Below, one piece after another: positions 1 through 64,000 of a stretch of DNA of 64,000 nt (its first letter is position 1; each line of letters starts with the position of its first letter). The translations under genes and the position numbers were made by a program. Origin of the DNA: Candidatus Bipolaricaulota bacterium (lineage in GTDB: Bacteria; Bipolaricaulota; Bipolaricaulia; UBA7950; UBA9294); NCBI GenBank assembly GCA_028278555.1, contig JANQEA010000035.1, positions 152,089 to 216,088 on the forward strand, read 5' to 3'. Under the pieces are notes generated by a model. It was not told the origin of the DNA. It did not search any database and saw only the letters and a list, made by a program, of their open reading frames with translations.

Positions 1-1
1 C

Positions 2-109
2 GAATTCCTCGCCTTCCGGGCCGGCGAGGAAGACGAATCCCTCCTCGTCTATCGCTCCGACTTCTTCCCCGACGGGATCGAGATCGCCAGCGTCACCTCC
101 CTCCGCTAG
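2..109 (+). CDS. 3' end of an unidentified upstream gene (partial; product unknown)
   Basis: Open frame 2 (…EFLAFRAGEEDESLLVYRSDFFPDGIEIASVTSLR*) runs in from the window edge and stops at TAG 107-109. Its codon usage is typical of the host, but it is not in the ORF track because it has no start. Confidence 0.3.
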   Translation, partial: EFLAFRAGEEDESLLVYRSDFFPDGIEIASVTSLR

Positions 110-191
110 CCTGCGTGCTGCTACGCAGCACTCTCCTTGTCGCACAGATCGACACTCGGTAGCCTTCCCCTAGCAGTTCGAAAGGGATGGG

Positions 192-1100
192 ATGCTCATC
201 ATGCGAAGCGGATTCCGTCGAGCGATCGTTCTTGCGTTCACGCTCGCCTGTGCCCTTCCGATCGCGGGGTCGGAGACCGAGTTGGCCCCTCTTCGCATCG
301 GCATCTTCGCCGACCTCCACGCGCACGACACAAACTCGCCGCTCGACGACTTCGTCCTGGCGAACTGGGCCGAGCGGCTGCAGGCCTGCGTCGACGCGAT
401 GAACGCCTGGCCGGCCGATCTGATGATCCAGATGGGTGATTTCGTCAACGGCCGGTTCGTCCTCGGGGCGGAGTTCGGCGATCCGGAACGGATCCCCGCG
501 ATCCTCGAGGCGGCCGAGGCGGTCTACGCCGGGTTCGACGGCCCGCGGCATCACGTCCTCGGCAACCACGACGTCGAGGACCTGACCAAGGCCGAGTTCC
601 TCGAGCGGGTCAACGTCGACGCGACGTCCTACTCGTTCGACGCCGGCGCCTACCACTTCGTCGTTCTCGACGCGCAGTACCGCCCGGACGGGACCGATCG
701 GGAGAACGAGTTCTGGTTCATGCAGGGCTACGTCCCGCCACCCCTCCTCGAATGGCTCCGCGACGACCTCGCTGCGACCGACCGGCCGACAATCGTCTGC
801 GTGCATCAGCGGCTCGATCTCGACTTCGAGATCCGCCACGGTGGACCGGAGATCGCCAACCATACCGAGGTCCGCGACGTCCTCGTCGAGGCGGGGAACG
901 TCATCTGCGTCTTCCACGGACACGACCACTGGGGCGGCTACTCGGAGATCGACGGGATCCACTACGTCACGTTCAACGCGCTCCTCGACATGTCGTGGGG
1001 AAAGCCACACACGTGGGCTTTCGTCACCCTCGATCCGGCAGCACGGACGATCACCGTCGAAGGCGCCGGCGAGCAGCCGAACCTGATGCTCGACTACTAG
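192..1100 (+). CDS. Secreted calcineurin-like metallophosphoesterase
   Basis: 302-aa ORF with an N-terminal signal-like segment (AIVLAFTLACALPIAG) and metallophosphatase motifs (GDFVNG…GNHD…GHDHW). The alternative ATG at 201 is also possible. Confidence 0.85.
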   Translation: MLIMRSGFRRAIVLAFTLACALPIAGSETELAPLRIGIFADLHAHDTNSPLDDFVLANWAERLQACVDAMNAWPADLMIQMGDFVNGRFVLGAEFGDPERIPAILEAAEAVYAGFDGPRHHVLGNHDVEDLTKAEFLERVNVDATSYSFDAGAYHFVVLDAQYRPDGTDRENEFWFMQGYVPPPLLEWLRDDLAATDRPTIVCVHQRLDLDFEIRHGGPEIANHTEVRDVLVEAGNVICVFHGHDHWGGYSEIDGIHYVTFNALLDMSWGKPHTWAFVTLDPAARTITVEGAGEQPNLMLDY

Positions 1101-1111
1101 GAGGTCCCTTG

Positions 1112-2101
1112 ATGAAGGCGTTCGTCACAGGCGGAACCGGGTTCCTGGGAGCCAACGTCGTCCGCGATCTGCTCGAACGGAACATCGGCGTCCGCGCCCT
1201 CTGCCGGCCGACGCCGTCGCGCGGAAACCTCGAGGGCCTCGACGTCGAGATCGTCGAGGGGGATCTTCGTGATGTGCAGTCGCTCCGCCGCGGGATGGCC
1301 GGCTGCGAGCTCGTCTTCCACGTCGGCGCCCTCTACTCGTTCTGGGTCCGACCTCCCGGTCTGATCTACGAGGTCAACGTCGATGGAACGCGGAACGTCT
1401 TCGACGCCGCCCTCGAAGAGGGGATCGCGCGGGTCGTCTACACGAGCTCGGTCGCGGCACTCGGCCTCCGCGACAATGGACATCCGGCCGACGAGACGAC
1501 CGCGACGTCACTCGCCGAGGTCGTCGGCGACTACAAGAAGACGAAGTACCTCGCCGAGCAGATCGCGCTCGAGTACAGCGCGAAGCTCCCGATCGTCATC
1601 GTCAATCCGAGCTTCCCGGTCGGACCGTGGGACGCGAAGCCGACTCCGACCGGCCAGACGATCGTCGACTTCCTCAACCGGAAGATGCCCGCCTACCTCG
1701 ATACCGGGATGAACGTCGTCGACGCCCAGGACGTCGCTCTCGGCCACTGGCTGGCCCTCGAGAAGGGGACGGTCGGCGAACGGTACATCCTCGGTGGCGA
1801 AAACGTGACGATGAAGGGGCTGTTGGATCTGCTCGCCGAGATCACCGGGTTGCCATCACCTAGAATCAGGCTCCCGTACACGCCGATCCTCGCGATGTCC
1901 TACCTAAACGCCGGGTTCTGCAAGCTCTTTCCTCGGATCACCCCGCGGATGACGCCGGAGACGATCCGGATGTCGAGCCACTACATGTACTTCGATCCGA
2001 CCAAGGCCGTCCGAGAGCTCGGTTTCCCGCAGACCCCTGCCAAGGACGCCCTCGCCAAGGCCGTCGACTGGTATGGGGAGAATGGGTACGTGAAGAACTG
2101 A
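1112..2101 (+). CDS. NAD-dependent epimerase/dehydratase (SDR-extended family, HpnA/dihydroflavonol-reductase-like)
   Basis: MKAFVTGGTGFLG Rossmann N-terminus with a YxxxK region, 329 aa. The true start is at 1112 (RBS GGAGG at 1100-1104). The track ORF 752..2101 is an in-frame upstream extension overlapping the previous gene. Confidence 0.9.
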   Translation: MKAFVTGGTGFLGANVVRDLLERNIGVRALCRPTPSRGNLEGLDVEIVEGDLRDVQSLRRGMAGCELVFHVGALYSFWVRPPGLIYEVNVDGTRNVFDAALEEGIARVVYTSSVAALGLRDNGHPADETTATSLAEVVGDYKKTKYLAEQIALEYSAKLPIVIVNPSFPVGPWDAKPTPTGQTIVDFLNRKMPAYLDTGMNVVDAQDVALGHWLALEKGTVGERYILGGENVTMKGLLDLLAEITGLPSPRIRLPYTPILAMSYLNAGFCKLFPRITPRMTPETIRMSSHYMYFDPTKAVRELGFPQTPAKDALAKAVDWYGENGYVKN

Positions 2102-2250
2102 GAGGCGGAAGTATTCGACGCGTGGCAGCTGTGAAACATCGACTTTCCACTCTCAGCGCTACGCTCACTCGACTCGCAGCGCCTGGAACACCGTCAGATC
2201 AACACTGTCTCTTCGAGCAGCGGCTTCTTGACTCTGATCGAAAGGATCAA

Positions 2251-3579
2251 CTACGGCAGCTTCTTGAGAATGGCCTTGATCTTCGAATCCAGCTTGTTCT
2301 TGAGAGTAGTGATGTTCGGGTAGAACACCACCGCGAAGTCCTTGATGTCGAAATGGAGCATCGTTCCTTCTCTTGCAGTAAAGATGACTCTCTTGTTGAC
2401 GCCGTGAGTGTATCCGATTTCGTAATAGACATTGGGTCTTTCGTGCGTGAGATCCGCAATGACGAATTGCGCTGAATCTATCGATTCCATGATCTTGTCA
2501 GTTATCTTCTCCGTATCCTCAACATCATCGACCCTGTAGGCCTTCAGATCGTTCTCTTCACATACCTCCTTGATCGCAGCGTGAACATCGTCCAGGCCTG
2601 GATCTTCCTTTGTCATGGCCATGATGATGAACACCTCTCTCGATAGCTGCGGTATCCCCGCACCGGTTTCTGCAGATGCCACAACTCCACCTCCCAATTC
2701 CCGATACAGATTAGCCAGCTTCTCCTGCTCAGCTGCAAGTTGGTGAGGTGTCTTCTTGCTTGAGTGCAAATCCTCGACCAGACTTGCAAGCCGAGCATAG
2801 CTCTGAAGCCATGCCTCTGCGATGAACCCAATCCAACGATTGTGATCCTCCACTTCGTCTACAGCGAGCAGTTCCTCGTAGTACTCAGCTCTGTTTCCCA
2901 GAAAGAAGCGATCGGTACCAATGAGCGTATGGTCGAGTCTGTATCCACCAATGAGCATAGCATAATTCGCTAGTAGACGCGCAACACGCCCGTTTCCATC
3001 TAGAAACGGGTGGATTCGGGCAATCCCGTAGTGCACAACAGCTGAGACTACCACCGGGTTAGCATCGGGATTGGATTTCACCCAGTGCAGCATAGCCTGG
3101 AGAGCAAGCGAAACTGTCTCTGGCTTCGGCGGAGTGTAGAGGATCTTGCGGTCCGGCATTCTGATAACGTAATTCTGTACTTCACGCAGCTTTCCTCCGC
3201 CGCTTCCGGGAGTGAGGCGTCGGTGGGCCTCCTGGATGAGCGGAAGACTGATGGGCGCGTCTTCTGCCGCACAATCCATTAGGTATTCGATCGCCTCTGC
3301 GTAAGCTTGAATCTCGTGTCCAGATACACCAGCATCGGGCGTGCGGATACCCCGGGGGATGCCCAGAGGGGTGTCTATCCCTGTAGCCGATAGGAACTCA
3401 CCAGATTGAAGAATGCTGATAATCTCGTCCCGGTTCTTGGAAATCGACAGTACTGTTTGAACGTAGGTGTAGTGACGCGTGATTCCCTGTAGCTTTGAGA
3501 CTAGATCAGGAGTGTAGCTGAACTCGATGCTGAAACTGTCAGTCATCTTGGACTCTGCGTTTCTCTCAACGACAGACAT
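2251..3579 (-). CDS. Fic/Doc-family protein fused to a C-terminal DNPH1 / nucleoside 2-deoxyribosyltransferase-like domain
   Basis: 442 aa. Canonical Fic motif HPFLDGNGRVARLL at aa 190-203. The C-terminal ~110 aa (…QFVIADLTHERPNVYYEIGYTHGVNKRVIF…) aligns with the catalytic core of Rcl/DNPH1 and NDT enzymes (ADVVVAEVTQPSLGVGYELGRAVAFNKRIL). The gene is visibly AT-richer than its neighbours. Confidence 0.85.
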   Translation of the reverse strand: MSVVERNAESKMTDSFSIEFSYTPDLVSKLQGITRHYTYVQTVLSISKNRDEIISILQSGEFLSATGIDTPLGIPRGIRTPDAGVSGHEIQAYAEAIEYLMDCAAEDAPISLPLIQEAHRRLTPGSGGGKLREVQNYVIRMPDRKILYTPPKPETVSLALQAMLHWVKSNPDANPVVVSAVVHYGIARIHPFLDGNGRVARLLANYAMLIGGYRLDHTLIGTDRFFLGNRAEYYEELLAVDEVEDHNRWIGFIAEAWLQSYARLASLVEDLHSSKKTPHQLAAEQEKLANLYRELGGGVVASAETGAGIPQLSREVFIIMAMTKEDPGLDDVHAAIKEVCEENDLKAYRVDDVEDTEKITDKIMESIDSAQFVIADLTHERPNVYYEIGYTHGVNKRVIFTAREGTMLHFDIKDFAVVFYPNITTLKNKLDSKIKAILKKLP

Positions 3580-3865
3580 GGTGAGACATCAGACACGCCA
3601 TTCGAGCCTCCCTTCGCTGAACCCAGACTGCCGCCACATGTTCTGACTCTCTCCCATACCAGATTACCACTGGAACTCGCGCAGTGTAGGTTACCATTGT
3701 GGAGTACGTCGATCAATGCTCCGCCAGCGAGCCAACTTCCCCCCACCTCTTCAGCCTTGCTTGAGAATCGCAATCCCATCTCCCACAGGCCGCAGCGGCC
3801 TCTGAACGGCGCGGCGTATCTCGTACTACTCGTTGATGCCGTGCAGACAGAATGCCGCCTCCAGT

Positions 3866-4309
3866 TCATCTCCTACGGAGCGGGTGCTTCCGCGCCTTCA
3901 GTGTCAGCAGACCGAACGCAATGAGCCCTGCTATTAAGGACGCGATGAATGAGAACTCCAGCTCCGGCCATGGTTTTGCTTCAAGCTGAAGACCACAGAA
4001 CGGAGCAATGAATCCGACGGCGATAGCAGCTGCAATGCCCAGGCTCAAACTCGCCATCGCACGTGTCAGAAGGTCACGCGCAAGCGATCTTCCGATTTGC
4101 AGGGCGGCCAGACCAACCAGTGCGCCAACAAGCAGATCCCAGCTGTCGTAGGTGCCAGGCGCATACTCGACTGCAAGTAACGCAGCTAGAAGGGTAGCTC
4201 CCGCCGCTCCACGGCCGACGGTAGTTTCTTGAGTCGCGTTTCTCACTAGTACTCCTCCTCTCGCGATCCTCTCCCACACGCGCATCGGCATCAATGATTT
4301 CTGAGCCAA
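3866..4309 (-). CDS. Small polytopic membrane protein (about 3-4 TM helices), function unknown
   Basis: Hydrophobic helical stretches (GAAGATLLAALLAV…LVGALVGLAALQIG…LGIAAAIAVGFIAPF…IASLIAGLIAFGLLTL) ending in a basic tail. The track start at 4309 is TTG. ATG codons at 4291 or 4285 are alternative starts, and the SD is weak. Confidence 0.5.
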   Translation of the reverse strand: MAQKSLMPMRVWERIARGGVLVRNATQETTVGRGAAGATLLAALLAVEYAPGTYDSWDLLVGALVGLAALQIGRSLARDLLTRAMASLSLGIAAAIAVGFIAPFCGLQLEAKPWPELEFSFIASLIAGLIAFGLLTLKARKHPLRRR

Positions 4310-4462
4310 TCCTGCGGATGAGGACTTGCTCGATCAAGAGCGACTACCATCCCGCTCGGAGCATCCCTGCAAGATTCACTCGAACACGTTGCCAGTGACG
4401 TTCCCTGCGGCATCGGTTTCTAGCAGTCCTTTGGACGAATCCAGGAGTACGAGTTCATTCTC

Positions 4463-4773
4463 TCACGAGTCGCGAACCACGACGCAACGACCGATCCGGA
4501 TGTCGAACGGTTGGGCAACTGTCGTACCGCCCGCTTCCGTGAAGCAGACAGCGGCCTCGTCGGCGTTCGATACCTTTAGGTCGATCTCGGGCGGCTTGGG
4601 CTCCGTGTGAAGCACGATCTCCGTTTCGTCCTTCCCTAGCGCTAGCCAACCTCATCTTCGGTCCGCCAAAGGAGTTCCAGCCTAAGCTTGTCTCGGTAGA
4701 ACGACAGACCCGATTCGAGGTCGTCCACGGACAGCTGCACACAATCCACCTTCTCGATGAGCGGTTCGGTCAC
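4463..4773 (-). pseudogene. VOC/glyoxalase-family gene interrupted by a frameshift
   Basis: GTG start at 4773 preceded by GGAGGA. The N-terminal part (VTEPLIEKVDCVQLSVDDLESGLSFYRDKLRLELLWRTEDEVG*) ends at TAG (~4642-4644). The C-terminal part (…LGKDETEIVLHTEPKPPEIDLKVSNADEAAVCFTEAGGTTVAQPFDIRIGRCVVVRDS*) continues in the adjacent frame, and the two halves together make a typical VOC fold. Confidence 0.5.
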
Positions 4774-4790
4774 GGTTTCCTCCGGAGTCT

Positions 4791-6170
4791 CTACCTCTTC
4801 AGCGCAGCCTTGACCAGCTGCCGACCTAGATCCCAGAGTCCGCCGCGGAGCTTGTGCGCTTTGTCGAGGGTCGCGTCAATGGCTGAGAGCGCGAAGTCCA
4901 CATCCTCGTCCGAGAGGATCAGCGGCGGGAGGAACTTGATGATGTTCACCCGGTGGCCCGACACCTGGGTGAGGAGCCGGTGGTCGCGCATCAGACCCAT
5001 GACAACGAGCTGGGCGAAGAGCCCGGCCTGCATCGTTTCGAGCGCCTTCCACGCCGCCTTCAGCTTGAGCGACTTCGGTGGCCCGAACTCCATCCCGATC
5101 ATCAGTCCCTTCCCGCGGACGTCGTGGAGCATCTCGTACCGCGACTGCATGTCACGGAGGCCGGCGAGGAGCCGCTCCCCCTGCCGAGCGGCATTCTCGA
5201 TCAGGTTCTCCGACTCCAGCACTTCGAGCGTCGCTAGGCCTGCCCCCATCGCCAGCTCGTTCATCCCGAACGTGTTCGAGTGGACGACGCACCGCTCGAG
5301 TCCGGAGAACGTCTTCTTGTGCAGGTCGCGGCGGATCAGGATCGCGCCGACCGGGATGAACCCGCCGGAGAGGGCCTTCGAGATCGGAACGATGTCCGGT
5401 TCGAGGCCCCAATGCTCGCCGCCGAAGAAGCGGCCGGTCCGGCCGAGTCCGGCCTGGATCTCGTCGACGATGAAGACCGTCCCGTGCTTCCGGCAGAGCC
5501 GCTGCGCCTCGGGGAGGTACTCGTCGTCCGGCATGTAGACGCCCTTTCCCTGGATCGGCTCGGCGATGAACGCGGCCACATCCGCGCGCTCAAGCTCGCG
5601 CTTGAGCGCGTTCAGGTCGTTCAACGGGACGCCCGTGGAGGGAAGGAGCTGTCCGAACCCCTCGCGGAAGTGCGGGCTCCCGTTCACCGAGAGGGCCCCG
5701 AGGGTGAGTCCATGGAACGCGTGATCGATGTAGACGAACCGGTCACGCTTCGTCGCGGCACGGGAGAACTTCAGCGATCCCTCGACCGCTTCGGCCCCGG
5801 AGTTGGTGAAGAAGACAGCGTCGAGCCCAGGGTAGCTACGCTGGGCCCGTTCGGTCAGTCGCTCGGCGAGGAGGCCGGCGAGGAGCGGACAGTCCATCTG
5901 GATCAGGTTTGGCCGATCGAGGTCGAGCAGTTGGTGAAGGGTCTCCTTCAGGACCGGATGGCTCCGGCCGACCTGGTAGACGCCGTAGCCGGAGAGGAAG
6001 TCGAGGTACCGATTCCCACCGTCGTCGTAGAGGTACGCCCCCTCGCCGCGTGTGTAGGCTACGTCGTAGTCGATGATCTGCAGGACCCTCGCCAACGCCG
6101 GATTGACGTGGCGCTTGTGCAATTCGATTTGTTCCCCGAGCCGTTCTTCGATCAGCTTCGCGATCTCCAT
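4791..6170 (-). CDS. Class III PLP-dependent aminotransferase (acetylornithine/GABA/omega-amino acid aminotransferase family)
   Basis: 459 aa with the typical AT-III architecture (…FTNSGAEAVEGSLKF…DEIQAGLGRTGRFF…SKALSGG…). Confidence 0.9.
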   Translation of the reverse strand: MEIAKLIEERLGEQIELHKRHVNPALARVLQIIDYDVAYTRGEGAYLYDDGGNRYLDFLSGYGVYQVGRSHPVLKETLHQLLDLDRPNLIQMDCPLLAGLLAERLTERAQRSYPGLDAVFFTNSGAEAVEGSLKFSRAATKRDRFVYIDHAFHGLTLGALSVNGSPHFREGFGQLLPSTGVPLNDLNALKRELERADVAAFIAEPIQGKGVYMPDDEYLPEAQRLCRKHGTVFIVDEIQAGLGRTGRFFGGEHWGLEPDIVPISKALSGGFIPVGAILIRRDLHKKTFSGLERCVVHSNTFGMNELAMGAGLATLEVLESENLIENAARQGERLLAGLRDMQSRYEMLHDVRGKGLMIGMEFGPPKSLKLKAAWKALETMQAGLFAQLVVMGLMRDHRLLTQVSGHRVNIIKFLPPLILSDEDVDFALSAIDATLDKAHKLRGGLWDLGRQLVKAALKR

Positions 6171-6239
6171 CCCCCACCTCCGGATCGATCATACCACTGC
6201 CGGCTCGCCCGGGTGCCGCTCGCTGGGTATCCTGACCGC

Positions 6240-7112
6240 GTGTCCGGTTCGAGGGGGTTCGCCATCCGATCGGTCTTCGCTGCAGCGCTCGTGCTGTTGG
6301 CTGTCTCGCTCTTGATCTTCGCCGACGAGCCAGACGCTGAGGCGCTCCTCGCCAAGGCCGACGCGGCCTACGATCGGTGGAGCGAACCGTTCGACTTCGC
6401 CGTCTACGAGATCGCCCTCCGCGAGGCGATCGACCTGTGGGAAGAGGCTCTTCCGCTACTGCCCGACGAGGAGCCGGCAACGCGGATCCGCGTTCTCAAT
6501 CGCCTAGCGCAGGCGTTGTTCGAACTCGCGACGGCGTACCAACCCGAGCCGCGCGATCGAGAGGCGACCTTCGAGCGTGCCCGGGACTTCGGCCTGCAAG
6601 CGCTCGAGCTCGATCCTGCATTCGTCGCGACGCGCGAGGCGGACGGCTTCCGCGCTGCCCTTCGCGCGGCGACCGACGTGAAGACGATCTTCTGGTACGG
6701 GAACACGCTCGGTTCGTGGCTCGACTTCCACCGAATGAAGGCGATCTTCGGCGGCGTTCGTGACGTCGGTGCAGCGTTCGAGCGGTCGATTGAGATCGAC
6801 GAGACCTACGATGGCGGCGGGCCGCACCGAGCGATGGGCATCTTCATCGCCCAGGCCCACTTCCTCGTCGGGAAGAGCCGCGCCGATTCGGTCGTCCACT
6901 TCGAACGGTCGATCGAAATCGATCCGACCTACCTCGAGAACTACGTGAACTACGCCGAGTACTACGCACGAGGGACCGACGACGAGCTGTTCGATCGGCT
7001 GATCGAGACCGTGCTCGCAGCGGCCGAGGATCCGGCGATCGTCGGCGCCCATCCGCTCTACAACCACCTCGCGATCGAACGGGCGCGCGGACTCGCCGCC
7101 AACCGGAAGTAG
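6240..7112 (+). CDS. Secreted TPR-like repeat protein
   Basis: The in-frame GTG at 6240 gives a signal-peptide-like N-terminus (SGSRGFAIRSVFAAALVLLAVSLLIFA) followed by helical repeat-like segments. The upstream portion of track ORF 5280..7112 is antisense to the aminotransferase and was not used. Confidence 0.6.
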   Translation: MSGSRGFAIRSVFAAALVLLAVSLLIFADEPDAEALLAKADAAYDRWSEPFDFAVYEIALREAIDLWEEALPLLPDEEPATRIRVLNRLAQALFELATAYQPEPRDREATFERARDFGLQALELDPAFVATREADGFRAALRAATDVKTIFWYGNTLGSWLDFHRMKAIFGGVRDVGAAFERSIEIDETYDGGGPHRAMGIFIAQAHFLVGKSRADSVVHFERSIEIDPTYLENYVNYAEYYARGTDDELFDRLIETVLAAAEDPAIVGAHPLYNHLAIERARGLAANRK

Positions 7113-7138
7113 GGCGACCTCGAGCGGAGTCCGCCCGC

Positions 7139-7831
7139 CTATTCAACGCGCCCGAGACGGGTGACGGCTTCGTAGGCGACCATGTAGCTCGCCGCGTGCA
7201 GCGGGCCGAGGAAGAGCGTCCCACTGAGCAGGATGAACAGCTCGATCGCCCAGGGCGGGATGACCGGGGCTTCCGCAATCGCGGAGAGCCCGAAGACGAT
7301 CCCCAGGACGATCGTCGGGAGGATCAGCAACAGGCTGATCCCGAAGAGTGTCCCGCGGTAGCCGGAGGTCAACTCCTTGCTCCGACGCATCGCCTCCCGT
7401 GCCCGGACAGGTGGGCCATGGGGGTTCTGCACCTCCCGATCGAGGACGACGATCGGCGCCCATGAGAACATGAGCGCGAAGACAATCGCCGGGATGACGA
7501 GCAGAACGAACCCGCCAGCGATCGCCAGGATCGTCAGAGTCTGGACGCCGGCGATCGGCGCCCAGTGCCTGAACCCCCGGAAGAGATCACGGAAGGTCGC
7601 GGGCTCGTTGCGCACGGTCTGCAGCGCGAGGAAGTACTGTCCGGCGTAGAGCGGCGCAAGCAGGACGACGTACAGCACCAGATCGAGCCAGACCCACAGA
7701 CCCGAGTCGGGGAGCACGAGGTCGATCGCCTGCTGCACTGCGAGAATGACCAGCCACGCGCCGAGGAGAAGCGGCAGCCGTCGGACGATCACGTCGACAC
7801 CCTCCCGAAGGCAAGACCACACGGAAATCAT
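7139..7831 (-). CDS. Polytopic membrane protein of unknown function
   Basis: Start moved to the ATG at 7831 (MISVWSCLREG…), which has an AGGGGGG SD 5 nt upstream. The product has about 6 hydrophobic helices. Confidence 0.65.
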   Translation of the reverse strand: MISVWSCLREGVDVIVRRLPLLLGAWLVILAVQQAIDLVLPDSGLWVWLDLVLYVVLLAPLYAGQYFLALQTVRNEPATFRDLFRGFRHWAPIAGVQTLTILAIAGGFVLLVIPAIVFALMFSWAPIVVLDREVQNPHGPPVRAREAMRRSKELTSGYRGTLFGISLLLILPTIVLGIVFGLSAIAEAPVIPPWAIELFILLSGTLFLGPLHAASYMVAYEAVTRLGRVE

Positions 7832-7902
7832 TGAATCCCCCCTAACGTCAGGAAGTACAACGAGAATAGCGGGGCCACCTGAGGCCGACAAGCGCGCGGC
7901 GG

Positions 7903-8442
7903 CTAGACGAGCCGGAGGCCCATCTCGGGCAGCTCGTCCCTCGTCTTGAAGCCGAGGTTTTCGTACAGGTTCCGTCCATCGCGCGATGCGTGGAGGCTGG
8001 CTGTCGGCACCCCTTCGGATCGGAGGACGGCGAAGACATGTTCCAACAGCGCGCGGGCGATCCCCCGCCGGCGCCAGTCCGGAAGGGTCACGAGGTTCAT
8101 GATATAGCCTTCCTTGCCGACGCGGTTGGACGGACCCGGCGGGATCGAGTGGACGACGAGACCAATGCTACCGACAAGCTCACCATCGCAAGTTCCGGCT
8201 TCATCGGAACTTGCCCCGGGCTTGATGCCGCTCTCGTCGGCATCAAGCGCGACGGCGATCCAGACGCGGAAGACCTCCGTCGGGAGGGTCGCTTCGAAGT
8301 AGGCACAGCAGTCGCCGCGGATCCTCTCCCGGTTCTCCTCGTCGAGGAGGTCCATCGCGTCGAACATCGCCATTCGCAGGTCGACCAGGCGTTCGATCTC
8401 ATCGACGGCCGCCTGCCGGATCGTCCACTCGGGTGACGTCAT
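7903..8442 (-). CDS. GNAT family N-acetyltransferase
   Basis: 179 aa with GNAT motif A (…MNLVTLPDWRRRGIARALLEHV…). Its start overlaps the stop of the upstream methyltransferase gene (ATGA). Confidence 0.85.
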   Translation of the reverse strand: MTSPEWTIRQAAVDEIERLVDLRMAMFDAMDLLDEENRERIRGDCCAYFEATLPTEVFRVWIAVALDADESGIKPGASSDEAGTCDGELVGSIGLVVHSIPPGPSNRVGKEGYIMNLVTLPDWRRRGIARALLEHVFAVLRSEGVPTASLHASRDGRNLYENLGFKTRDELPEMGLRLV

Positions 8443-9140
8443 GGTTTCCTCGCGACGTACAGCCCGCGGCCGGTCAGGCCCTCCGGATCATGCCGGACGT
8501 CGAGTCCGGCGGCGATGAACGCCTCGGTCATCTCCTCGACCGTGTACAGGCCGAGTTCGTGGTGCTCGACGACGTGCTCCGTCTTCTCCGGCGTCCCGAT
8601 CAAGTGATGGAGATCGAAGATCGAAACGTGTCCCTCGACGGCACTCGAGTTGATCCGCGCAATCTTCAGCTCCGGATCGTCGATGAACATGCCGTGAACG
8701 GAGTTTGGCATCCACGCGTCCGGCGTGATCCACGGCTCGATGATCAGCAGGCCGCCCGGAACGAGGTGGTCGGCCATCCGGCCGATCGCACGGTGAAGGT
8801 CGTCGTGAGTCGTCATGTAGCCGATCGAGCTGAACAGGCAGGTGATGACGTCGTAGCGCGTCTCAAGCTCGAACGTCTGCATGTCGGCGGCGTGGTACGT
8901 CAGCTCCGGGCTCCGCTCTCGGGCGATGGCGAGCAGATCCGGCGAAAGATCGAGTCCCTCGGCGTCGAAGTGCGCCTTCAGGTGTTCCAGGTGGAGCCCG
9001 GTCCCGCAGGCGACGTCGAGAAGTCGCCGCCCGCCGGTCTGAAGCTCGGCCTCGACGATCGCGACGACCTTCGCCGCCTCGGCGGCGTAGTCCTTGAATG
9101 CGTAGATCCGATCGTAGTAGCGCGCTGTCTGAGCGAACAT
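8439..9140 (-). CDS. Class I SAM-dependent methyltransferase (TylM1/DesVI-like small-molecule N-methyltransferase family)
   Basis: ARYYDRIY N-terminus, an LLDVACGTG SAM-binding motif and a DVITCLFSSIGY region, 233 aa. Confidence 0.85.
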   Translation of the reverse strand: MFAQTARYYDRIYAFKDYAAEAAKVVAIVEAELQTGGRRLLDVACGTGLHLEHLKAHFDAEGLDLSPDLLAIARERSPELTYHAADMQTFELETRYDVITCLFSSIGYMTTHDDLHRAIGRMADHLVPGGLLIIEPWITPDAWMPNSVHGMFIDDPELKIARINSSAVEGHVSIFDLHHLIGTPEKTEHVVEHHELGLYTVEEMTEAFIAAGLDVRHDPEGLTGRGLYVARKP

Positions 9141-9200
9141 CCCGCCCCCTTTGACGATGGATCGTACCGACGCGCCCGCGGGCGATCCAGGGAGGATCGG

Positions 9201-10268
9201 CTATTCGTCGTCGGGCGGGCGATTCACCGGGCGATCGTCCTTCGGCGTCAGATCGCGCGTCCGGCCCTCGTACCAATCGAAGTACTTCAGCGTCCCGGTC
9301 TTCCCCTGCTCGATCAGCTTCCGCTTGTCGGCGCGACTGATCCCGAAGTCGGTCGTCTTGATCTTCAGCGTGTTGATGTAGACGGTCCGATGCCAGTCGT
9401 CGCTGTGGAGGTGCCGGTTGTTCTGCGCGTTCAACAGTGTCTTGATCAACGACCAGCTGTACTCGAACAGGTCGTCGATATCCCGATGAGCCGGCGGCTT
9501 CTCCCGACGGAAGACGGCGATCTCCTGTTCGGTATCGAGTCGGAAGCCGAGCGTCTGCCGGTTGTAGAAGTAGGGATTCCCCTTCGCTTCTTTCCGACGG
9601 TTGATCTTCATGTAGTACGGCGTCTTCCGGAGATGGGTCGCCCGCTCCTTCGACGGAACGTACTTCTGTCGGTCGAACAGCTTCACCGGGTAGTTGTCGA
9701 GCACCCCACCGTCGACGTAGACGTCGCCGCGTCGATTTCGGACGGCGGCGAAGAAGAGCGGGATCGACATCGACATCCGGACCGCCTTGGCGACGCGCAT
9801 GTTCGGCGTCCGCTCGGCCGAGAAGACCTCCTCAAACCCGGTGCTCAGATTCGTTCCGATCAGGTAGAGCCCCCGATGGCCCGTCCGCTTCAGCTGCGCG
9901 AAGGTGACGTCGGCCGGCTGACCTTTCGTCTCGATCCGCTTGCCGATCCACTCCTCGAAGTAGTCCCCCTTGAACCATCCGAACTCGTCGCGGAGCCGAT
10001 CGAAGTTCCGGAGCAGCCCCCATGACTTGTCGAGGAAGTTCCGGAAGTCGAGTTTCAGGAGGATGTCGAGCATCTCCTTCCTCGTGTAGCCGAGCGCGAG
10101 CAAGACCGCGTTGATCGCGCCGGCCGAGGCGCCGCCGACCCGGACAACGTCTTTCAGGATCTTCCTCTCCTCCAGGACTTCCAGGGCTCCAACGTATGCG
10201 ATCCCCTTCACTCCGCCGCCTTCGAACACGAGATTCCGAAACGGGTACTTCACACTCGCCACCTCCAT
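9201..10268 (-). CDS. Patatin-like phospholipase
   Basis: FEGGGVKG oxyanion motif, GASAG nucleophile elbow and a DGG catalytic Asp region. The start is either the ATG at 10268 or the ATG at 10292. Confidence 0.85.
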   Translation of the reverse strand: MEVASVKYPFRNLVFEGGGVKGIAYVGALEVLEERKILKDVVRVGGASAGAINAVLLALGYTRKEMLDILLKLDFRNFLDKSWGLLRNFDRLRDEFGWFKGDYFEEWIGKRIETKGQPADVTFAQLKRTGHRGLYLIGTNLSTGFEEVFSAERTPNMRVAKAVRMSMSIPLFFAAVRNRRGDVYVDGGVLDNYPVKLFDRQKYVPSKERATHLRKTPYYMKINRRKEAKGNPYFYNRQTLGFRLDTEQEIAVFRREKPPAHRDIDDLFEYSWSLIKTLLNAQNNRHLHSDDWHRTVYINTLKIKTTDFGISRADKRKLIEQGKTGTLKYFDWYEGRTRDLTPKDDRPVNRPPDDE

Positions 10269-10407
10269 GTGGATCCCGATTCTTGCGCACATCCTAACGG
10301 ATGGTGTTCAAAGGAACGAAACGCGGCCTCGACCACCGTTCGGGCCGGCGCTACACTTGAACCGAGTTCTCAGCCGGAGGAAGGCGGGCGGACGATCCGA
10401 TTTGACG

Positions 10408-11400
10408 ATGGACCGGTACGAACAGATCCCGGAATCGGAGAAGCGCGATCGCTACGAGCGGCTCGCGCGGAAGGCCCTCGCCGCGTACGGGCTGCCCGAC
10501 GTGCGGCTGACCCCGATCGGCACGTCGACGCTTGACGTCTTCGAGGTATCGACGGGCGATCCTTCGAGGCACTACGCACTTCGGATCTGTCCGCCGGAGG
10601 TATCGACCGACCGACTCCAGCGTGAGATCCTCTGGCTGACGGCCCTCCGTCGCGACACGAACCTGTCGGTCCCCGAGCCGATTCTCAGCCTGGACGGTGA
10701 GCTGATCCGGAAGGTGGCTGTCGCGGGGGTTCATGGCTTCCGTCCGTGCATCCTCTTCCGCTGGGTCGAGGGCGAAACCTCCGGCGAGCTGACGCCGGAG
10801 CAGCTCCACGCCGTCGGTCGACTGATGGGACAGCTCCACGCACATGCCGAGACGTTCCGCTGGCCGGAGGAGATCACGCCGCCGCGGCGGAACGCGACGA
10901 TGATGTCCGAGGTTCTCGACGAGGATCTGGTCGCGGCGCACTACGGGCCCGTTCGTCTCGACGTCTTCCGAAAGGCGATCGAGTCGATCGCAACAACGAT
11001 GGGCCGTCTTCGGGACGGGTCGGGCGTCGCCGGCGTGATCCACGGCCGGCTGAACCCACGCCGTCTTCTCTTCGCTGAGGAGGGCGTGGGTGCCGTCGGG
11101 TTTGCGGCCTGCCGATGGGGGTACTACGCCTACGATCTCGCGACGATCCGAAGCCACGTTGCAGGACGGGAGATCGGCGCCGCGCTCGTCGCCGAACTCC
11201 TCAAAGGGTATCGATCGGTCCGCGAACTCCCGCCGGAGGTCGAGCGAGCGATTCCCGCATTCGAGGCGCTTCACTCGATCGACCGAATCCAGAAGGCGCT
11301 ACGACGGCCCGATCGAACAAGTGCGAGCGATCGGAACCTCAAGGGAGAATTCGAGGCGCTCCATCGCGGATGGACGTCCGCGGACCACTTGGAGAGATGA
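10408..11400 (+). CDS. Phosphotransferase-family protein (APH / homoserine-kinase-II-like kinase fold)
   Basis: The in-frame ATG at 10408 gives MDRYEQ…AAYGLPDVRLTPIGTSTLDVFEV…, with an HGRLNPRRLLF (Brenner-like) motif and a D…IDRIQ segment. The upstream part of track ORF 10111..11400 overlaps the patatin gene and was rejected. Confidence 0.8.
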   Translation: MDRYEQIPESEKRDRYERLARKALAAYGLPDVRLTPIGTSTLDVFEVSTGDPSRHYALRICPPEVSTDRLQREILWLTALRRDTNLSVPEPILSLDGELIRKVAVAGVHGFRPCILFRWVEGETSGELTPEQLHAVGRLMGQLHAHAETFRWPEEITPPRRNATMMSEVLDEDLVAAHYGPVRLDVFRKAIESIATTMGRLRDGSGVAGVIHGRLNPRRLLFAEEGVGAVGFAACRWGYYAYDLATIRSHVAGREIGAALVAELLKGYRSVRELPPEVERAIPAFEALHSIDRIQKALRRPDRTSASDRNLKGEFEALHRGWTSADHLER

Positions 11401-11451
11401 GGGGGTTGGGTGTGCCGCCCGAAGGCGACACACCCGGGTAGGTGGGTTGAG

Positions 11452-12267
11452 CTAGAAACCCCAAACGGTCGGATCGAACGTCGTCAGGCTGTCCGGCGAG
11501 AAGACCTCATCGGCGATCTCGGCGTCGGGCCGTCGACGCTCGATCAAGGTGATCAGCGTCGAGCTTTCGTCGAGCACATCGGTGCTCAGCATTTCCGCAA
11601 ACGTCAGCATCCCCTCGAACTCGGTCAGGGAGATGACTTCGATCGTCGACGAGAGGTTCCCGAGGTCGTTGTACGACTCGGCCTTCAGCATCAGGAACGC
11701 TTCGGTATCGACCCAGATGATCGAGCGGGGCGTATCGGTGTCGACGCCCTCCTTCGCGACCGATTCGATCACGTAGGCCATCCGCGTCTCCTCGCCGATC
11801 ACCAGCTCCTCCTCACGAAGGATCGTCGCCACGAAGTCGTCCCGGTCGTTCTCGCCACCGAGATCGTCGTACGACATCGAGCTCCCGGCAAAGCTGCCGC
11901 CGCGCTCCTCGTCCGAAACGAGTTCCTTCGGGATGCCGAGGAGCGGAAGGTAGAGCCAGAGGCGCGAGTCGTCGCCGTCATCGATCTCATGGGTCAGGAA
12001 GATCGTCCCGGCCACGTCGGTTGGCTCGATGAAGTAGATGAGCGAGAAGCCGGGCTTCGACAGCATCCCGAACAGGTTGCCTGAAGTCGTCCCGTCGCGG
12101 TACGTGTTGTCGAACCGAAGCGTCCCGATCATGCTCCCTTCGGCCAGCTTGTCGGCTTCCTCTTCCATCCGGTCGAGGATCTCGTCGGCGGTCAACGCCG
12201 CCGCCGCGAATCCCGCCAGAAGCACCATCACTGCCGTGATCGTCCAAACCATCGTCTTCTTGTACAT
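11452..12267 (-). CDS. LolA-like / outer-membrane lipoprotein-sorting-like periplasmic protein (MMPL partner)
   Basis: 271 aa with a signal peptide (MVWTITAVMVLLAGFAAAALTA). The family commonly sits beside MMPL/RND exporters. It lies 46 nt downstream of the MMPL gene on the same strand. Confidence 0.7.
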   Translation of the reverse strand: MYKKTMVWTITAVMVLLAGFAAAALTADEILDRMEEEADKLAEGSMIGTLRFDNTYRDGTTSGNLFGMLSKPGFSLIYFIEPTDVAGTIFLTHEIDDGDDSRLWLYLPLLGIPKELVSDEERGGSFAGSSMSYDDLGGENDRDDFVATILREEELVIGEETRMAYVIESVAKEGVDTDTPRSIIWVDTEAFLMLKAESYNDLGNLSSTIEVISLTEFEGMLTFAEMLSTDVLDESSTLITLIERRRPDAEIADEVFSPDSLTTFDPTVWGF

Positions 12268-12313
12268 GTCGTTCCTCCCTAGGTGATCTACCTGAATTCG
12301 TTGATCTCGTTTG

Positions 12314-14620
12314 CTATCGATCGCGCTTCCACGCTGCTCGCGACAGGAACTTCGGTTGCCACTGCACGAGGATCGCCGGGATGATCGAGATCGCCGACAG
12401 GGCGCTCACGCCCATCGTCAGTGCAATCTGCCAGCCGAACGTTCGGATTCCCTTGAACGAGGCGAAGATCAGGATGAAGAACCCGAGCGCAACCGTAAGG
12501 GCGTTGTAGGTAATGCCGCGTCCCGTCGTCTGGATCGTCGCCTGGAGCGATCGCTCGGCATTCCGGTCCTTTCGGTACTCCGCACGGAAGCGGGAGATGA
12601 AGTGGATCGAGTAGTCAACCCCGATGCCGATCGCGACGACCGAGACCATCAGCGTCATGATGTCGAGCGGCTGGCCGGTGTAGGCCATGATCCCCATCGA
12701 GAACGTCACCGTCAGGATCAGCGGAATCGCCGCAATCAGGCCGGCGACGACCGATCCCATCAAGATCATGACGAGCACGGCGACGGCAGAGATCGTCGTT
12801 GCCAGACCGATCAGCTGGCTGTTCTGCATCTGGGTGAACATCCGGTTCATCAGCGTCGTTCCGCCGATCATCCGGACTCTCATGGTTCCATCTGCAGGGA
12901 AGTGCTCGTCGAGGTAGCCTTGCACGAGCTTCGCGAGGCGGGAGACGTTGCCGGATGAGCCCATCTGATACATCCCGGTCACCGTCCCGGCGGAGAAGTC
13001 GCCGACGGCCATGTCGCCGAGTGTCCCACCCTGGAACGTGTACAGAAGCAAGAGCTGCGAGATCATCTCCCGACTCTCGGGGATGACATAGTAGGCCGGA
13101 TCGTCGGCGTTGAACTTCTCGTTCATCTGCCGGACGAGCGTCGTCAACGAGAAGGTCTTTGCGACACCGTTGTCGAGGAGGAACGCCTCCAGATCGAGCA
13201 TCGCGTTCAGCACCACCGGATCCTTCAATCCGTCCCGGCGCCCCGTATCGAACTCGACCATCAGACTCATATCACCGGAGAAGTACTCCGACGTGAAGTC
13301 GAGGATCTGAACCGCCTCGTGCTCCTCGCCGAGGAATTCCTCGTTCGACGTCTCAATTCGCAGACGCGGGATCCCGGCGACCATCACGCCGAAGATGATC
13401 AACGCCACGAGAAGGACCGTCTTCCGGTGTCCGACGATGACCTTTTCGAACGCAATGAGGACGCGCGTCAGTGGCCGGAACCCCTTCTTGCTCAGATCTC
13501 GAACTCTCGGCTTCTTCAGCAGCGAGAAGACGGCCGGAATCATCACGAGCGAGAAGAGCATCGCAGCCAAGACGCCGATTGCCGTGACGATGCCGAAATG
13601 GCGCTGAGGTACGAGGAACGCCGAAAGAAGTGACAGGAAACCGACGGCGGTCGTCAGCGAGGTCATGACCACCGGCGCCTTCATCTCCTGCATCGTGTTG
13701 AAGATCGCTTCGCGCTTCTCGATCCCCTTGGCGATCTCCTCGTTATAGCGGTTCAGGACGTGGATCGCATCGGCAATACCGATCGCCAGGAGGAGGATCG
13801 GCGCGATGAACGACATCGTCGTCATCGGGAAGCCGAGAAGGACCATTGCCCCCATCGCAACGATCACCGACAACAGCACGATCGCAATCGGCAGGAGAAT
13901 CCCGCGGATCGTCACGAACGATGCGAACAGGAGCGCGACCATCACGAGGATCGCCAGCGGAAAGAGGAGCGTCGTGTCGGCTTCCATCTCCTCCGCCATG
14001 ACCGTGTCGAAGTACGCGTCGCCGTAGATGTACAGGGTGTCACCGTCGCCGCGGTTCTCGTCGACGATGGCGACGATGTCCGGCGTGATGCCGTACTCGT
14101 CGGCCCCGACCTCGAGTTCGATGTTGATCAGCGCAGCCTGCCCGGACTCGCTGACAACGCCACCGATCAGGTTCTCATCGGCCATCAGCCGCTCGCGGAA
14201 GATCTCCATGTCTTCCGGTGTCCGCGGCGCGACGCCGTCTGGCGCGGCCTTGCGGACAGAAAGCGCCGTCTCGGTTCCGACAATCGTCTGGGAGTTCAGC
14301 GGCGTGCTGACCGCCTTGACCCCCGGAATCGCCTCGATCCCGTCGGTCATCCGCTCGATCTTTCCGAGCGTCGTCTCGTTGAAGATGCCGCCCTCGTTGA
14401 ACAGCATCACCATGATCCCCCACGACCGGCCGTACCGCTCCTCCGCCTCGTCCATCAGGACGATGATCGGATCGTCATCGGCCATGAACTCGCGGAAGTC
14501 GGTCTCCTGCTCCAGAAACTGGATCGGGTACGCAAGAGCCACGGCTAGCAACAGCGTCGCGGCGATCGTCCAGATTGGATGATCGACCGCAAATCGAATC
14601 AATCGGTTCATCGGATCCAT
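12314..14620 (-). CDS. MMPL-family RND-superfamily transporter (HpnN-like lipid exporter type)
   Basis: About 770 aa with 12 predicted TM helices and two periplasmic loops. The ATG at 14611 forms an ATGA overlap with the stop of the upstream gene. The ATG at 14620 and the track start at 14659 are alternatives. Confidence 0.9.
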   Translation of the reverse strand: MDPMNRLIRFAVDHPIWTIAATLLLAVALAYPIQFLEQETDFREFMADDDPIIVLMDEAEERYGRSWGIMVMLFNEGGIFNETTLGKIERMTDGIEAIPGVKAVSTPLNSQTIVGTETALSVRKAAPDGVAPRTPEDMEIFRERLMADENLIGGVVSESGQAALINIELEVGADEYGITPDIVAIVDENRGDGDTLYIYGDAYFDTVMAEEMEADTTLLFPLAILVMVALLFASFVTIRGILLPIAIVLLSVIVAMGAMVLLGFPMTTMSFIAPILLLAIGIADAIHVLNRYNEEIAKGIEKREAIFNTMQEMKAPVVMTSLTTAVGFLSLLSAFLVPQRHFGIVTAIGVLAAMLFSLVMIPAVFSLLKKPRVRDLSKKGFRPLTRVLIAFEKVIVGHRKTVLLVALIIFGVMVAGIPRLRIETSNEEFLGEEHEAVQILDFTSEYFSGDMSLMVEFDTGRRDGLKDPVVLNAMLDLEAFLLDNGVAKTFSLTTLVRQMNEKFNADDPAYYVIPESREMISQLLLLYTFQGGTLGDMAVGDFSAGTVTGMYQMGSSGNVSRLAKLVQGYLDEHFPADGTMRVRMIGGTTLMNRMFTQMQNSQLIGLATTISAVAVLVMILMGSVVAGLIAAIPLILTVTFSMGIMAYTGQPLDIMTLMVSVVAIGIGVDYSIHFISRFRAEYRKDRNAERSLQATIQTTGRGITYNALTVALGFFILIFASFKGIRTFGWQIALTMGVSALSAISIIPAILVQWQPKFLSRAAWKRDR

Positions 14621-15114
14621 CCCTTCGTCGAATAGGCGGCCCAGAGCAGGCCGGGCCAAAGGTCTTCGGTCACGTCAATCCCCTCGCCGATCCCGGCAAA
14701 AACCTGCTCGATGATTCCTGCGATTGCGTCGAGCCCGGCAGCCACGCTCGGCGACAGTGCGCTCATCCCGGCGCTGACGATCCATATGTGGCTCGCCGTT
14801 CCGTCGTCCAATCCTCTCGGAAGGATGACGATCAGGTCATACGGCTCCTCGTCCACGCCGGGGAGCCGGTCGGCAAGTGGGTCGTCGTAGCTCGACATCA
14901 CATCGGCGAGCGTGATCCCCACGTCGAACATCCCAACGGAGCGGAGCGCTCCGACCAATCCTGCGACGCGCATCGTCGAGTTGAACGTCTTTGTCTCGTC
15001 GACGACCAGCACCCTGACGAGGGGCGGAGCGTCCTGCGCGAGCCCGCCAAGCGGGATCGCGATCGCGACCATCATCAGCGCAATCAACAGAGCGTGCGAG
15101 CGTTTCGACATCAC
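14608..15114 (-). CDS. Secreted/periplasmic protein of unknown function (operon member)
   Basis: 168 aa with a signal peptide (MMSKRSHALLIALMMVAIAIPLGGLAQDA). It is translationally coupled at both ends, with a 4-nt overlap to the regulator upstream and to the MMPL gene downstream. Confidence 0.55.
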   Translation of the reverse strand: MMSKRSHALLIALMMVAIAIPLGGLAQDAPPLVRVLVVDETKTFNSTMRVAGLVGALRSVGMFDVGITLADVMSSYDDPLADRLPGVDEEPYDLIVILPRGLDDGTASHIWIVSAGMSALSPSVAAGLDAIAGIIEQVFAGIGEGIDVTEDLWPGLLWAAYSTKGWIR

Positions 15115-15617
15115 GAACCTCCTCCGTATTCGGCCATCCGTTCCTTCTTCAGTTCGGGGTATCGAACCTTCCAGCGGTCGGCCAATCGCGGAAGCTCTTC
15201 CTCGACGTAGTCGAAGAAGACCATCATCTCCAATAGTCGCTCTTTCGCCTCGATCGGTTCACCTTCGAGCGCGGCAAGACCGAGGGCCGCCAGTTCCTTG
15301 TGCCGCTGGAGGTGCTCCGTCCGCTGGACGTACATGTCCATCCAGATCCCCGGACGGATGCGATAGTAGTGGCGCCGATGTCCGGGAAGGCTCACCTTCT
15401 CAATCACACTAAGCCGCAGGAGCAGCCGGGTTGCCATGCTGATCGAACCCCGGCTCGCCTGGAGGCGCTCGGCCAGTTCGTCCATCGATAGGTACGGGGG
15501 CACACAAACCTGGAGTGCCCCCAGAACGCGGCCGGCCATGTGCGAGAGGCCATGCTCTTCCATCATGTCACCTGTCATCTCCACAAATCGCCTCTCGGCA
15601 TCGAGGGTCTTCACCAT
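15111..15617 (-). CDS. MarR-family (GbsR-like) transcriptional regulator
   Basis: 168 aa. A winged-HTH core (…YLSMDELAERLQASRGSISMATRLLLRLSVIEKVSLPGHRRHYYR…) is followed by a C-terminal extension. The start has an AGGAGG SD. Confidence 0.75.
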   Translation of the reverse strand: MVKTLDAERRFVEMTGDMMEEHGLSHMAGRVLGALQVCVPPYLSMDELAERLQASRGSISMATRLLLRLSVIEKVSLPGHRRHYYRIRPGIWMDMYVQRTEHLQRHKELAALGLAALEGEPIEAKERLLEMMVFFDYVEEELPRLADRWKVRYPELKKERMAEYGGGS

Positions 15618-15641
15618 GGATCCTCCTTCGAGCAGAGCACT

Positions 15642-15669
15642 ATTCTAATTGTTTTGTCTCTTCAGTCAA
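15642..15669 (-). promoter_or_regulatory. Candidate sigma70-type promoter for the MarR-MMPL operon
   Basis: On the minus strand: TTGACT, a 16-nt spacer, then TAGAAT, about 25 nt upstream of the AGGAGG-ATG of the regulator gene. The region is AT-rich. Confidence 0.4.
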
Positions 15670-15732
15670 GTTTGAAACCAGCGAACAGAAAAGGGATTGT
15701 TCACTGCCCGTTATTCACGAAACCTACACATT

Positions 15733-16518
15733 CTAGCGAGGCCGCGCCAGGAAGAGGGTTGCAACTTGGGGCCGATCGATCGACCCGCCGAATCGATCGA
15801 TCGTCGAACGGACGGCCTCCGAGAGGCTCCCGAACGTCGCACGATCGAGGGCGAGATGGTCGGAGTGCGTCCGGAGGAGTCGAAGGTATCGTTCCGTCGC
15901 GTAGGTGGATGTCCACGGGACTCTCACGACGTCTGGCTCGTCGAAGAGGCCCGAGGCGCGGATTTCGCGCAGCGTACGCTCGACCCGATCTTCCAGCGAC
16001 GACCGCCAAGAGGCACGGCCAAGCTGCGGCGCGCATGAGCGATAGACCTCGTCGAGCGCCCGGTAAACCGGTGCATCGGATCCTGGGAAGAGGTTCCAGA
16101 TGAGCGCGAGGTGGCCGGGCGATCGAAGCGCCGCGTGGGCTTTTCGGTAGCCAATCGTCGGTTCGATCCAGTGAAACGCCTGCGCCGAGACGACAAGCTC
16201 GTAGGCGCACGGCTCGACGTCCCAGGTCTCGAAGTCGGCGCAGTCGACGGTCGCATTCGGAAATCGTTCGAGGTTGTGCGCCGCCAGCCGACTCAGTTCT
16301 TCGCCGAGTTCGACCGCGGTGATCGCGTATCCACGCTTCGCCAGGAGGACGGTCAGCTGCCCGGTCCCGCAGCCGATCTCGAGAATCGATCCGCCGCCCG
16401 GGATCCCTGATCGAGCAACCAGCTCGTCGATCAGCTCCACCGGATACCCAGGACGGGCAGCATCGTAGTCGGCTGCAGCCCCGTCAAACAGCCGGCGATC
16501 GCTTCGATTGAACGTCAT
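15733..16518 (-). CDS. Class I SAM-dependent methyltransferase
   Basis: LEIGCGTGQLTVLLAKRGYAITAVEL SAM-binding motif, 261 aa. Confidence 0.85.
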   Translation of the reverse strand: MTFNRSDRRLFDGAAADYDAARPGYPVELIDELVARSGIPGGGSILEIGCGTGQLTVLLAKRGYAITAVELGEELSRLAAHNLERFPNATVDCADFETWDVEPCAYELVVSAQAFHWIEPTIGYRKAHAALRSPGHLALIWNLFPGSDAPVYRALDEVYRSCAPQLGRASWRSSLEDRVERTLREIRASGLFDEPDVVRVPWTSTYATERYLRLLRTHSDHLALDRATFGSLSEAVRSTIDRFGGSIDRPQVATLFLARPR

Positions 16519-16744
16519 GCCGTGGTCCTCCTGTTCAGGAATCCGGGGATTCTACGCAAGCGGATCGCCTCCGGCGAACCGGACACTCCGATTGCCGGAG
16601 ACGACGCGTTGGGCCCACCGCATCGCAGGTGGAGATCTCTCCCTTCTGCCGTAGACACACGGCGAGTCGGGGGGAGAGACGGACGCGAGACGATTCCGGG
16701 GATGCTCGGACTGTCAGTTCGCACCGTGAAGGAGGAAATCACCA

Positions 16745-17860
16745 ATGGATCCGATCGATGTTCGTGCCAAGTGGGTCGAGCCTCAGGCCGTCACTTCGTC
16801 TCGCTGCTTCGTCAAGGATCAGCACGACGTCCAGGCTGCCATCCGTGAGCTTCGCGAGAAGGCCGGAGCCACAGCGAGCGGGCCACCCGTCTGTCTCTTT
16901 CTGGGGCACGACCCGGAGAAGGGGTTCGAAGTCGAAATCGGCCTTCCGGTGTCCAATGCGGGATCGATCGGTGACCTCGAGATCAAGACGCTTCCCGGCG
17001 ATCACGTCCTCTGGACGCAGCACATCGGTCCGCACACGAAAGCCAACGGCGCGGCCGGGCTCCGCGAAACGGCCGAGCGGATGTGGGGATTCATTGCCGA
17101 GAAGAACCTTCTCGCCGGCGACAACCCGACACGCTACGTCTACCTCGAAGGGGGAGAGACACACGGCGAGCATGCCGAGCGGTACGTCACGGAGATCCAG
17201 ATCTCCTATCACTTCCCGCTCTGGATCGAGTCGCTCGAACGCGGCTTGAAGGAGCAGACCGGTGCCGAGACGGCCGCAGCCGTGACCGCCGGCGCCGATG
17301 CGGTCCGCCACAACTTCGACTCCGAGACACTCCGGTCGTGGGTCCTCGGAACGCTCGATCGCCTCGACGAATCGGTTCCGTCCGAGCGGACACGCGCCTG
17401 TGTCCTCAACGGGTGTGCCCATCGATACCCGAAGATCCAGCTCCTTCGGATGAAGGCGGCCTACGAAGAAGAAGGCGACATCCTCCGGTTCATCGAACGG
17501 CTCAATCGCGACAACGACCTGTTCCCGGCACGAATCTTCTGGAAGGGTGGGGACCCGAAGAACGTCATTTGCATCGAGAAGGTGATCCCTCCGTGGAATC
17601 GGCAGGCGTACGAGAAGGCAACCGATCCGGTTGAGAAGCGATACCTCGGCTGCTTCTGCTCGCTGGTGAAGGAGGTCATCCGCACCGGCGAGGAGCTGTC
17701 GCCGTCGTTCTGTCACTGCTCCGCCGGGTGGTTCGTCCAGATGTGGGAGACGGTTCTCGATCGAACCCCGATCCGCGTCGACATCGTCGAGTCGGTCCTC
17801 CGCGGAGACGACCGCTGCGTCTTCGCCATCCACCTTCCCGAGGAGCTGTTCGCCAAGTAA
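16745..17860 (+). CDS. GyrI-like small-molecule-binding domain fused to a cysteine-rich C-terminal domain of unknown function
   Basis: The N-terminal ~150 aa resemble the GyrI/AraC effector-binding fold. The C-terminal half carries clustered Cys/His (CVLNGCAH…CIEKV…LGCFCSLV…FCHCSAGW…RCVFAIH). An RBS (GAAGGAGG) precedes the ATG. Confidence 0.7.
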   Translation: MDPIDVRAKWVEPQAVTSSRCFVKDQHDVQAAIRELREKAGATASGPPVCLFLGHDPEKGFEVEIGLPVSNAGSIGDLEIKTLPGDHVLWTQHIGPHTKANGAAGLRETAERMWGFIAEKNLLAGDNPTRYVYLEGGETHGEHAERYVTEIQISYHFPLWIESLERGLKEQTGAETAAAVTAGADAVRHNFDSETLRSWVLGTLDRLDESVPSERTRACVLNGCAHRYPKIQLLRMKAAYEEEGDILRFIERLNRDNDLFPARIFWKGGDPKNVICIEKVIPPWNRQAYEKATDPVEKRYLGCFCSLVKEVIRTGEELSPSFCHCSAGWFVQMWETVLDRTPIRVDIVESVLRGDDRCVFAIHLPEELFAK

Positions 17861-17866
17861 TGGGTG

Positions 17867-19096
17867 TCAGAACTCCCACTCTTCGGTGCTGAGCGTGAAG
17901 CCGCTGACGTGCTGTGGAATCGGGTCGTACAACAGCGATTCGCCTGTCCGGATCGCGTGCTCGCCGAAGCGATCTCGGATCCGATCGACTGCCTGATTCA
18001 GCCGCTCACGGCGCTGATCCTCTTGCAACAGAGGCCCGGGAAGACCGGCCTTATCCGTAAGGTTGCGAACTGAGACGCCAATCTGCGTGACCTCCTTCGG
18101 TTTCATGGGGATCTTCCGGAAGGCCGCCAGACAGGCTTGATAGATGCTGTCTCGATCATCGGTAGGCGATGCCAGTGTCACTTGTTTCCCGCGATACTCG
18201 GACGTGTCCGCACGAAACCACGCGTGGACTGTCCGCCCGACGTACCCGAGCCTTCGCAGCCGACGCGCAACCAGATCGCACAAGTTCAGAAGAACTCGAA
18301 GAGCACTCTCGATCTCGCGCAAGTCGGGCCGCAGGGTTCGCGAATGGCCGACCGATTTCGCCGCGGCAGGCTCGGTGTACGGAATCACAGGGTTCGGATC
18401 TCGGCCTTCCCCGACGGCCTTGAGGAATCGACCGTACGCCCCGAATTCGCCTTTCAGATAGGCTTCCGACGCCTTCCCCAGCTCGGCTAGGGTTCGGATC
18501 CCCGCTCTCGCCAACCGTGGTTCGATCCGATGCCCGATCCCGCAGAGCTCCCCGACGGACGTTTCGACCAACAGCTCCGGAATCTCCTCGTCGTCCAGGA
18601 AGCCGATCCCATCCGGCTTGTGTCGATATCCGATCAGCTTGGCAAAGGCCTTGCCCGAGGCAATTCCGATCGTCGCCGTGATGTACTCCCCCAGCTCATC
18701 GCGGAAGTCCGCCTTGATCTCACGCGCCATCGGGATCGGTCCCCCGCGGCGAGGCGCCTCCTGCGTGACGTCCATGAAGACCTCATCGACGCTGAAGACC
18801 TCGATCATTGGGGTGTAACGTTCCAGAATGACAAGGAATTCCTTGGTTGTTGAGAGGTAACGTTCGGCGCGGCCGGGAACGAGTACGAGGCTGGGACAGA
18901 GACGCCGCGCTTCCCAGACCGGCATCCCTGCGATCAATCCGTACTTCTTCGCTTCTCGCGATGCCGCGACGATGATCGACTTCTCCGTTGGGCGACCTGT
19001 GACGCCGATCGGTTTGCCCCGCAGGCTCGGATCATGCTGCTGTTCGACGGACGCGAAGTAGGAGTCCATGTCGAGATGCATGATCACACGTCGCAC
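17867..19096 (-). CDS. dinB: DNA polymerase IV (Y-family translesion polymerase)
   Basis: …IMHLDMDSYFASVEQQ… N-terminus, a palm/fingers/little-finger layout and a C-terminal beta-clamp-binding-like tail. The track 'M' at 19096 is a GTG codon. Confidence 0.9.
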   Translation of the reverse strand: MRRVIMHLDMDSYFASVEQQHDPSLRGKPIGVTGRPTEKSIIVAASREAKKYGLIAGMPVWEARRLCPSLVLVPGRAERYLSTTKEFLVILERYTPMIEVFSVDEVFMDVTQEAPRRGGPIPMAREIKADFRDELGEYITATIGIASGKAFAKLIGYRHKPDGIGFLDDEEIPELLVETSVGELCGIGHRIEPRLARAGIRTLAELGKASEAYLKGEFGAYGRFLKAVGEGRDPNPVIPYTEPAAAKSVGHSRTLRPDLREIESALRVLLNLCDLVARRLRRLGYVGRTVHAWFRADTSEYRGKQVTLASPTDDRDSIYQACLAAFRKIPMKPKEVTQIGVSVRNLTDKAGLPGPLLQEDQRRERLNQAVDRIRDRFGEHAIRTGESLLYDPIPQHVSGFTLSTEEWEF

Positions 19097-19269
19097 AGTG
19101 CCTCCCGATCGCTCCGTATGCCGATGTCTTCTCGCCCCTCATTGCGGCTGATCGACGCCGTCGGGGACGTTTCCCATCCCACAAGAATACCCTCCGCAAT
19201 CGTTGAGGGAATAGCGAGCGCGAAAACGAGTGCGGGACGGCGCGATCGGCCGTCCCGCGTGAGATGATT

Positions 19270-20910
19270 CTAGAGTTCGAGCGCCTGCCGCATCAGGCGC
19301 GGCGGGAGCGATCCTTGCGAGAGGAGGGTGTCGTGCATCTCGCGGAGGCTCGCGTCCGGATGCGCCTTCTTGTAGTCATCGATCAGATCGAGGATCTGGA
19401 GCTTCCCCATCAGATACGACTGGGGCTGCGTCGGCGTCTGCGTGTACCGCCGAACCTCGGCCGTCGCGTTTGCCGGCTCGAGCTGAACCTTCTCGACCAT
19501 GAAGTCGACCGCTTCCTGAACGGTCATTCCGCGGGTGTGAAGCGACACGTCGAGGATGATCCGCGCGGCACGCCAGAGCTGATCGTGAAGGCGTCCCAGC
19601 CGCTGGATCGGCTTGGCGATCCAGCCGAGCTGCTCCATCAGCTCTTCGCAGTAGAAGGCCCATCCCTCGATGAACAGCGTCGCCAGGAACGATCCCATCC
19701 GCCGCGGAATCGTTTCGGCTCGGTTCGCCCAGACGAGCTGCAAGTGATGCCCCGGATACGCCTCGTGGAGAGCGACAACGGGGAGCTTCACGTGGAAGTG
19801 CCCCTTCAGCTTCGCCTCCTTCTCCTCGTCCGACGCATTCGGATCGACCGGGGTGACGACGAAAATCCCATCCTGCTGTTCTTCGAAGATCCCGGCGTTC
19901 TGGTAGGCGGCGTAGGGGATGAGCGGGCGGATGTAGACGGGGGTCTCGATGATCTTGAGCGACTCGTCCTCGGGGATCGTGACGATCTCGTGATCGATCA
20001 CGTATTGCTTCGCACTCTCCATCGCCTCTTCGTACGCCCGGAGGAGTCCTTCGGCCGTCGGATGATCGTTCTTCGCTTCCTCGAGGAGCTCCTCGACCGA
20101 CTTCGTCGGATCGATCTCCTTCGCGACCTCCTCCATCTGCTTCTTGGTCAGCTCGAACTGCTCCCAGCCGACCTCGATCAATCGGTCGGCGTCGTAGTCG
20201 ACCATGTGGTTCTCGCGGAGGATCTCGTCGAAGAGTTCCTTCCCTACGGCGTACTCGCCTTCGGCGTTCGGGAGGACCTCGTCCCGGATGAACGCGACAT
20301 ACGCCTCCACGGCCTTCGCCGCCTCGGCGCCGACGGCGGCGATTTCCTCGGCGAGGTCGGGGGCCGCCTGCTGCGCAAGACCCGGCAGAAGCGCGCTGAA
20401 GAGCATCGGCGCCATCTGACCCTGTTCGAGTGCCGTCTCCGCCCAGACCCGCGGGACTTCGCTCGGTATGAGGACCGCCTTCGCCTCCTCGAGGACTCTC
20501 GGCACTTGGCGCGTCCGCTCGAGGGCCAGCTTCAACCGTTCGGGGAGCGGAGCGAAGTCCTTCATGAGAAGGAGGATCACGCTCCCGGTGGTCGCATCCA
20601 GGTATTGACCCGGGTTCCGGAACTGACCGCGCTGCTTCTCGTAGCCGCGGACGAAGCCTTTGAAGATCTGCGTCATCAGCGTGTGATCGACGACGGCATC
20701 GTTCGGCCAACCCGTTGTCTCCATCGCGCCCAGCTCGGTTAGGATCTCATGAATCTCTCCGTTCTGTGCATCCTGAGCCGCGCGTGTGAAATCGCCGAGT
20801 CGATCGTCGAAGCGATGATCTCCGAGTTGCGTCGCCGCGATCGGATTCAGCTCCATCAGCCGTTCGATCCAGGCGTCGGAGCGGTCGTAGAAGTGCTTCG
20901 GGTCCGTCAC
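19270..20910 (-). CDS. DUF885-family protein (HEXXH-like HEAYPGHH metallo-motif)
   Basis: 546 aa containing …LHEAYPGHHLQL…. A hairpin at about 19238-19262 downstream is a likely terminator. Confidence 0.8.
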   Translation of the reverse strand: MTDPKHFYDRSDAWIERLMELNPIAATQLGDHRFDDRLGDFTRAAQDAQNGEIHEILTELGAMETTGWPNDAVVDHTLMTQIFKGFVRGYEKQRGQFRNPGQYLDATTGSVILLLMKDFAPLPERLKLALERTRQVPRVLEEAKAVLIPSEVPRVWAETALEQGQMAPMLFSALLPGLAQQAAPDLAEEIAAVGAEAAKAVEAYVAFIRDEVLPNAEGEYAVGKELFDEILRENHMVDYDADRLIEVGWEQFELTKKQMEEVAKEIDPTKSVEELLEEAKNDHPTAEGLLRAYEEAMESAKQYVIDHEIVTIPEDESLKIIETPVYIRPLIPYAAYQNAGIFEEQQDGIFVVTPVDPNASDEEKEAKLKGHFHVKLPVVALHEAYPGHHLQLVWANRAETIPRRMGSFLATLFIEGWAFYCEELMEQLGWIAKPIQRLGRLHDQLWRAARIILDVSLHTRGMTVQEAVDFMVEKVQLEPANATAEVRRYTQTPTQPQSYLMGKLQILDLIDDYKKAHPDASLREMHDTLLSQGSLPPRLMRQALEL

Positions 20911-20975
20911 GTCCCAACCTCCTTCTGATTCCTCATTTACATCTGTTTGTCGCAGCTCCGAAGCGTTCGGTTCAG

Positions 20976-21533
20976 CTAGACCTGATAACCGCTGATCTCA
21001 TCCTCCGTCGCCTCGACCCCGAGCCCGAGAACGATCCGGTTGACGAAGTTGAAGTAGGCGACAATCAGGGCGATTGAGAGGATGTCTTCATCGGAGAAGC
21101 CCGCTGTGCGGAGGGACTCGATGTCCTCCTCGATGACGTTCTCCGGGGTCTCGGTCAGCTTCTGCGCGTACTCGAGCGCGACCGTCATTTTCGGGCCGAC
21201 GTCGACCGCCTCGCGATCCTCGACGAAGCGGGCGAGACGTTCCGGATCGCGCCAGTAGTGTCCGAGCGCTTCGGCGTGATGGCGGATGCAATACGGACAG
21301 CGATTCGACGTCGAGACGACGACGGCGATCATCTCGCGCTCCTCGCGGGAGAGGTCGGACCGCGAGAACATCGTCGCCAGGTAGAGATCCATGTGCGCCG
21401 TCATCGCCTCCGGCCGAAGGCTGTGGACGGCCATGATGTTCGACAGCTTCCCGCGCTTCCCCTTGACCCTCTCGAACGCAGCGCGTAGTTCGTCGTCCGC
21501 CTCGTCTTCACCGATCACGCGGATCCAGGCCAT
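20976..21533 (-). CDS. Carboxymuconolactone decarboxylase / AhpD-like peroxidase-family protein
   Basis: CxxC-H core (SNRCPYCIRHHAEALG). Start moved to the ATG at 21533 (MAWIRV…), which has GGAGG 5 nt upstream. Confidence 0.8.
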   Translation of the reverse strand: MAWIRVIGEDEADDELRAAFERVKGKRGKLSNIMAVHSLRPEAMTAHMDLYLATMFSRSDLSREEREMIAVVVSTSNRCPYCIRHHAEALGHYWRDPERLARFVEDREAVDVGPKMTVALEYAQKLTETPENVIEEDIESLRTAGFSDEDILSIALIVAYFNFVNRIVLGLGVEATEDEISGYQV

Positions 21534-21622
21534 CGATGCCTCCTCAGTCTGGCAGAATGGTCCGATCATATCCCGCCTCTTAGTGCGCATCAGCCGCTAT
21601 CGATCTCGCTCGCTCGATAGCC

Positions 21623-21650
21623 TTGACAATCGAATTCCGGAGCGTATACT
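21623..21650 (+). promoter_or_regulatory. Near-consensus sigma70-type promoter
   Basis: TTGACA (21623-21628), a 16-nt spacer, then TATACT (21645-21650), about 40 nt upstream of the 21693 ATG (GGGAGAG SD). Confidence 0.5.
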
Positions 21651-21654
21651 GCAG

Positions 21655-21677
21655 AGTACTTTGCGCTGCAAAGTACT
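21655..21677 (+). promoter_or_regulatory. Perfect inverted repeat AGTACTTTGC-gct-GCAAAGTACT (candidate operator)
   Basis: Perfect 10-bp arms with a 3-bp spacer, lying between the -10 element and the RBS. It is a likely binding site for the winged-helix regulator encoded at the end of the operon. Confidence 0.5.
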
Positions 21678-21692
21678 TGACGGGAGAGAACT

Positions 21693-22352
21693 ATGAACCA
21701 ACTGAGTCTTCGAAACATCGAGCGCAAGAGCTGGCAAAGCACGATGGGCGGCGGGGTGATCGAGATCATGTTCGGGATCATGATGTTCGCCGGCGCGACG
21801 TCGTATCTCGTCTCCGATCTCGGCGCGCCATCCGCTGCGAGCACCGCTACGTTGATCGCCCTTCACGCCGTGGCGCTTCTATTGATGCTTTGGCTGCGGA
21901 AGCGATACGTCCTTCCGCGGGTCGGGCGGGCCGCCTTCTCGGCGAACCGAAAGCGGCGTCTCCATCGCATGCGGATCCTTCTGGGGATTTGCGTCGCGGT
22001 GACGGTCGCGCTCGTCGTGCTGACGGTCCTCGCAACGCGGACCGGGACCTCTCTCCTCGGGCCCGTTTCGGCCGCTCCCGTGGTTGCCGTCGTTGCCGTG
22101 ATCGTTCTCGTGCCGCTCGGCGCGCTCGCGATCTTCCTCGACTACCCTCGATTCCTCCTTCTTGGCGGATTGGTCGTCGGGGCGGAGGCGATCCTCGCGC
22201 TGCTCGACAAGTACGGTTCGCCGCCGTTCGACCGGACACTCGTCTTCGGCTCGATCGGCCTGATCAGTCTGATCCTCGGGTTGGTCATCTTCGCTCGCTT
22301 CCTCCGCCGCGTACCACGACCCGAACACGAGGTGATCGATCATGCCGGCTAG
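21693..22352 (+). CDS. Polytopic membrane protein, paralog A (unknown function)
   Basis: 219 aa with about 5-6 TM helices. It shares a motif (LPRVGRAAFSANRKRRL versus VPRIGHATFRGRRKRSL) and topology with the next gene. Confidence 0.6.
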   Translation: MNQLSLRNIERKSWQSTMGGGVIEIMFGIMMFAGATSYLVSDLGAPSAASTATLIALHAVALLLMLWLRKRYVLPRVGRAAFSANRKRRLHRMRILLGICVAVTVALVVLTVLATRTGTSLLGPVSAAPVVAVVAVIVLVPLGALAIFLDYPRFLLLGGLVVGAEAILALLDKYGSPPFDRTLVFGSIGLISLILGLVIFARFLRRVPRPEHEVIDHAG

Positions 22353-22971
22353 TCCGGGATTGAGGGAACTCGAGCGGCGCGTCTGGCTGCGGACATTCGA
22401 ACACGGGCTCTGGGACGTCGCCATCGGCCTGCTGTTACTGGCGTTCGGGATCGGCATCCTGACGGAGTTCTACTGGCTCTCCGCCATCATCGTTCCGGTC
22501 AGCCTGCCTGCGATGCGAGACCTTGCCCGACGGGCGATTGTCCCGAGGATCGGGCACGCGACGTTCCGCGGGCGGCGAAAGAGGAGCCTTGTTCACGTTC
22601 AGCTGATCCTGACCGGCCTCGCCGTCGCCGGTGCCGGGATGTTCGCGTTCACGAGCTTCGCGTCACGGGGGACGGCGCCCGACTGGATGCTCTGGATACG
22701 GTCTCACTTCATCGTCGTCATCGGGCTGATCTGGGGCGGGGCACTCGGCGTCGCCGGGTGGACCGTCGATTTTCCCCGTCTCTACGCGTACGGCGCGATC
22801 CTCTTCGGAGCTCTGCTCGCCGTCGACCTCATCCCATCCGGCTACCACCTTGCCCACGCGCTGATCGCCGTCGGCGGACTGATCGCGCTCGTCGGGGCCG
22901 CGCTGTTCATCCGCTTCACCCGTCGGTATCCGCGTCACCCCAAACCGCTCGAAGGAGCGGCCGATGACTGA
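22342..22971 (+). CDS. Polytopic membrane protein, paralog B (unknown function)
   Basis: 209 aa. It overlaps the upstream gene by 11 nt and the downstream regulator gene by 8 nt. Confidence 0.6.
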   Translation: MPASPGLRELERRVWLRTFEHGLWDVAIGLLLLAFGIGILTEFYWLSAIIVPVSLPAMRDLARRAIVPRIGHATFRGRRKRSLVHVQLILTGLAVAGAGMFAFTSFASRGTAPDWMLWIRSHFIVVIGLIWGGALGVAGWTVDFPRLYAYGAILFGALLAVDLIPSGYHLAHALIAVGGLIALVGAALFIRFTRRYPRHPKPLEGAADD

Positions 22972-23284
22972 GGCGGAGCGCGACGATGCCCGCGGCCTGC
23001 AGATCGACCGCGCGATTCACGAGCCAGCACGCCTGCTGATCACCGCCCACCTCTACGTCGTCGAATCGGCCGACTACGTGTTCCTGATGGGGAACACCGG
23101 CCTGACATGGGGAAACCTCTCGTCGCACCTCTCCAAATTGGAGGCCACCGGCTACGTCGAGATCACCAAGGAGTTCGTCGAGAAGAAACCGCACACGATG
23201 GTCAAGCTGACGGAAGAAGGCCGGACGGCGTTCGACACCTATCGCCGCCAGATGAAGGCCCTGTTCGAGGATCTCCCGGACTGA
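22964..23284 (+). CDS. Small winged-helix transcriptional regulator (HTH_34/ArsR-MarR-like)
   Basis: 106 aa containing …LMGNTGLTWGNLSSHLSKLEATGYVEITKEFVEKKPHTMVKLTEEGRTAF…. Confidence 0.75.
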   Translation: MTEAERDDARGLQIDRAIHEPARLLITAHLYVVESADYVFLMGNTGLTWGNLSSHLSKLEATGYVEITKEFVEKKPHTMVKLTEEGRTAFDTYRRQMKALFEDLPD

Positions 23285-23316
23285 CAAGCGCAACCACCCG
23301 ATGGAGGAGGTGACCT

Positions 23317-23400
23317 ATGGAAGGAACCACGTGGATCCTGATCGGCCTCGGCGTTCTCGCCGTGATCGGCGCGATTATCCTCCTGTCACAGGCGAAGTAG
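23317..23400 (+). CDS. Candidate 27-aa single-pass membrane peptide (MEGTTWILIGLGVLAVIGAIILLSQAK)
   Basis: A GGAGGAGG SD lies 6 nt upstream of the ATG, and third codon positions are G/C-rich. It is too short for the ORF track. Track ORF 23301..23537 is an alternative reading in another frame with an R-rich composition typical of wrong-frame high-GC sequence. Confidence 0.3.
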   Translation: MEGTTWILIGLGVLAVIGAIILLSQAK

Positions 23401-23729
23401 AACATCTGGTCCGCCCGGTCGTTCTTCTTACGGCCGGGCATCTGTTTCCTCGACCGGATCGGCAATCCGAGATCGACGGCCAGGCTTCCGGACAGAAGGA
23501 CGGCGTCGATCACCCGGCTGAAGCTACCGGAACGTAAGCTTCACGGAACCGAGGTCGACTCGGACTCTCCAGCCTGTAGCCCCTATCGTGATGTACACAA
23601 CGACGTTCATGTCCCTCCTTGCACATCCAAGCGGTTCTCAGGACTGGCTCGTGAAGGTCGCATGCCGATTGCAGTGTAAGACCCAACCCTAATTCCGCGT
23701 AGCTCGTCTGTTCACATGAATGCTCAGAT

Positions 23730-23759
23730 TTGACATTCACAGAACTTCCATGATATACG
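23730..23759 (+). promoter_or_regulatory. Candidate promoter for the glycine-rich protein gene
   Basis: TTGACA (23730-23735), an 18-nt spacer, then TATACG, within a ~390-nt AT-rich intergenic region. Confidence 0.35.
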
Positions 23760-23791
23760 GTCCCTGATTTCGACTATGGGAGATGGTTCAA

Positions 23792-25789
23792 ATGTCGAAA
23801 CTCGGGAAACGCATCTGCGTTGTGTGCGCGATCATCCTTGTGGCAGCTGTTGCTATGACCTGCGTTGCGCAGGAGTACGGAAAGGATAACCCACAAGCGT
23901 GGGGCGGATACCCTGAGGGATACAAGTTTGGTGCTGATGGAACCCAGCCGGATCATCCTGACGGATACGACGGCTGGCCAGCAGACCATCCCAACAATCC
24001 CAACAAGGGCTACGCCGGCAAAGGCGGCAAGGGCGCGGACGCGACTAAAGAAGGCCACGCAGCTGGGAATGGAGGGAAGGGTGGTGCTGGACCAAAGAAT
24101 GATGATGGCCCCCTTAATTCCTGGAACGGCGGCAAAGGCGGAGCCGGCGGAGGCAGCTCAGTTCCGGGAATACGCGGTGGAAATGGCGGCAAAGGCGGCG
24201 ATTCCACACACGGAGCCGGAGGCGATGGCGGCAATGGCGGCGATGGCGGCGAGGACGATGTGACGGTGAAGCACTCCGCCGGCGGTAACGGCGGCAAAGG
24301 CGGAGACAGCGTCAACGGTAACGGCGGCAAGGGCGGAGACGCTGGGAAGGGTAGCGACAGTGCGCCCGGCGGAAACGGCGGCGACGGAGGCACCAGCATT
24401 CATAAGACAGGAGGAGCGGGGGGTGACGGCGGCGACGGCGGCAGCAATGGCGAGGGTGGCAACGGAGGAAGTGGCGGTCACACGAGACATGGGACGGGCG
24501 GACCGGGCGGCAATGGCGGAAACGGCGGCGCGAGCAAGATTCCAGGACAGAAGGGAAAGACGGGAGGTGAGGGCGGCGATGGCGGCAATGGGTATGTCGG
24601 CGGTCCCTGCGACAAGGTAGGTAACGGGGCCGGAGGCAAGGGCGGACAAGGCGGGCAAGGCGGCGCGGGTTACTCTGGCGACGATGAGAACGACGCAACG
24701 GGCGGCGGGGATGGTGGGAAAGGCGGGGCCGGAGGAAATGCCGGAGACGGGGAAGATGCATCCGCGGGCAATGGCGGGGATGGTGGGAAAGGCGGCACAG
24801 CGAACAAGAAACCTGCAATTGGGGGCACTGGCGGGAAGGGTGGCAAGGGCGGCCGCTCTGGGCTCGGCAACAAAGGCGGCACTGGCGGAAAGGGTGGACC
24901 AGGAGGAGATGGACCAGACAAGCATGGCGGAGAAGGCGGGGCTCCTGGTGAAGGCGGAGACTATTCCCCATCTGGCCCCATGAAGCCTGGCAAAGGAGGC
25001 ATGGGTGGCAGCGGCGGAAAGGGAAGCCCCGAAAAAAAGGATCGAAGTCGTGAGAGAGGTGCCTCCGGCTCTTGTGTGAGATACGTCTGCCTTCCCTTCT
25101 CAGGTTTCGGATGGGAACGGGCTTGGACCTCGGACACTGATCGGGCCGAGTGTGTTGGCTTGGGCCTTTGCTGCGTCGGCCTAGATGTGGGCGTCGAAGT
25201 CGTGACAGTCGACCATGCCGGAATGCTGTCCGACATCATAGATCTCACACCACTGCTAGGCTGGTGGAGCAGCGAGTCGTACTCCCCGATGATCGGCGTG
25301 GCCATCACTGCGCTTCTCCCGGAATGCGGAACCGGGCTACCTCTTGTCGACATAGCCTATGGCTCGGCCAGCATCCCTGTGAGTGGTCACGCCGAGTGGA
25401 TCCTCGAAGATTCCGATTATGGACTCGCGGAGATCCAGGGCATCCTTGGCATAACCCGTGCGTCCTTGGGATTCGGGATGCGCATCGGTGCACTCTGCGA
25501 ATGCCCTGTGCTGACACCGTACGTCGACCTCAAAGCGGGAATCGCACAGTCGTGGTTAGAGTTCGAGGATGTCCAATCCGGGATGGATTCGGTAGATCTG
25601 CGGACACTGCTAGAAACTAACACAAGTGCTATCACACAGTACTACGTGCAAGCTTCCATGGGAGCCTCGTTCTCACTCGGTCCACAGCTTGACCTTCGTC
25701 TTGTCGGGACTGGAAGGATCTCGGGGGGAGCGGATCAATCAACCCATTTCGAGTTCGGGGGAAGTCTGTCACTGGGGCTCCGCTTCTAG
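23792..25789 (+). CDS. Secreted glycine-rich repeat protein (PGRS-like GGxGGxGG modules) with a C-terminal beta-barrel-like domain ending in Phe
   Basis: Start moved to the ATG at 23792 (MSKLGKR…), which has GGGAGA 8 nt upstream. Signal peptide RICVVCAIILVAAVAMTCVAQE. About 300 aa of GGNGGKGGD / GGDGGNGG modules. A Cys-rich linker precedes a ~200-aa C-terminus of amphipathic beta-strands ending …FGGSLSLGLRF. Confidence 0.75.
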   Translation: MSKLGKRICVVCAIILVAAVAMTCVAQEYGKDNPQAWGGYPEGYKFGADGTQPDHPDGYDGWPADHPNNPNKGYAGKGGKGADATKEGHAAGNGGKGGAGPKNDDGPLNSWNGGKGGAGGGSSVPGIRGGNGGKGGDSTHGAGGDGGNGGDGGEDDVTVKHSAGGNGGKGGDSVNGNGGKGGDAGKGSDSAPGGNGGDGGTSIHKTGGAGGDGGDGGSNGEGGNGGSGGHTRHGTGGPGGNGGNGGASKIPGQKGKTGGEGGDGGNGYVGGPCDKVGNGAGGKGGQGGQGGAGYSGDDENDATGGGDGGKGGAGGNAGDGEDASAGNGGDGGKGGTANKKPAIGGTGGKGGKGGRSGLGNKGGTGGKGGPGGDGPDKHGGEGGAPGEGGDYSPSGPMKPGKGGMGGSGGKGSPEKKDRSRERGASGSCVRYVCLPFSGFGWERAWTSDTDRAECVGLGLCCVGLDVGVEVVTVDHAGMLSDIIDLTPLLGWWSSESYSPMIGVAITALLPECGTGLPLVDIAYGSASIPVSGHAEWILEDSDYGLAEIQGILGITRASLGFGMRIGALCECPVLTPYVDLKAGIAQSWLEFEDVQSGMDSVDLRTLLETNTSAITQYYVQASMGASFSLGPQLDLRLVGTGRISGGADQSTHFEFGGSLSLGLRF

Positions 25790-25976
25790 AGTCTTGAGTT
25801 GGGAGGGTCTCAGAGGTACAGGCACAAGTTCCCGGAAGCCAAGCCTGTGGCTACTGGTGAAGGTGGCCCAGGGCCGATGACGCAATACGCCGGAGGTTCA
25901 GTCATTGCATTCATGATGGGCCACTTGTCTTGGCGGCTGGACTCCCGCCGCCAGAATTCGCGCAACGTGAACTGCG

Positions 25977-26924
25977 CTACTTGTACCGAATTCTCGGATT
26001 GACGGCGGCGTAGAGGATGTCGGCGAGCAGGTTGGCGAAGACAACGCCGATGACGACGACGATCGCGATCGCCTGGAGGAGCGGGAAGTCGCGCCGGTCG
26101 ATCGCGAAGAGGAGCAGCCGGCCGAGCCCCGGGTAGTTGAAGACGTTCTCGATGACGATGATCCCGCCGATCAGCCAGCCGAAGCTGATCGCGATCACCG
26201 TGATCGTCGGGAGGAGGGCGTTCCGCAGAACGTGCTTGAAGACGACGATCCACCTCGGGAGCCCTTTCAAGACGGCCGTCCGCACGTATGGCCGACGCAT
26301 CTGCTCAGCAACCTCGGCGCGGGTCAGCCGCGCGATGTACGCGAGGAGGACGAACGTCGCCGTCAGCGACGGGAGGATGAGGAACGGAAGCGCCTCCCAG
26401 AAGCCGGTCCCCGGCGCGATCGGCGAGCTCGCCGGGAGGAGATCGAGCCGGTGCGCGAGAAGCTCGATCAGCAGGACGCCGGTGACGAACTCGGGGAGAC
26501 CGACAACCGCCAGGCTTCCGAGGCTGATCACGTGATCGGCGATCCCGTGCTCCCGGAGTCCGGCCCAGACGCCGAGGACGACGGAGAGCGGCACGGCGAG
26601 GACGAGGGCGACGACTGCAAGCATCAGCGAATTGCGGAGCCGTTCGACGACAAGCGGTCGAACCGGAAGATCGGTCCCGAATGACGTCCCCCAGTCGCCG
26701 CGGACGAACCGTCCAAGCCACGACCCGTACTGCACGATCGCCGGTCGATTGAGGCCGAGCTCTTCGCGGAGCGCGGCGACCGCTTCCTCGCCGGCTTCGC
26801 GCCCGAGGATCACCCGCGCGACGTCCCCGGGAAGGAACTGTGTCGCCGCGAAGATCAACGCCGACGTCAACAGAAGCGTCAGCAGAAGGAAGCCGAGCCG
26901 CTGGATCAGAAGGCGTCCCATCAT
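25977..26924 (-). CDS. ABC transporter permease (DppB/OppB type)
   Basis: 315 aa with 6 TM helices and the binding-protein-dependent transport signature region. Confidence 0.9.
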   Translation of the reverse strand: MMGRLLIQRLGFLLLTLLLTSALIFAATQFLPGDVARVILGREAGEEAVAALREELGLNRPAIVQYGSWLGRFVRGDWGTSFGTDLPVRPLVVERLRNSLMLAVVALVLAVPLSVVLGVWAGLREHGIADHVISLGSLAVVGLPEFVTGVLLIELLAHRLDLLPASSPIAPGTGFWEALPFLILPSLTATFVLLAYIARLTRAEVAEQMRRPYVRTAVLKGLPRWIVVFKHVLRNALLPTITVIAISFGWLIGGIIVIENVFNYPGLGRLLLFAIDRRDFPLLQAIAIVVVIGVVFANLLADILYAAVNPRIRYK

Positions 26925-29911
26925 GCATCTCCTTCGAAGAGCGGCTTCTGCATCCCCCGGAGCTCCGCGACCGGGATATGGCAGAAGATCGCGTGCCCCG
27001 ATTCATCCTGCTGCCACGGGGGAATCTCCTCGACGCAGATCGGCCCGATCCTTCGCGGACATCGCGTGTGGAATGGGCAGCCGCTCGGCCGATCGATCGG
27101 ACTTGGGATTTCGCCTTCGAGGCGAACTGCTTCCCGACCAGTCCCGCCTCCGATCGTCGGGACCGCTGACAAGAGCGCCTCCGTGTACGGGTGGTACGGC
27201 GGCGCGAAGATCTCCTCAACGCTTCCGATCTCCATCAGCCTTCCCAGATAGAGAACAGCGATGTCGTCGGAGAGATGCGAGACAACGGCCAGATCGTGGG
27301 TGATGAACAGATGTGCGCTGTCCCCGCCCGACTGGAGCTCGTCGAGAAGGTTGAGGATCCGCGCCTGGACCGAGACATCGAGCGACGAGGTCGCTTCGTC
27401 GAACAGAACGAGATCCGGACCGGCGGCAATCGCACGGGCGATCGCGACGCGCTGTTTCTCGCCGCCGGAAAGCTGATCGGGCAGCCGTGACGCGTAGGCC
27501 GCCGAGAGGCCGACGCGATCGAGAAGATCGTTCATCCGCAGGCGGACCTCGCGTCGGCCGACCTCGCCCAATCGGATCAGCGGGCGGACGAGCGTCGCTC
27601 CGACCGACAGATGCGGGTTAAGCGCCTGATCCGGATTCTGAGAGACCGACTGCAGGCGCCGGAGGGTTCCGCGCTTTCGCCCCCGGAGACCCGGGGGAAG
27701 AAGTTCATCGTCGAGGTGGATCGCGCCGGCATGGCGCGGTTCCAAGCCGAGGATCGTTCGGGCGAGCGTCGTCTTCCCGGATCCGCTCTCGCCAACCAGC
27801 CCGAGCGTCCCCCCCTCGTCGATCGACAGACTGACCCGATCGACCGCCCGGACGGCACGGCGCTCCCGGCGGCGGACTACGTCAATCAAGGAGCGGGAAA
27901 TCGGGAAGCTCGCCTCAACGCCCTCCACGCGGAGGACGGTCTTCTGGCGTTTCGTTCGGCGCTCTGGCGCCTCGCCGACGAAATCGGACTCCCAGTCCGC
28001 CTGAGAGATTTCCGCCCAACGATGACAGCGGACCGTGCGTCCGCCGTCGATCGACTCGAGGAGTGGTCGCTCCTCGCAGACCCCCGCCGCCCACGGGCAT
28101 CGCGGGCGGAAGACGCAGCCGATCGGAATCGCGTCGAGCGCCGGGATCGATCCCTCCATCGACGACAGTCGCGCGCCCCGAGCCTCTGCGCGGGGGAGGC
28201 TCGCCAGCAGTCCGGCCGTGTACGGATGGCGCGCGTTCCTCAGGAGCGCATCCGTCGGACCGGCTTCGACAAGCTCCCCGGCGTACAGAACGGCAACGTC
28301 GGTCGCGACACGCGCAATCACCCCGAGATCGTGTGTGATGTAGAGGGTTGACCGGTCTCCCTCCTGAAGAAGGTCGGCGATCAGGTCGAGGATCGTTGCC
28401 TCCGTCGTCACGTCGAGCCCGGTCGTCGGCTCGTCGAAGAGAAGAAGGCGCGGCGATGTCGACAGGCCCATCGCGATCGCCACCCGCTGCTGCATCCCGC
28501 CGGAGAGCTGGTGCGGATACCGGCGGGCAACGCGCTCCGGATCGGCGATCTGCACGCTCCGAAGAAGCTCGGTCGCCGCGCCCCGGGCCTCCTTCCGGAG
28601 CAGCGACCCATGTTGTCGAAGAATCTCAGCGATCTGTTCGCCGACCCGGATCGATGGATTGAGCGAGGCGAGCGGATCCTGCGGAACCAGACCGATCTCG
28701 GCGCCCCGGATGGCGCGCAGCTCGCGGGAAGAGAGCCCGAGCAGATCCTTCCCGTCGAAGCGAATCCCTCCGGCGCGGACCGCCCCGTTCGCCGCCAGGT
28801 ACTGCGCGAAGGCGAGGGCCAACGTCGACTTCCCCGACCCGCTCTCGCCGACCACGCCGAGCGTCTCGCCTAGGCGGAGTTCGAGATCGACGTCGCGGAC
28901 CGCGTCGAGCCATCGACCCTCTTGGAAGTACGAGACGGTCAACTGCTCGATCGACGCAATGGCCTCTCCGTTCTCGGCTGGTAATTCTGAGCCTCTCCCG
29001 GCGGACGTCCGCGCACGGAGGATCCTCCGTCGGGCTCGGGGAGAGAGCGATTCGGTCGTCGGACGAAGGGCTGTCTTCAGTCCGTCGGCGGTCAGATTGA
29101 CGCCGACGACCAGCAGCGAGATCGCTCCGGCCGGGAAGTAGAGCGACCACGGCGCAAGCCGGATGTAAATCCGCGCCTCCTTGACCATCAGGCCCCAATC
29201 CGGGCTCGGCGGCTGGACGCCAACCCCGAGAAAGCCGAGGGATGCTATGAGGAAAATCCCGTACGAGAACCGAAGGGCCGCTTCGACTGACAATGCTGGG
29301 AGGACGGACGGGAGGATCTCGCGAAGGAGGATCCACGGGAGTCGCTCGCCCCGGAGGCGGGCGGCCTCGATGAATCCGAGTGACTTGATCGCCAGGGTCT
29401 CGCTCCGGACGACGCGCGCGACGATCGGCGTGTAAACGACGGCGATCACCGCGAGAACGCTCGCCTGTGACGGACCGACCGTCCCGAGGAGGACGAGCGC
29501 AAGGAGGAGGGCCGGGATCGCGAGGAGGCTGTCAAAGACGCGCATCAACAGCTCGTCGAACAGCCCGCCGACGTATCCTGCGAGGAGCCCGAAGAGCGTC
29601 CCGGCCGTTACCGCAAGGAGGGCACCGAGCCCGGTCAGCGAGAGGATGCTCCGCGCCCCGTAAACGATCCGGCTGAAGACGTCCCGCCCGAGGTGATCGG
29701 TCCCGAACCAGTGCGCCGTCGACGGTGCCTGCCGCGCGTCGGCGTAGATCTGCTCTGTCGGTCCGTACGGCGCGATCCACGGCGCGAGGATCGCAAGAAG
29801 GACGAACAGGCAGACGATGCTCGCCCCGAACGCCGACGACGGTTTCCGATACAGGTCACGCAACACCCTGATCACCGGCCACCGCCCGCGCTTCATCTCA
29901 GAACAGTCCAT
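26921..29911 (-). CDS. Fused ABC transporter: DppC-type permease plus two tandem ATP-binding cassettes (DppD-like and DppF-like)
   Basis: 996 aa. An N-terminal 6-TM permease is followed by two Walker A / LSGG(M/E)QQRV / Walker B units, each with an oligopeptide-type Cys-rich C-terminal extension. There is an ATGA overlap with the dppB-like gene. Confidence 0.9.
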   Translation of the reverse strand: MDCSEMKRGRWPVIRVLRDLYRKPSSAFGASIVCLFVLLAILAPWIAPYGPTEQIYADARQAPSTAHWFGTDHLGRDVFSRIVYGARSILSLTGLGALLAVTAGTLFGLLAGYVGGLFDELLMRVFDSLLAIPALLLALVLLGTVGPSQASVLAVIAVVYTPIVARVVRSETLAIKSLGFIEAARLRGERLPWILLREILPSVLPALSVEAALRFSYGIFLIASLGFLGVGVQPPSPDWGLMVKEARIYIRLAPWSLYFPAGAISLLVVGVNLTADGLKTALRPTTESLSPRARRRILRARTSAGRGSELPAENGEAIASIEQLTVSYFQEGRWLDAVRDVDLELRLGETLGVVGESGSGKSTLALAFAQYLAANGAVRAGGIRFDGKDLLGLSSRELRAIRGAEIGLVPQDPLASLNPSIRVGEQIAEILRQHGSLLRKEARGAATELLRSVQIADPERVARRYPHQLSGGMQQRVAIAMGLSTSPRLLLFDEPTTGLDVTTEATILDLIADLLQEGDRSTLYITHDLGVIARVATDVAVLYAGELVEAGPTDALLRNARHPYTAGLLASLPRAEARGARLSSMEGSIPALDAIPIGCVFRPRCPWAAGVCEERPLLESIDGGRTVRCHRWAEISQADWESDFVGEAPERRTKRQKTVLRVEGVEASFPISRSLIDVVRRRERRAVRAVDRVSLSIDEGGTLGLVGESGSGKTTLARTILGLEPRHAGAIHLDDELLPPGLRGRKRGTLRRLQSVSQNPDQALNPHLSVGATLVRPLIRLGEVGRREVRLRMNDLLDRVGLSAAYASRLPDQLSGGEKQRVAIARAIAAGPDLVLFDEATSSLDVSVQARILNLLDELQSGGDSAHLFITHDLAVVSHLSDDIAVLYLGRLMEIGSVEEIFAPPYHPYTEALLSAVPTIGGGTGREAVRLEGEIPSPIDRPSGCPFHTRCPRRIGPICVEEIPPWQQDESGHAIFCHIPVAELRGMQKPLFEGDA

Positions 29912-29975
29912 ACGGCTCCGATTCGCACGGGGCGAGTATAGAGTCTTACCTTGCTGTGCCGCATTTCAGAAGTGT

Positions 29976-30086
29976 GAAGGGAGGCCATCGGCCTCCCTTC
30001 GCGGCACTCAGATTCGCAGCTCACCCACACGAGAACAGAGGCCATGCCACTGTTCTCGTCCGCGTCAGGGGGCTAGCCCCCTGACG
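29976..30086 (-). terminator. Three consecutive GC-rich stem-loops in the SBP-permease intercistronic region
   Basis: GAAGGGAGGCC-atc-GGCCTCCCTTC (29976-30000), GAGAACAG-n11-CTGTTCTC (30031-30057) and CGTCAGGGGGC-ta-GCCCCCTGACG (30063-30086). The SBP stop codon lies in the loop of the last one. Confidence 0.4.
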
Positions 30087-31572
30087 CGAAGACGATGCGG
30101 AAGTCGGTCCTCCCGGGGAACGCCTTCAGCTCGAGGCCGTCGAACCGATCACTGTATGCCGCAACTGCGGCGAAGAAGTAGGGGATGATGACCGGCCCGC
30201 GCTCGATCAAGATCCGCTGGATCTCGGCGTATGCGGCGACACGCTCCGCTTCGTCGAGGGTCGTTCCGGCCGTTGCAGCGAGCCCGTCGAACTCGCTGTC
30301 GCAGAAGCGAGATTCATTCCACGACGCCGCGCACGTCAGCATCGAGTTCATGTAAAACTGCGGGTACGGACGCGATCCCCAGCCGGTGATCCCGAGCTCC
30401 TTGTCCATCCAGTGGTTCTCACCGTAGTAGATGGATTCTGGCTCGACGATCACGTTGACCGTGATCCCGGCTTCGGCCCACTGCTCCTTCAGGACGACCG
30501 CCAGGTCGGGTCGGCCACCGGTGTCCGGGGTGTAGAGATCGATCGTCAGACCGTCCGGGTATCCGGCGCTGGCAAGGAGGGCCTTGGCGGCGAGCGGATC
30601 CCGCGCCGGGATCGGGGTCGATTCATCGTAGTACTCGGCGTAGAGCGGGCCGACCGGGCTATCCCGCCCGACGGCGCCGAGCCCGAGCTGAACGATCTGG
30701 AAGATCGCCTCGCGATCGGTCGCGAGCTTCATCGCCTCGATAACGAGTGGATCGTTCCCCGGTGGAATGTCGGAGCGGAGCCGGACGAGGTCGAATCCGT
30801 TCGTCGGCACGTCGACGGCAACGATTCCCGGCTCACCTTGAAGCGTGAGGAAAAGGGCCGACGACATCCGCCACGCCATGTCGACCTGCCCGCCGCGGAG
30901 CGCGTCGACCGATGCAACCTGATCGCCGAAGAAGATGAACTGCAGGCCGTCGATTCGCGGGAGACCCTCAATGAAGTAGTCCGAATTCGCCCGCATCACG
31001 ATCCGATCTTCCGGACGGTAGTCCTCGACGATGAACGGACCGGTCCCGTTGAATGCCAAGAAGTCGGTCGTCCCTCGCTTAACGATCAACGCGTGGTTGT
31101 CGCTCAGATCGTAGAGGAAGAACGGATTCGGCTCCTTCAGCTGGAACGTCACTTCGTTCGGCCCGGTGACGTCGATCCTGTCGACGTTGGCGTAGACCGA
31201 CTCGGTTGCGAACCCATTCTCCGGATCGCGGAGCCGATCGAAGGTCCAGGCGACGTCGCCAGGGACGAGCGGGCTCCCGTCGTGGAATCGAATCCCTTCC
31301 GTCAGGATGAACGTGTACTCCGTTCCGTCCTCGCTGACGACCCAGGTTGCCGCCAATCGCGGAATGATTCGGCTTCCAGCATCGACATCGACCAGGTAGT
31401 CGTAGACCGCATTTGCTACCGCGACCTCCGCGTCCGAAGAGATCAGCGCCGGATCAACCTGAACGATCGGCTGCATCGCAACGCGGAAGACCGACTCAGC
31501 GAGAGCGGCGCCCTGAATGCTCAGCAGGAGTACCACCGCCAACAGAAAGACTCGGACGATTCCTCTACGCAT
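30073..31572 (-). CDS. ABC transporter substrate-binding protein, family 5 (peptide/opine/nickel type)
   Basis: Start moved to 31572 (MRRGIVRVFLLAVVLLLSIQGAALA), which has AGGAGG 7 nt upstream. Confidence 0.9.
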   Translation of the reverse strand: MRRGIVRVFLLAVVLLLSIQGAALAESVFRVAMQPIVQVDPALISSDAEVAVANAVYDYLVDVDAGSRIIPRLAATWVVSEDGTEYTFILTEGIRFHDGSPLVPGDVAWTFDRLRDPENGFATESVYANVDRIDVTGPNEVTFQLKEPNPFFLYDLSDNHALIVKRGTTDFLAFNGTGPFIVEDYRPEDRIVMRANSDYFIEGLPRIDGLQFIFFGDQVASVDALRGGQVDMAWRMSSALFLTLQGEPGIVAVDVPTNGFDLVRLRSDIPPGNDPLVIEAMKLATDREAIFQIVQLGLGAVGRDSPVGPLYAEYYDESTPIPARDPLAAKALLASAGYPDGLTIDLYTPDTGGRPDLAVVLKEQWAEAGITVNVIVEPESIYYGENHWMDKELGITGWGSRPYPQFYMNSMLTCAASWNESRFCDSEFDGLAATAGTTLDEAERVAAYAEIQRILIERGPVIIPYFFAAVAAYSDRFDGLELKAFPGRTDFRIVFASGG

Positions 31573-31734
31573 GATGATTCCTCCTTCGATTCTCGACACA
31601 ACGACCCGGTTCAGCGGCCTCGCGCGGCCACTTCGACCAGCCTACCCGAGCCGTGTCGTTCCGATCAAGGTCAGCATCGAACGGTTCCGTCTCGGCTCCG
31701 TTTCCGAGTGCTCTGCGGCGGCTGCCCGGCTAGA

Positions 31735-32673
31735 ATGGCAGAGATCATGTCGGGAAGGACCGCACCACCGCATCGCCACATCTGGAGCGGACTCGCCAGC
31801 GTCTCCAGCGCTGGAGACGAAGCGGTCGGAATCCTCGGGATTCCATTCGACGGCGCATCGAGTTTTCGCCGTGGCTCGGCCGAGGCGCCGGACCGAATCC
31901 GCTCGCTGACGCCGCATTGCGCACCGTTCACCGAGGACGGAGCGCAGCTCGCCGGGCTCCGTCTCCGCGACTACGGGAACGTGGCAGCCAGCCCGTCGTG
32001 GGAACGGTTCGCCAACTCGGTCAGCGAAGCAGCATTGCGTGCACTCGCGCATCGGTTCGCCCTCTTCCTCGGCGGAGATCACTCGGTGACGATCCCACTC
32101 GTTGCCGCGGCCGCAGGTACAGTTTCCGGTCAGCTCGGGATTCTCCACCTCGATGCCCATCTCGATCTGATGGACACGTTCGAAGGATCGCCGTGGTCAC
32201 ACGCCTGCACGGCTCGCCGGGTCCTTGAACTCCCGCAGACCGATCCGTCTCTGATGGTGTTCGTGGGTACCCGGTCGTGGCTCGGCCGGGAGAAGGACCT
32301 CCTCTCAGCTCACCCACAGGTCGGGGTTCATACCGCCCGCGACGTCTTCGTCAACGGCGTCGGTCCGATCGCGGAAGCCGTCTGCCGGCAGCTGGAGAAT
32401 GCAGAAGCCGTCTACGTCACGATCGACATCGATGTGCTCGATCCAGCCTACGCCCCCGGAACGGGGACCCCCGAGGCCGGCGGACTCTCAACCCGCGAGC
32501 TGCTCGAACTCCTTCGGTTCGTCCTTCGAACTCTGCCGGTTCGCGCCCTCGACATCGTCGAGGTCTCCCCGCCGCTCGATCCGTCCGACGTCACGTCGTT
32601 CGCCGCGATCAAGCTGATCTACGAAGCGCTAGGGGCCATCCGGGCGGAACTCGGACAACCTGCAAGCGGCTGA
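31735..32673 (+). CDS. Arginase/agmatinase/formiminoglutamase-family ureohydrolase
   Basis: GGDHSVT, DAHLD and DIDVLDPA metal-binding motifs. The in-frame ATG at 31735 is used. The upstream portion of track ORF 30412..32673 is antisense to the SBP gene and was rejected. Confidence 0.85.
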   Translation: MAEIMSGRTAPPHRHIWSGLASVSSAGDEAVGILGIPFDGASSFRRGSAEAPDRIRSLTPHCAPFTEDGAQLAGLRLRDYGNVAASPSWERFANSVSEAALRALAHRFALFLGGDHSVTIPLVAAAAGTVSGQLGILHLDAHLDLMDTFEGSPWSHACTARRVLELPQTDPSLMVFVGTRSWLGREKDLLSAHPQVGVHTARDVFVNGVGPIAEAVCRQLENAEAVYVTIDIDVLDPAYAPGTGTPEAGGLSTRELLELLRFVLRTLPVRALDIVEVSPPLDPSDVTSFAAIKLIYEALGAIRAELGQPASG

Positions 32674-32674
32674 A

Positions 32675-33040
32675 TCAGGCGGCGCTCGTATCGGACTGCA
32701 TCATCCCGTGGAGATTCCCTTCGGGATCCTTGAAGTACGCCATCCAGCCGACGCCGGGGACGGCCATCTTCGGGAGGACGATCTCTCCGCCGTGCTCCTC
32801 GACCTTCGCGATGTACGCATCGAGATCGGGGACATCGATCGTGTTCGCGACCATCGAGTCTTCGCCCTCGCGGCGGGTGATTCCGCCATCGATCCCGTGC
32901 TCTTCCTCCCCGGTCATGACGAGCCAGTAGTCAATCGGTCCGTCCCATTTCTCGATCCGCCAGCCGAACGTCTTCTCGAAGAAACCGATCACCCGCTCCG
33001 GATCGTCCGCAGGAATCTCGAAATGCACTACGCGTGGCAT
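32675..33040 (-). CDS. VOC/glyoxalase-family protein
   Basis: 121 aa with a typical beta-alpha-beta-beta-beta module (MPRVVHFEIPADDPERVIGFFEKTFGW…). Confidence 0.8.
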   Translation of the reverse strand: MPRVVHFEIPADDPERVIGFFEKTFGWRIEKWDGPIDYWLVMTGEEEHGIDGGITRREGEDSMVANTIDVPDLDAYIAKVEEHGGEIVLPKMAVPGVGWMAYFKDPEGNLHGMMQSDTSAA

Positions 33041-33098
33041 GATGCCTCCTTTTCATCCCATCCTGACTCGATCGGTGAGGCCACGCTGAAGATCCGTG

Positions 33099-34535
33099 TC
33101 AGATTCGGTGAACCTTGATGAAGTTCGTCCGTCCTTCGCTTCCGGCCGGAATCCCCCCGGCGACGACGACCATCTCACCCGGTTCCGCCTCGCCGCGCTC
33201 CAGGAGGAGGCTTCTGACCATCTCCAGCATCTCGTCGGTCGAGCCGTACGGCGGGACGAGGATCGGCGTGATCCCCCAGACGAGCGCAAGCTGCCGGAGG
33301 GTCGTCTCTCGCGGCGTGAGTGCGACGATCGGGCGCGTCGGACGCTCTCGCGCGATCTGGCGCGCTGTGTAGCCGCTCCGGGTCGAGGTGACGATCAATG
33401 CCGCGTCGATCTCACGAGCGACACGGACGGTCGCCTTCCCGATCGCGTCGGTGATCGGACGAGATCGATCGGTTCTGTCATCGATGGTCCCCTCGTCGCG
33501 ACAGGAGACCTCTCGCTCAGCGATCGCCGAGATCTCGCGGATCATCGACACGGCCTCGACCGGATGCCGTCCGACGGCCGTCTCGGCCGAGAGCATCACC
33601 GCATCGGAACCGTCGAAGATCGCGTTCGCCACGTCGCTCGCCTCAGCGCGGGTCGGCCTTGGACTCTCGATCATCGACTGGAGCATCTGCGTCGCGGTGA
33701 TCACCGGGATTCCGAGTCGGTTGCAGCGCCGGATGATCTTCTTCTGGAGAACGGGGACCTGCTGAGGCGACGTCTCAACGCCCAGATCGCCGCGGGCGAC
33801 CATCACACCATCGCTGGCGGCGAGGATCGCCGGGAGCCGCTCGATCGCCTCGCGTTTCTCGATCTTGGCGATGATCCCCACATCGATTCCCCCGGGACAC
33901 CCGTCGAGCAGCTCGCGAAGTCCGTTCAAATCGTCGGCGGCTCGGACGAATGACAGCGCGACATAATCGACACCTTGCTCGATGGCGAACCGCGCGTCCG
34001 CGCGATCCTTCACTGTCAACGCGGTGATCCCTGACGTCCCGCTCGGAGCGGCAATCCCCTTCTGCGACGACAGCTCGCCTCCAACAACGATTCGCGCGAT
34101 TAGCGTCTCCGGCCGAACCTCGCGGATCTCGGCCTCGATCAGCCCATCGTCGAGCAGGATCCGATCCCCGACGCACGCGCCGACGATCAGCTCGGGATGC
34201 GGCAACGGGATCGCGTGATCGGTTCCGTCGGATGGTCGCGTCGTGAATGCCACCCAATCACCAGCGTCGAGTCGGAGCGAGTCAACCAGTCGGCCGATCC
34301 TGAGCTTCGGTCCCTGCAGGTCGGCGATCACAGCGACGATCCCCTTCTCCTCGGCTGCGATCTCACGGACGCGCTGGATCGTCTCGGCGTGTGTCTCGTG
34401 CGTTCCATGCGAGAAGTTGACCCGCGCGACGTCCATCCCGGCACGGATCAACCGCCGGATCGCCTCGCGATCGCTCGATGCCGGCCCGAGGGTGCAGACG
34501 ATCTTCGTCTTCGTCTCCGACGCGTGGCTGACCAT
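33099..34535 (-). CDS. pyk: Pyruvate kinase
   Basis: Start at the ATG at 34535 (MVSHASETKTKIVCTLGPAS…), 2 nt after the upstream gene's stop. The upstream part of the track ORF reaching 34922 is an overlap artefact. Confidence 0.9.
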   Translation of the reverse strand: MVSHASETKTKIVCTLGPASSDREAIRRLIRAGMDVARVNFSHGTHETHAETIQRVREIAAEEKGIVAVIADLQGPKLRIGRLVDSLRLDAGDWVAFTTRPSDGTDHAIPLPHPELIVGACVGDRILLDDGLIEAEIREVRPETLIARIVVGGELSSQKGIAAPSGTSGITALTVKDRADARFAIEQGVDYVALSFVRAADDLNGLRELLDGCPGGIDVGIIAKIEKREAIERLPAILAASDGVMVARGDLGVETSPQQVPVLQKKIIRRCNRLGIPVITATQMLQSMIESPRPTRAEASDVANAIFDGSDAVMLSAETAVGRHPVEAVSMIREISAIAEREVSCRDEGTIDDRTDRSRPITDAIGKATVRVAREIDAALIVTSTRSGYTARQIARERPTRPIVALTPRETTLRQLALVWGITPILVPPYGSTDEMLEMVRSLLLERGEAEPGEMVVVAGGIPAGSEGRTNFIKVHRI

Positions 34536-34537
34536 CG

Positions 34538-35398
34538 CTAGGCCTCGTCCGCCGGCGAGACGATCCGATACTGCGCGGAGTCCGAGACCGGTCGGAATCC
34601 GATCTGTTGGTAGATCTTGTTCGACGTCGGATTCGCCAGGTCGGCGTAGAGCGTGCAGAACGCCTTCCCTGCGCCGAGCAGCCGCTCGCAGAGGGCTGCG
34701 ACACAGGCCGATGCGTAGCCGTTCCTCCGCTTCTCCGGAGGGGTATAGACCGCGCTGATCGTCGCGGCGTTCTCCGTTCCACGAGAGCTTCCAGCCAGAG
34801 AGGCCGGTCCATCGTGATCCCAGACGACCAGGTTCCCCGACTCCATGAACCGACGGGCGATCCCCTTCGGATCGGAGGGCGGATCTCCCGGGACGGCCTC
34901 GGTCTGGAACCCGACGATCCATTCCGCGATCAGATCGAGCTCCTCGTCAGCCACAGACCGCATCCGGCCGGGTACGCCGCTCGGCGGCTTGACGTCGTAC
35001 AAGGCGTAGATCCGCATCCGTCGTTCGACCTCCAGGCAAGAGCCCGTCCGTTCCGTCCACGCCTCCGCGAATGCCGCGGCGACACCAGCTTCCCCATTCA
35101 GCCCGGGAAGCTCTGGATCGGCTTTCGAGAGGTGCTCGACAAGCGGAACGATCGTGTCGAGGCGGCCTTCCTCGCAATGGAGAATCACCGGGAACGGGGG
35201 CGTCCGGATTGCAGCGGCCACGAGATCGGCGCCGTCCTCGACGCTCACGAAGTACGGTGGATCGCCGCCGTAGGACCGTCCGGCGCGGACGCGATCGGCG
35301 ATCCCGAGGATCAGGTTGTTCTTCGCTTCCTCGACGAGCAGGCGTTCTTCCGTCGCTTCGAGGAACGCCTTCGGGCTCGGATAGGTCGTCAGTTTCAT
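34538..35398 (-). CDS. GNAT family acetyltransferase (two-lobed)
   Basis: 286 aa with a C-terminal GNAT core (…ISAVYTPPEKRRNGYASACVAALCE…). Confidence 0.8.
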   Translation of the reverse strand: MKLTTYPSPKAFLEATEERLLVEEAKNNLILGIADRVRAGRSYGGDPPYFVSVEDGADLVAAAIRTPPFPVILHCEEGRLDTIVPLVEHLSKADPELPGLNGEAGVAAAFAEAWTERTGSCLEVERRMRIYALYDVKPPSGVPGRMRSVADEELDLIAEWIVGFQTEAVPGDPPSDPKGIARRFMESGNLVVWDHDGPASLAGSSRGTENAATISAVYTPPEKRRNGYASACVAALCERLLGAGKAFCTLYADLANPTSNKIYQQIGFRPVSDSAQYRIVSPADEA

Positions 35399-35913
35399 CG
35401 GCTTCCTGTCTCCAGCAAATCGATATACGCTCCGCTCACGCGATCCGCGTTTTCGATGCCGAGTGACTCCAGCAGTCGATCGGCGGTTGCCGCTCCCTCC
35501 TCGGTCGATTCTCCCTCCTCGAGAACGACCTCGAGTTCCATGAACGTGCCGAGGCCCTCGACTTCATCGAGGTGGATTCGCGTTCGGCCGATACGATAGA
35601 GGAACCGACGTTTCACGACCACTCCCCGAACCTCGAGTACCGCCGTGAGCATGCTCAGGAACGTCTCGGGATCGGTCGACCAGACAAGGGCGTACTCCGA
35701 GACCTTTGCGGACGAGTCGTCCGGCCGCTCGTAGTAGATCAGCTCGCACGCGTCCGGCGCGAGAACGCGGAGCTTCAGCCGACCGCGTGGCACGACGAAG
35801 AACGTGTCGTGCTGATCGAGGTTCTCAACCGGAGTCTCAGTCAGCGCTTCGGCGCGTCGGCGGAAGGCGTCGACCTCCCTGACGCGCGCCTTGACCTCAA
35901 CGTTTCTCGCCAT
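35395..35913 (-). CDS. CYTH-domain protein (class IV adenylyl cyclase / triphosphate tunnel family)
   Basis: EVKARV N-terminus and an ExE motif (FMELEVVLEE), 172 aa. Confidence 0.7.
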   Translation of the reverse strand: MARNVEVKARVREVDAFRRRAEALTETPVENLDQHDTFFVVPRGRLKLRVLAPDACELIYYERPDDSSAKVSEYALVWSTDPETFLSMLTAVLEVRGVVVKRRFLYRIGRTRIHLDEVEGLGTFMELEVVLEEGESTEEGAATADRLLESLGIENADRVSGAYIDLLETGSR

Positions 35914-36676
35914 CGTTCTCCTCCCACACCTTCAGCTGTCGATCGAGCGCGGCTCGGAGACTCGGATCGATTGGTTCACGATCCGGGTCTTCGCGGCGAT
36001 GGAGCACTCGAGGCCGTTCCTCCCCATAGGGAGTGAAGCGGAGTGCAACGTGCTCCAGATAGAACCGCGCGTTCCCCGGAGGCACCGGGTCGGCGTACAA
36101 CCAATCGTCGACAAGCGGTGCGCCGAGATGCGCCATCGTCGCGCGGATCTGATGATACCGCCCGGTGTGCAGCCGGAGGAGGGCATGCGCTTCGTCCTCA
36201 CGATCGGGTGTTGGTGCAAGCGCCAGGATCTCGGTGACCGCGCGTTTCCCACCGCTTCGAACGACGATCGAACGGCCGCCGCGCGTCCGAAGGTGGACCA
36301 TGTGTACGCCGATCCACCGCTCAGGCCGATCCGACAGCGTTCCATTGACCCGCGCCAAGTAGACCTTCTCCCAGGTGCGATCTCGAAGGCTCTCGTTGTG
36401 GAATCGGATCGCGTCGGCCGACAGCGCAACCACAACGATCCCTCTCGTCACCCGGTCGAGCCGATGCGGAAGCTTCGGAGCGGCATCTCGCGCCGCCGCC
36501 GCCCGGACCCGCGCGATCAGCGAGACGCCCTTCGGATCGCTCGTCAGCTCGGTCGCCATACCGGCCGGCTTGATGACGGTGAGTTCGTGCGGACCCTCGA
36601 AGAGGATCGGCAGCCCGAGCGCGTCCCAACCGACGTTCTCTCCCCCGGCGCTGGCAACAGGCTCCACGCGTTCCAC
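35897..36676 (-). CDS. RluA-family pseudouridine synthase
   Basis: HRLDRVTRGIVVVA catalytic Asp motif, 259 aa. Confidence 0.85.
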   Translation of the reverse strand: MERVEPVASAGGENVGWDALGLPILFEGPHELTVIKPAGMATELTSDPKGVSLIARVRAAAARDAAPKLPHRLDRVTRGIVVVALSADAIRFHNESLRDRTWEKVYLARVNGTLSDRPERWIGVHMVHLRTRGGRSIVVRSGGKRAVTEILALAPTPDREDEAHALLRLHTGRYHQIRATMAHLGAPLVDDWLYADPVPPGNARFYLEHVALRFTPYGEERPRVLHRREDPDREPIDPSLRAALDRQLKVWEENDGEKR

Positions 36677-37056
36677 CTCCGTCTGCCCGAGAGTCTATCG
36701 CCAGGGACCGAACGCCGAAATGGTTCGACACAAGAAAGCGAGCGCACGAGATCCCGGAGCTTCTCGCACGCTCGCCGGTGGGCGACCTTCGGTTCACGAC
36801 ATCATGGGTACTCTGCATCCTTGAAGGGCCGATGTGCGTGCCGTGATGCGGGTGTGTTCCCGCAAGCTGGCGAAAGGTGAGAGCCCGGGCCGTATTGTGC
36901 AAGGCCCAGGCTCTCGTGACTCCTCAGCGTAGGGCAACCGTAGCTCGAAGGCGTGAACCGACTGTGAACCGTCGGTGTCGTCCGTGTGTCCTGTCCATCA
37001 GCCGCGGCCCAGAGTTCGGAAAGGCTTATCCCAAGGACATTTCGCCGCTTAGGGTC

Positions 37057-37085
37057 TTGACAAGGCCTGGGGACCGGCCTATAGT
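37057..37085 (+). promoter_or_regulatory. Consensus sigma70-type promoter (TTGACA-17-TATAGT)
   Basis: TTGACA 37057-37062, an exact 17-nt spacer, then TATAGT 37080-37085, inside the 750-nt intergenic region between the divergent rluA-like and ABC SBP genes. Confidence 0.5.
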
Positions 37086-37098
37086 GGCCGCGATATGC

Positions 37099-37163
37099 TA
37101 GAAGCAGGTAGTCCTCGGATGAGCCGGATGGGTTCGAGCGGCGTCTGCTTCTATTGGTTTTGG
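37099..37163 (+). ncRNA. Candidate short transcript / attenuator: long hairpin closed by TAGAAGCAG…CTGCTTCTA followed by a TTGGTTTTGG tract
   Basis: The hairpin starts about 10 nt after the predicted TSS. A U-rich run follows the 3' arm, about 260 nt upstream of the SBP start codon. Further hairpins (GCCCGCCCGCGAG…CTCGCGGGCGG, GACGATC…GATCGTC, GGTCC-GAA-GGACC) follow in the leader. Confidence 0.3.
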
Positions 37164-37424
37164 TACGAGTCCGGCTCCCGCGCTGCACGCTAGCCACGAC
37201 TAGCTAGCAAGAGCAGCGAAGGGGCCGGAAGACGACTGCGGGCAACCGCGGTCTTTTCTTTTTGCGCGGAGGTGACAGGAAGCAGGAAGCGAGTCGGAAC
37301 AGGCCCGCCCGCGAGCGCGCTTGAGAAGCGTTCCCCTCGCGGGCGGACACGGATGGACGATCGGTGCAGATCGTCCGGGTTCGGTCCGAAGGACCACCGC
37401 AAGGATAACGCGGAAGGAGACGAA

Positions 37425-38426
37425 GTGAAACGGATCATTGCGGTTGCACTACTAGGACTTGTTGTCCTCAACGTTGGATTCGCGGCGGCGGCAGCCCCGT
37501 TGAAGATCGGGATCTGCAAGATCGTCGAACATCCGGCGCTCGATGCGGTCGAACAGGGAGTCATCGACACCCTGACGGCCGCCGGATATGTCGAAGGAGT
37601 CGATGTCGAGTACCTGATCGCCAGCGCCCAGGGAGACTTCGGCACGGCGATCTCCATCGCGCAGAACTTTCTAGCCCAGAACGTCGATCTCGTCGTCGCC
37701 ATCGCCACACCGACGGCGCAGGCGGCGGTCGAGGTCTTCCGGGGCACGGACACACCGATCATCTACGGCGCCGTGACGGATCCGGTCGGGGCCGAGCTTG
37801 TGCCGAGCGCCACCGACCCGAGCGGGAACGAAAACGTGACCGGGGTCTCTGACATGATCCCCGTCGCGGCGCACCTCCGGCTCCTGAAGGAGCTGTCACC
37901 CGACATCGTCAGGATCGGAATCGTCTACAACCCGGGAGAAGCAAACTCGGCGATCCTAACGGAGATGGCCCTCGCTGCTGCGTCGGACGTCGGTGTCGAG
38001 ATCGTCACGGCGTCGGCCGATTCGACGGCGAACGTCCCGCTCGCCGCCCAGTCGCTGATCGGACGGGTCGACGCGTTCTACGTCACCACGGACAACACGG
38101 TCGTCTCGGCGATCGACTCCGTCCTGGCGGCGTCCGAGGAAGCAAAGGTTCCTTTCCTAATGGCCGATCCGACGAGCCTCGCGCAGGCGACGCTCGCCGC
38201 CGGCTTCGACTACTACGAGCATGGCTTGACCGTCGGGCAGATTGTCTTGGACGTCCTCTCCGGAGTAGGAACCGACGAGATCCCGGTGACGTACCAGCCG
38301 ACCGCCGAGGTTCACCTGAACATCGATGCGGCAGCACGGATCGGGTTCGTCTTCTCACAGGCGGTGCTCGATCAGGCCTCGGCGATCCTGTACGGCGGGA
38401 TCATCTGGGAGAAGAAACAGCCCTAG
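37425..38426 (+). CDS. ABC transporter substrate-binding protein (ABC_sub_bind / uncharacterised ABC-type periplasmic component family)
   Basis: GTG start at 37425 with a GGAGAC SD, and a signal peptide (KRIIAVALLGLVVLNVGFAAAAA). Confidence 0.85.
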   Translation: MKRIIAVALLGLVVLNVGFAAAAAPLKIGICKIVEHPALDAVEQGVIDTLTAAGYVEGVDVEYLIASAQGDFGTAISIAQNFLAQNVDLVVAIATPTAQAAVEVFRGTDTPIIYGAVTDPVGAELVPSATDPSGNENVTGVSDMIPVAAHLRLLKELSPDIVRIGIVYNPGEANSAILTEMALAAASDVGVEIVTASADSTANVPLAAQSLIGRVDAFYVTTDNTVVSAIDSVLAASEEAKVPFLMADPTSLAQATLAAGFDYYEHGLTVGQIVLDVLSGVGTDEIPVTYQPTAEVHLNIDAAARIGFVFSQAVLDQASAILYGGIIWEKKQP

Positions 38427-38454
38427 TACCGGGGCAAGCAGCGACGGAGGAACG

Positions 38455-39354
38455 ATGGCTGTCCTGTGGATTCACGCGGTCGAACAAGGCCTCGCCTACG
38501 GCATCGCAGCGCTGGGTGTCTTTCTAACCTATCGCGTGCTGAAGTTCCCCGACCTGACGGTCGATGGGAGTTTCGTGACCGGGGCGGCCATCGCTTCCGT
38601 CCTCCTGATCCGATACGGCGTCGACCCGTTCACGGTCCTTCTGGTCGCGTTCGTCGCCGGAGGGATCGCCGGATTGATCACCGGGCTCCTCAACACGCGT
38701 TTGGGGATCACGAACCTCCTCGCCGGCGTGTTGACGATGATCATGCTCTACTCGATCAATCTGCGGATCATGGGACGTCCGAACCTGTCGCTTCTCCGAG
38801 TCTCGACGGCGACGCGGATCGTCGATGCCGCCTGGTCGCCGCTCGGCGCGTTCTCCGTCCTCGCGTTCATCGCGATCCTGACGATTGCGATCAAGTTCCT
38901 TCTCGACGCCTTCCTTCGCACGGAAGTCGGCTTCGCGCTCCGCGCGACCGGCGACAGCGAACGGATGATCACGGCGCAGGGGGTGAATACGAAGACGATG
39001 AAGATCCTTGGATTGGCGCTTTCCAACGGGCTTGTCGCGCTCTCCGGCGCGTTGGTCGCCCAGTACAGCGGCTTCGCCGACGTCGGGATGGGACTCGGGA
39101 CGATCGTCACCGGGCTCGCTGCAGTGATTATCGGTGGAACGCTGATCCGATCGAGTCGCGTCGGATGGATGACCGCCGGCGTTCTCCTCGGTTCGCTCGT
39201 CTACCGGATCGCCGTCATCCTCGCCCTCCGATACGGCTACGTCATCGGGTTCCAGGCGAGCGACTTGAAGCTGATCACGTCGCTTCTCGTCATCCTCGCC
39301 CTCGTTGTCCCGTACCTTCGGGAGCGGCGGATGCGGAAGGTGAGCGCATGCTGA
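38455..39354 (+). CDS. ABC transporter permease (companion of the ABC_sub_bind system)
   Basis: ATG at 38455 with a GGAGGAAC SD, and about 8 TM helices. Confidence 0.85.
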   Translation: MAVLWIHAVEQGLAYGIAALGVFLTYRVLKFPDLTVDGSFVTGAAIASVLLIRYGVDPFTVLLVAFVAGGIAGLITGLLNTRLGITNLLAGVLTMIMLYSINLRIMGRPNLSLLRVSTATRIVDAAWSPLGAFSVLAFIAILTIAIKFLLDAFLRTEVGFALRATGDSERMITAQGVNTKTMKILGLALSNGLVALSGALVAQYSGFADVGMGLGTIVTGLAAVIIGGTLIRSSRVGWMTAGVLLGSLVYRIAVILALRYGYVIGFQASDLKLITSLLVILALVVPYLRERRMRKVSAC

Positions 39355-40136
39355 GCCTCGAACGCCTGTCGAAGACTTTCCAGACCGCCGCCGATCGGGT
39401 CGTCGCGATTCGCGAGACCGACCTGCACCTGGAAGAGGGAGACTTCCTGACGATCATCGGATCGAACGGTGCCGGGAAGAGCACGCTCCTCAACCTGATC
39501 GCGGGAAGCTATCCGCCGACCTCCGGGCGGATCGTGCTAAGAGGCGTCGACTTGACCGGTATCCCGGCCCATCGGAGGGCACGGCGGATCGGTCGGATCG
39601 TTCAGGATCCGCTCGCCGGGACGGCCCCTTCGATGACGGTCGCAGAGAACCTTGCCCTGGCGATGAAACGGGGCCGCCGGTCCCTTCGGCTGGCCCTCCC
39701 TCGAAGGCTCCGCCGCCGCTTCCGCGAGCAACTCACCGCCCTGAACGTCGGGTTGGAGGATCGCCTCCGATGCCGGGTCGATCTCCTCTCCGGTGGGGAG
39801 CGCCAGGCCCTCGCCGTCCTGATGGCCACGCTCGTCCCGCCCGAAGTTCTGCTCCTCGACGAGCACACCGCAGCGCTCGATCCGAGCAACGCTGCGATGA
39901 TCGTCCGACTGACGCGATCGTTCGTCGAACGTCTCAATCTGACGACCCTGATGGTCACCCACAACATGGAGCAGGCGATCGACGTCGGAACGCGTCTGAT
40001 CATGATGCACAAGGGGGAGATCATCGAGGAGCTCCACGGGGTGGAGAAGAGCCAGGCGACCGTTCCACAGCTCGTCGACCTCTTCTCGCAGCACCACGTC
40101 GTCGACGACGAGCTTCTCCTCGAACGGGTCGTCTAG
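39348..40136 (+). CDS. ABC transporter ATP-binding protein
   Basis: GSNGAGKST Walker A, LSGGERQAL signature and LLLDEHTAALD Walker B. It overlaps the permease stop by 7 nt. Confidence 0.9.
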   Translation: MLSLERLSKTFQTAADRVVAIRETDLHLEEGDFLTIIGSNGAGKSTLLNLIAGSYPPTSGRIVLRGVDLTGIPAHRRARRIGRIVQDPLAGTAPSMTVAENLALAMKRGRRSLRLALPRRLRRRFREQLTALNVGLEDRLRCRVDLLSGGERQALAVLMATLVPPEVLLLDEHTAALDPSNAAMIVRLTRSFVERLNLTTLMVTHNMEQAIDVGTRLIMMHKGEIIEELHGVEKSQATVPQLVDLFSQHHVVDDELLLERVV

Positions 40137-40801
40137 TCCGACTTCGCCGGCCAACCGACCGGCATGATCGCCAGCGGATCTTCGGTGATCGCGAGATTGA
40201 TCTTCACCGCTTCATCGACGAACGCTCCGACGATCACCGTCCCGAGTCCGTGTGCGCCGGCCTGGAGATAGATGTTCTGGCAGACGTGTCCAACCTCGAT
40301 GTGAACGTAGCGTTCGGTACGATCTCCGTACTTGCCCGCGGTCCGGTCGAAATCGGCTACGATGACGATCATCGCCGGAGCGTCGGCCATCCAAACCTGA
40401 CCGTGCGCGGCAATCGCCACCTCGAATCGCCAATCGCCCTCGCGATGGAATTCGAGCCGGTGCCCGGACGGTTCGTAGCGGTAGATCCCCGGATCGACCC
40501 CATCCACGTTCCCGACGACCACGAAGATCTCGAGCGGGTAGAGCGCTCCGGCCGACGGGGCGGTCCGTCCGCCCCAGACGGACGTAATCCCCTGCGCCGC
40601 CCAAAGGATCTGACCAAGCTCCTCGAGTGAGAGCGGCACGTCCTGGTAGTCGCGGATCGAGCGCCGCGAGGCGAGGGCGCTCTCGACGCTCACTTCCCCG
40701 TCGAACCGCGGCTCCGGAAGATGGACGTCCTCGGCGAACAGGCATACGGAAACGCCGATCAGGAGAAACAAGCAAAACGCAGAACCTATCATCGTCTTCA
40801 C
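40133..40801 (-). CDS. SagB-type dehydrogenase (nitroreductase superfamily) with an N-terminal signal/TM anchor
   Basis: The GTG at 40801 (VKTMIGSAFCLFLLIG…) follows AAGGGAGG. The core (…RRSIRDY…RTAPSAGALYPLE…YVHIEVGHVCQNIYLQAGAHGLG…) matches the SagB/ThcOx domain. Confidence 0.8.
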   Translation of the reverse strand: MKTMIGSAFCLFLLIGVSVCLFAEDVHLPEPRFDGEVSVESALASRRSIRDYQDVPLSLEELGQILWAAQGITSVWGGRTAPSAGALYPLEIFVVVGNVDGVDPGIYRYEPSGHRLEFHREGDWRFEVAIAAHGQVWMADAPAMIVIVADFDRTAGKYGDRTERYVHIEVGHVCQNIYLQAGAHGLGTVIVGAFVDEAVKINLAITEDPLAIMPVGWPAKSD

Positions 40802-40897
40802 AAGCGGCCTCCCTTGCATTCAGAGACTCGCTACGACACCCACCCAGGGAAGCGTCCTATGCTTCCCCGACGTGATGGCTGCGCCGAAGCGCAGCCA

Positions 40898-42364
40898 TCA
40901 CGCCTTCATCACTCCGATCTGCACGTTCCGGAACCGGGCCGGCGCCGTCCCGTGGCCGGTATGCGCCCGTTGACCGGGCTGCCCCTTGCCGCAGTTCGCC
41001 GTTCCCCAGACGTTCCAGTGATCGGCATTGCAGACCGCATCGCAGTTGCCCCAGAACTCGGGCGTGATCCCGGTGTAGGTCGCGTTCTTCAGCATCCGCC
41101 CGAGCTTCCCGCTCTTGACCTCATAGGCAAGCTCGGTCCCGAATTGGAAGTTGAGCCGGCGATCGTCGATCGACCAGCTCTTGTTCGTCAGCATGTAGAC
41201 CCCGTCGTCCGTGTCGGCGATCAGGTCGTCGAGCGACCAGTCCCCGGGCATCAGGCTCACGTTGTTCATCCGGATGATCGGCACCCGGTTCCATCCGTCG
41301 GCCCGCATCGTCCCGTTGCTCCGTTCCGGAGCATCCGGGTGGATCGTCCGGAGCTGGCTCGCCGACTCCCGCGAGGTCAGGTACCCGACGAAGACCCCTT
41401 CTCGGACGATGTCGGTCTTCTGACCGGGGACGCCCTCGTCGTCGTAGCCGTAGGTCCCAAGCCCGGTCGGGGTGATCGCATCGGAGACGAGGTTGACGAC
41501 CTCCGAGCCGTAGCGGTACGTCCCGTACTTCTCCGGGGTAAGGAAGCTCGTTCCGGCAAACGCCGCCTCGGTCCCGAAGACCCGATCGAGCTCGATCGGA
41601 TGCCCACACGACTCGTGGACCTGGAGAGCCAGCTGAGGCCCATCGAGGATCAGCGTCGTCGTCGCGCTCGGACACTGCGGCGCCGACAGCAGGGCGACCG
41701 CCTCTTCGGCCGTTTGTCTCGCGTGCCCGGGGAGATCCCACGCACGGATGAACTCGTAGCCGGCCGTTCCCTGATGTCTCCCGAATGAATTCGGGTAGCT
41801 ACGCTGCTGCACTTCTCCCTCGGCGATTGCACGGACGGTGATACCAAGCCCCGACTCGACAATCGTCTGCTCGATGAAGCTCCCCTCGCTGCTGGCGAAC
41901 GTCTTCGTCTCTCGCAGGAATCCCATCGTCCCCTGGGCGATTGCCACGCCGCTGACGGCTCTCGCCTCCTTGTCGGCGGTGAGGAGGACTTCGATCTTCT
42001 CCTCCAGCGAGACCTCGAACGGATCGATCTCGAACGGAGTCCGGTAGGTATCGACGTGGACTTCGGGCGGGCCGAGGTTCACGTCTGCTTCCTTCACCCG
42101 GGCGCTCGCCATTGCGATCTCGACCGCTCGCGCCGCCACCCGGTCGATCTCATCGATCGTCAGCCGGTTGCTCGAGGCGAAACCCCACGCTCCATTGGCG
42201 ATGACCCGGACGCCGAACCCGAAGTCCTCGTCGAGGGTGAGGGTCTGGACGATCCCGTTCTTCACGCCGATATCTTGGTTCTCGCGACGGACGATCCGGA
42301 TGTCTGCATATGTTGCGCCGCCGCTCTGTGCCGTGTCGAGTGCTCGATCGGTGTATTCGCGCAT
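40898..42364 (-). CDS. tldD: TldD-family metalloprotease
   Basis: 488 aa with TldD/PmbA fold signatures including …HESCGHPIELDR…. It lies 17 nt downstream of the pmbA-like gene. Confidence 0.9.
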   Translation of the reverse strand: MREYTDRALDTAQSGGATYADIRIVRRENQDIGVKNGIVQTLTLDEDFGFGVRVIANGAWGFASSNRLTIDEIDRVAARAVEIAMASARVKEADVNLGPPEVHVDTYRTPFEIDPFEVSLEEKIEVLLTADKEARAVSGVAIAQGTMGFLRETKTFASSEGSFIEQTIVESGLGITVRAIAEGEVQQRSYPNSFGRHQGTAGYEFIRAWDLPGHARQTAEEAVALLSAPQCPSATTTLILDGPQLALQVHESCGHPIELDRVFGTEAAFAGTSFLTPEKYGTYRYGSEVVNLVSDAITPTGLGTYGYDDEGVPGQKTDIVREGVFVGYLTSRESASQLRTIHPDAPERSNGTMRADGWNRVPIIRMNNVSLMPGDWSLDDLIADTDDGVYMLTNKSWSIDDRRLNFQFGTELAYEVKSGKLGRMLKNATYTGITPEFWGNCDAVCNADHWNVWGTANCGKGQPGQRAHTGHGTAPARFRNVQIGVMKA

Positions 42365-42381
42365 TTGGTTTCCCCTCCTCT

Positions 42382-43728
42382 CTAGAAGTCGGTCGTCCCG
42401 GTGAACCGGAACCCACGGATTTTCGCGGCCGGCGCAAACGTCACGATGTTGCCGAATCCCGCCTGGACCGGCTTCGCTTCGCGGCCGAGCGCCTCGACGT
42501 TCTCGAACGCTCCGAGGATGCTCTGCGTGAATCGAAGGTTCTTGAGCGGTTTCGTCACCTTCCCGTTCTCGATCAGGAATGTCCCGTCGCGCGTCATGCC
42601 GGTGAAGATCGTCTTCACCGGGTGGACCGGGTTCGTGTAGTGGAACCGTGTCACCCAGATTCCGCGCTCCGTCGACGCGATCATCTCGTCGATCGACGCC
42701 GACCCCGGAGACATCGCCAAGTGAATCGGGATCGGGCCGAGCGCATTCGGCGCCGCCAGCGCATGGCCGGTCGATGCCTTTCCCTCTTCCCGACCGGCGG
42801 TGAACGAGTCGTAGACGACGCTCCTCGCGATGCCGTTCTCGATCAGCGAGACCTGCTGTCTCGGGACCCCCTCGAAATCGAACGGAAGTGGAAAGCCCCG
42901 AGGGTCGAGGCCATTGTCCCGGATGGTGATTGCGTCGCCGGTGATCGCCTCCCCGAAGCGATCGTTCATGAAGCTCCGCTTCTCCTGAACGGAGAGCGCG
43001 CCGAGGCCGAGATATCCGAGGAAGAAGACCATGTTCGCGACAGCGGACTCTTCGAGGATCACCGTATACTCGCCGGGCTCGATCTTGACCGGATCGGCGC
43101 TCCGAACCGCCTTCTCGACGGCGATCCGGCCGACTTCCGTCGGGTCGAGGCCGGCGACGTCCTGTGCGGCCTCCGAACCATAGCCGGAGCCCGTCTCGCC
43201 CATCACGACGGTCATGACGTTCGCGGTCGTTCCGGCGTGATAGGCGCGGACCCCGAGCGAATTGCCGACGAACAGCTCGTTCGCGCTCGTCGAGAAAGCG
43301 CCCGAGGCCTCGAGGCCGTTCGCCTTCGCCTGCCGGACGATCGAACCGACACCCTCGGCACGCGTTTCGGGCGAGCAGGCGGCCGTCGACTCGACGTAGG
43401 CATTGACCGGTTGAATCGGATTGGGCTCGGGGAGAGATCGAAACTCCGGGTTCTCCTGCTGAAAGCCGGCTGCCGTCTCCGCGTTCCGGACGAGCTCGGT
43501 CAACGCAGCGTCCGTGATGTCGTTCCCCGTCGCCACACCGATCCGCTTTCCGAGGATCGATCGGACGCGCACGTTCACGTCCGTCTCCGCGACATTCTGA
43601 TGGATCGTGTTCATCGCGAACCGCGTCAGCGCTTGATCCTGGGTCGTGACCAGAACCTCCGTCTGATCCGCCGTTGCCGCGCCGAGGACAGCCTCGACAA
43701 TCGTTCTTAGTCGTGCTTCGCCTAGCAC
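42382..43728 (-). CDS. pmbA: PmbA/TldE-family protein (TldD partner)
   Basis: Start moved to the GTG at 43728 (VLGEARLRTIVEAVL…), which has AAGGGGG 5 nt upstream. The 48 aa upstream in the track ORF are Arg/Pro-rich and non-protein-like. Confidence 0.8.
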   Translation of the reverse strand: MLGEARLRTIVEAVLGAATADQTEVLVTTQDQALTRFAMNTIHQNVAETDVNVRVRSILGKRIGVATGNDITDAALTELVRNAETAAGFQQENPEFRSLPEPNPIQPVNAYVESTAACSPETRAEGVGSIVRQAKANGLEASGAFSTSANELFVGNSLGVRAYHAGTTANVMTVVMGETGSGYGSEAAQDVAGLDPTEVGRIAVEKAVRSADPVKIEPGEYTVILEESAVANMVFFLGYLGLGALSVQEKRSFMNDRFGEAITGDAITIRDNGLDPRGFPLPFDFEGVPRQQVSLIENGIARSVVYDSFTAGREEGKASTGHALAAPNALGPIPIHLAMSPGSASIDEMIASTERGIWVTRFHYTNPVHPVKTIFTGMTRDGTFLIENGKVTKPLKNLRFTQSILGAFENVEALGREAKPVQAGFGNIVTFAPAAKIRGFRFTGTTDF

Positions 43729-43984
43729 CTTCGCCCCCTTCGTACGGTCGTTGATCGAAGTCCGCTCAGGAGAGTACCGAGCGGCCGGCGTCGCCGCCAG
43801 AGGAGGACGAGAACGAGTCACCGCTCGTTCTCGCGACGTGCGCCCTCGCAGCGTGCATCGCCGATTCGTCATCCGTCATGAGAAGCGAGGCGTTCGGCCA
43901 TCAGCCGATCCAGAGATACGAGCCATTGCTCGTTTCTCTCCCGCGACTCCGAAGGAGTCGCGCACTATACTGACGGCAGTGACC

Positions 43985-44671
43985 ATGGCAACGAAGGTCC
44001 TGGTTGTCGACGACGAACCCTGGGTCGTTCAGGCGGTCCGGAGCTACCTCGAGGAGGCACACTTCGAGGTGATCAGCGCGTACAACGGTGCCGAGGCGTT
44101 GACGCAATTCGACCGGCACGAGCCCGACCTGATCATCCTCGACTGGATGCTTCCCGAGCTCGACGGCCTGTCGGTAGCGCAGCGGATCCGCCACACGTCG
44201 AACGTCCCGATCATCATGCTGACCGCCAAGGTCGACGAAGAGGATCGGATCGCGGGCCTGGAGACCGGCGCCGACGACTACGTTGTCAAGCCGTTCAGCG
44301 CGCGGGAATTGGAGGCCCGCGTTCGTGCCGTCCTCCGTCGTTCGGCCGGTCGGAAGGCACCGATCCTGGAAGTCGGGGATCTGAGGATCGATCAGGCCGA
44401 GCGCCGGGTCTGGATCCGAGGCGAGCCCGTGGAATTGACAGCGATGGAGTTCGACCTCCTCGCGTTCCTGATGACGCATCCCGGGCGCGTCTTCACGCGA
44501 CTCGAACTCCTCGAGGGGGTCCGGGGGGAGACCTACGAGAGCTTCGAGCGCTCGATCGACTCCCACATCAAACGCCTCCGGCAGAAGATCGAGCCGGACC
44601 CGAAGAGCCCTCGGTTCGTCCTGACCGTCTTTGGTGTCGGATACAAGCTCGCCAGGGAGGACGATCAGTGA
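43985..44671 (+). CDS. OmpR-family response regulator
   Basis: A receiver domain (VLVVDDEP…DLIILDWMLPELDG…) with a winged-helix output domain. Confidence 0.9.
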   Translation: MATKVLVVDDEPWVVQAVRSYLEEAHFEVISAYNGAEALTQFDRHEPDLIILDWMLPELDGLSVAQRIRHTSNVPIIMLTAKVDEEDRIAGLETGADDYVVKPFSARELEARVRAVLRRSAGRKAPILEVGDLRIDQAERRVWIRGEPVELTAMEFDLLAFLMTHPGRVFTRLELLEGVRGETYESFERSIDSHIKRLRQKIEPDPKSPRFVLTVFGVGYKLAREDDQ

Positions 44672-46005
44672 AGCTCTTCCGGAGGATGTCGTTTCAGACG
44701 AAGCTCCTCGCCGCGTTCATCGCGATCATTCTCCTGACGTCCGCCGCCGGGTACCTGTTCATCAATCAATCGGTGAAGCGCGCCTTCTCCGAGTTCGCCA
44801 CGTCGACGTACTCACCGCAGGAGCGGGCCGTCCTCGAGCTCGTCCGCACCTTCTATGAGCGGACCGGGGACCTGGAGTCCGTTCTCGACTTCCTCGGACG
44901 GGGCCGCCGCGAGGTCCCCGTTCTCCTCGCCGATCCGGAGAGAACGGTCGTCTACGCGCCCGACGAGCGATTCGTCGGGCGACGTCTCTCGGTCGACGAA
45001 CTCGCAGAGGGCACCGAGGTCGTTCTGGCGAACGGCGAAGTCTGGACGGTCATCCCCTCCCGGATCGTCCTCGGCCAGGAGATCGTCGAGCGCGGCTTCC
45101 TCTGGACGACCCGTCGAGCACTCTGGCTCGCCGGCTTCGTGGCGATCCTCGTCGCAGTTCTCCTCTCGTTCCTCCTCCTCCGGCAGATCACCCGACCACT
45201 ACGGCGCCTCGACACGGCGACCCGGCAGATCGCTCGCGGGGAATTCTCCGAGCGGGTGTCGATCGAGTCGTCCGACGAGATCGGTCGTCTCGCGCGCTCG
45301 TTCGACGAGATGGCGGAGAGCCTCGAACGGGCCGAGCGAACGAAGAAGCAGATGATCGCCGACGTCTCGCACGAGCTGCGAACGCCGCTTGCTGCGGTTC
45401 GGGGCGCGCTGGAGGGGCTCCGTGACGGACTGATCGAACCGACCTCCGAGACCCTTGCGTCGCTACATGACAAGATTCTGCTGACAACGCGGCTCGTTCG
45501 GGATCTCCATCAGCTGACGCTCGCCGACGCCGGCCGCCTGTCGATTCACCCGGCGCCATGCCGGATCGGTGAGATCGTCGGAACGATCGTCGAGACAATC
45601 GGCGTGCAGCTCGAGGATGCAAACATCCGGCTCGAGAAGCGGACGCCGGACAGTCTTCCGATGCTCATCGTCGATCGGCAGCGGATCGAGCAAGTCTTCC
45701 TCAACCTGCTCGCCAACGCGATCCGCCACACGCCGGAAGGCGGAACGATCTCGATCGAGGCACGCGAGCACACCGAAGGCGTTCTCACCAGCATCTGCGA
45801 CAGCGGGCCCGGCCTGGCGGAAGCCGACTTGGCGCACGTTTTCGACCGGTTCTACCGGGCTGATGACGCGCGGACGAGCGACAGCGGAGCCGGCCTCGGT
45901 CTCTCGATCGCCAAGGCGTTGGTCGACGCGCACGGAGGGCGGATCTGGGCTGAGAACGCGCCGTCCGGCGGCGCTTGCTTCCACGTTCTTCTCCCGACGG
46001 GGTAG
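44668..46005 (+). CDS. Sensor histidine kinase (2 TM, HAMP, HisKA, HATPase_c)
   Basis: ATGA overlap with the response regulator gene. H-box SHELRTPL, and N / G1 / G2 boxes present. Confidence 0.9.
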   Translation: MKLFRRMSFQTKLLAAFIAIILLTSAAGYLFINQSVKRAFSEFATSTYSPQERAVLELVRTFYERTGDLESVLDFLGRGRREVPVLLADPERTVVYAPDERFVGRRLSVDELAEGTEVVLANGEVWTVIPSRIVLGQEIVERGFLWTTRRALWLAGFVAILVAVLLSFLLLRQITRPLRRLDTATRQIARGEFSERVSIESSDEIGRLARSFDEMAESLERAERTKKQMIADVSHELRTPLAAVRGALEGLRDGLIEPTSETLASLHDKILLTTRLVRDLHQLTLADAGRLSIHPAPCRIGEIVGTIVETIGVQLEDANIRLEKRTPDSLPMLIVDRQRIEQVFLNLLANAIRHTPEGGTISIEAREHTEGVLTSICDSGPGLAEADLAHVFDRFYRADDARTSDSGAGLGLSIAKALVDAHGGRIWAENAPSGGACFHVLLPTG

Positions 46006-46110
46006 CCGTCCCCGATTCCCGTTCCGAGAAGAGACGTGCCGCCGTCCGTAGACGACGGCACGCGCGGGAACTGAACCGGTGGCCCAGAGGGCCGAGACTT
46101 GTCTTGGCTC

Positions 46111-46878
46111 TTAGTCGCTCACTCCTAGCTTCAACTCGAGGACTTCGATCAGCTGTTCGATCCAGTCGAGACCGCGCTGTTTCATGCCGACATGCTGGAA
46201 GCCGCCGCCAAACTGGCTCTGGCCGCCCATCCGGCGCCCCATCATCATCGATCCCCGCATTCCGTGGGCGTCTGGGGACTGCTGCGTTTGGGATGAATCT
46301 CCGAACCGCTGGCGGAACCCTTCGGCCATCTCAGATTGGTTCTCGAATCGTCCCCTGAGCCGTTCGGCGATCTGCTCACGGAGGCTGAACGCGGAACCTT
46401 CGCCCGGCTGGCCGAGCCGTCCGCGGACTCCGACGTCCCGTCCGCCGAGGAAGCCGGGGAAGATCGAATCGAGAAGCTCGCCCTGCTTCGCGGACAGGAT
46501 CTCCTTGATCCGGTCGATCGTTTCAAGCGCATGTTCACGTGCCGCCTCGAGCTGGGGTTCTGTCTCAGCGCGGAACGCCTCCAGGACCGCGTCGAGCTCT
46601 TCCGCCGTCCCGTTGAAAGCGATCATCGCCTCCTCGAGTTCGGCTCGACGGATCTCGAGTGCCTCACGCTCCTCGACGAGGCCGACGAGGAGCCCGTGGA
46701 TCTCCTCCATCTGCTCCGTTGTCAGCTCCATCCGGTTGACGAGGATCAGCAGCGGCAGATGATCCGCCTCCTCGCCTGCTCCGGCCGATTTCATGAGGAC
46801 CTGCGTGCTCGCCGGAATCGCCGCGATCACCGCGAGCAGGACCACCACCGATGCGATCCGCAGTCGTTTTCGCTTCAT
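46111..46878 (-). CDS. Periplasmic LTXXQ-motif protein (CpxP/Spy-like stress protein family)
   Basis: Signal peptide, an LTTEQMEEI motif and long acidic/helical segments. It is convergent with the histidine kinase gene. A hairpin (GTGCCGCCGTC…GACGACGGCAC) at about 46030-46060 is a possible bidirectional terminator. Confidence 0.65.
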   Translation of the reverse strand: MKRKRLRIASVVVLLAVIAAIPASTQVLMKSAGAGEEADHLPLLILVNRMELTTEQMEEIHGLLVGLVEEREALEIRRAELEEAMIAFNGTAEELDAVLEAFRAETEPQLEAAREHALETIDRIKEILSAKQGELLDSIFPGFLGGRDVGVRGRLGQPGEGSAFSLREQIAERLRGRFENQSEMAEGFRQRFGDSSQTQQSPDAHGMRGSMMMGRRMGGQSQFGGGFQHVGMKQRGLDWIEQLIEVLELKLGVSD

Positions 46879-47043
46879 CCGTTGTTCCTCCTTTTCCTCA
46901 ACATCGTGGCTCGAACGGTATCGGCCCGCCGTGAACGGGCCCGTCCAAACCTGTGGCAGGACTGTGAAGAGCTGGGCGCTTGAAGCGGAGGAGGAGGCTG
47001 TGACAAACTCGCCTTACGATCCTCAAGCGAGAAGGAGCGAACC

Positions 47044-47334
47044 ATGTCGAGAGTCGGGTGTTTGGTGCTGGTCGTCGTCTTCGCGTTGTCCGGATCCGCG
47101 CTGGCAGCACGGATCGTCTGCACGACGACGATCGTCGGAGACGTCGTCGCGCAGGTCGCCGGAGAGGGCCATTCGCTGACGGTCCTCCTTCCGATCGCCG
47201 CCGACACCGGGAGGCGGATCGTCCTCCTCTACACCGGATCGTTGAGCGGACCGGACGGGCCGGCGCCGACGTACCTCGACAAGATCCGGTTCGACGTCCG
47301 AGCAATCGTCAAGGGGTTGTCGGAGACGCCGTGA
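47044..47334 (+). pseudogene. Truncated TroA/ZnuA/MntC-like metal-binding lipoprotein remnant (96 aa)
   Basis: A signal peptide plus the canonical SBP N-terminus (RIVCTTTIVGDVVAQVAGEGHSLTVLLP) loses family similarity after about 50 aa and stops about 200 aa short of a cluster-A-1 SBP. Its stop overlaps the GTG start of the ATPase (GTGA). Confidence 0.5.
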
Positions 47335-48152
47335 GTCGCCGACGGACGCACGCGGTCCATCTGGCCGATGCCCCGGCCGTCGCCGTTCGCGATCTCTCCG
47401 TTACGCTCGACGGGGAGATCGCGCTGAGCGGAGTCACGTTCGAGCTGGAACCTGGCCGACAGCTCGCCGTCGTCGGTCCGAACGGCGCCGGGAAGACGAC
47501 GCTCCTCCGCGTCCTCGCCGGACTGATTGCCCCGGCAAGCGGCGACGTCCGGATCCACGGCCACGGTCCCTGCGGCCACATCTGCATCGCCTATGTCCCG
47601 CAGAAGAGCGGGATCGACTGGAGATTCCCCGTTACCGTCCGCGACGTCGTGATGATGGGACGGATCCAACGGATCGGCCCGTTCCGCAGGCCGAGCGCGG
47701 ACGACCGACGCGTCGTTCATGACGCGCTCGAAGCGGTCGAGCTTGCTGACCTCGGGAACCGGCAGATCGAGGCCCTCTCCGGCGGTCAGCAGCAGCGGAT
47801 GTTCCTCGCCCGAGCTCTCGCACAGGAGGCAGATGTGATCCTGTTCGACGAACCGCTCGCCGGCCTCGACATCCACTCCCGCGGTGAGATCCTCGGCGTC
47901 ATCGGCCGCCTCCGTGAGCGGAACGTCAGCGCCATCGTGGCGCTTCACGATCTCGGAATCGCCGCCGCGTCGTTCGATCGGGTCCTCCTCCTCCAGCGCC
48001 GTATGATCGGCCACGGCCCGGCCAGCGAGGTCTTCACCGAGGCAAACCTCCGCGAAGCATACGGAACCTGCCTCCACATGACCGATGGACCGTCGGGACC
48101 GTTCGTCATCCACGACACCGCCTGCACCGGAGGCGATGATGAACCTCGTTGA
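47331..48152 (+). CDS. Metal (Mn/Zn/Fe) ABC transporter ATP-binding protein
   Basis: GPNGAGKTT Walker A, LSGGQQQRMFLARAL signature and ILFDEPLAGLD Walker B. In-frame GTG start at 47331. Confidence 0.9.
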   Translation: MSRRRTHAVHLADAPAVAVRDLSVTLDGEIALSGVTFELEPGRQLAVVGPNGAGKTTLLRVLAGLIAPASGDVRIHGHGPCGHICIAYVPQKSGIDWRFPVTVRDVVMMGRIQRIGPFRRPSADDRRVVHDALEAVELADLGNRQIEALSGGQQQRMFLARALAQEADVILFDEPLAGLDIHSRGEILGVIGRLRERNVSAIVALHDLGIAAASFDRVLLLQRRMIGHGPASEVFTEANLREAYGTCLHMTDGPSGPFVIHDTACTGGDDEPR

Positions 48153-48999
48153 GCTGATCGTTGAGCCTCTCCGCTATCCGTTCATGATCCGGGGAATCGT
48201 CGCCGCGATGGCCGTCGGAGGTCTCTGCGGGATCGTCGGTTCGTTCGTCGTCCTCCGCGGGATGGCGTTCATGGGCGATGCAATCGCCCATTCGATCCTC
48301 CCCGGCCTCGCCGGGGGCGTCCTCGTCGCGGGACGCGGAGATCGCCGCGCTCTCTTCTGGTGGGCCCTCGGAACAGCGATCCTCGTCGCCCTCGGGATGG
48401 GTTGGATCAGCCAGCGTGGCCGCGTCCGCGAGGACACGGCCATCGGGATCGTCTTCGCCGGGATGTTCGCCCTCGGGATCGCACTCATCTCGACCGTCCG
48501 CGGCTTCGCCGTCGATCTCGTCCACTTCCTGTTCGGAAACGTGCTCGGCGTTGCGACCGTCGATCTCATCCTGATCGGAGCATTCGGCGGTGCTGTCCTC
48601 CTTCTCGTCCTCCTCTTCTACAAGGAGCTGGTCGTCGTCTCATTCGATCCGACCCTCGCGCGAACCCTCCGCCTCCCGACGGCCGCCTACCGATATCTCC
48701 TGTTCGTTCTCGTCGCGATCACCGTCGTGGTATCGCTTCAGACAGTCGGCGTCGGGCTGATGCTCGCCATGTTGATCGTCCCGGCGTCGACTGCGTTCCT
48801 CCTCGTCCGACGCCTGCCGCGGATGATGGCGATCGGAGCCCTTCTCGGCATCCTGTCCGGCGCGATCGGGCTCTATCTTTCCTTTTACTGGAGCGTCGCC
48901 TCCGGCGCGGCGATCGTCCTCGTCTCGATCGGGCTCTTCTTCGTCGCGCTTCTCGTCTCCCCGCACCGCGGACTCCTTGCACGGTTGCGGAAGGGCTGA
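48136..48999 (+). CDS. Metal ABC transporter permease (ZnuB/TroC/MntB family)
   Basis: About 8 TM helices. ATG at 48136, overlapping the end of the ATPase gene. Confidence 0.9.
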   Translation: MMNLVELIVEPLRYPFMIRGIVAAMAVGGLCGIVGSFVVLRGMAFMGDAIAHSILPGLAGGVLVAGRGDRRALFWWALGTAILVALGMGWISQRGRVREDTAIGIVFAGMFALGIALISTVRGFAVDLVHFLFGNVLGVATVDLILIGAFGGAVLLLVLLFYKELVVVSFDPTLARTLRLPTAAYRYLLFVLVAITVVVSLQTVGVGLMLAMLIVPASTAFLLVRRLPRMMAIGALLGILSGAIGLYLSFYWSVASGAAIVLVSIGLFFVALLVSPHRGLLARLRKG

Positions 49000-49116
49000 C
49001 CAAGCCGTCTCCTCAACCTCACGAGAATCTCACCGATCGGACACTATACGCCCACCCGCACGGTCTACGACTTGGTCGTGATCAACATCAGGGCTTCAGA
49101 ATCGTAGGAGGTTCGT

Positions 49117-49698
49117 ATGAGCAGAAAGGGGCTTCGCGTTGTAGGAGCAGGGGTCGCGATTGCAGCTCTAGGATTCTCGATCTTTTTCGCCGTCGATCTT
49201 CTCTCGGCGCGGCCGGGAATGGCTCAAGAGTCGGAGGAGGGCGAAGCCGCTTCGATTGAGCTCCCGGCGTGGGCCGACTTCGAGCTCGTCGATGCGATCA
49301 CCGGGGAATCGTTCACCATCGCCGATTTCGCCGGGAAGCCGATCCTCGTCGAGAGCTTCGCCGTCTGGTGCTCGATCTGCCTCCGCCAGCAGAAGGAGAT
49401 GGCAAAGCTGATCGAGCTTGAAGGGGAATCGATCGTGCACATCTCGCTCGACACCGACCCGAATGAAGACGACATCGCAGTTCGACTGCACGCAGAGAAG
49501 CACGGGTTCACGTGGCTGTTCGCCGTTGCGCCGGTCGAGATGACGCAGGCGCTGATCGATGCGTTCGGGCTGACGGTGGTCAACGCGCCACGCGCCCCGG
49601 TGATTCTGATCGATGTCGATGGCTCGGCGAGGCTGCTCCGGAACGGCGTGAAGTCGGCGGAGGATCTCCTCGAGGAGATCTCGGGAACCGAGGAATGA
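49117..49698 (+). CDS. TlpA/ResA-like periplasmic thiol:disulfide oxidoreductase (thioredoxin fold, WCSIC)
   Basis: Signal anchor, a CxxC active site and an AGGAGG SD. Confidence 0.8.
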   Translation: MSRKGLRVVGAGVAIAALGFSIFFAVDLLSARPGMAQESEEGEAASIELPAWADFELVDAITGESFTIADFAGKPILVESFAVWCSICLRQQKEMAKLIELEGESIVHISLDTDPNEDDIAVRLHAEKHGFTWLFAVAPVEMTQALIDAFGLTVVNAPRAPVILIDVDGSARLLRNGVKSAEDLLEEISGTEE

Positions 49699-50384
49699 CG
49701 CTCCTCGCCGATCTCGCGGAATCGTTCGTCCTCGGCGTGTTGACGCCGCTTGGTGCAGTCTGCGTCCTCCCTCTCTATCCCGGCTTCCTCGCCTATCTCT
49801 CCAACCGGCTCGCAGGGCGAGAAGCGAAACGGAGCACGATCCTCCTGTTTGCGTTGAACGTGACCGGCGGGGTGGTCGCGTTCATGTTCCTGCTCGGTCT
49901 CGTCTTCACGACGATCCTGCAAGTTTCACTGACCCGCGTGATCGGTGTCATCTCGCCGATTGCGTTCGGCGTCCTGTTCGTCCTCAGCTTCCTCCTTCTC
50001 TTCGACGTCGACATCGGTCGATTTCTCCCGAAAGCGAAGGTCCCGAAGTCGAAGAGCCCGTGGTGGACGGCCTTCCTGTACGGCTTCTTCTTCGGGGCAA
50101 TCGTCGTCCCGTGCAATCCGCTGTTCATCGCCATCTTCTTCACGCGATCGGTCTCCGTCCTCGGGTTCGGGGCGAACCTCCTTCGGTTCCTCGCATTCGG
50201 GATCGGCATCGCCGCTCCGTTGCTCGCTCTCGCCGTCGTTTCGACCGCGGCATCCGGCACGGTGATCCGGTTCCTGACCCGCTACAAGTCGGTCATCAAC
50301 CGGGTCGCCGGTCTGATCATGCTCGGCATTTCGGTCTACTACCTCGTCTTCGTCTTCCGGATCTTCGACACGCTGTTCGGATAA
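49695..50384 (+). CDS. ccdA: Cytochrome c biogenesis protein CcdA / DsbD-core transmembrane electron transporter
   Basis: ATGA overlap with the tlpA-like gene. Six TM helices with the two conserved Cys (…GAVCVLPLYPG… and …VVPCNPLF…). Confidence 0.85.
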   Translation: MTLLADLAESFVLGVLTPLGAVCVLPLYPGFLAYLSNRLAGREAKRSTILLFALNVTGGVVAFMFLLGLVFTTILQVSLTRVIGVISPIAFGVLFVLSFLLLFDVDIGRFLPKAKVPKSKSPWWTAFLYGFFFGAIVVPCNPLFIAIFFTRSVSVLGFGANLLRFLAFGIGIAAPLLALAVVSTAASGTVIRFLTRYKSVINRVAGLIMLGISVYYLVFVFRIFDTLFG

Positions 50385-50396
50385 GGAGGGATCCCG

Positions 50397-51416
50397 ATGA
50401 AACACCCTCACAGGAGAAGGCTCTACTTCGGATTGGCGACCGTTGTGGTGGCAGCCGGTCTGGCGATCGGCCTGGCACAGAGCCAGCCAGATTCCACGAC
50501 CGAACCGCACGTCGAGATCGTCAACGGACGTGAGGTCTACGTTACGGAGTCCGGGTTCCGGTACATCGTCCATCCATCGGAAATCCTGAGCGGCGGCCCG
50601 CCGATGGACGGCATCCCGTCGATCGACCGGCCAGTCTACGTTTCGGTCGAAGAGGCCGACGCGTGGATCGAGGACAACGAACTCGTCCTCGCCCTGATCC
50701 ACGGCGACGTCGTTCGCGTCTATCCGCTCCAAATCCTCGTCTGGCACGAGATTGTCAATGACACGATCGGCGGCGATCCGATCCTCGTCACCTACTGCCC
50801 CCTCTGCGGATCCGGGATCGCCTACGAGCGACGGATCGAGGGGGTCGAGGTCGAGTTCGGGACCTCGGGGAAGCTGTACAACTCGAATCTCGTGATGTAC
50901 GACCGGCGGACCGAGACCTACTGGAGTCAGATCGACGGCCTCGCGATCGTCGGCGAGCTAACCGGGATGGAGCTCGTGCCGATCTCGATCGACACGGTCG
51001 TCTGGCGTGACTGGAAGGTCGCGTATCCTAAGTCCGAGGTCCTCAGCCAGGAGACTGGCTTCAGCCGGCCGTACGGACGCGATCCGTACGGGAGCTACTA
51101 CGAGGACAGCTTCATCTGGTTCCCGGTCGCCGGGCGTGACGATCGGATTCACCCGAAGACGGTCATCTTCGGGGTCGAGGTCGATGGTGTCTACGCCGCC
51201 TACCGCGAGTCCGACCTGATCGAGCTTGGATCGATCGAGGACGTGGTCAACGGGATCCCGATCCGGATCGTCCGCGATCCGGCTGGGGTCGTCACGATCA
51301 CCGATCTGAGCACCGGCGAGGCAATCGTCAAGGAACGCGACTTCTGGTTCGCCTGGTACGCGTTCCACCCGGAGACGCTCCTCTACCTGCCTGAGGCTGA
51401 GTCGGACGGCGAGTAG
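50397..51416 (+). CDS. DUF3179-like periplasmic protein (CPLC motif)
   Basis: Signal peptide, and a TYCPLCGSG motif after WHEIVND. It is probably co-transcribed with the tlpA-like and ccdA genes. Confidence 0.6.
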   Translation: MKHPHRRRLYFGLATVVVAAGLAIGLAQSQPDSTTEPHVEIVNGREVYVTESGFRYIVHPSEILSGGPPMDGIPSIDRPVYVSVEEADAWIEDNELVLALIHGDVVRVYPLQILVWHEIVNDTIGGDPILVTYCPLCGSGIAYERRIEGVEVEFGTSGKLYNSNLVMYDRRTETYWSQIDGLAIVGELTGMELVPISIDTVVWRDWKVAYPKSEVLSQETGFSRPYGRDPYGSYYEDSFIWFPVAGRDDRIHPKTVIFGVEVDGVYAAYRESDLIELGSIEDVVNGIPIRIVRDPAGVVTITDLSTGEAIVKERDFWFAWYAFHPETLLYLPEAESDGE

Positions 51417-51510
51417 AAGAGGAAACCCGATCACCTGCGCCCGCATTCGACGATCCATCACATGCAGGTTTTCTTGATCGCGCCTCTGCGTACTGCTACT
51501 GTCTTCGACC

Positions 51511-52389
51511 ATGCGCGTTGAGGTTCGTCCGCTGATCGCCGAGGATCGATCGCGCGTCCTCGAGATCTCCTCACAGATCTGGGAGGGCGACGACTGGGTT
51601 CCGAATGCGATCGACTCGTGGTTCGGCTCTGAGGAAGGCGAAGCAGTCGCCGCCGTTCTCGACGGAAGACTGATCGGCTTCGGTCGTCGCACATGGATCC
51701 TCCCCCGCCACGCTTGGTTCGAGGCGCTCCGATCCGATCCTGCCGCTCGCGGCGTCGGTGCCGGGCGGGCGATCACCGAGCATCTGATCGACGGTGCCCG
51801 GCGTGACGGTGCCGAGGCAATCCATCTGTCGACGTACATCGACAACGAGGCATCGATCCACATCATCGAATCCTGCGGGTTCGAGCGCGTTGCGACCTTC
51901 GCGGCGGTCGAGAAATCGGTCGACGCGAACCCTGAGAATGGGGACTTCGAGACAGGAATCGTCAGTGTATCCCAGGAGGAAACCGCGGAGTTCGTCGACC
52001 GTTCGAACTTCCTCGACCTGGCAAATCGGCGGTTCCCACGGGGGTGGAAGTTCATTCCGTTCGATCTCGATCCGCTCGAGGCCGTCGCGCGACTGGAAAC
52101 GCGGATCGGCATTCGCCGTGGCGGCAGACTCGTTGCCCTCATGTGCCTGCGCCAACCGGTCGGAGAGGCTGATGGAACCGCTCTCAACTTCGCCGACGGG
52201 GAACCGGACGACCTGAGACGGCTGCTCCGCCATGCTCACACCCTCTACCCGAGATGGAAGATCGCGGCAATGGTTCCGAAGGTCGGAAAGGAGGAGGCCG
52301 CCCTCCTCCCGATCCTCAGGGAGTTCGAGTACACCTCGTGGGACGACTACGCTCCGGCCGTCTTCGTCTACGAACTCGACCTTCGCTGA
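51511..52389 (+). CDS. GNAT family acetyltransferase (N-terminal GNAT plus C-terminal extension)
   Basis: …RGVGAGRAITEHLIDGARRDGAEAIHLSTYIDNEASIHIIESCGFERV…. Confidence 0.75.
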   Translation: MRVEVRPLIAEDRSRVLEISSQIWEGDDWVPNAIDSWFGSEEGEAVAAVLDGRLIGFGRRTWILPRHAWFEALRSDPAARGVGAGRAITEHLIDGARRDGAEAIHLSTYIDNEASIHIIESCGFERVATFAAVEKSVDANPENGDFETGIVSVSQEETAEFVDRSNFLDLANRRFPRGWKFIPFDLDPLEAVARLETRIGIRRGGRLVALMCLRQPVGEADGTALNFADGEPDDLRRLLRHAHTLYPRWKIAAMVPKVGKEEAALLPILREFEYTSWDDYAPAVFVYELDLR

Positions 52390-52484
52390 CGGATCGTCCC
52401 CCGAAGAAGTCATGGCCATGACTTCTCCGACGCGTCTGCGCAGCAGACGCGCAAGCCGCTATGATGTAACCATCGGAGGCAACC

Positions 52485-53261
52485 ATGGGCCCACGTGAAC
52501 TCCCAGAACTGACGCCGAGCGAGCGCGATCGATACGCGCGGCACCTTGTCTTGCCGGCGATTGGCGAGGAGGGGCAGCGGAGACTGAAGGCGGCCCGCGT
52601 CCTCGTCGTCGGACTCGGCGGTCTCGGCAGTTCAATCGTCCTCTACCTCGCAGGGGCCGGCGTCGGGCGGATCGGCGTCATCGATGACGACCGTGTAACC
52701 TTCTCCAATCTCCAGCGACAGATCGTCCACGGAGAGGCGGCCCTCGATCGCCCGAAGGTCGAGAGCGTCGCGGCTCGCCTGGCCGATCTGAATGCCGGCA
52801 TCGTCGTGGAGCCGTTCCCCGAGCGCTTCGACCGGTGTAACGGGCGACGGATCGCCGCGGAGTACGATCTGATCGTCGATGGGACGGACAACTTCGACAC
52901 CCGCTACGCGATCAACGAGGTCTGCCTGACGCTCGGGATCCCCTACGTCTACGGGGCGATCTTCCGCCTCGACGGGCAGCTCAGCCTCCTCTGCACCGAA
53001 GAGGGACCCTGCTACCGATGCCTCTTCCCCGATCCGCCTCCGCCGGGGTCCGTACTGACCGGTGAGGAGGCGGGGATCCTCGGCGCCGTGCCCGGAACGA
53101 TCGGAACGCTGCAGGCGACCGAGGCGATCAAGTGGATCGTCGGGATCGGGCAGCTCCTCGTCGGCCGCCTCCTCGTCTACGACGCGAGCACCATGCGATT
53201 CGAGGAGATCGGAATCGAAAGGAATCCTGCCTGCCCGGCCTGCGGCAGCAGGAACTCCTGA
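52485..53261 (+). CDS. ThiF/MoeB-family E1-like adenylyltransferase
   Basis: VVGLGGLGSSIVLYLAGAGVGRIGVIDDD nucleotide-binding loop and a C-terminal CxxC…CPACG zinc motif. Confidence 0.85.
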   Translation: MGPRELPELTPSERDRYARHLVLPAIGEEGQRRLKAARVLVVGLGGLGSSIVLYLAGAGVGRIGVIDDDRVTFSNLQRQIVHGEAALDRPKVESVAARLADLNAGIVVEPFPERFDRCNGRRIAAEYDLIVDGTDNFDTRYAINEVCLTLGIPYVYGAIFRLDGQLSLLCTEEGPCYRCLFPDPPPPGSVLTGEEAGILGAVPGTIGTLQATEAIKWIVGIGQLLVGRLLVYDASTMRFEEIGIERNPACPACGSRNS

Positions 53262-53277
53262 GCGAGAAAGGACCCCC

Positions 53278-54276
53278 ATGAAGCTACTCATCCTCGGCGG
53301 AACGGTCTATCTCGGGCGTGCGATCGTCGACCGCGCTCTGGCCCTCGGTCATCAAGTCACCCTGTTCCATCGCGGCCAGTCGAATCCAGACCTATTCCCG
53401 GAGGCCGAGCACATTCTCGGCGACCGCGAGCACGATCTCGATCGCCTCTCAGGGAGATCGTTCGATGCCTGTGTCGATACCTGCGGTTACGTCCCGAGGA
53501 TCGTCGGTGCGTCAGTCCGCGCCCTCACCGATGCGGTCGATCGGTATGCGTTCGTCTCGTCATTGTCGGTCTACGGCGATCCGTCCCCCGACGGCACCGC
53601 CGAGGACGGGACGCTTGCGACCATCGACGACCCGACAGTGGAGGAGATCAACGGCGAGACCTACGGCCCGCTGAAAGCACTCTGCGAAGCGGCTGTCCGC
53701 GACGCGTTCGGAGAACGAGCCCTTCTCGTCCGGCCGGGTCTGATCGTCGGACCTCACGATCCGACCGATCGGTTCACCTACTGGCCTTGGCGCGTCGCCC
53801 GTGGCGGCGAGATCCTCGCACCGGGGCGACCGGAGCGAGCAATTCAGCTGATCGATGTTCGAGATCTCGCGGCATGGATCGTCAACCTGCTCGAGATGCA
53901 GCAGTCGGGAGCGTACAACGCCGTCTCCCCTCCCGGGATGATGTCGATGGAGAGCATGCTGTGCGCCTGCCTCGAAGTCGCCGGATCGGATGGAACGCTC
54001 CAGTGGGTCGATGACGCGTTCCTCGTCGACCACGAGGTTGGCGCCTGGATCGAACTTCCGCTCTGGATCCCCGAAGACGAGCCGATCGCCCGCGGGTTCT
54101 TCGCGTTCCGACCGGATCGCGCCGTGTCGAACGGGCTGACCTTCCGACCGATCGAGGAGACCGTCCGAGCGACGCTCCATTGGGCACGCACCCGTCCCGA
54201 CAACCACGAATGGCGCGCCGGCCTGAAACCGGACCGCGAGGACGATCTACTTCGCGCATGGCGAGACGGGCCGTAG
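53278..54276 (+). CDS. NAD-dependent epimerase/dehydratase family protein
   Basis: The in-frame ATG at 53278 gives MKLLILGGTVYLGRAIV…. The upstream part of the track ORF overlaps the moeB-like gene. Confidence 0.85.
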   Translation: MKLLILGGTVYLGRAIVDRALALGHQVTLFHRGQSNPDLFPEAEHILGDREHDLDRLSGRSFDACVDTCGYVPRIVGASVRALTDAVDRYAFVSSLSVYGDPSPDGTAEDGTLATIDDPTVEEINGETYGPLKALCEAAVRDAFGERALLVRPGLIVGPHDPTDRFTYWPWRVARGGEILAPGRPERAIQLIDVRDLAAWIVNLLEMQQSGAYNAVSPPGMMSMESMLCACLEVAGSDGTLQWVDDAFLVDHEVGAWIELPLWIPEDEPIARGFFAFRPDRAVSNGLTFRPIEETVRATLHWARTRPDNHEWRAGLKPDREDDLLRAWRDGP

Positions 54277-54291
54277 CAGTCCGGGCGACGA

Positions 54292-55866
54292 CTACCGAGC
54301 CGGGATGATGATCTCGATCTTCGCCTCATAGACAACCTGTCGATCGCGATCGACGGCCGCCTGTCTGAGCATGAACTCGATGTCCAAAGCGACGTCCCCG
54401 AAGAACGACTCTTTCCCGTTGGTGATCACGCGAATCGGCGAGGTCAGATCGAACTGCTCCGAGCTGAGGAAGATCGTGTACTGTGCGATATTCCGCGTCG
54501 TTACAGCGATCTCGTTCCCCTTCGCGCTGACGTAGATCGAGCCGGTCAGCTGGTCCCGTCGGTAGACGGAATCAGGCATCGGGACCAGTCCGAGCAGGGT
54601 CACCGAGGTTTCGTCGCGGAGGACCTCGATCTCGATCGGTTCTCCGGGGATCTTCCGCTTGATGACCGCCGCCACTTCCTGATCGGTACGGGCCGCCTGG
54701 CCATCGATCGCGACGATCTCGTCCCCGACCTCGATCCCGATTCGGTGCGCGATCCCGTCCGGTTCGACACCGACAACGACGAACCTCCCGCTGCTCGCCT
54801 CGTACGCGATACTCGCCGCGAGCCGCTTGGCGTCCTCGATCCACTCGAGGTTGATATCCTCGAACCCGGCTCCGCCCCATCGCTCGGCGATCTCATCGAT
54901 CCGAACCCAGTCGCAGCGCCCCGTCTCCGGTTGGGATGTCTCCCACAGAACCTTGGGCCGGTACGGATCCCTCTCCCACTCGGCGAGGAAAACGGTCGTC
55001 CTCGGCCACTCGTAGGGGATCATCAGAAAGAGGTTGTGCGTCGTCGGGTAGATCTCCCACTCAAATCCGACCCCCTGCATCCGCAGTTGGGCGATCAGCG
55101 AACTCTCATGGTTGATCGGGATCCCCTCGTCGTAAAGGCCGTTCGCGGCCAAGATCGGTCGGTTGATCAGGTTGCGAGGGTAGCACGGATACGGTCCGAG
55201 GCTCGGCCCGGAGACCGACCCGTACAAGGGGATGAACCCGGCCCACGGCGTCGGATCGTGGAAGGCCATCCAGTAGCTCCCGTGAGCCCCGGCGGAGAAC
55301 CCTGTGAGGAAGACACGGTTCTCATCGATGTTGCAGAGGTGCTTCACATGCGTGAGCTGTGCGAGGATGTTCTGACGCCCGGCCTCGCTCCACCACGTGG
55401 CATCGCGATCGCCGTGCGGCATGACGACGATGAAGCCGTTCTCCTCCGCCAGCTCTTCCCACATCGCCCGCTTCGGGAGGAACTCCTCGATCGTGTAGGG
55501 TCGCTGATTGACCGCCCCGTGCAGACTGAACAGGGCGGGCGTCGGAAGACTCGGATCGTACGATTCGGGGATGAAGACGTGGTAGACGCGCGTGACGCCG
55601 TCTGAGCAGACCCGATCGAGGATCCGCCAGCCGGTCTCCTCGATCGTGGAATAGGTTCGTCCGCGTCGGAGGCGTGCCGCCAGCTCCTCGCAGCCGGTTC
55701 CAAGGGCGATCAGTCGATCGATCGCTTCGTCGATCGCCGTAGGGGTGTCCGCCGCAAAGAAGGTCTCCATCGCGGCATCGAGTTCGGTCTGTCCGACGAG
55801 GATCGATCCGAGACACAAGAGAAGCAGTCCGACACCGAGGAGCACCTCACCCGATCGTCTGAGCAT
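54292..55866 (-). CDS. Secreted alpha/beta-hydrolase (esterase/PHB-depolymerase-like GFSAGA) with a C-terminal PDZ domain
   Basis: Signal peptide, a GxSxG nucleophile elbow and a PDZ segment (GVEPDGIAHRIGIEVGDEIVAIDGQ). Confidence 0.75.
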   Translation of the reverse strand: MLRRSGEVLLGVGLLLLCLGSILVGQTELDAAMETFFAADTPTAIDEAIDRLIALGTGCEELAARLRRGRTYSTIEETGWRILDRVCSDGVTRVYHVFIPESYDPSLPTPALFSLHGAVNQRPYTIEEFLPKRAMWEELAEENGFIVVMPHGDRDATWWSEAGRQNILAQLTHVKHLCNIDENRVFLTGFSAGAHGSYWMAFHDPTPWAGFIPLYGSVSGPSLGPYPCYPRNLINRPILAANGLYDEGIPINHESSLIAQLRMQGVGFEWEIYPTTHNLFLMIPYEWPRTTVFLAEWERDPYRPKVLWETSQPETGRCDWVRIDEIAERWGGAGFEDINLEWIEDAKRLAASIAYEASSGRFVVVGVEPDGIAHRIGIEVGDEIVAIDGQAARTDQEVAAVIKRKIPGEPIEIEVLRDETSVTLLGLVPMPDSVYRRDQLTGSIYVSAKGNEIAVTTRNIAQYTIFLSSEQFDLTSPIRVITNGKESFFGDVALDIEFMLRQAAVDRDRQVVYEAKIEIIIPAR

Positions 55867-55989
55867 CTCGACTCCGCCTTCCGCCTCGCAGGATTCCCGA
55901 ATTCCCTCCGTCCGTTGTCGGGCGGCGCCCAGTCTAGAGCCCCGAGATGGAGAGAATGTGGAGACCGGCCGTTTCGACCCTTCTTCGGG

Positions 55990-56796
55990 CTATCCGGCCG
56001 ATCGCTCGAGATGCTCCAGTCCTGCCCAAATCCCTTCGGGAATGGAGATCCCGTCCGGCGGGTGGACTTCGAGAACCCCCGTCCCGGCGAACCCGATCCG
56101 GTCGAGCGCGTCGAGGGTGCGCTGCCAATCGATCGTCCCTCCGCCGGGGACGAGATGTTCGTCCTCTTCGCCATGCCCGTCGTGGAGATGGAGATGGACG
56201 AGCTGTCCGGCGTAGCGCTCGATGTAATCGACGATCGGCTCCCGCCCGGCGTCTCGAGAGAGATGCGCATGCCCGACATCGATACAGATCCCGACGTTTG
56301 ACGTCTCGGGGTCGTCGCCGACTTCCTCGAGAACCCGATCGAGTGTCGAGATCGAGTGTCGGACGTTCTCCACCGCCAATCGGACGCCCCGTTCCGCGGC
56401 GTAGCCGGCGATCCGTCGAATCTCAGGTGTATCGATCCGATCGTCCGGATCTTTCAGTCCGAGGCATACGGGATGGAGGACGAGCATCTCTCCGCCGACG
56501 CATGCGGCAAAATCGATCTCTCGCCGAAGGCTGGCCGGATCCCATCTCCAGTAGATTCCCCGAGTATGAACCGTGACGAACGCCGCCGCCCGGCAGGCCT
56601 CCGCAAGCTCGGTGATCTCCGCTTCGTCCGTCTCCGGAGCGTCGAGCGCCTTCGAACCCCAAACCTCGACACCAAGCGCCGGATCGATCGCCAAGATCGC
56701 TCGGACGGCTTCCGAGAGTGACGGCCACTCCCCGGGAGGGCGACGCCCGTAGAATCCCCAGATACTCGCTCCGAGCCGGAACCCGACGTCGGTCAT
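55990..56796 (-). CDS. Sugar-phosphate isomerase/epimerase (xylose-isomerase-like TIM barrel)
   Basis: Start moved to the ATG at 56796 (MTDVGFRLGASIWGF…) to remove a 56-nt overlap with the upstream gene. Metal-binding motifs …VENVRH… and …GICIDVGHAHL… are present. Confidence 0.75.
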   Translation of the reverse strand: MTDVGFRLGASIWGFYGRRPPGEWPSLSEAVRAILAIDPALGVEVWGSKALDAPETDEAEITELAEACRAAAFVTVHTRGIYWRWDPASLRREIDFAACVGGEMLVLHPVCLGLKDPDDRIDTPEIRRIAGYAAERGVRLAVENVRHSISTLDRVLEEVGDDPETSNVGICIDVGHAHLSRDAGREPIVDYIERYAGQLVHLHLHDGHGEEDEHLVPGGGTIDWQRTLDALDRIGFAGTGVLEVHPPDGISIPEGIWAGLEHLERSAG

Positions 56797-56812
56797 CGAG
56801 GGGCCTCCTTGG

Positions 56813-58132
56813 CTAGACAGTCTCGATCGTCTCGCGGAACGAGACCCCGAGTTCGGCCAACTCGGCAAGGACCGGCCCGTAGATCTCCGGGATCACCGGG
56901 GTGTGGACCCCCGTCAGCGCGATCTCGCCCTGGAGGATCCTTCGCGCCGCGATCGCGGCCGGCAGCCCGACGAGCCTCGACATCGACGAATCGCCGTTCG
57001 GAATCCCATAGTCGATCATCGTCGAGGTTACCTTTTCCGTCCGGTCCGAATACTCGGCAACGAACTCATGCTGCATAACGAGCATGTCTCGTTCCCCGGA
57101 CGTGTACTCCATCTTCGAGAGCATCCGCGAGGCGACGACGTCGAGGTAGGTCGTGTCCCTTGCCGGGATCGGATCGCTTCCGAGAAGGCCGAGCCATTCG
57201 AAGTCGGTGATGGGTTTGGCGTCGACGGCGATCCCGAGACGGTTCGCCAGATCCGCCTTCAGATCTGTTCCGTCGGAGCCGATCAGGCGCGCGAGCAGCT
57301 CGCCGAACGTCAGCCCGGCGAGATCGTCTCGCTCCGTCTCGTCCAAGAGGCCGAGATCGACGACCGCCTTCAGCGTATCGCACCATTCCGGGTAGCGGAG
57401 CGTCCCTCGGAACATGCTCCGGACCGTCGGGATGTCATAGGTCTCGATGTAGGGGATCGAGTCGCGATTCGGATAGACCTCGAGGTGTCCGAATCCGACG
57501 ATCGGGCAGACCCAGTGGTGAGCGAACAGCTCCGGGCCGGGGACGTCGACAACCTCGCCGTCCTTCAAGAATCGCGCCGGATTCTTCCCCGCGAGGATCA
57601 CCCCGCGTGGCGCCCACGAGAATTTGTAGCCGAACGGGTTGTCGTTCGCGTCGGGCGCGGGGAGCCCTCCGGTGTTCGAGGTGAACGACACGAGCGTTCC
57701 GCCGGACTCCCGAATCCGATCGATGACCTGCATCGCCGACATGTGATCGATTCCCGGATCGACGCCGATCTCGTTCAACAGAAGGACGCCGGCCCCACGC
57801 GCCGCGCTGTCCAAGGCTCGCATCTCGTCTTTCACGTAGGAGGTCGTCACCATCTGCTTCCGGTGCTCGACGCAGAATCGCGCGACGAGTGGGTGGTAGA
57901 CATACGGGAGAAGGCTGATCGATAGATCGTGCTCGGCGATCAGGCGTTCCAGCTCTGTTTCTTCCGTGACGTCGAGCGCCAGCGCCGTGCCGTTCGATGC
58001 GCCGCCGATCAGCCGCTTCGCCTTCTCCACCGTCCGGCTGGCGATGGTGACATGAAACCCTTCCACATCGAGCAGGTAGCGAACGAGCGGACCGGCAACG
58101 AGGCCGGCCCCGAGGACGAGTACGCGCTTCAT
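56813..58132 (-). CDS. Saccharopine dehydrogenase (NADP-dependent, Sacchrp_dh family)
   Basis: Start at the ATG at 58132 (MKRVLVLGAGLVAG…), which has AAAGGAG upstream. The track 'M' at 58189 is a GTG in an Arg-rich leader. Confidence 0.85.
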   Translation of the reverse strand: MKRVLVLGAGLVAGPLVRYLLDVEGFHVTIASRTVEKAKRLIGGASNGTALALDVTEETELERLIAEHDLSISLLPYVYHPLVARFCVEHRKQMVTTSYVKDEMRALDSAARGAGVLLLNEIGVDPGIDHMSAMQVIDRIRESGGTLVSFTSNTGGLPAPDANDNPFGYKFSWAPRGVILAGKNPARFLKDGEVVDVPGPELFAHHWVCPIVGFGHLEVYPNRDSIPYIETYDIPTVRSMFRGTLRYPEWCDTLKAVVDLGLLDETERDDLAGLTFGELLARLIGSDGTDLKADLANRLGIAVDAKPITDFEWLGLLGSDPIPARDTTYLDVVASRMLSKMEYTSGERDMLVMQHEFVAEYSDRTEKVTSTMIDYGIPNGDSSMSRLVGLPAAIAARRILQGEIALTGVHTPVIPEIYGPVLAELAELGVSFRETIETV

Positions 58133-58136
58133 CGAT

Positions 58137-59474
58137 TCACTCCTTTGGCGCGGCCGTGCCGGCCGCTTCGAGGTGTTTGCCAATGCCACGATATTCGGGG
58201 GCCAGGTCGCCGCGATGACAGATAACGGCCCGTTTCAGTTCCGGGGGAAGGTCAAGCCCGTCGAACGGCTCGCGATAGTCGGCCGCGGCGATCGCGGGGA
58301 CGAACCCCTTCAGAATCGCGCTGAAGTAGGTCGATGCCTCACGCGGAAGCTCGGTCGGAAGGATCTCGACCGCCATCATCACCGGCCCGGTCCCCTCGAT
58401 TCCCGGACGGATCGATCCGTTCGTTGGATCGTAGACGTAGACAGGATTGTCCGGTTCGGTCCCCTTGACAGTGATCTGGATCGATCCCTCGACGTCGCAA
58501 GAGATGTCGCCGATAACGCGGAGGGTCGGCTGGCCTGCCGCGTAGAGATCTCGGATCGACTCCACCGTCACCAGGCGGGGGTACTTCGGCTCCCAGTAGA
58601 TGCAGTTGACGAGCGCGTGGAGCTTCGACAGATACCGATCGAACGCGCCGCGGTAGCGCTCCGGATGGGCGTAGTACTCCTCCAGATCGAACGGTTTTCC
58701 GTCGACCAGCGGAAGGACCGTATCCTCCTCGCGGAAGACTGTCACGACGACCGGCCGGTTCGGATCAGCCGTCGGACCTTCTGGGGCGAGGAGATCACTC
58801 GGAGGGACGACCGTCGTCGGGAGAAGGTTGAGGATCTCTTGCGCCCCTTTCGAGACGTTCCCGTACCCGGCGACCCCGATCATCAACGGGTCAATCGCCT
58901 CCGGCAGACCTTCCGATGCGATCCGCTCGCCGACGGCGCGGATCGCGCGTTTCGCCTCGTCGAGGTCCGCATACGCCGATGCCTGCCGGATCTCTTCGAG
59001 CGGCGTCGAAATCCCCTCCCAGGCGAGCCGTCGCCCGAGCGTCCAAAGCGTGTCGATCGCTCCGGCCAGGCCGGCGTAGTTGCCGAAGAAGATAAGTCGT
59101 CGCCCGGCTTCGTCGACGATCCTTTCGTAGTCGATGATCGTGCAGCGAAGGTCGAGACACCGCTGGAGCATCGGCATGTTCGCCGGCTGCGCCTTGATCG
59201 TGTGGGAGAAGAAAACGTAGACCGTCTCCGCCTCGAAAGCATCGACGGGGATCTCCTTCAGGCCGATGACGATCGGACACCCTGAGAGTCGATCGACGAC
59301 CTCCAGACCCGCATCGCGGTACTCGGCGTCGCTGAAGGCTCTCTTGGCCGATGACTCAACCGAAAACGCAAGGCCCGTCTCTTCAGTCAGCGCGTGAAGG
59401 TGTTCTGGGGTCAGGGGAACGCGCCGCTCCCACTCGTACATATCCTCGTGTCGAATCCCGATCCGATCGCCCAT
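58137..59474 (-). CDS. Lysine-ketoglutarate reductase-like protein (alanine dehydrogenase/PNT N- and C-domains)
   Basis: The ATG at 59474 (MGDRIGIRHEDMYEWERRVPLTPEH…) follows GAAGGG. The product ends 4 nt before the saccharopine dehydrogenase gene starts. Confidence 0.8.
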   Translation of the reverse strand: MGDRIGIRHEDMYEWERRVPLTPEHLHALTEETGLAFSVESSAKRAFSDAEYRDAGLEVVDRLSGCPIVIGLKEIPVDAFEAETVYVFFSHTIKAQPANMPMLQRCLDLRCTIIDYERIVDEAGRRLIFFGNYAGLAGAIDTLWTLGRRLAWEGISTPLEEIRQASAYADLDEAKRAIRAVGERIASEGLPEAIDPLMIGVAGYGNVSKGAQEILNLLPTTVVPPSDLLAPEGPTADPNRPVVVTVFREEDTVLPLVDGKPFDLEEYYAHPERYRGAFDRYLSKLHALVNCIYWEPKYPRLVTVESIRDLYAAGQPTLRVIGDISCDVEGSIQITVKGTEPDNPVYVYDPTNGSIRPGIEGTGPVMMAVEILPTELPREASTYFSAILKGFVPAIAAADYREPFDGLDLPPELKRAVICHRGDLAPEYRGIGKHLEAAGTAAPKE

Positions 59475-59594
59475 CCGCACCGCCCTTCAAACGTGCTTGC
59501 CTGCTCAGGCGCGAAGTATACCGAACCGCCTGAAGAGGGACAAAAGCCCGTCCCTGACAGTGATACCGCCCGTGCGCCGACGACGATGGCTGAC

Positions 59595-60389
59595 CTAGCG
59601 GAGACCCCACCGCTCGAAGGCCCGTTTGCCTTCCCGGGAGAAGAAGAGCCAGCGTTGGATCCCCTCCATGTCGTGGTGGAACGTCTCGCCAGATTCGTCG
59701 AGGAACGCCCGGACCGCCTCGACGAGTTCTCTCGTCTGCTCGGATTCCGGAACCCCTTGCAGACAAACGGCACGAGAGAGGAGATCGTCTGGAACGCCCA
59801 GAAGTCGCAGTTCCTCCTCGCTCCAGTGCTTCGTCGCCGCCCACGAGCCCTTCACGAGGAAGAGGAGCTTGACGAGTGCGTTGAGTGCATCGCCGTAGAG
59901 AAGGCGAAGGTCGAGTGTCGGAGCGGTCTCGACTCGATTCGACGTCTTTCGCGCTCGGCCGAGCCGGTAGAGGAACTCGAGGAAGTGGATTGTCATCCGT
60001 TCCTGCCGAACGTCCTCGGGGAGTTCCGCGAGACGCTCGATGACCGGTCCGATCCGCCCCTCCGGATCGTGAAGGACCACCGCGTGCTGATACGGCTGAT
60101 GGAAGAGGTCGAGCGTCGAGTCGGTCAGCCCGACGAAGTCGGACCAGGGGATCAGATAGAACTCGTAGTCGACGATCGGCCGTTCGCCTTCCGGCGTTCC
60201 CTCCTTGTAGACGAAGACCTGCCGCTCCTCGTCGGGAGTCCGCTCGTAGACGGCGTTCTCGACGATCACCTCGATGTCGTAGTCGGACAGTCCATCCCGA
60301 TACGGGCGTGTCATCGACCCAAGAAGGTAGATCCCAACCACGCCCTCTCTCCCGACGTACGGCTCGATCAGTTCACGCGCTCGCTCCAT
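59595..60389 (-). CDS. Nucleotidyltransferase-domain protein (KNTase/ANT-like minimal NTase fold)
   Basis: Start at the ATG at 60389 (MERARELIEPYVGREGVVGIYLLGSMTR…DYDIEV…), which has GGGAGG 6 nt upstream. The N-terminal part of the track ORF reaching 60485 runs through tRNA-Val and is an artefact. Confidence 0.75.
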   Translation of the reverse strand: MERARELIEPYVGREGVVGIYLLGSMTRPYRDGLSDYDIEVIVENAVYERTPDEERQVFVYKEGTPEGERPIVDYEFYLIPWSDFVGLTDSTLDLFHQPYQHAVVLHDPEGRIGPVIERLAELPEDVRQERMTIHFLEFLYRLGRARKTSNRVETAPTLDLRLLYGDALNALVKLLFLVKGSWAATKHWSEEELRLLGVPDDLLSRAVCLQGVPESEQTRELVEAVRAFLDESGETFHHDMEGIQRWLFFSREGKRAFERWGLR

Positions 60390-60416
60390 CGGCAACCTCC
60401 CGATCCCACAAAGATG

Positions 60417-60440
60417 AAGCCCGCGAGTGGCCTCGCGGGC
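60417..60440 (-). terminator. Stem-loop downstream of tRNA-Val
   Basis: A 9-bp GC stem (GCCCGCGAG / CTCGCGGGC) is followed on the minus-strand RNA by UUCAUCUUUG. Confidence 0.35.
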
Positions 60441-60516
60441 TGGTGGGTGGTACAGGGCTCGAACCTGTGACCTCATGCACGTCAAGCATGCGCTCTCCCA
60501 GCTGAGCTAACCACCC
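60441..60516 (-). tRNA. tRNA-Val (anticodon GAC)
   Basis: Cloverleaf folded by hand: 7-bp acceptor stem GGGTGGT/ACCACCC, D-arm GCTCAGCTGGGAGAGC, anticodon stem CATGC/GCATG with loop TTGACGT, T-arm GGTTCGAGCCC, and an encoded CCA. Confidence 0.9.
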
Positions 60517-60527
60517 ATCTCGTGCTC

Positions 60528-60602
60528 TGGAGGCGGCGACCGGATTCGAACCGGTGAATCAGGGATTTGCAGTCCCTTGCCTTACCGCTTGGCTACGCCG
60601 CC
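60528..60602 (-). tRNA. tRNA-Cys (anticodon GCA)
   Basis: Acceptor stem GGCGGCG/CGCCGCC, anticodon stem AGGGA/TCCCT with loop CTGCAAA, T-arm ACCGGTTCGAATCCGGT, discriminator U, and an encoded CCA. Confidence 0.9.
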
Positions 60603-60664
60603 GACAGGCCCTCGATTATACGAGACCCGGAAACCCGGATCAATTCACGCTTCCGCTCGGCCGA

Positions 60665-62110
<1,446 letters not shown>

Positions 62111-62122
62111 CTATCCCACGGA

Positions 62123-62974
62123 TCAGGTCGTTCGAAGCGCCTCCGCTCCCCCAATGATGTCAGCGATCTCTCGCGTGATCGCCTGCTGTCTCGCCTTGTT
62201 GTACGCGCGGGTCAACCCCTTCAGCAGATCCTCGGCATTGTCGGTCGCGTTCTTCATCGCTTGGCGGCGGATCGCGTCCTCGCTCGTCTTCGTCTCGAGG
62301 AGCGCCGCGTAGAGCCTCCCCTGCAGGCTCAGCCGAAGCGACACGTCGAGCATCTCGATCACGCTCGGCTCGACGAGCACGTCGTTCAGCACCGACTCTG
62401 TCGTAACCGGCAGGAAGTCCTCCACAACAAGCGTCTGCTTCAGATCGGAGACGAACCGCATGTAGACCAGCACGATCCTCCCGACGCGCCCTCCGAGGTA
62501 GAGATCGATCAGATCCCCGGCCATCCGCCGCGCCGTCTCGGCGGACGGCGGATCGTAGGTGTGCGAGTAGCTGAGGAGCGGCTCGACGCCGCGCCGGGAG
62601 AAGTAGGAGCGCGCCTTCTCGCCGCCGGCAAGCAGCTCCGCTTCCGTGCCCTCCTGGAGCAATTCCTCGCCTTTCCGGTTGATGTCCCCCTTGTAGCGGC
62701 CGCAGAGTCCCCGATCGGAGTTGAGGACCATGACGCCGAGTGCCTCGGATCCGTTCGGCGCCATCAGCGGATGCGGTTCGACGTCCGGGGGAATCCGACC
62801 GATCAGCTGCGCAATGTAGCCATCGAGCTCCTCGAGGTACGGGCGAACCTCGGCGAGGCGTCGCTTCATCCGCGTCACCTTCGTCATCGCGATCGCGTTC
62901 ATCGCACGGGTAATCTGCGCGATGTTCTCGATGTTCCCGATGCGCCCTTTAATCGCCCTGACGTGTTGTGCCAC
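62123..62974 (-). CDS. atpG: F1 ATP synthase gamma subunit
   Basis: 283 aa with typical gamma N- and C-terminal helices (…ITKAMNAIAMTKV… and …ITREIADIIGGAEAL). Confidence 0.9.
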   Translation of the reverse strand: MAQHVRAIKGRIGNIENIAQITRAMNAIAMTKVTRMKRRLAEVRPYLEELDGYIAQLIGRIPPDVEPHPLMAPNGSEALGVMVLNSDRGLCGRYKGDINRKGEELLQEGTEAELLAGGEKARSYFSRRGVEPLLSYSHTYDPPSAETARRMAGDLIDLYLGGRVGRIVLVYMRFVSDLKQTLVVEDFLPVTTESVLNDVLVEPSVIEMLDVSLRLSLQGRLYAALLETKTSEDAIRRQAMKNATDNAEDLLKGLTRAYNKARQQAITREIADIIGGAEALRTT

Positions 62975-62999
62975 ATCTTCTCCTCTGCTTCATCGACCA

Positions 63000-63026
63000 G
63001 GAGAACGGCGCTCGTCGCCGTTCTCC
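63000..63026 (-). promoter_or_regulatory. Intercistronic stem-loop between atpA and atpG
   Basis: Perfect 11-bp stem GGAGAACGGCG-ctcgt-CGCCGTTCTCC. A second imperfect hairpin lies at about 63031-63060. Confidence 0.4.
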
Positions 63027-63057
63027 ACCGTGATCGGCGGTCGGCTTCGACCGTCGA

Positions 63058-64000
63058 TCACGCAAACGTCTTCTTGAACTCGCCGATCGCCTCTTCCAGC
63101 TGCGAGCGGATCTCGTCGGTCATCCGCCGTTCCTCGCGGATCATCGTGAGGATCTCGCCCCGCTCCTCACGGATGAACTTCAGCCACTCCCGTTCGAACC
63201 GACGGACATCAGCGACCTCCACATCGACGACGTGGTTCTCGACCCCGACATAGATCGCGACAATCTGCTCCTCGACAGGCATCGGCTGGTACTGCTCCTG
63301 CTTGAGGATCTCCATCAGACGATCGCCCCGCGCCAGCTGCGCCTTCGACTCGTCGTCGAGGTCGGCCGAGAACTCGGCGAACGCCTCCAGTTCGCGGTAC
63401 TGAGATAGCTCGAGCCGGAGCGGACCGGCGATCTGAGACATCGCCTTGATCTGCGCCTCGCCGCCGACGCGCGACACCGAGAACCCGACATTGATCGCCG
63501 GACGGAATCCCTGGTTGAACAGATCGGTCTCGAGATAGATCTGACCGTCTGTGATGCTGATTACATTCGTCGGGATGTAGGCGGTGATGTCTCCGGCCTT
63601 TGTCTCGATGATCGGGAAGGCTGTCAGCGAGCCTCCGCCCTGCTCGTCGGCGAGGCGGACCGCCCGCTCGAGGAGCCGCGAGTGGGTGTAGAAGATGTCG
63701 CCAGGATAGGCCTCGCGCCCCGGCGGTCGCCGGAGGAGGAGGGAGAGCTCGCGATAAGCAACGGCGTGCTTCGACAAATCGTCGTAGACGATGAACGCAT
63801 CCCGTCCCTGGTAGGTGAAGTACTCGGCCATCGCGCATCCGGCGTAGGGGGCGAGGTACTGCATCGGTGTCGGCGAGTTCGCGTCGGCGACGACGACGAT
63901 CGTGTAGTCCATCGCATCGTACTTGGTCAGGGTGTCGACGATCCGCGCGACCGTCGACGCCTTTTGCCCGATCGCAACGTACACGCAGACAACGTCCTCT
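63058..64000 (-). CDS. atpA: F1 ATP synthase alpha subunit (3' part; the 5' end lies beyond the window)
   Basis: The C-terminal two-thirds of the alpha subunit run to the window edge. Confidence 0.9.

Follow-up and report, generated by a model that had tools for sequence, protein, structure and literature searches.

A probable leader-peptide transcription attenuator with leaderless translation upstream of an ABC importer operon in Bipolaricaulota

The window analysed here (the whole stretch of DNA under study) comprises 64 kb of contig JANQEA010000035.1 from Candidatus Bipolaricaulota bacterium, with a GC content of 63%. It contains an ABC transporter operon (37425-40136) that, according to gene calls and Pfam, consists of the genes for a substrate-binding protein (SBP; 37425-38426, PF04392), a permease (38455-39354, PF02653) and an ATPase (39348-40136, ABC_tran). 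The operon and all elements of its leader, from the promoter onwards, are encoded on the forward strand. The SBP gene call agrees with the public contig, and the Shine-Dalgarno (SD) sequence GGAAGGAG (37412-37419) and the GTG start codon (37425) of this gene are invariant in the alignment (37412-37427). Homologues of the SBP in the PDB include 3LKV (2e-62), 6HNI (1.8e-45) and 3LFT (6e-41), which bind Phe, Tyr and Trp, respectively (PMC6816091). Judged by these homologues, the transporter is likely an importer of aromatic amino acids.

A sigma-70-type promoter is located at 37057-37085, with the -35 box TTGACA (37057-37062), a 17-nt spacer and the -10 box TATAGT (37080-37085). The window contains just two 11/12 matches, and this one alone has a 17-nt spacer, in line with the earlier note, which had singled it out as the best promoter match; both hexamers are invariant across an alignment of 8 related genomes. 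No second promoter-like site was found in the region 35800-38500. Further upstream, a stem previously placed at about 36870-36910 was located at 36879-36915 and is conserved in the nearest relatives. A search for tRNAs and tmRNA returned no match in the region.

Related loci with enough upstream sequence numbered 80, mostly from Bipolaricaulota MAGs and metagenome contigs, and provided 71 distinct leaders. In most of the other leaders, TTGAC-type -35 and TATAGT- or TATGAT-type -10 boxes were visible upstream. The same order of elements, i.e. promoter, leaderless aromatic ORF, hairpin P1, hairpin P2, terminator and SBP gene, was observed at 80/80 loci, with the layout shared by 27 genome loci and about 50 metagenome loci. 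In 8 syntenic genomes, the promoter, the ATG, the aromatic run and the terminator are invariant or conserved. The leader was present whenever the SBP was at least about 47% identical to that of the window and absent from proteobacterial SBP homologues at 46% identity or below. Since the gene upstream of the leader differs among loci (e.g. at locus L003), the leader travels with the SBP gene; among about 80 loci, the promoter-to-terminator unit was never found apart from it.

The ORF of the leader peptide (37095-37193, MLEAGSPRMSRMGSSGVCFYWFWYESGSRAAR) comprises 32 codons followed by TAG. Its ATG is invariant in the 8-genome alignment and lies 9 nt past the -10 box, as in 46 of the 70 distinct leader ORFs analysed. 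The codons TTC TAT TGG TTT TGG TAC (Phe-Tyr-Trp-Phe-Trp-Tyr) form an uninterrupted run at 37149-37166, which includes TTGGTTTTGG. An ORF of 23-34 codons was found at every related locus. Insertions and deletions inside it are multiples of three, bar one single-column gap, and in 57/57 aligned leaders the ATG and the Trp codon share one frame, at a distance divisible by three. Every distinct ORF (70/70) contains 4-7 aromatic codons within 7 codons. Synonymous codons interchange (TTC 80/TTT 60, TAT 78/TAC 38, TGG 122 in the 70 ORFs), and the order and identity of the residues in the run vary freely (FYWFWY, FFWYW, CWYWF, YFGWYFYF, YYYWF), with a Trp flanked by Phe or Tyr kept in essentially every leader. 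The run is separated from the stop codon by 1, 3 or 8-9 codons, depending on the leader. While the peptides of the long and the compact type differ widely in length and sequence, the aromatic run is retained, as is its distance to P2; an N-terminal M-x-E-A and a C-terminal SGFSAAR motif are fairly conserved. Based on this coding signature, the ORF is predicted to be translated. No second aromatic leader was found elsewhere in the window.

These observations bear on the earlier note, which had interpreted a hairpin at 37099-37153 and the adjoining TTGGTTTTGG as an intrinsic terminator. The hairpin (P1) exists and co-varies; the apparent U-tract is interrupted by G residues and, given its reading frame (57/57), corresponds to the codons TGG TTT TGG (Trp-Phe-Trp) rather than a terminator tail. 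The RNA of ~70 nt predicted to end there is therefore unsupported. The actual terminator is found ~80 nt further downstream. The earlier note had overlooked the leader ORF (37095-37193), hairpin P2 (37170-37229) and the terminator (37234-37263).

Three hairpins make up the 5' part of the leader. P1 (37099-37153), which appears in the minimum-free-energy fold, is formed by codons 2-9 on one side and, on the other, by a stretch of codons that ends with the second aromatic one. P2 (37170-37229) begins 3 nt past the aromatic run and ends 4-5 nt ahead of the terminator stem; its 5' arm is supplied by the final 8 codons of the ORF, and TAG, the stop codon (37191-37193), lies near the apex of the hairpin. 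The terminator (37234-37263) is composed of the stem GACTGCGG/CCGCGGTC (37234-37253), closed by a GCAA loop, and the U-tract TTTTCTTTTT (37254-37263). Paired cells in the alignment amount to 64.6% for P1, 86% for P2 and 99.8% for the terminator stem, with 15/16 pairs of P1 and 15/15 pairs of P2 changed on both sides and compensatory GC/AU pairs in the terminator. The gain of cognate over non-cognate duplexes amounted to 5.5 (P1), 10.4 (P2) and 6.4 (terminator) kcal/mol, and the covariation score for the three helices together was 0.300 versus at most 0.14 for slid controls. As judged from the alignments, P1, P2 and the terminator are thus co-evolving helices, with P2 and the terminator doing so independently of each other. 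The fold of 37090-37265 is better than that of shuffled sequences (z = -4.1). The interiors of P1 and P2 vary freely.

In all 71 leaders, the aromatic run is followed, after 0-9 nt, by P2 (29-66 nt) and, after a spacer of 0-6 nt (71/71), by the terminator. The stop codon lies just before P2, at its base or about 15-24 nt inside. In the window, P2 contains stop codons in all three frames (37191, 37201, 37205); as a general safeguard against frameshifting, this arrangement was rejected, since it is not universal among leaders. A -1 frameshift signal formed by a slippery site and P2 was likewise discarded, as there is no slippery heptamer. A 6S, SRP or other housekeeping RNA of ~170 nt was dismissed because the fold consists of three separate hairpins rather than a rod and has no Rfam match.

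A canonical terminator was present at the equivalent place in 80/80 leaders, its stability ranged from -15 to -38 kcal/mol, and its U-tract began 128-163 nt past the ATG. Where the leader is compact, the SD sequence and start codon of the SBP gene follow within about 6-19 nt. As the terminator adjoins the SD sequence in these cases and leaves no space for a promoter, the operon must be transcribed by read-through. The previous suggestion that the SBP gene is controlled by attenuation is borne out by the conserved promoter, the conserved intrinsic terminator and the lack of a second promoter upstream of the gene. The sensor and the terminator had both been misassigned: the terminator is the hairpin at 37234-37263, and the sensor is most probably the ribosome.

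Directly downstream of the terminator, an SD-like motif (GGAGGTGA, 37268-37275) is shared by nearly all leaders of the long type, including those whose remaining 3' domain differs. It was rejected as the SD sequence of a hidden ORF, since no start codon was found 4-12 nt downstream of it in any leader. The GTG at 37272 was excluded as the start codon of an SBP with a long N-terminal extension or of a second upstream ORF, because its frame is not conserved and is broken by 1-nt indels in relatives. The structured 3' domain (37303-37395) comprises P3 (37303-37348), P4 (37355-37376) and P5 (37383-37395), which substantiates the further downstream hairpins described before. It is conserved in 21 aligned leaders, with compensatory changes counted in P3 (one pair UA 9/CG 7) and seen by eye in the alignments, uncounted, in P4. 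Within the window, no repeats of P3 were found, so that it was not considered a dispersed REP-like element. As the compact leaders lack the 3' domain, it appears to be accessory.

At gathering thresholds, Rfam identified only two tRNAs in the whole window. At E<=10, the region 36600-37500 gave only chance-level matches (miRNA, lncRNA, ctRNA, twister-sister), all with E>5, and none of the Trp_leader, Phe_leader and other amino-acid leader models was matched. By these comparisons, the leader is a sequence family unrelated to the Rfam amino-acid leader models. The earlier riboswitch-like reading is not backed by Rfam either: scans of both strands yielded no relevant family even at E<=10.

Several features are established at the sequence level: the elements and the order in which they stand, the fact that they are conserved and co-vary, the protein-coding character of the ORF, the requirement for read-through and the membership of the SBP in a family with aromatic ligands. 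On this basis, we consider it probable that the element is a ribosome-mediated (leader-peptide) transcription attenuator controlling the aromatic amino-acid importer. The most conserved "RNA motif" of the region is the Phe/Tyr/Trp codon run of a leaderless small ORF, which argues for the translating ribosome as the sensor rather than a ligand-binding aptamer. The attenuator most likely senses the supply of aromatic aminoacyl-tRNAs and switches on the importer upon shortage of Phe/Tyr/Trp; we infer this direction of the response (induction by starvation) and the coupling of P2 to the terminator. The transcript would start about 7-9 nt past TATAGT, placing the ATG (37095) at or beside its 5' end and leading to leaderless translation. 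A ribosome would then translate the 32-codon leader with its six consecutive aromatic codons, followed after 3 nt by P2, whose 5' arm is the remaining ORF. With charged tRNA-Phe, tRNA-Tyr and tRNA-Trp plentiful, the ribosome would reach the stop codon inside P2 and keep this hairpin melted while RNA polymerase makes the terminator, so that the terminator can form and transcription ends with the release of an RNA of about 170 nt. If any one of the three charged tRNAs were scarce, the ribosome would stall on the aromatic run, allowing P2 to fold, termination to be suppressed and the SBP-permease-ATPase operon to be transcribed. The arrangement of P2, stop codon and aromatic run in the 71 leaders suggests that P2 would be intact with a ribosome stalled in the run and melted with a ribosome at the stop codon. 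P1 likely serves as an RNA polymerase pause hairpin and likely sequesters the 5' end. Being 4 nt away from the 5'-terminal ATG, it could impede leaderless initiation, which counts against the model. Nor does the model account for the GGAGGTGA motif, conserved as it is, or for the 3' domain.

The E. coli trpL, pheL and pheM leaders are classical ribosome-mediated leader-peptide attenuators, in which a 1:2 hairpin is placed to pause RNA polymerase. As in these systems, the first structural gene is preceded by an intrinsic terminator and by a short ORF in which codons for the regulated amino acids are clustered in a run, a hairpin 5' arm lies a few nt past the codons, where it would be masked by a terminating but not by a stalled ribosome, and an upstream hairpin (P1) is positioned for polymerase pausing. 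Unlike them, the present leader combines Phe, Tyr and Trp codons, appears to be translated leaderless, controls an ABC importer rather than a biosynthetic operon or a synthetase, belongs to a candidate phylum and matches neither Trp_leader nor Phe_leader in Rfam; moreover, its translation-sensitive hairpin shares no nucleotides with the terminator. In Corynebacterium glutamicum, the mixed aromatic leader peptide AroR (Phe-Tyr-Phe) upstream of aroF similarly controls transcription by ribosome stalling (PMC11802643), and in the leaderless ilvB leader transcription starts about 1 nt from the start codon and the ribosome landing region is covered by H1, a conserved hairpin (PMC11857589), an arrangement resembling that of the ATG and P1. 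In contrast to the importer leader, both control biosynthetic genes through overlapping antiterminators and terminators, have unrelated sequences and, in the case of aroR, lack Trp codons. The trpXYZ operons of Streptococcus suis and S. pneumoniae encode a transporter of the same family (the PF04392 SBP is homologous to 3LFT) and also contain an intrinsic terminator in their leader, but they are regulated by a Trp T-box, induced when charged tRNA-Trp is low (PMC9382623). There, the RNA binds uncharged tRNA directly, whereas here the sensor would be the translating ribosome, and no Rfam T-box was matched. The Bacillus subtilis bmrB-bmrCD operon is reported to exemplify ribosome-mediated leader-peptide attenuation of an ABC transporter, which is a multidrug transporter activated by antibiotic pressure rather than an amino-acid importer (PMC4191407).

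Among the hallmarks of leader-peptide attenuators, an upstream short ORF with its own start signal, a cognate codon cluster and a Rho-independent terminator without intervening promoter were found; a terminator-overlapping antiterminator formed only upon ribosome stalling was not. Folding, helix scans, mutual information and duplex energies all failed to identify an antiterminator sharing nucleotides with the terminator, as did the folding of truncated transcripts. In ribosome-masked equilibrium folding (14 leaders), the terminator formed with P>0.9 both with the ribosome at the aromatic codons and at the stop codon, and lower probabilities were confined to a ribosome positioned within the first ~10 codons. 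No other alignment column co-varied complementarily with the variable terminator positions, and the duplexes A:E, A:F, B:E, X:E, C:E, D:F, A:C and B:D gave no cognate-specific gain, nor did their compact-leader equivalents. The element could still be a classical trp/phe-type attenuator whose overlapping antiterminator was missed, e.g. a pairing of CCCGCG (37176-37181, the middle of the P2 5' arm) with TGCGGG (37237-37242, the top of the terminator 5' arm), or a kinetic intermediate that nearest-neighbour folding would not show. Such a pairing could draw on columns 95-99 and 162-166 of alignment A3, which can pair in 73% of cells in an alignment-wide helix scan, and on the generic complementarity of purine-rich and pyrimidine-rich arms (A:C -14.9, B:D -14.6 kcal/mol); in leaders of the L016 type, the P2 3' arm (GACTGCGGAGG) duplicates the terminator 5' arm, so that strand exchange is conceivable. 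However, the cognate C:E duplex is 1.0 kcal/mol worse than the non-cognate ones, leaders with the terminator GACTACAGG show no matching change in P2, compact leaders lack such complementarity, and sequestration of the terminator 5' arm is energetically equal whether the ribosome is stalled, has reached the stop codon or is missing (-3.4 kcal/mol in the stalled state versus -3.4 and -3.7 kcal/mol in the others, i.e. no extra gain). We therefore think a missed overlapping antiterminator unlikely.

The absence of an overlapping antiterminator and the constant position of P2 0-6 nt upstream of the terminator make steric coupling most likely: folded P2, immediately upstream, would compete with the terminator for the RNA polymerase exit channel. 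A precedent is provided by the recently described "tug-of-war" riboswitches, in which, as experiments showed, a stable structure near a non-overlapping, self-contained terminator suppresses termination in a spacer-dependent manner (Bushhouse, Fu and Lucks, bioRxiv 2026). The geometry is alike in 71/71 leaders, with P2 as the stable structure and without sequence overlap. In the riboswitches, however, a ligand stabilises an aptamer with tertiary folding, while here a plain long hairpin would be either melted or left intact by the ribosome; the same study describes no ribosome-controlled element of this kind. In its assays, simple hairpins had little effect on stable, strong terminators, which, considering the stability of the present terminators, counts against tug-of-war coupling. 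Provided that the element is an attenuator, we judge this coupling to have slightly less than an even chance of being correct. The combined proposal, a ribosome-operated tug-of-war attenuator whose leader peptide decides on the folding of a free-standing P2 rather than on the choice between overlapping hairpins, is tentative and somewhat doubtful.

Outside attenuation, the leader could be an independent small gene giving rise to a ~170-nt RNA, either for an aromatic-rich micropeptide or as a trans-acting sRNA, with the importer expressed only through constitutive leakage of the terminator. The strong promoter and strong terminator of the unit and the conserved peptide ends would suit such a gene, and trans-acting sRNAs derived from attenuators are known, such as rnTrpL (PMC6614838). 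Peptide conservation outside the aromatic run nevertheless coincides with the arms of P1 and P2 and is thus explained by RNA structure; the constancy of the run and its distance to P2 in otherwise divergent peptides, the constant association with the SBP gene at about 80 loci and the dependence of compact-type operons on transcription through the terminator also argue against it, rendering it quite improbable. The sRNA reading survives only in a weak form, in which terminated transcripts of ~170 nt would build up and might go on to act in trans.

Nascent-peptide arrest of the TnaC type, with the motif in the exit tunnel sensing free aromatic amino acids rather than tRNA charging, would agree with the Trp beside Phe or Tyr in essentially every leader and with the stop codon 1-2 codons after the motif in compact leaders, as would be expected for arrest at termination. 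The varying distance between motif and stop codon (1, 3 or 8-9 codons) differs from the fixed motif at a fixed distance expected of TnaC-like arrest peptides, though, and the free order and identity of Phe, Tyr and Trp speak for codon sensing more than for a motif that binds the tunnel specifically. Moreover, it would be less obvious why an importer should be induced when its own substrate abounds in the cell, and starvation is what induces the homologous trpXYZ system (PMC9382623); we give this mechanism very little credence. A riboswitch or T-box-like sensor, in which P1/P2 or the 3' domain binds a metabolite or tRNA directly, is the most remote of the readings, because its supporting points (the high degree of structure in the leader, z = -4.1 to -4.5; a 3' domain that is conserved and co-varies; and the T-box control of the homologous streptococcal transporter, PMC9382623) are outweighed by the lack of a match to any Rfam family, including T-box and all riboswitch families, on both strands at gathering thresholds or E<=10, by invariant 5'-domain nucleotides that are all accounted for by promoter, ATG, aromatic codons, stop codon and terminator, by the variable interiors of P1 and P2 and by the absence of the 3' domain from many functional-looking leaders.

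No described cis-regulatory element from Bipolaricaulota, an uncultured phylum, was found in the literature searched. As a ribosome-mediated attenuator, a single leader can merge the supply of Phe, Tyr and Trp into one signal. It also calls for caution in that a "hairpin plus U-rich tail" may be coding and stretches rich in TGG, TTT or TAT may be regulatory codons. Should a non-overlapping upstream hairpin suffice, steric antitermination would occur naturally in leaders that sense the ribosome and not just in riboswitches; the principle, newly described for ligand-binding aptamers, would then also cover leaders that sense translation, here from a candidate phylum. If so, searches for attenuators that demand overlap between terminator and antiterminator would miss a whole class, and the computational search should change. 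For an uncharacterised ABC importer found across Bipolaricaulota (Acetothermia/OP1), the leader would provide a concrete regulatory logic, together with a likely substrate class.

The 748-nt intergenic gap separates a divergent, rluA-like PseudoU_synth_2 gene (35897-36676, minus strand) from a gene for an ABC substrate-binding protein (SBP; PF04392, 37425-38426), which is followed by a permease and then an ATPase gene. The promoter placed here by an earlier note, TTGACA-17-TATAGT (37057-37085), is real and scores 11/12. Two matches of this quality occur in the window (63% GC), with a 17-nt spacer only at 37057-37085. The other, TTGACA-16-TATACT (within 21623-21696), is followed by the perfect palindrome GTACTTTGCGCTGCAAAGTAC and then by an SD and the ATG at 21694; this resembles a repressor operator placed where transcription of a membrane-protein gene begins.

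A public metagenome contig also encodes the SBP. Among reference genomes, its nearest relatives were from MAGs that bear the label Candidatus Bipolaricaulota/Acetothermia or 'uncultured Thermotogae' (89-46% identity), with proteobacterial homologues next in line (≤46%). Across eight Bipolaricaulota-type genomes, the sequence between the -35 box and the start codon of the SBP gene could be aligned end to end, and the -35 and -10 boxes, an ATG, the motif GCTTCTATTGGTTTTGG, a terminator and an SD were conserved or invariant. Upstream regions were read for all 27 Bipolaricaulota-type loci, and a metagenome scan provided ~50 further loci (L numbers denote such loci, each an SBP homologue with its upstream region). 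Wherever a locus offered 300 nt or more upstream and an SBP identity of ~47% or more, promoter and aromatic ORF occurred together; the proteobacterial-type loci in the metagenome scan were without this arrangement.

The conserved 'motif' is coding sequence. In the 27 Bipolaricaulota-type loci, a small ORF begins at an ATG 8-10 nt 3' of the -10 box, and what is conserved in it is a run of aromatic codons. The window ORF extends from the ATG at 37095 to the TAG at 37193 (peptide MLEAGSPRMSRMGSSGVCFYWFWYESGSRAAR), and TTGGTTTTGG, previously taken for the U-tract of a terminator, encodes Trp-Phe-Trp within it instead. In more distant loci the ORF is compact and follows the same logic with a very different nucleotide sequence, ending in ...FYGYWFA*, ...YFGWYFYFV* or ...SWYWFI*. 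Among 70 distinct ORFs, the run comprised 4-7 Phe/Tyr/Trp codons within 7 codons, synonymous codons were both in use (TTC 80/TTT 60, TAT 78/TAC 38; TGG 122), and the -10-to-ATG distance was 9 nt in 46 cases. When 57 sequences were aligned, ATG and TGG were always separated by a multiple of three (57/57) and gaps inside the ORF spanned 3, 6 or 9 columns, except for one single-column gap just past the aromatic run, while gaps further downstream had arbitrary lengths. This spacing in threes argues that the ORF is translated, as a leaderless leader peptide.

The region 37090-37265 folds into three hairpins (z = -4.1 relative to shuffles), namely P1 (37099-37153), P2 (37170-37229) and an intrinsic terminator of the textbook type, GACTGCGG-GCAA-CCGCGGTC followed by TTTTCTTTTT (37234-37263), which the earlier note had overlooked and which was found by a terminator scan. 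A canonical hairpin-plus-U-tract was present in 80/80 leaders, with the U-tract beginning 128-163 nt after the ATG. In the 57-sequence alignment, which is non-structural, the terminator stem was paired to 99.8% and showed double changes from GC to AU, the outer helix of P2 was 86% paired, with changes on both sides in 15/15 pairs, and P1 was 65% paired; the covariation score was 0.300, compared with ≤0.14 when the partners were slid. An alignment-free test agreed with this result, as cognate arm pairs were more stable than non-cognate ones by 5.5 (P1), 10.4 (P2) and 6.4 kcal/mol (terminator). TAG triplets lie in all three frames within 17 nt (37191-37207) at the apex of P2, at 37191 (in frame), 37201 (+1 frame) and 37205 (+2 frame). 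Long leaders (those of the window type) often have a +1-frame TAG ~10 nt past the in-frame stop; three-frame coverage is not universal. These triplets may catch ribosomes slipping out of frame at hungry aromatic codons, or may be a mere consequence of CTAG palindromes.

In compact leaders, the second type, the SD and SBP start codon follow within ~6-19 nt of the terminator, so that the operon is transcribed only through it. The gene upstream of the leader varies by locus, being rluA-like in the window, a CYTH-domain gene in L003 (rluA missing) and, in other loci, a divergent gene with a CIRCE-like inverted repeat in front of it. The leader is part of the SBP operon. In L004 and L012-L018, the CIRCE-like repeat, TTAGCACTC-N9-..TGCTAA, is located ~250-450 nt upstream of the SBP start, before the divergent gene; operators of this kind occur at hrcA-type heat-shock loci.

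The layout is fixed in 71 distinct leaders: aromatic run, 0-9 nt, P2 (29-66 nt), 0-6 nt, terminator, U-tract. The stop codon is positioned directly before P2 (compact leaders), at its base or ~15-24 nt into its 5' arm (window, +21). If the ribosome covers ~12 nt on the 3' side of the A-site codon, P2 would stay intact when stalling occurs early in the run of aromatic codons, whereas a ribosome at the stop codon would melt the 5' arm of P2 largely or completely. P2 thus stands where trpL has its 2:3 hairpin, and the element would work like the trpL, pheL and pheM attenuators.

Classical attenuators are further defined by an antiterminator sharing nucleotides with the terminator. Here, unlike in those systems, none overlapping the terminator was found by any test run (folding with masks, truncated transcripts, helix scan, covariation, duplex energies). 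With the footprint masked at the aromatic codons or stop codon, the terminator still formed with P>0.9 in the 14 leaders completed, and its probability dropped only when the ribosome occupied the first ~10 codons. In transcripts ending before the terminator 3' arm, sequestration of the 5' arm was no greater in the stalled state (-3.4 kcal/mol) than with a ribosome on the stop codon (-3.4) or with none (-3.7). An alignment-wide scan for alternative helices returned only short G/U-rich or purine/pyrimidine matches, variable terminator positions covaried only with each other and with no other column, and 0/8 candidate alternative duplexes had cognate-specific stability. About 10% of natural ZTP riboswitches have a 'tug-of-war' layout, in which a folded, non-overlapping structure directly upstream of the terminator suppresses termination, which the authors explain by the two structures competing for the exit channel of RNA polymerase (2026 preprint 10.64898/2026.06.17.733018). 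Since the spacer of 0-6 nt, lack of overlap and independent co-evolution of P2 and terminator fit this layout, we infer that the element is best read as a tug-of-war attenuator operated by the ribosome. However, plain hairpins had a small effect on stable terminators in that preprint, and the present terminators are of the stable kind; alternatively, the leader may contain a cryptic antiterminator of the classical type. The riboswitch-like attenuator suggested earlier found no counterpart, as Rfam searches of both strands returned nothing for the region at gathering thresholds or E≤10, and the element belongs to no Rfam leader, riboswitch or T-box family.

Directly after the terminator lies a strong SD-like sequence, GGAGGTGA (37268-37275), which has this position in nearly all long leaders. 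This sequence, or RGGRGGTGAT, is a conserved, near-perfect anti-SD complement, and in the long leaders no start codon is found 4-12 nt downstream of it. In compact leaders (e.g. L019, 3833-3844), the motif is located inside the leader ORF, ~8 codons before the aromatic run, and is conserved as nucleotides, not as amino acids. The hairpins reported further downstream correspond to P3 (37303-37348), P4 (37355-37376) and P5 (37383-37395), within 37264-37424, and are conserved in closer relatives, with compensatory change counted in P3 and further cases noted by eye in P4. Many leaders that are complete in other respects, including the compact and L013-type ones, lack these hairpins, which are therefore accessory. 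In the L006 group, a P5 variant pairs GTCCTTGC with the conserved GCAAGGAT just 5' of the SD. Between terminator and SBP start, L016, L017, L018, L028, L128 and L129 carry 2-3 tandem P3-like copies (GGCCCGTCCGC...GCGGACGGGC) and repeated GTGCC...GGCAC hairpins, which suggests local duplication.

The stem proposed upstream of the promoter also exists. The hairpin GAGAGCCCGGGCC...GGCCCAGGCTCTC (36879-36915) is flanked 5' by AAGGTGAG and 3' by GTGACTCCTCAGCGT, which is invariant in the nearest relatives; the whole element is placed at 36879-36930. It is conserved in L002/L083, L003/L085/L101, L084 and L133, lying 50-140 nt from the leader promoter without a fixed spacing, and is kept before the divergent minus-strand operon (rluA-like/CYTH/GNAT/pyruvate kinase) even without the rluA-like gene. 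A 1-nt indel argues against coding, and Rfam gave no match for this stem. It is not part of the attenuator.

The SBP matches the solved structures 3LKV (2e-62), 6HNI/CD0873 (1.8e-45) and 3LFT (6e-41), crystallised with Phe, Tyr and Trp, respectively (PMC6816091). At the two specificity-determining positions described for CD0873, VC_1101 and SP1069, alignment places Asp (Glu-263 in CD0873) and Tyr of the window SBP, near MADP and FDYY; it is thus closer to Tyr-binding CD0873 (Glu, Tyr) than to Trp-binding SP1069 (Ala, Gln), which suggests a Tyr/Phe-type pocket. TrpX of Streptococcus suis is part of a Trp uptake system induced at low Trp by a T-box acting on the leader terminator (PMC9382623). 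Given this control of a homologue, a Phe/Tyr/Trp-codon leader peptide before the transporter is, by analogy, a ribosome-based functional equivalent of T-box control and the counterpart of the trpXYZ T-box. Similarities also exist to two C. glutamicum leaders, aroR (Phe-Tyr-Phe) and the leaderless ilvB. Coupling of P2 and terminator without overlap, if confirmed, would make the element clearly more interesting.
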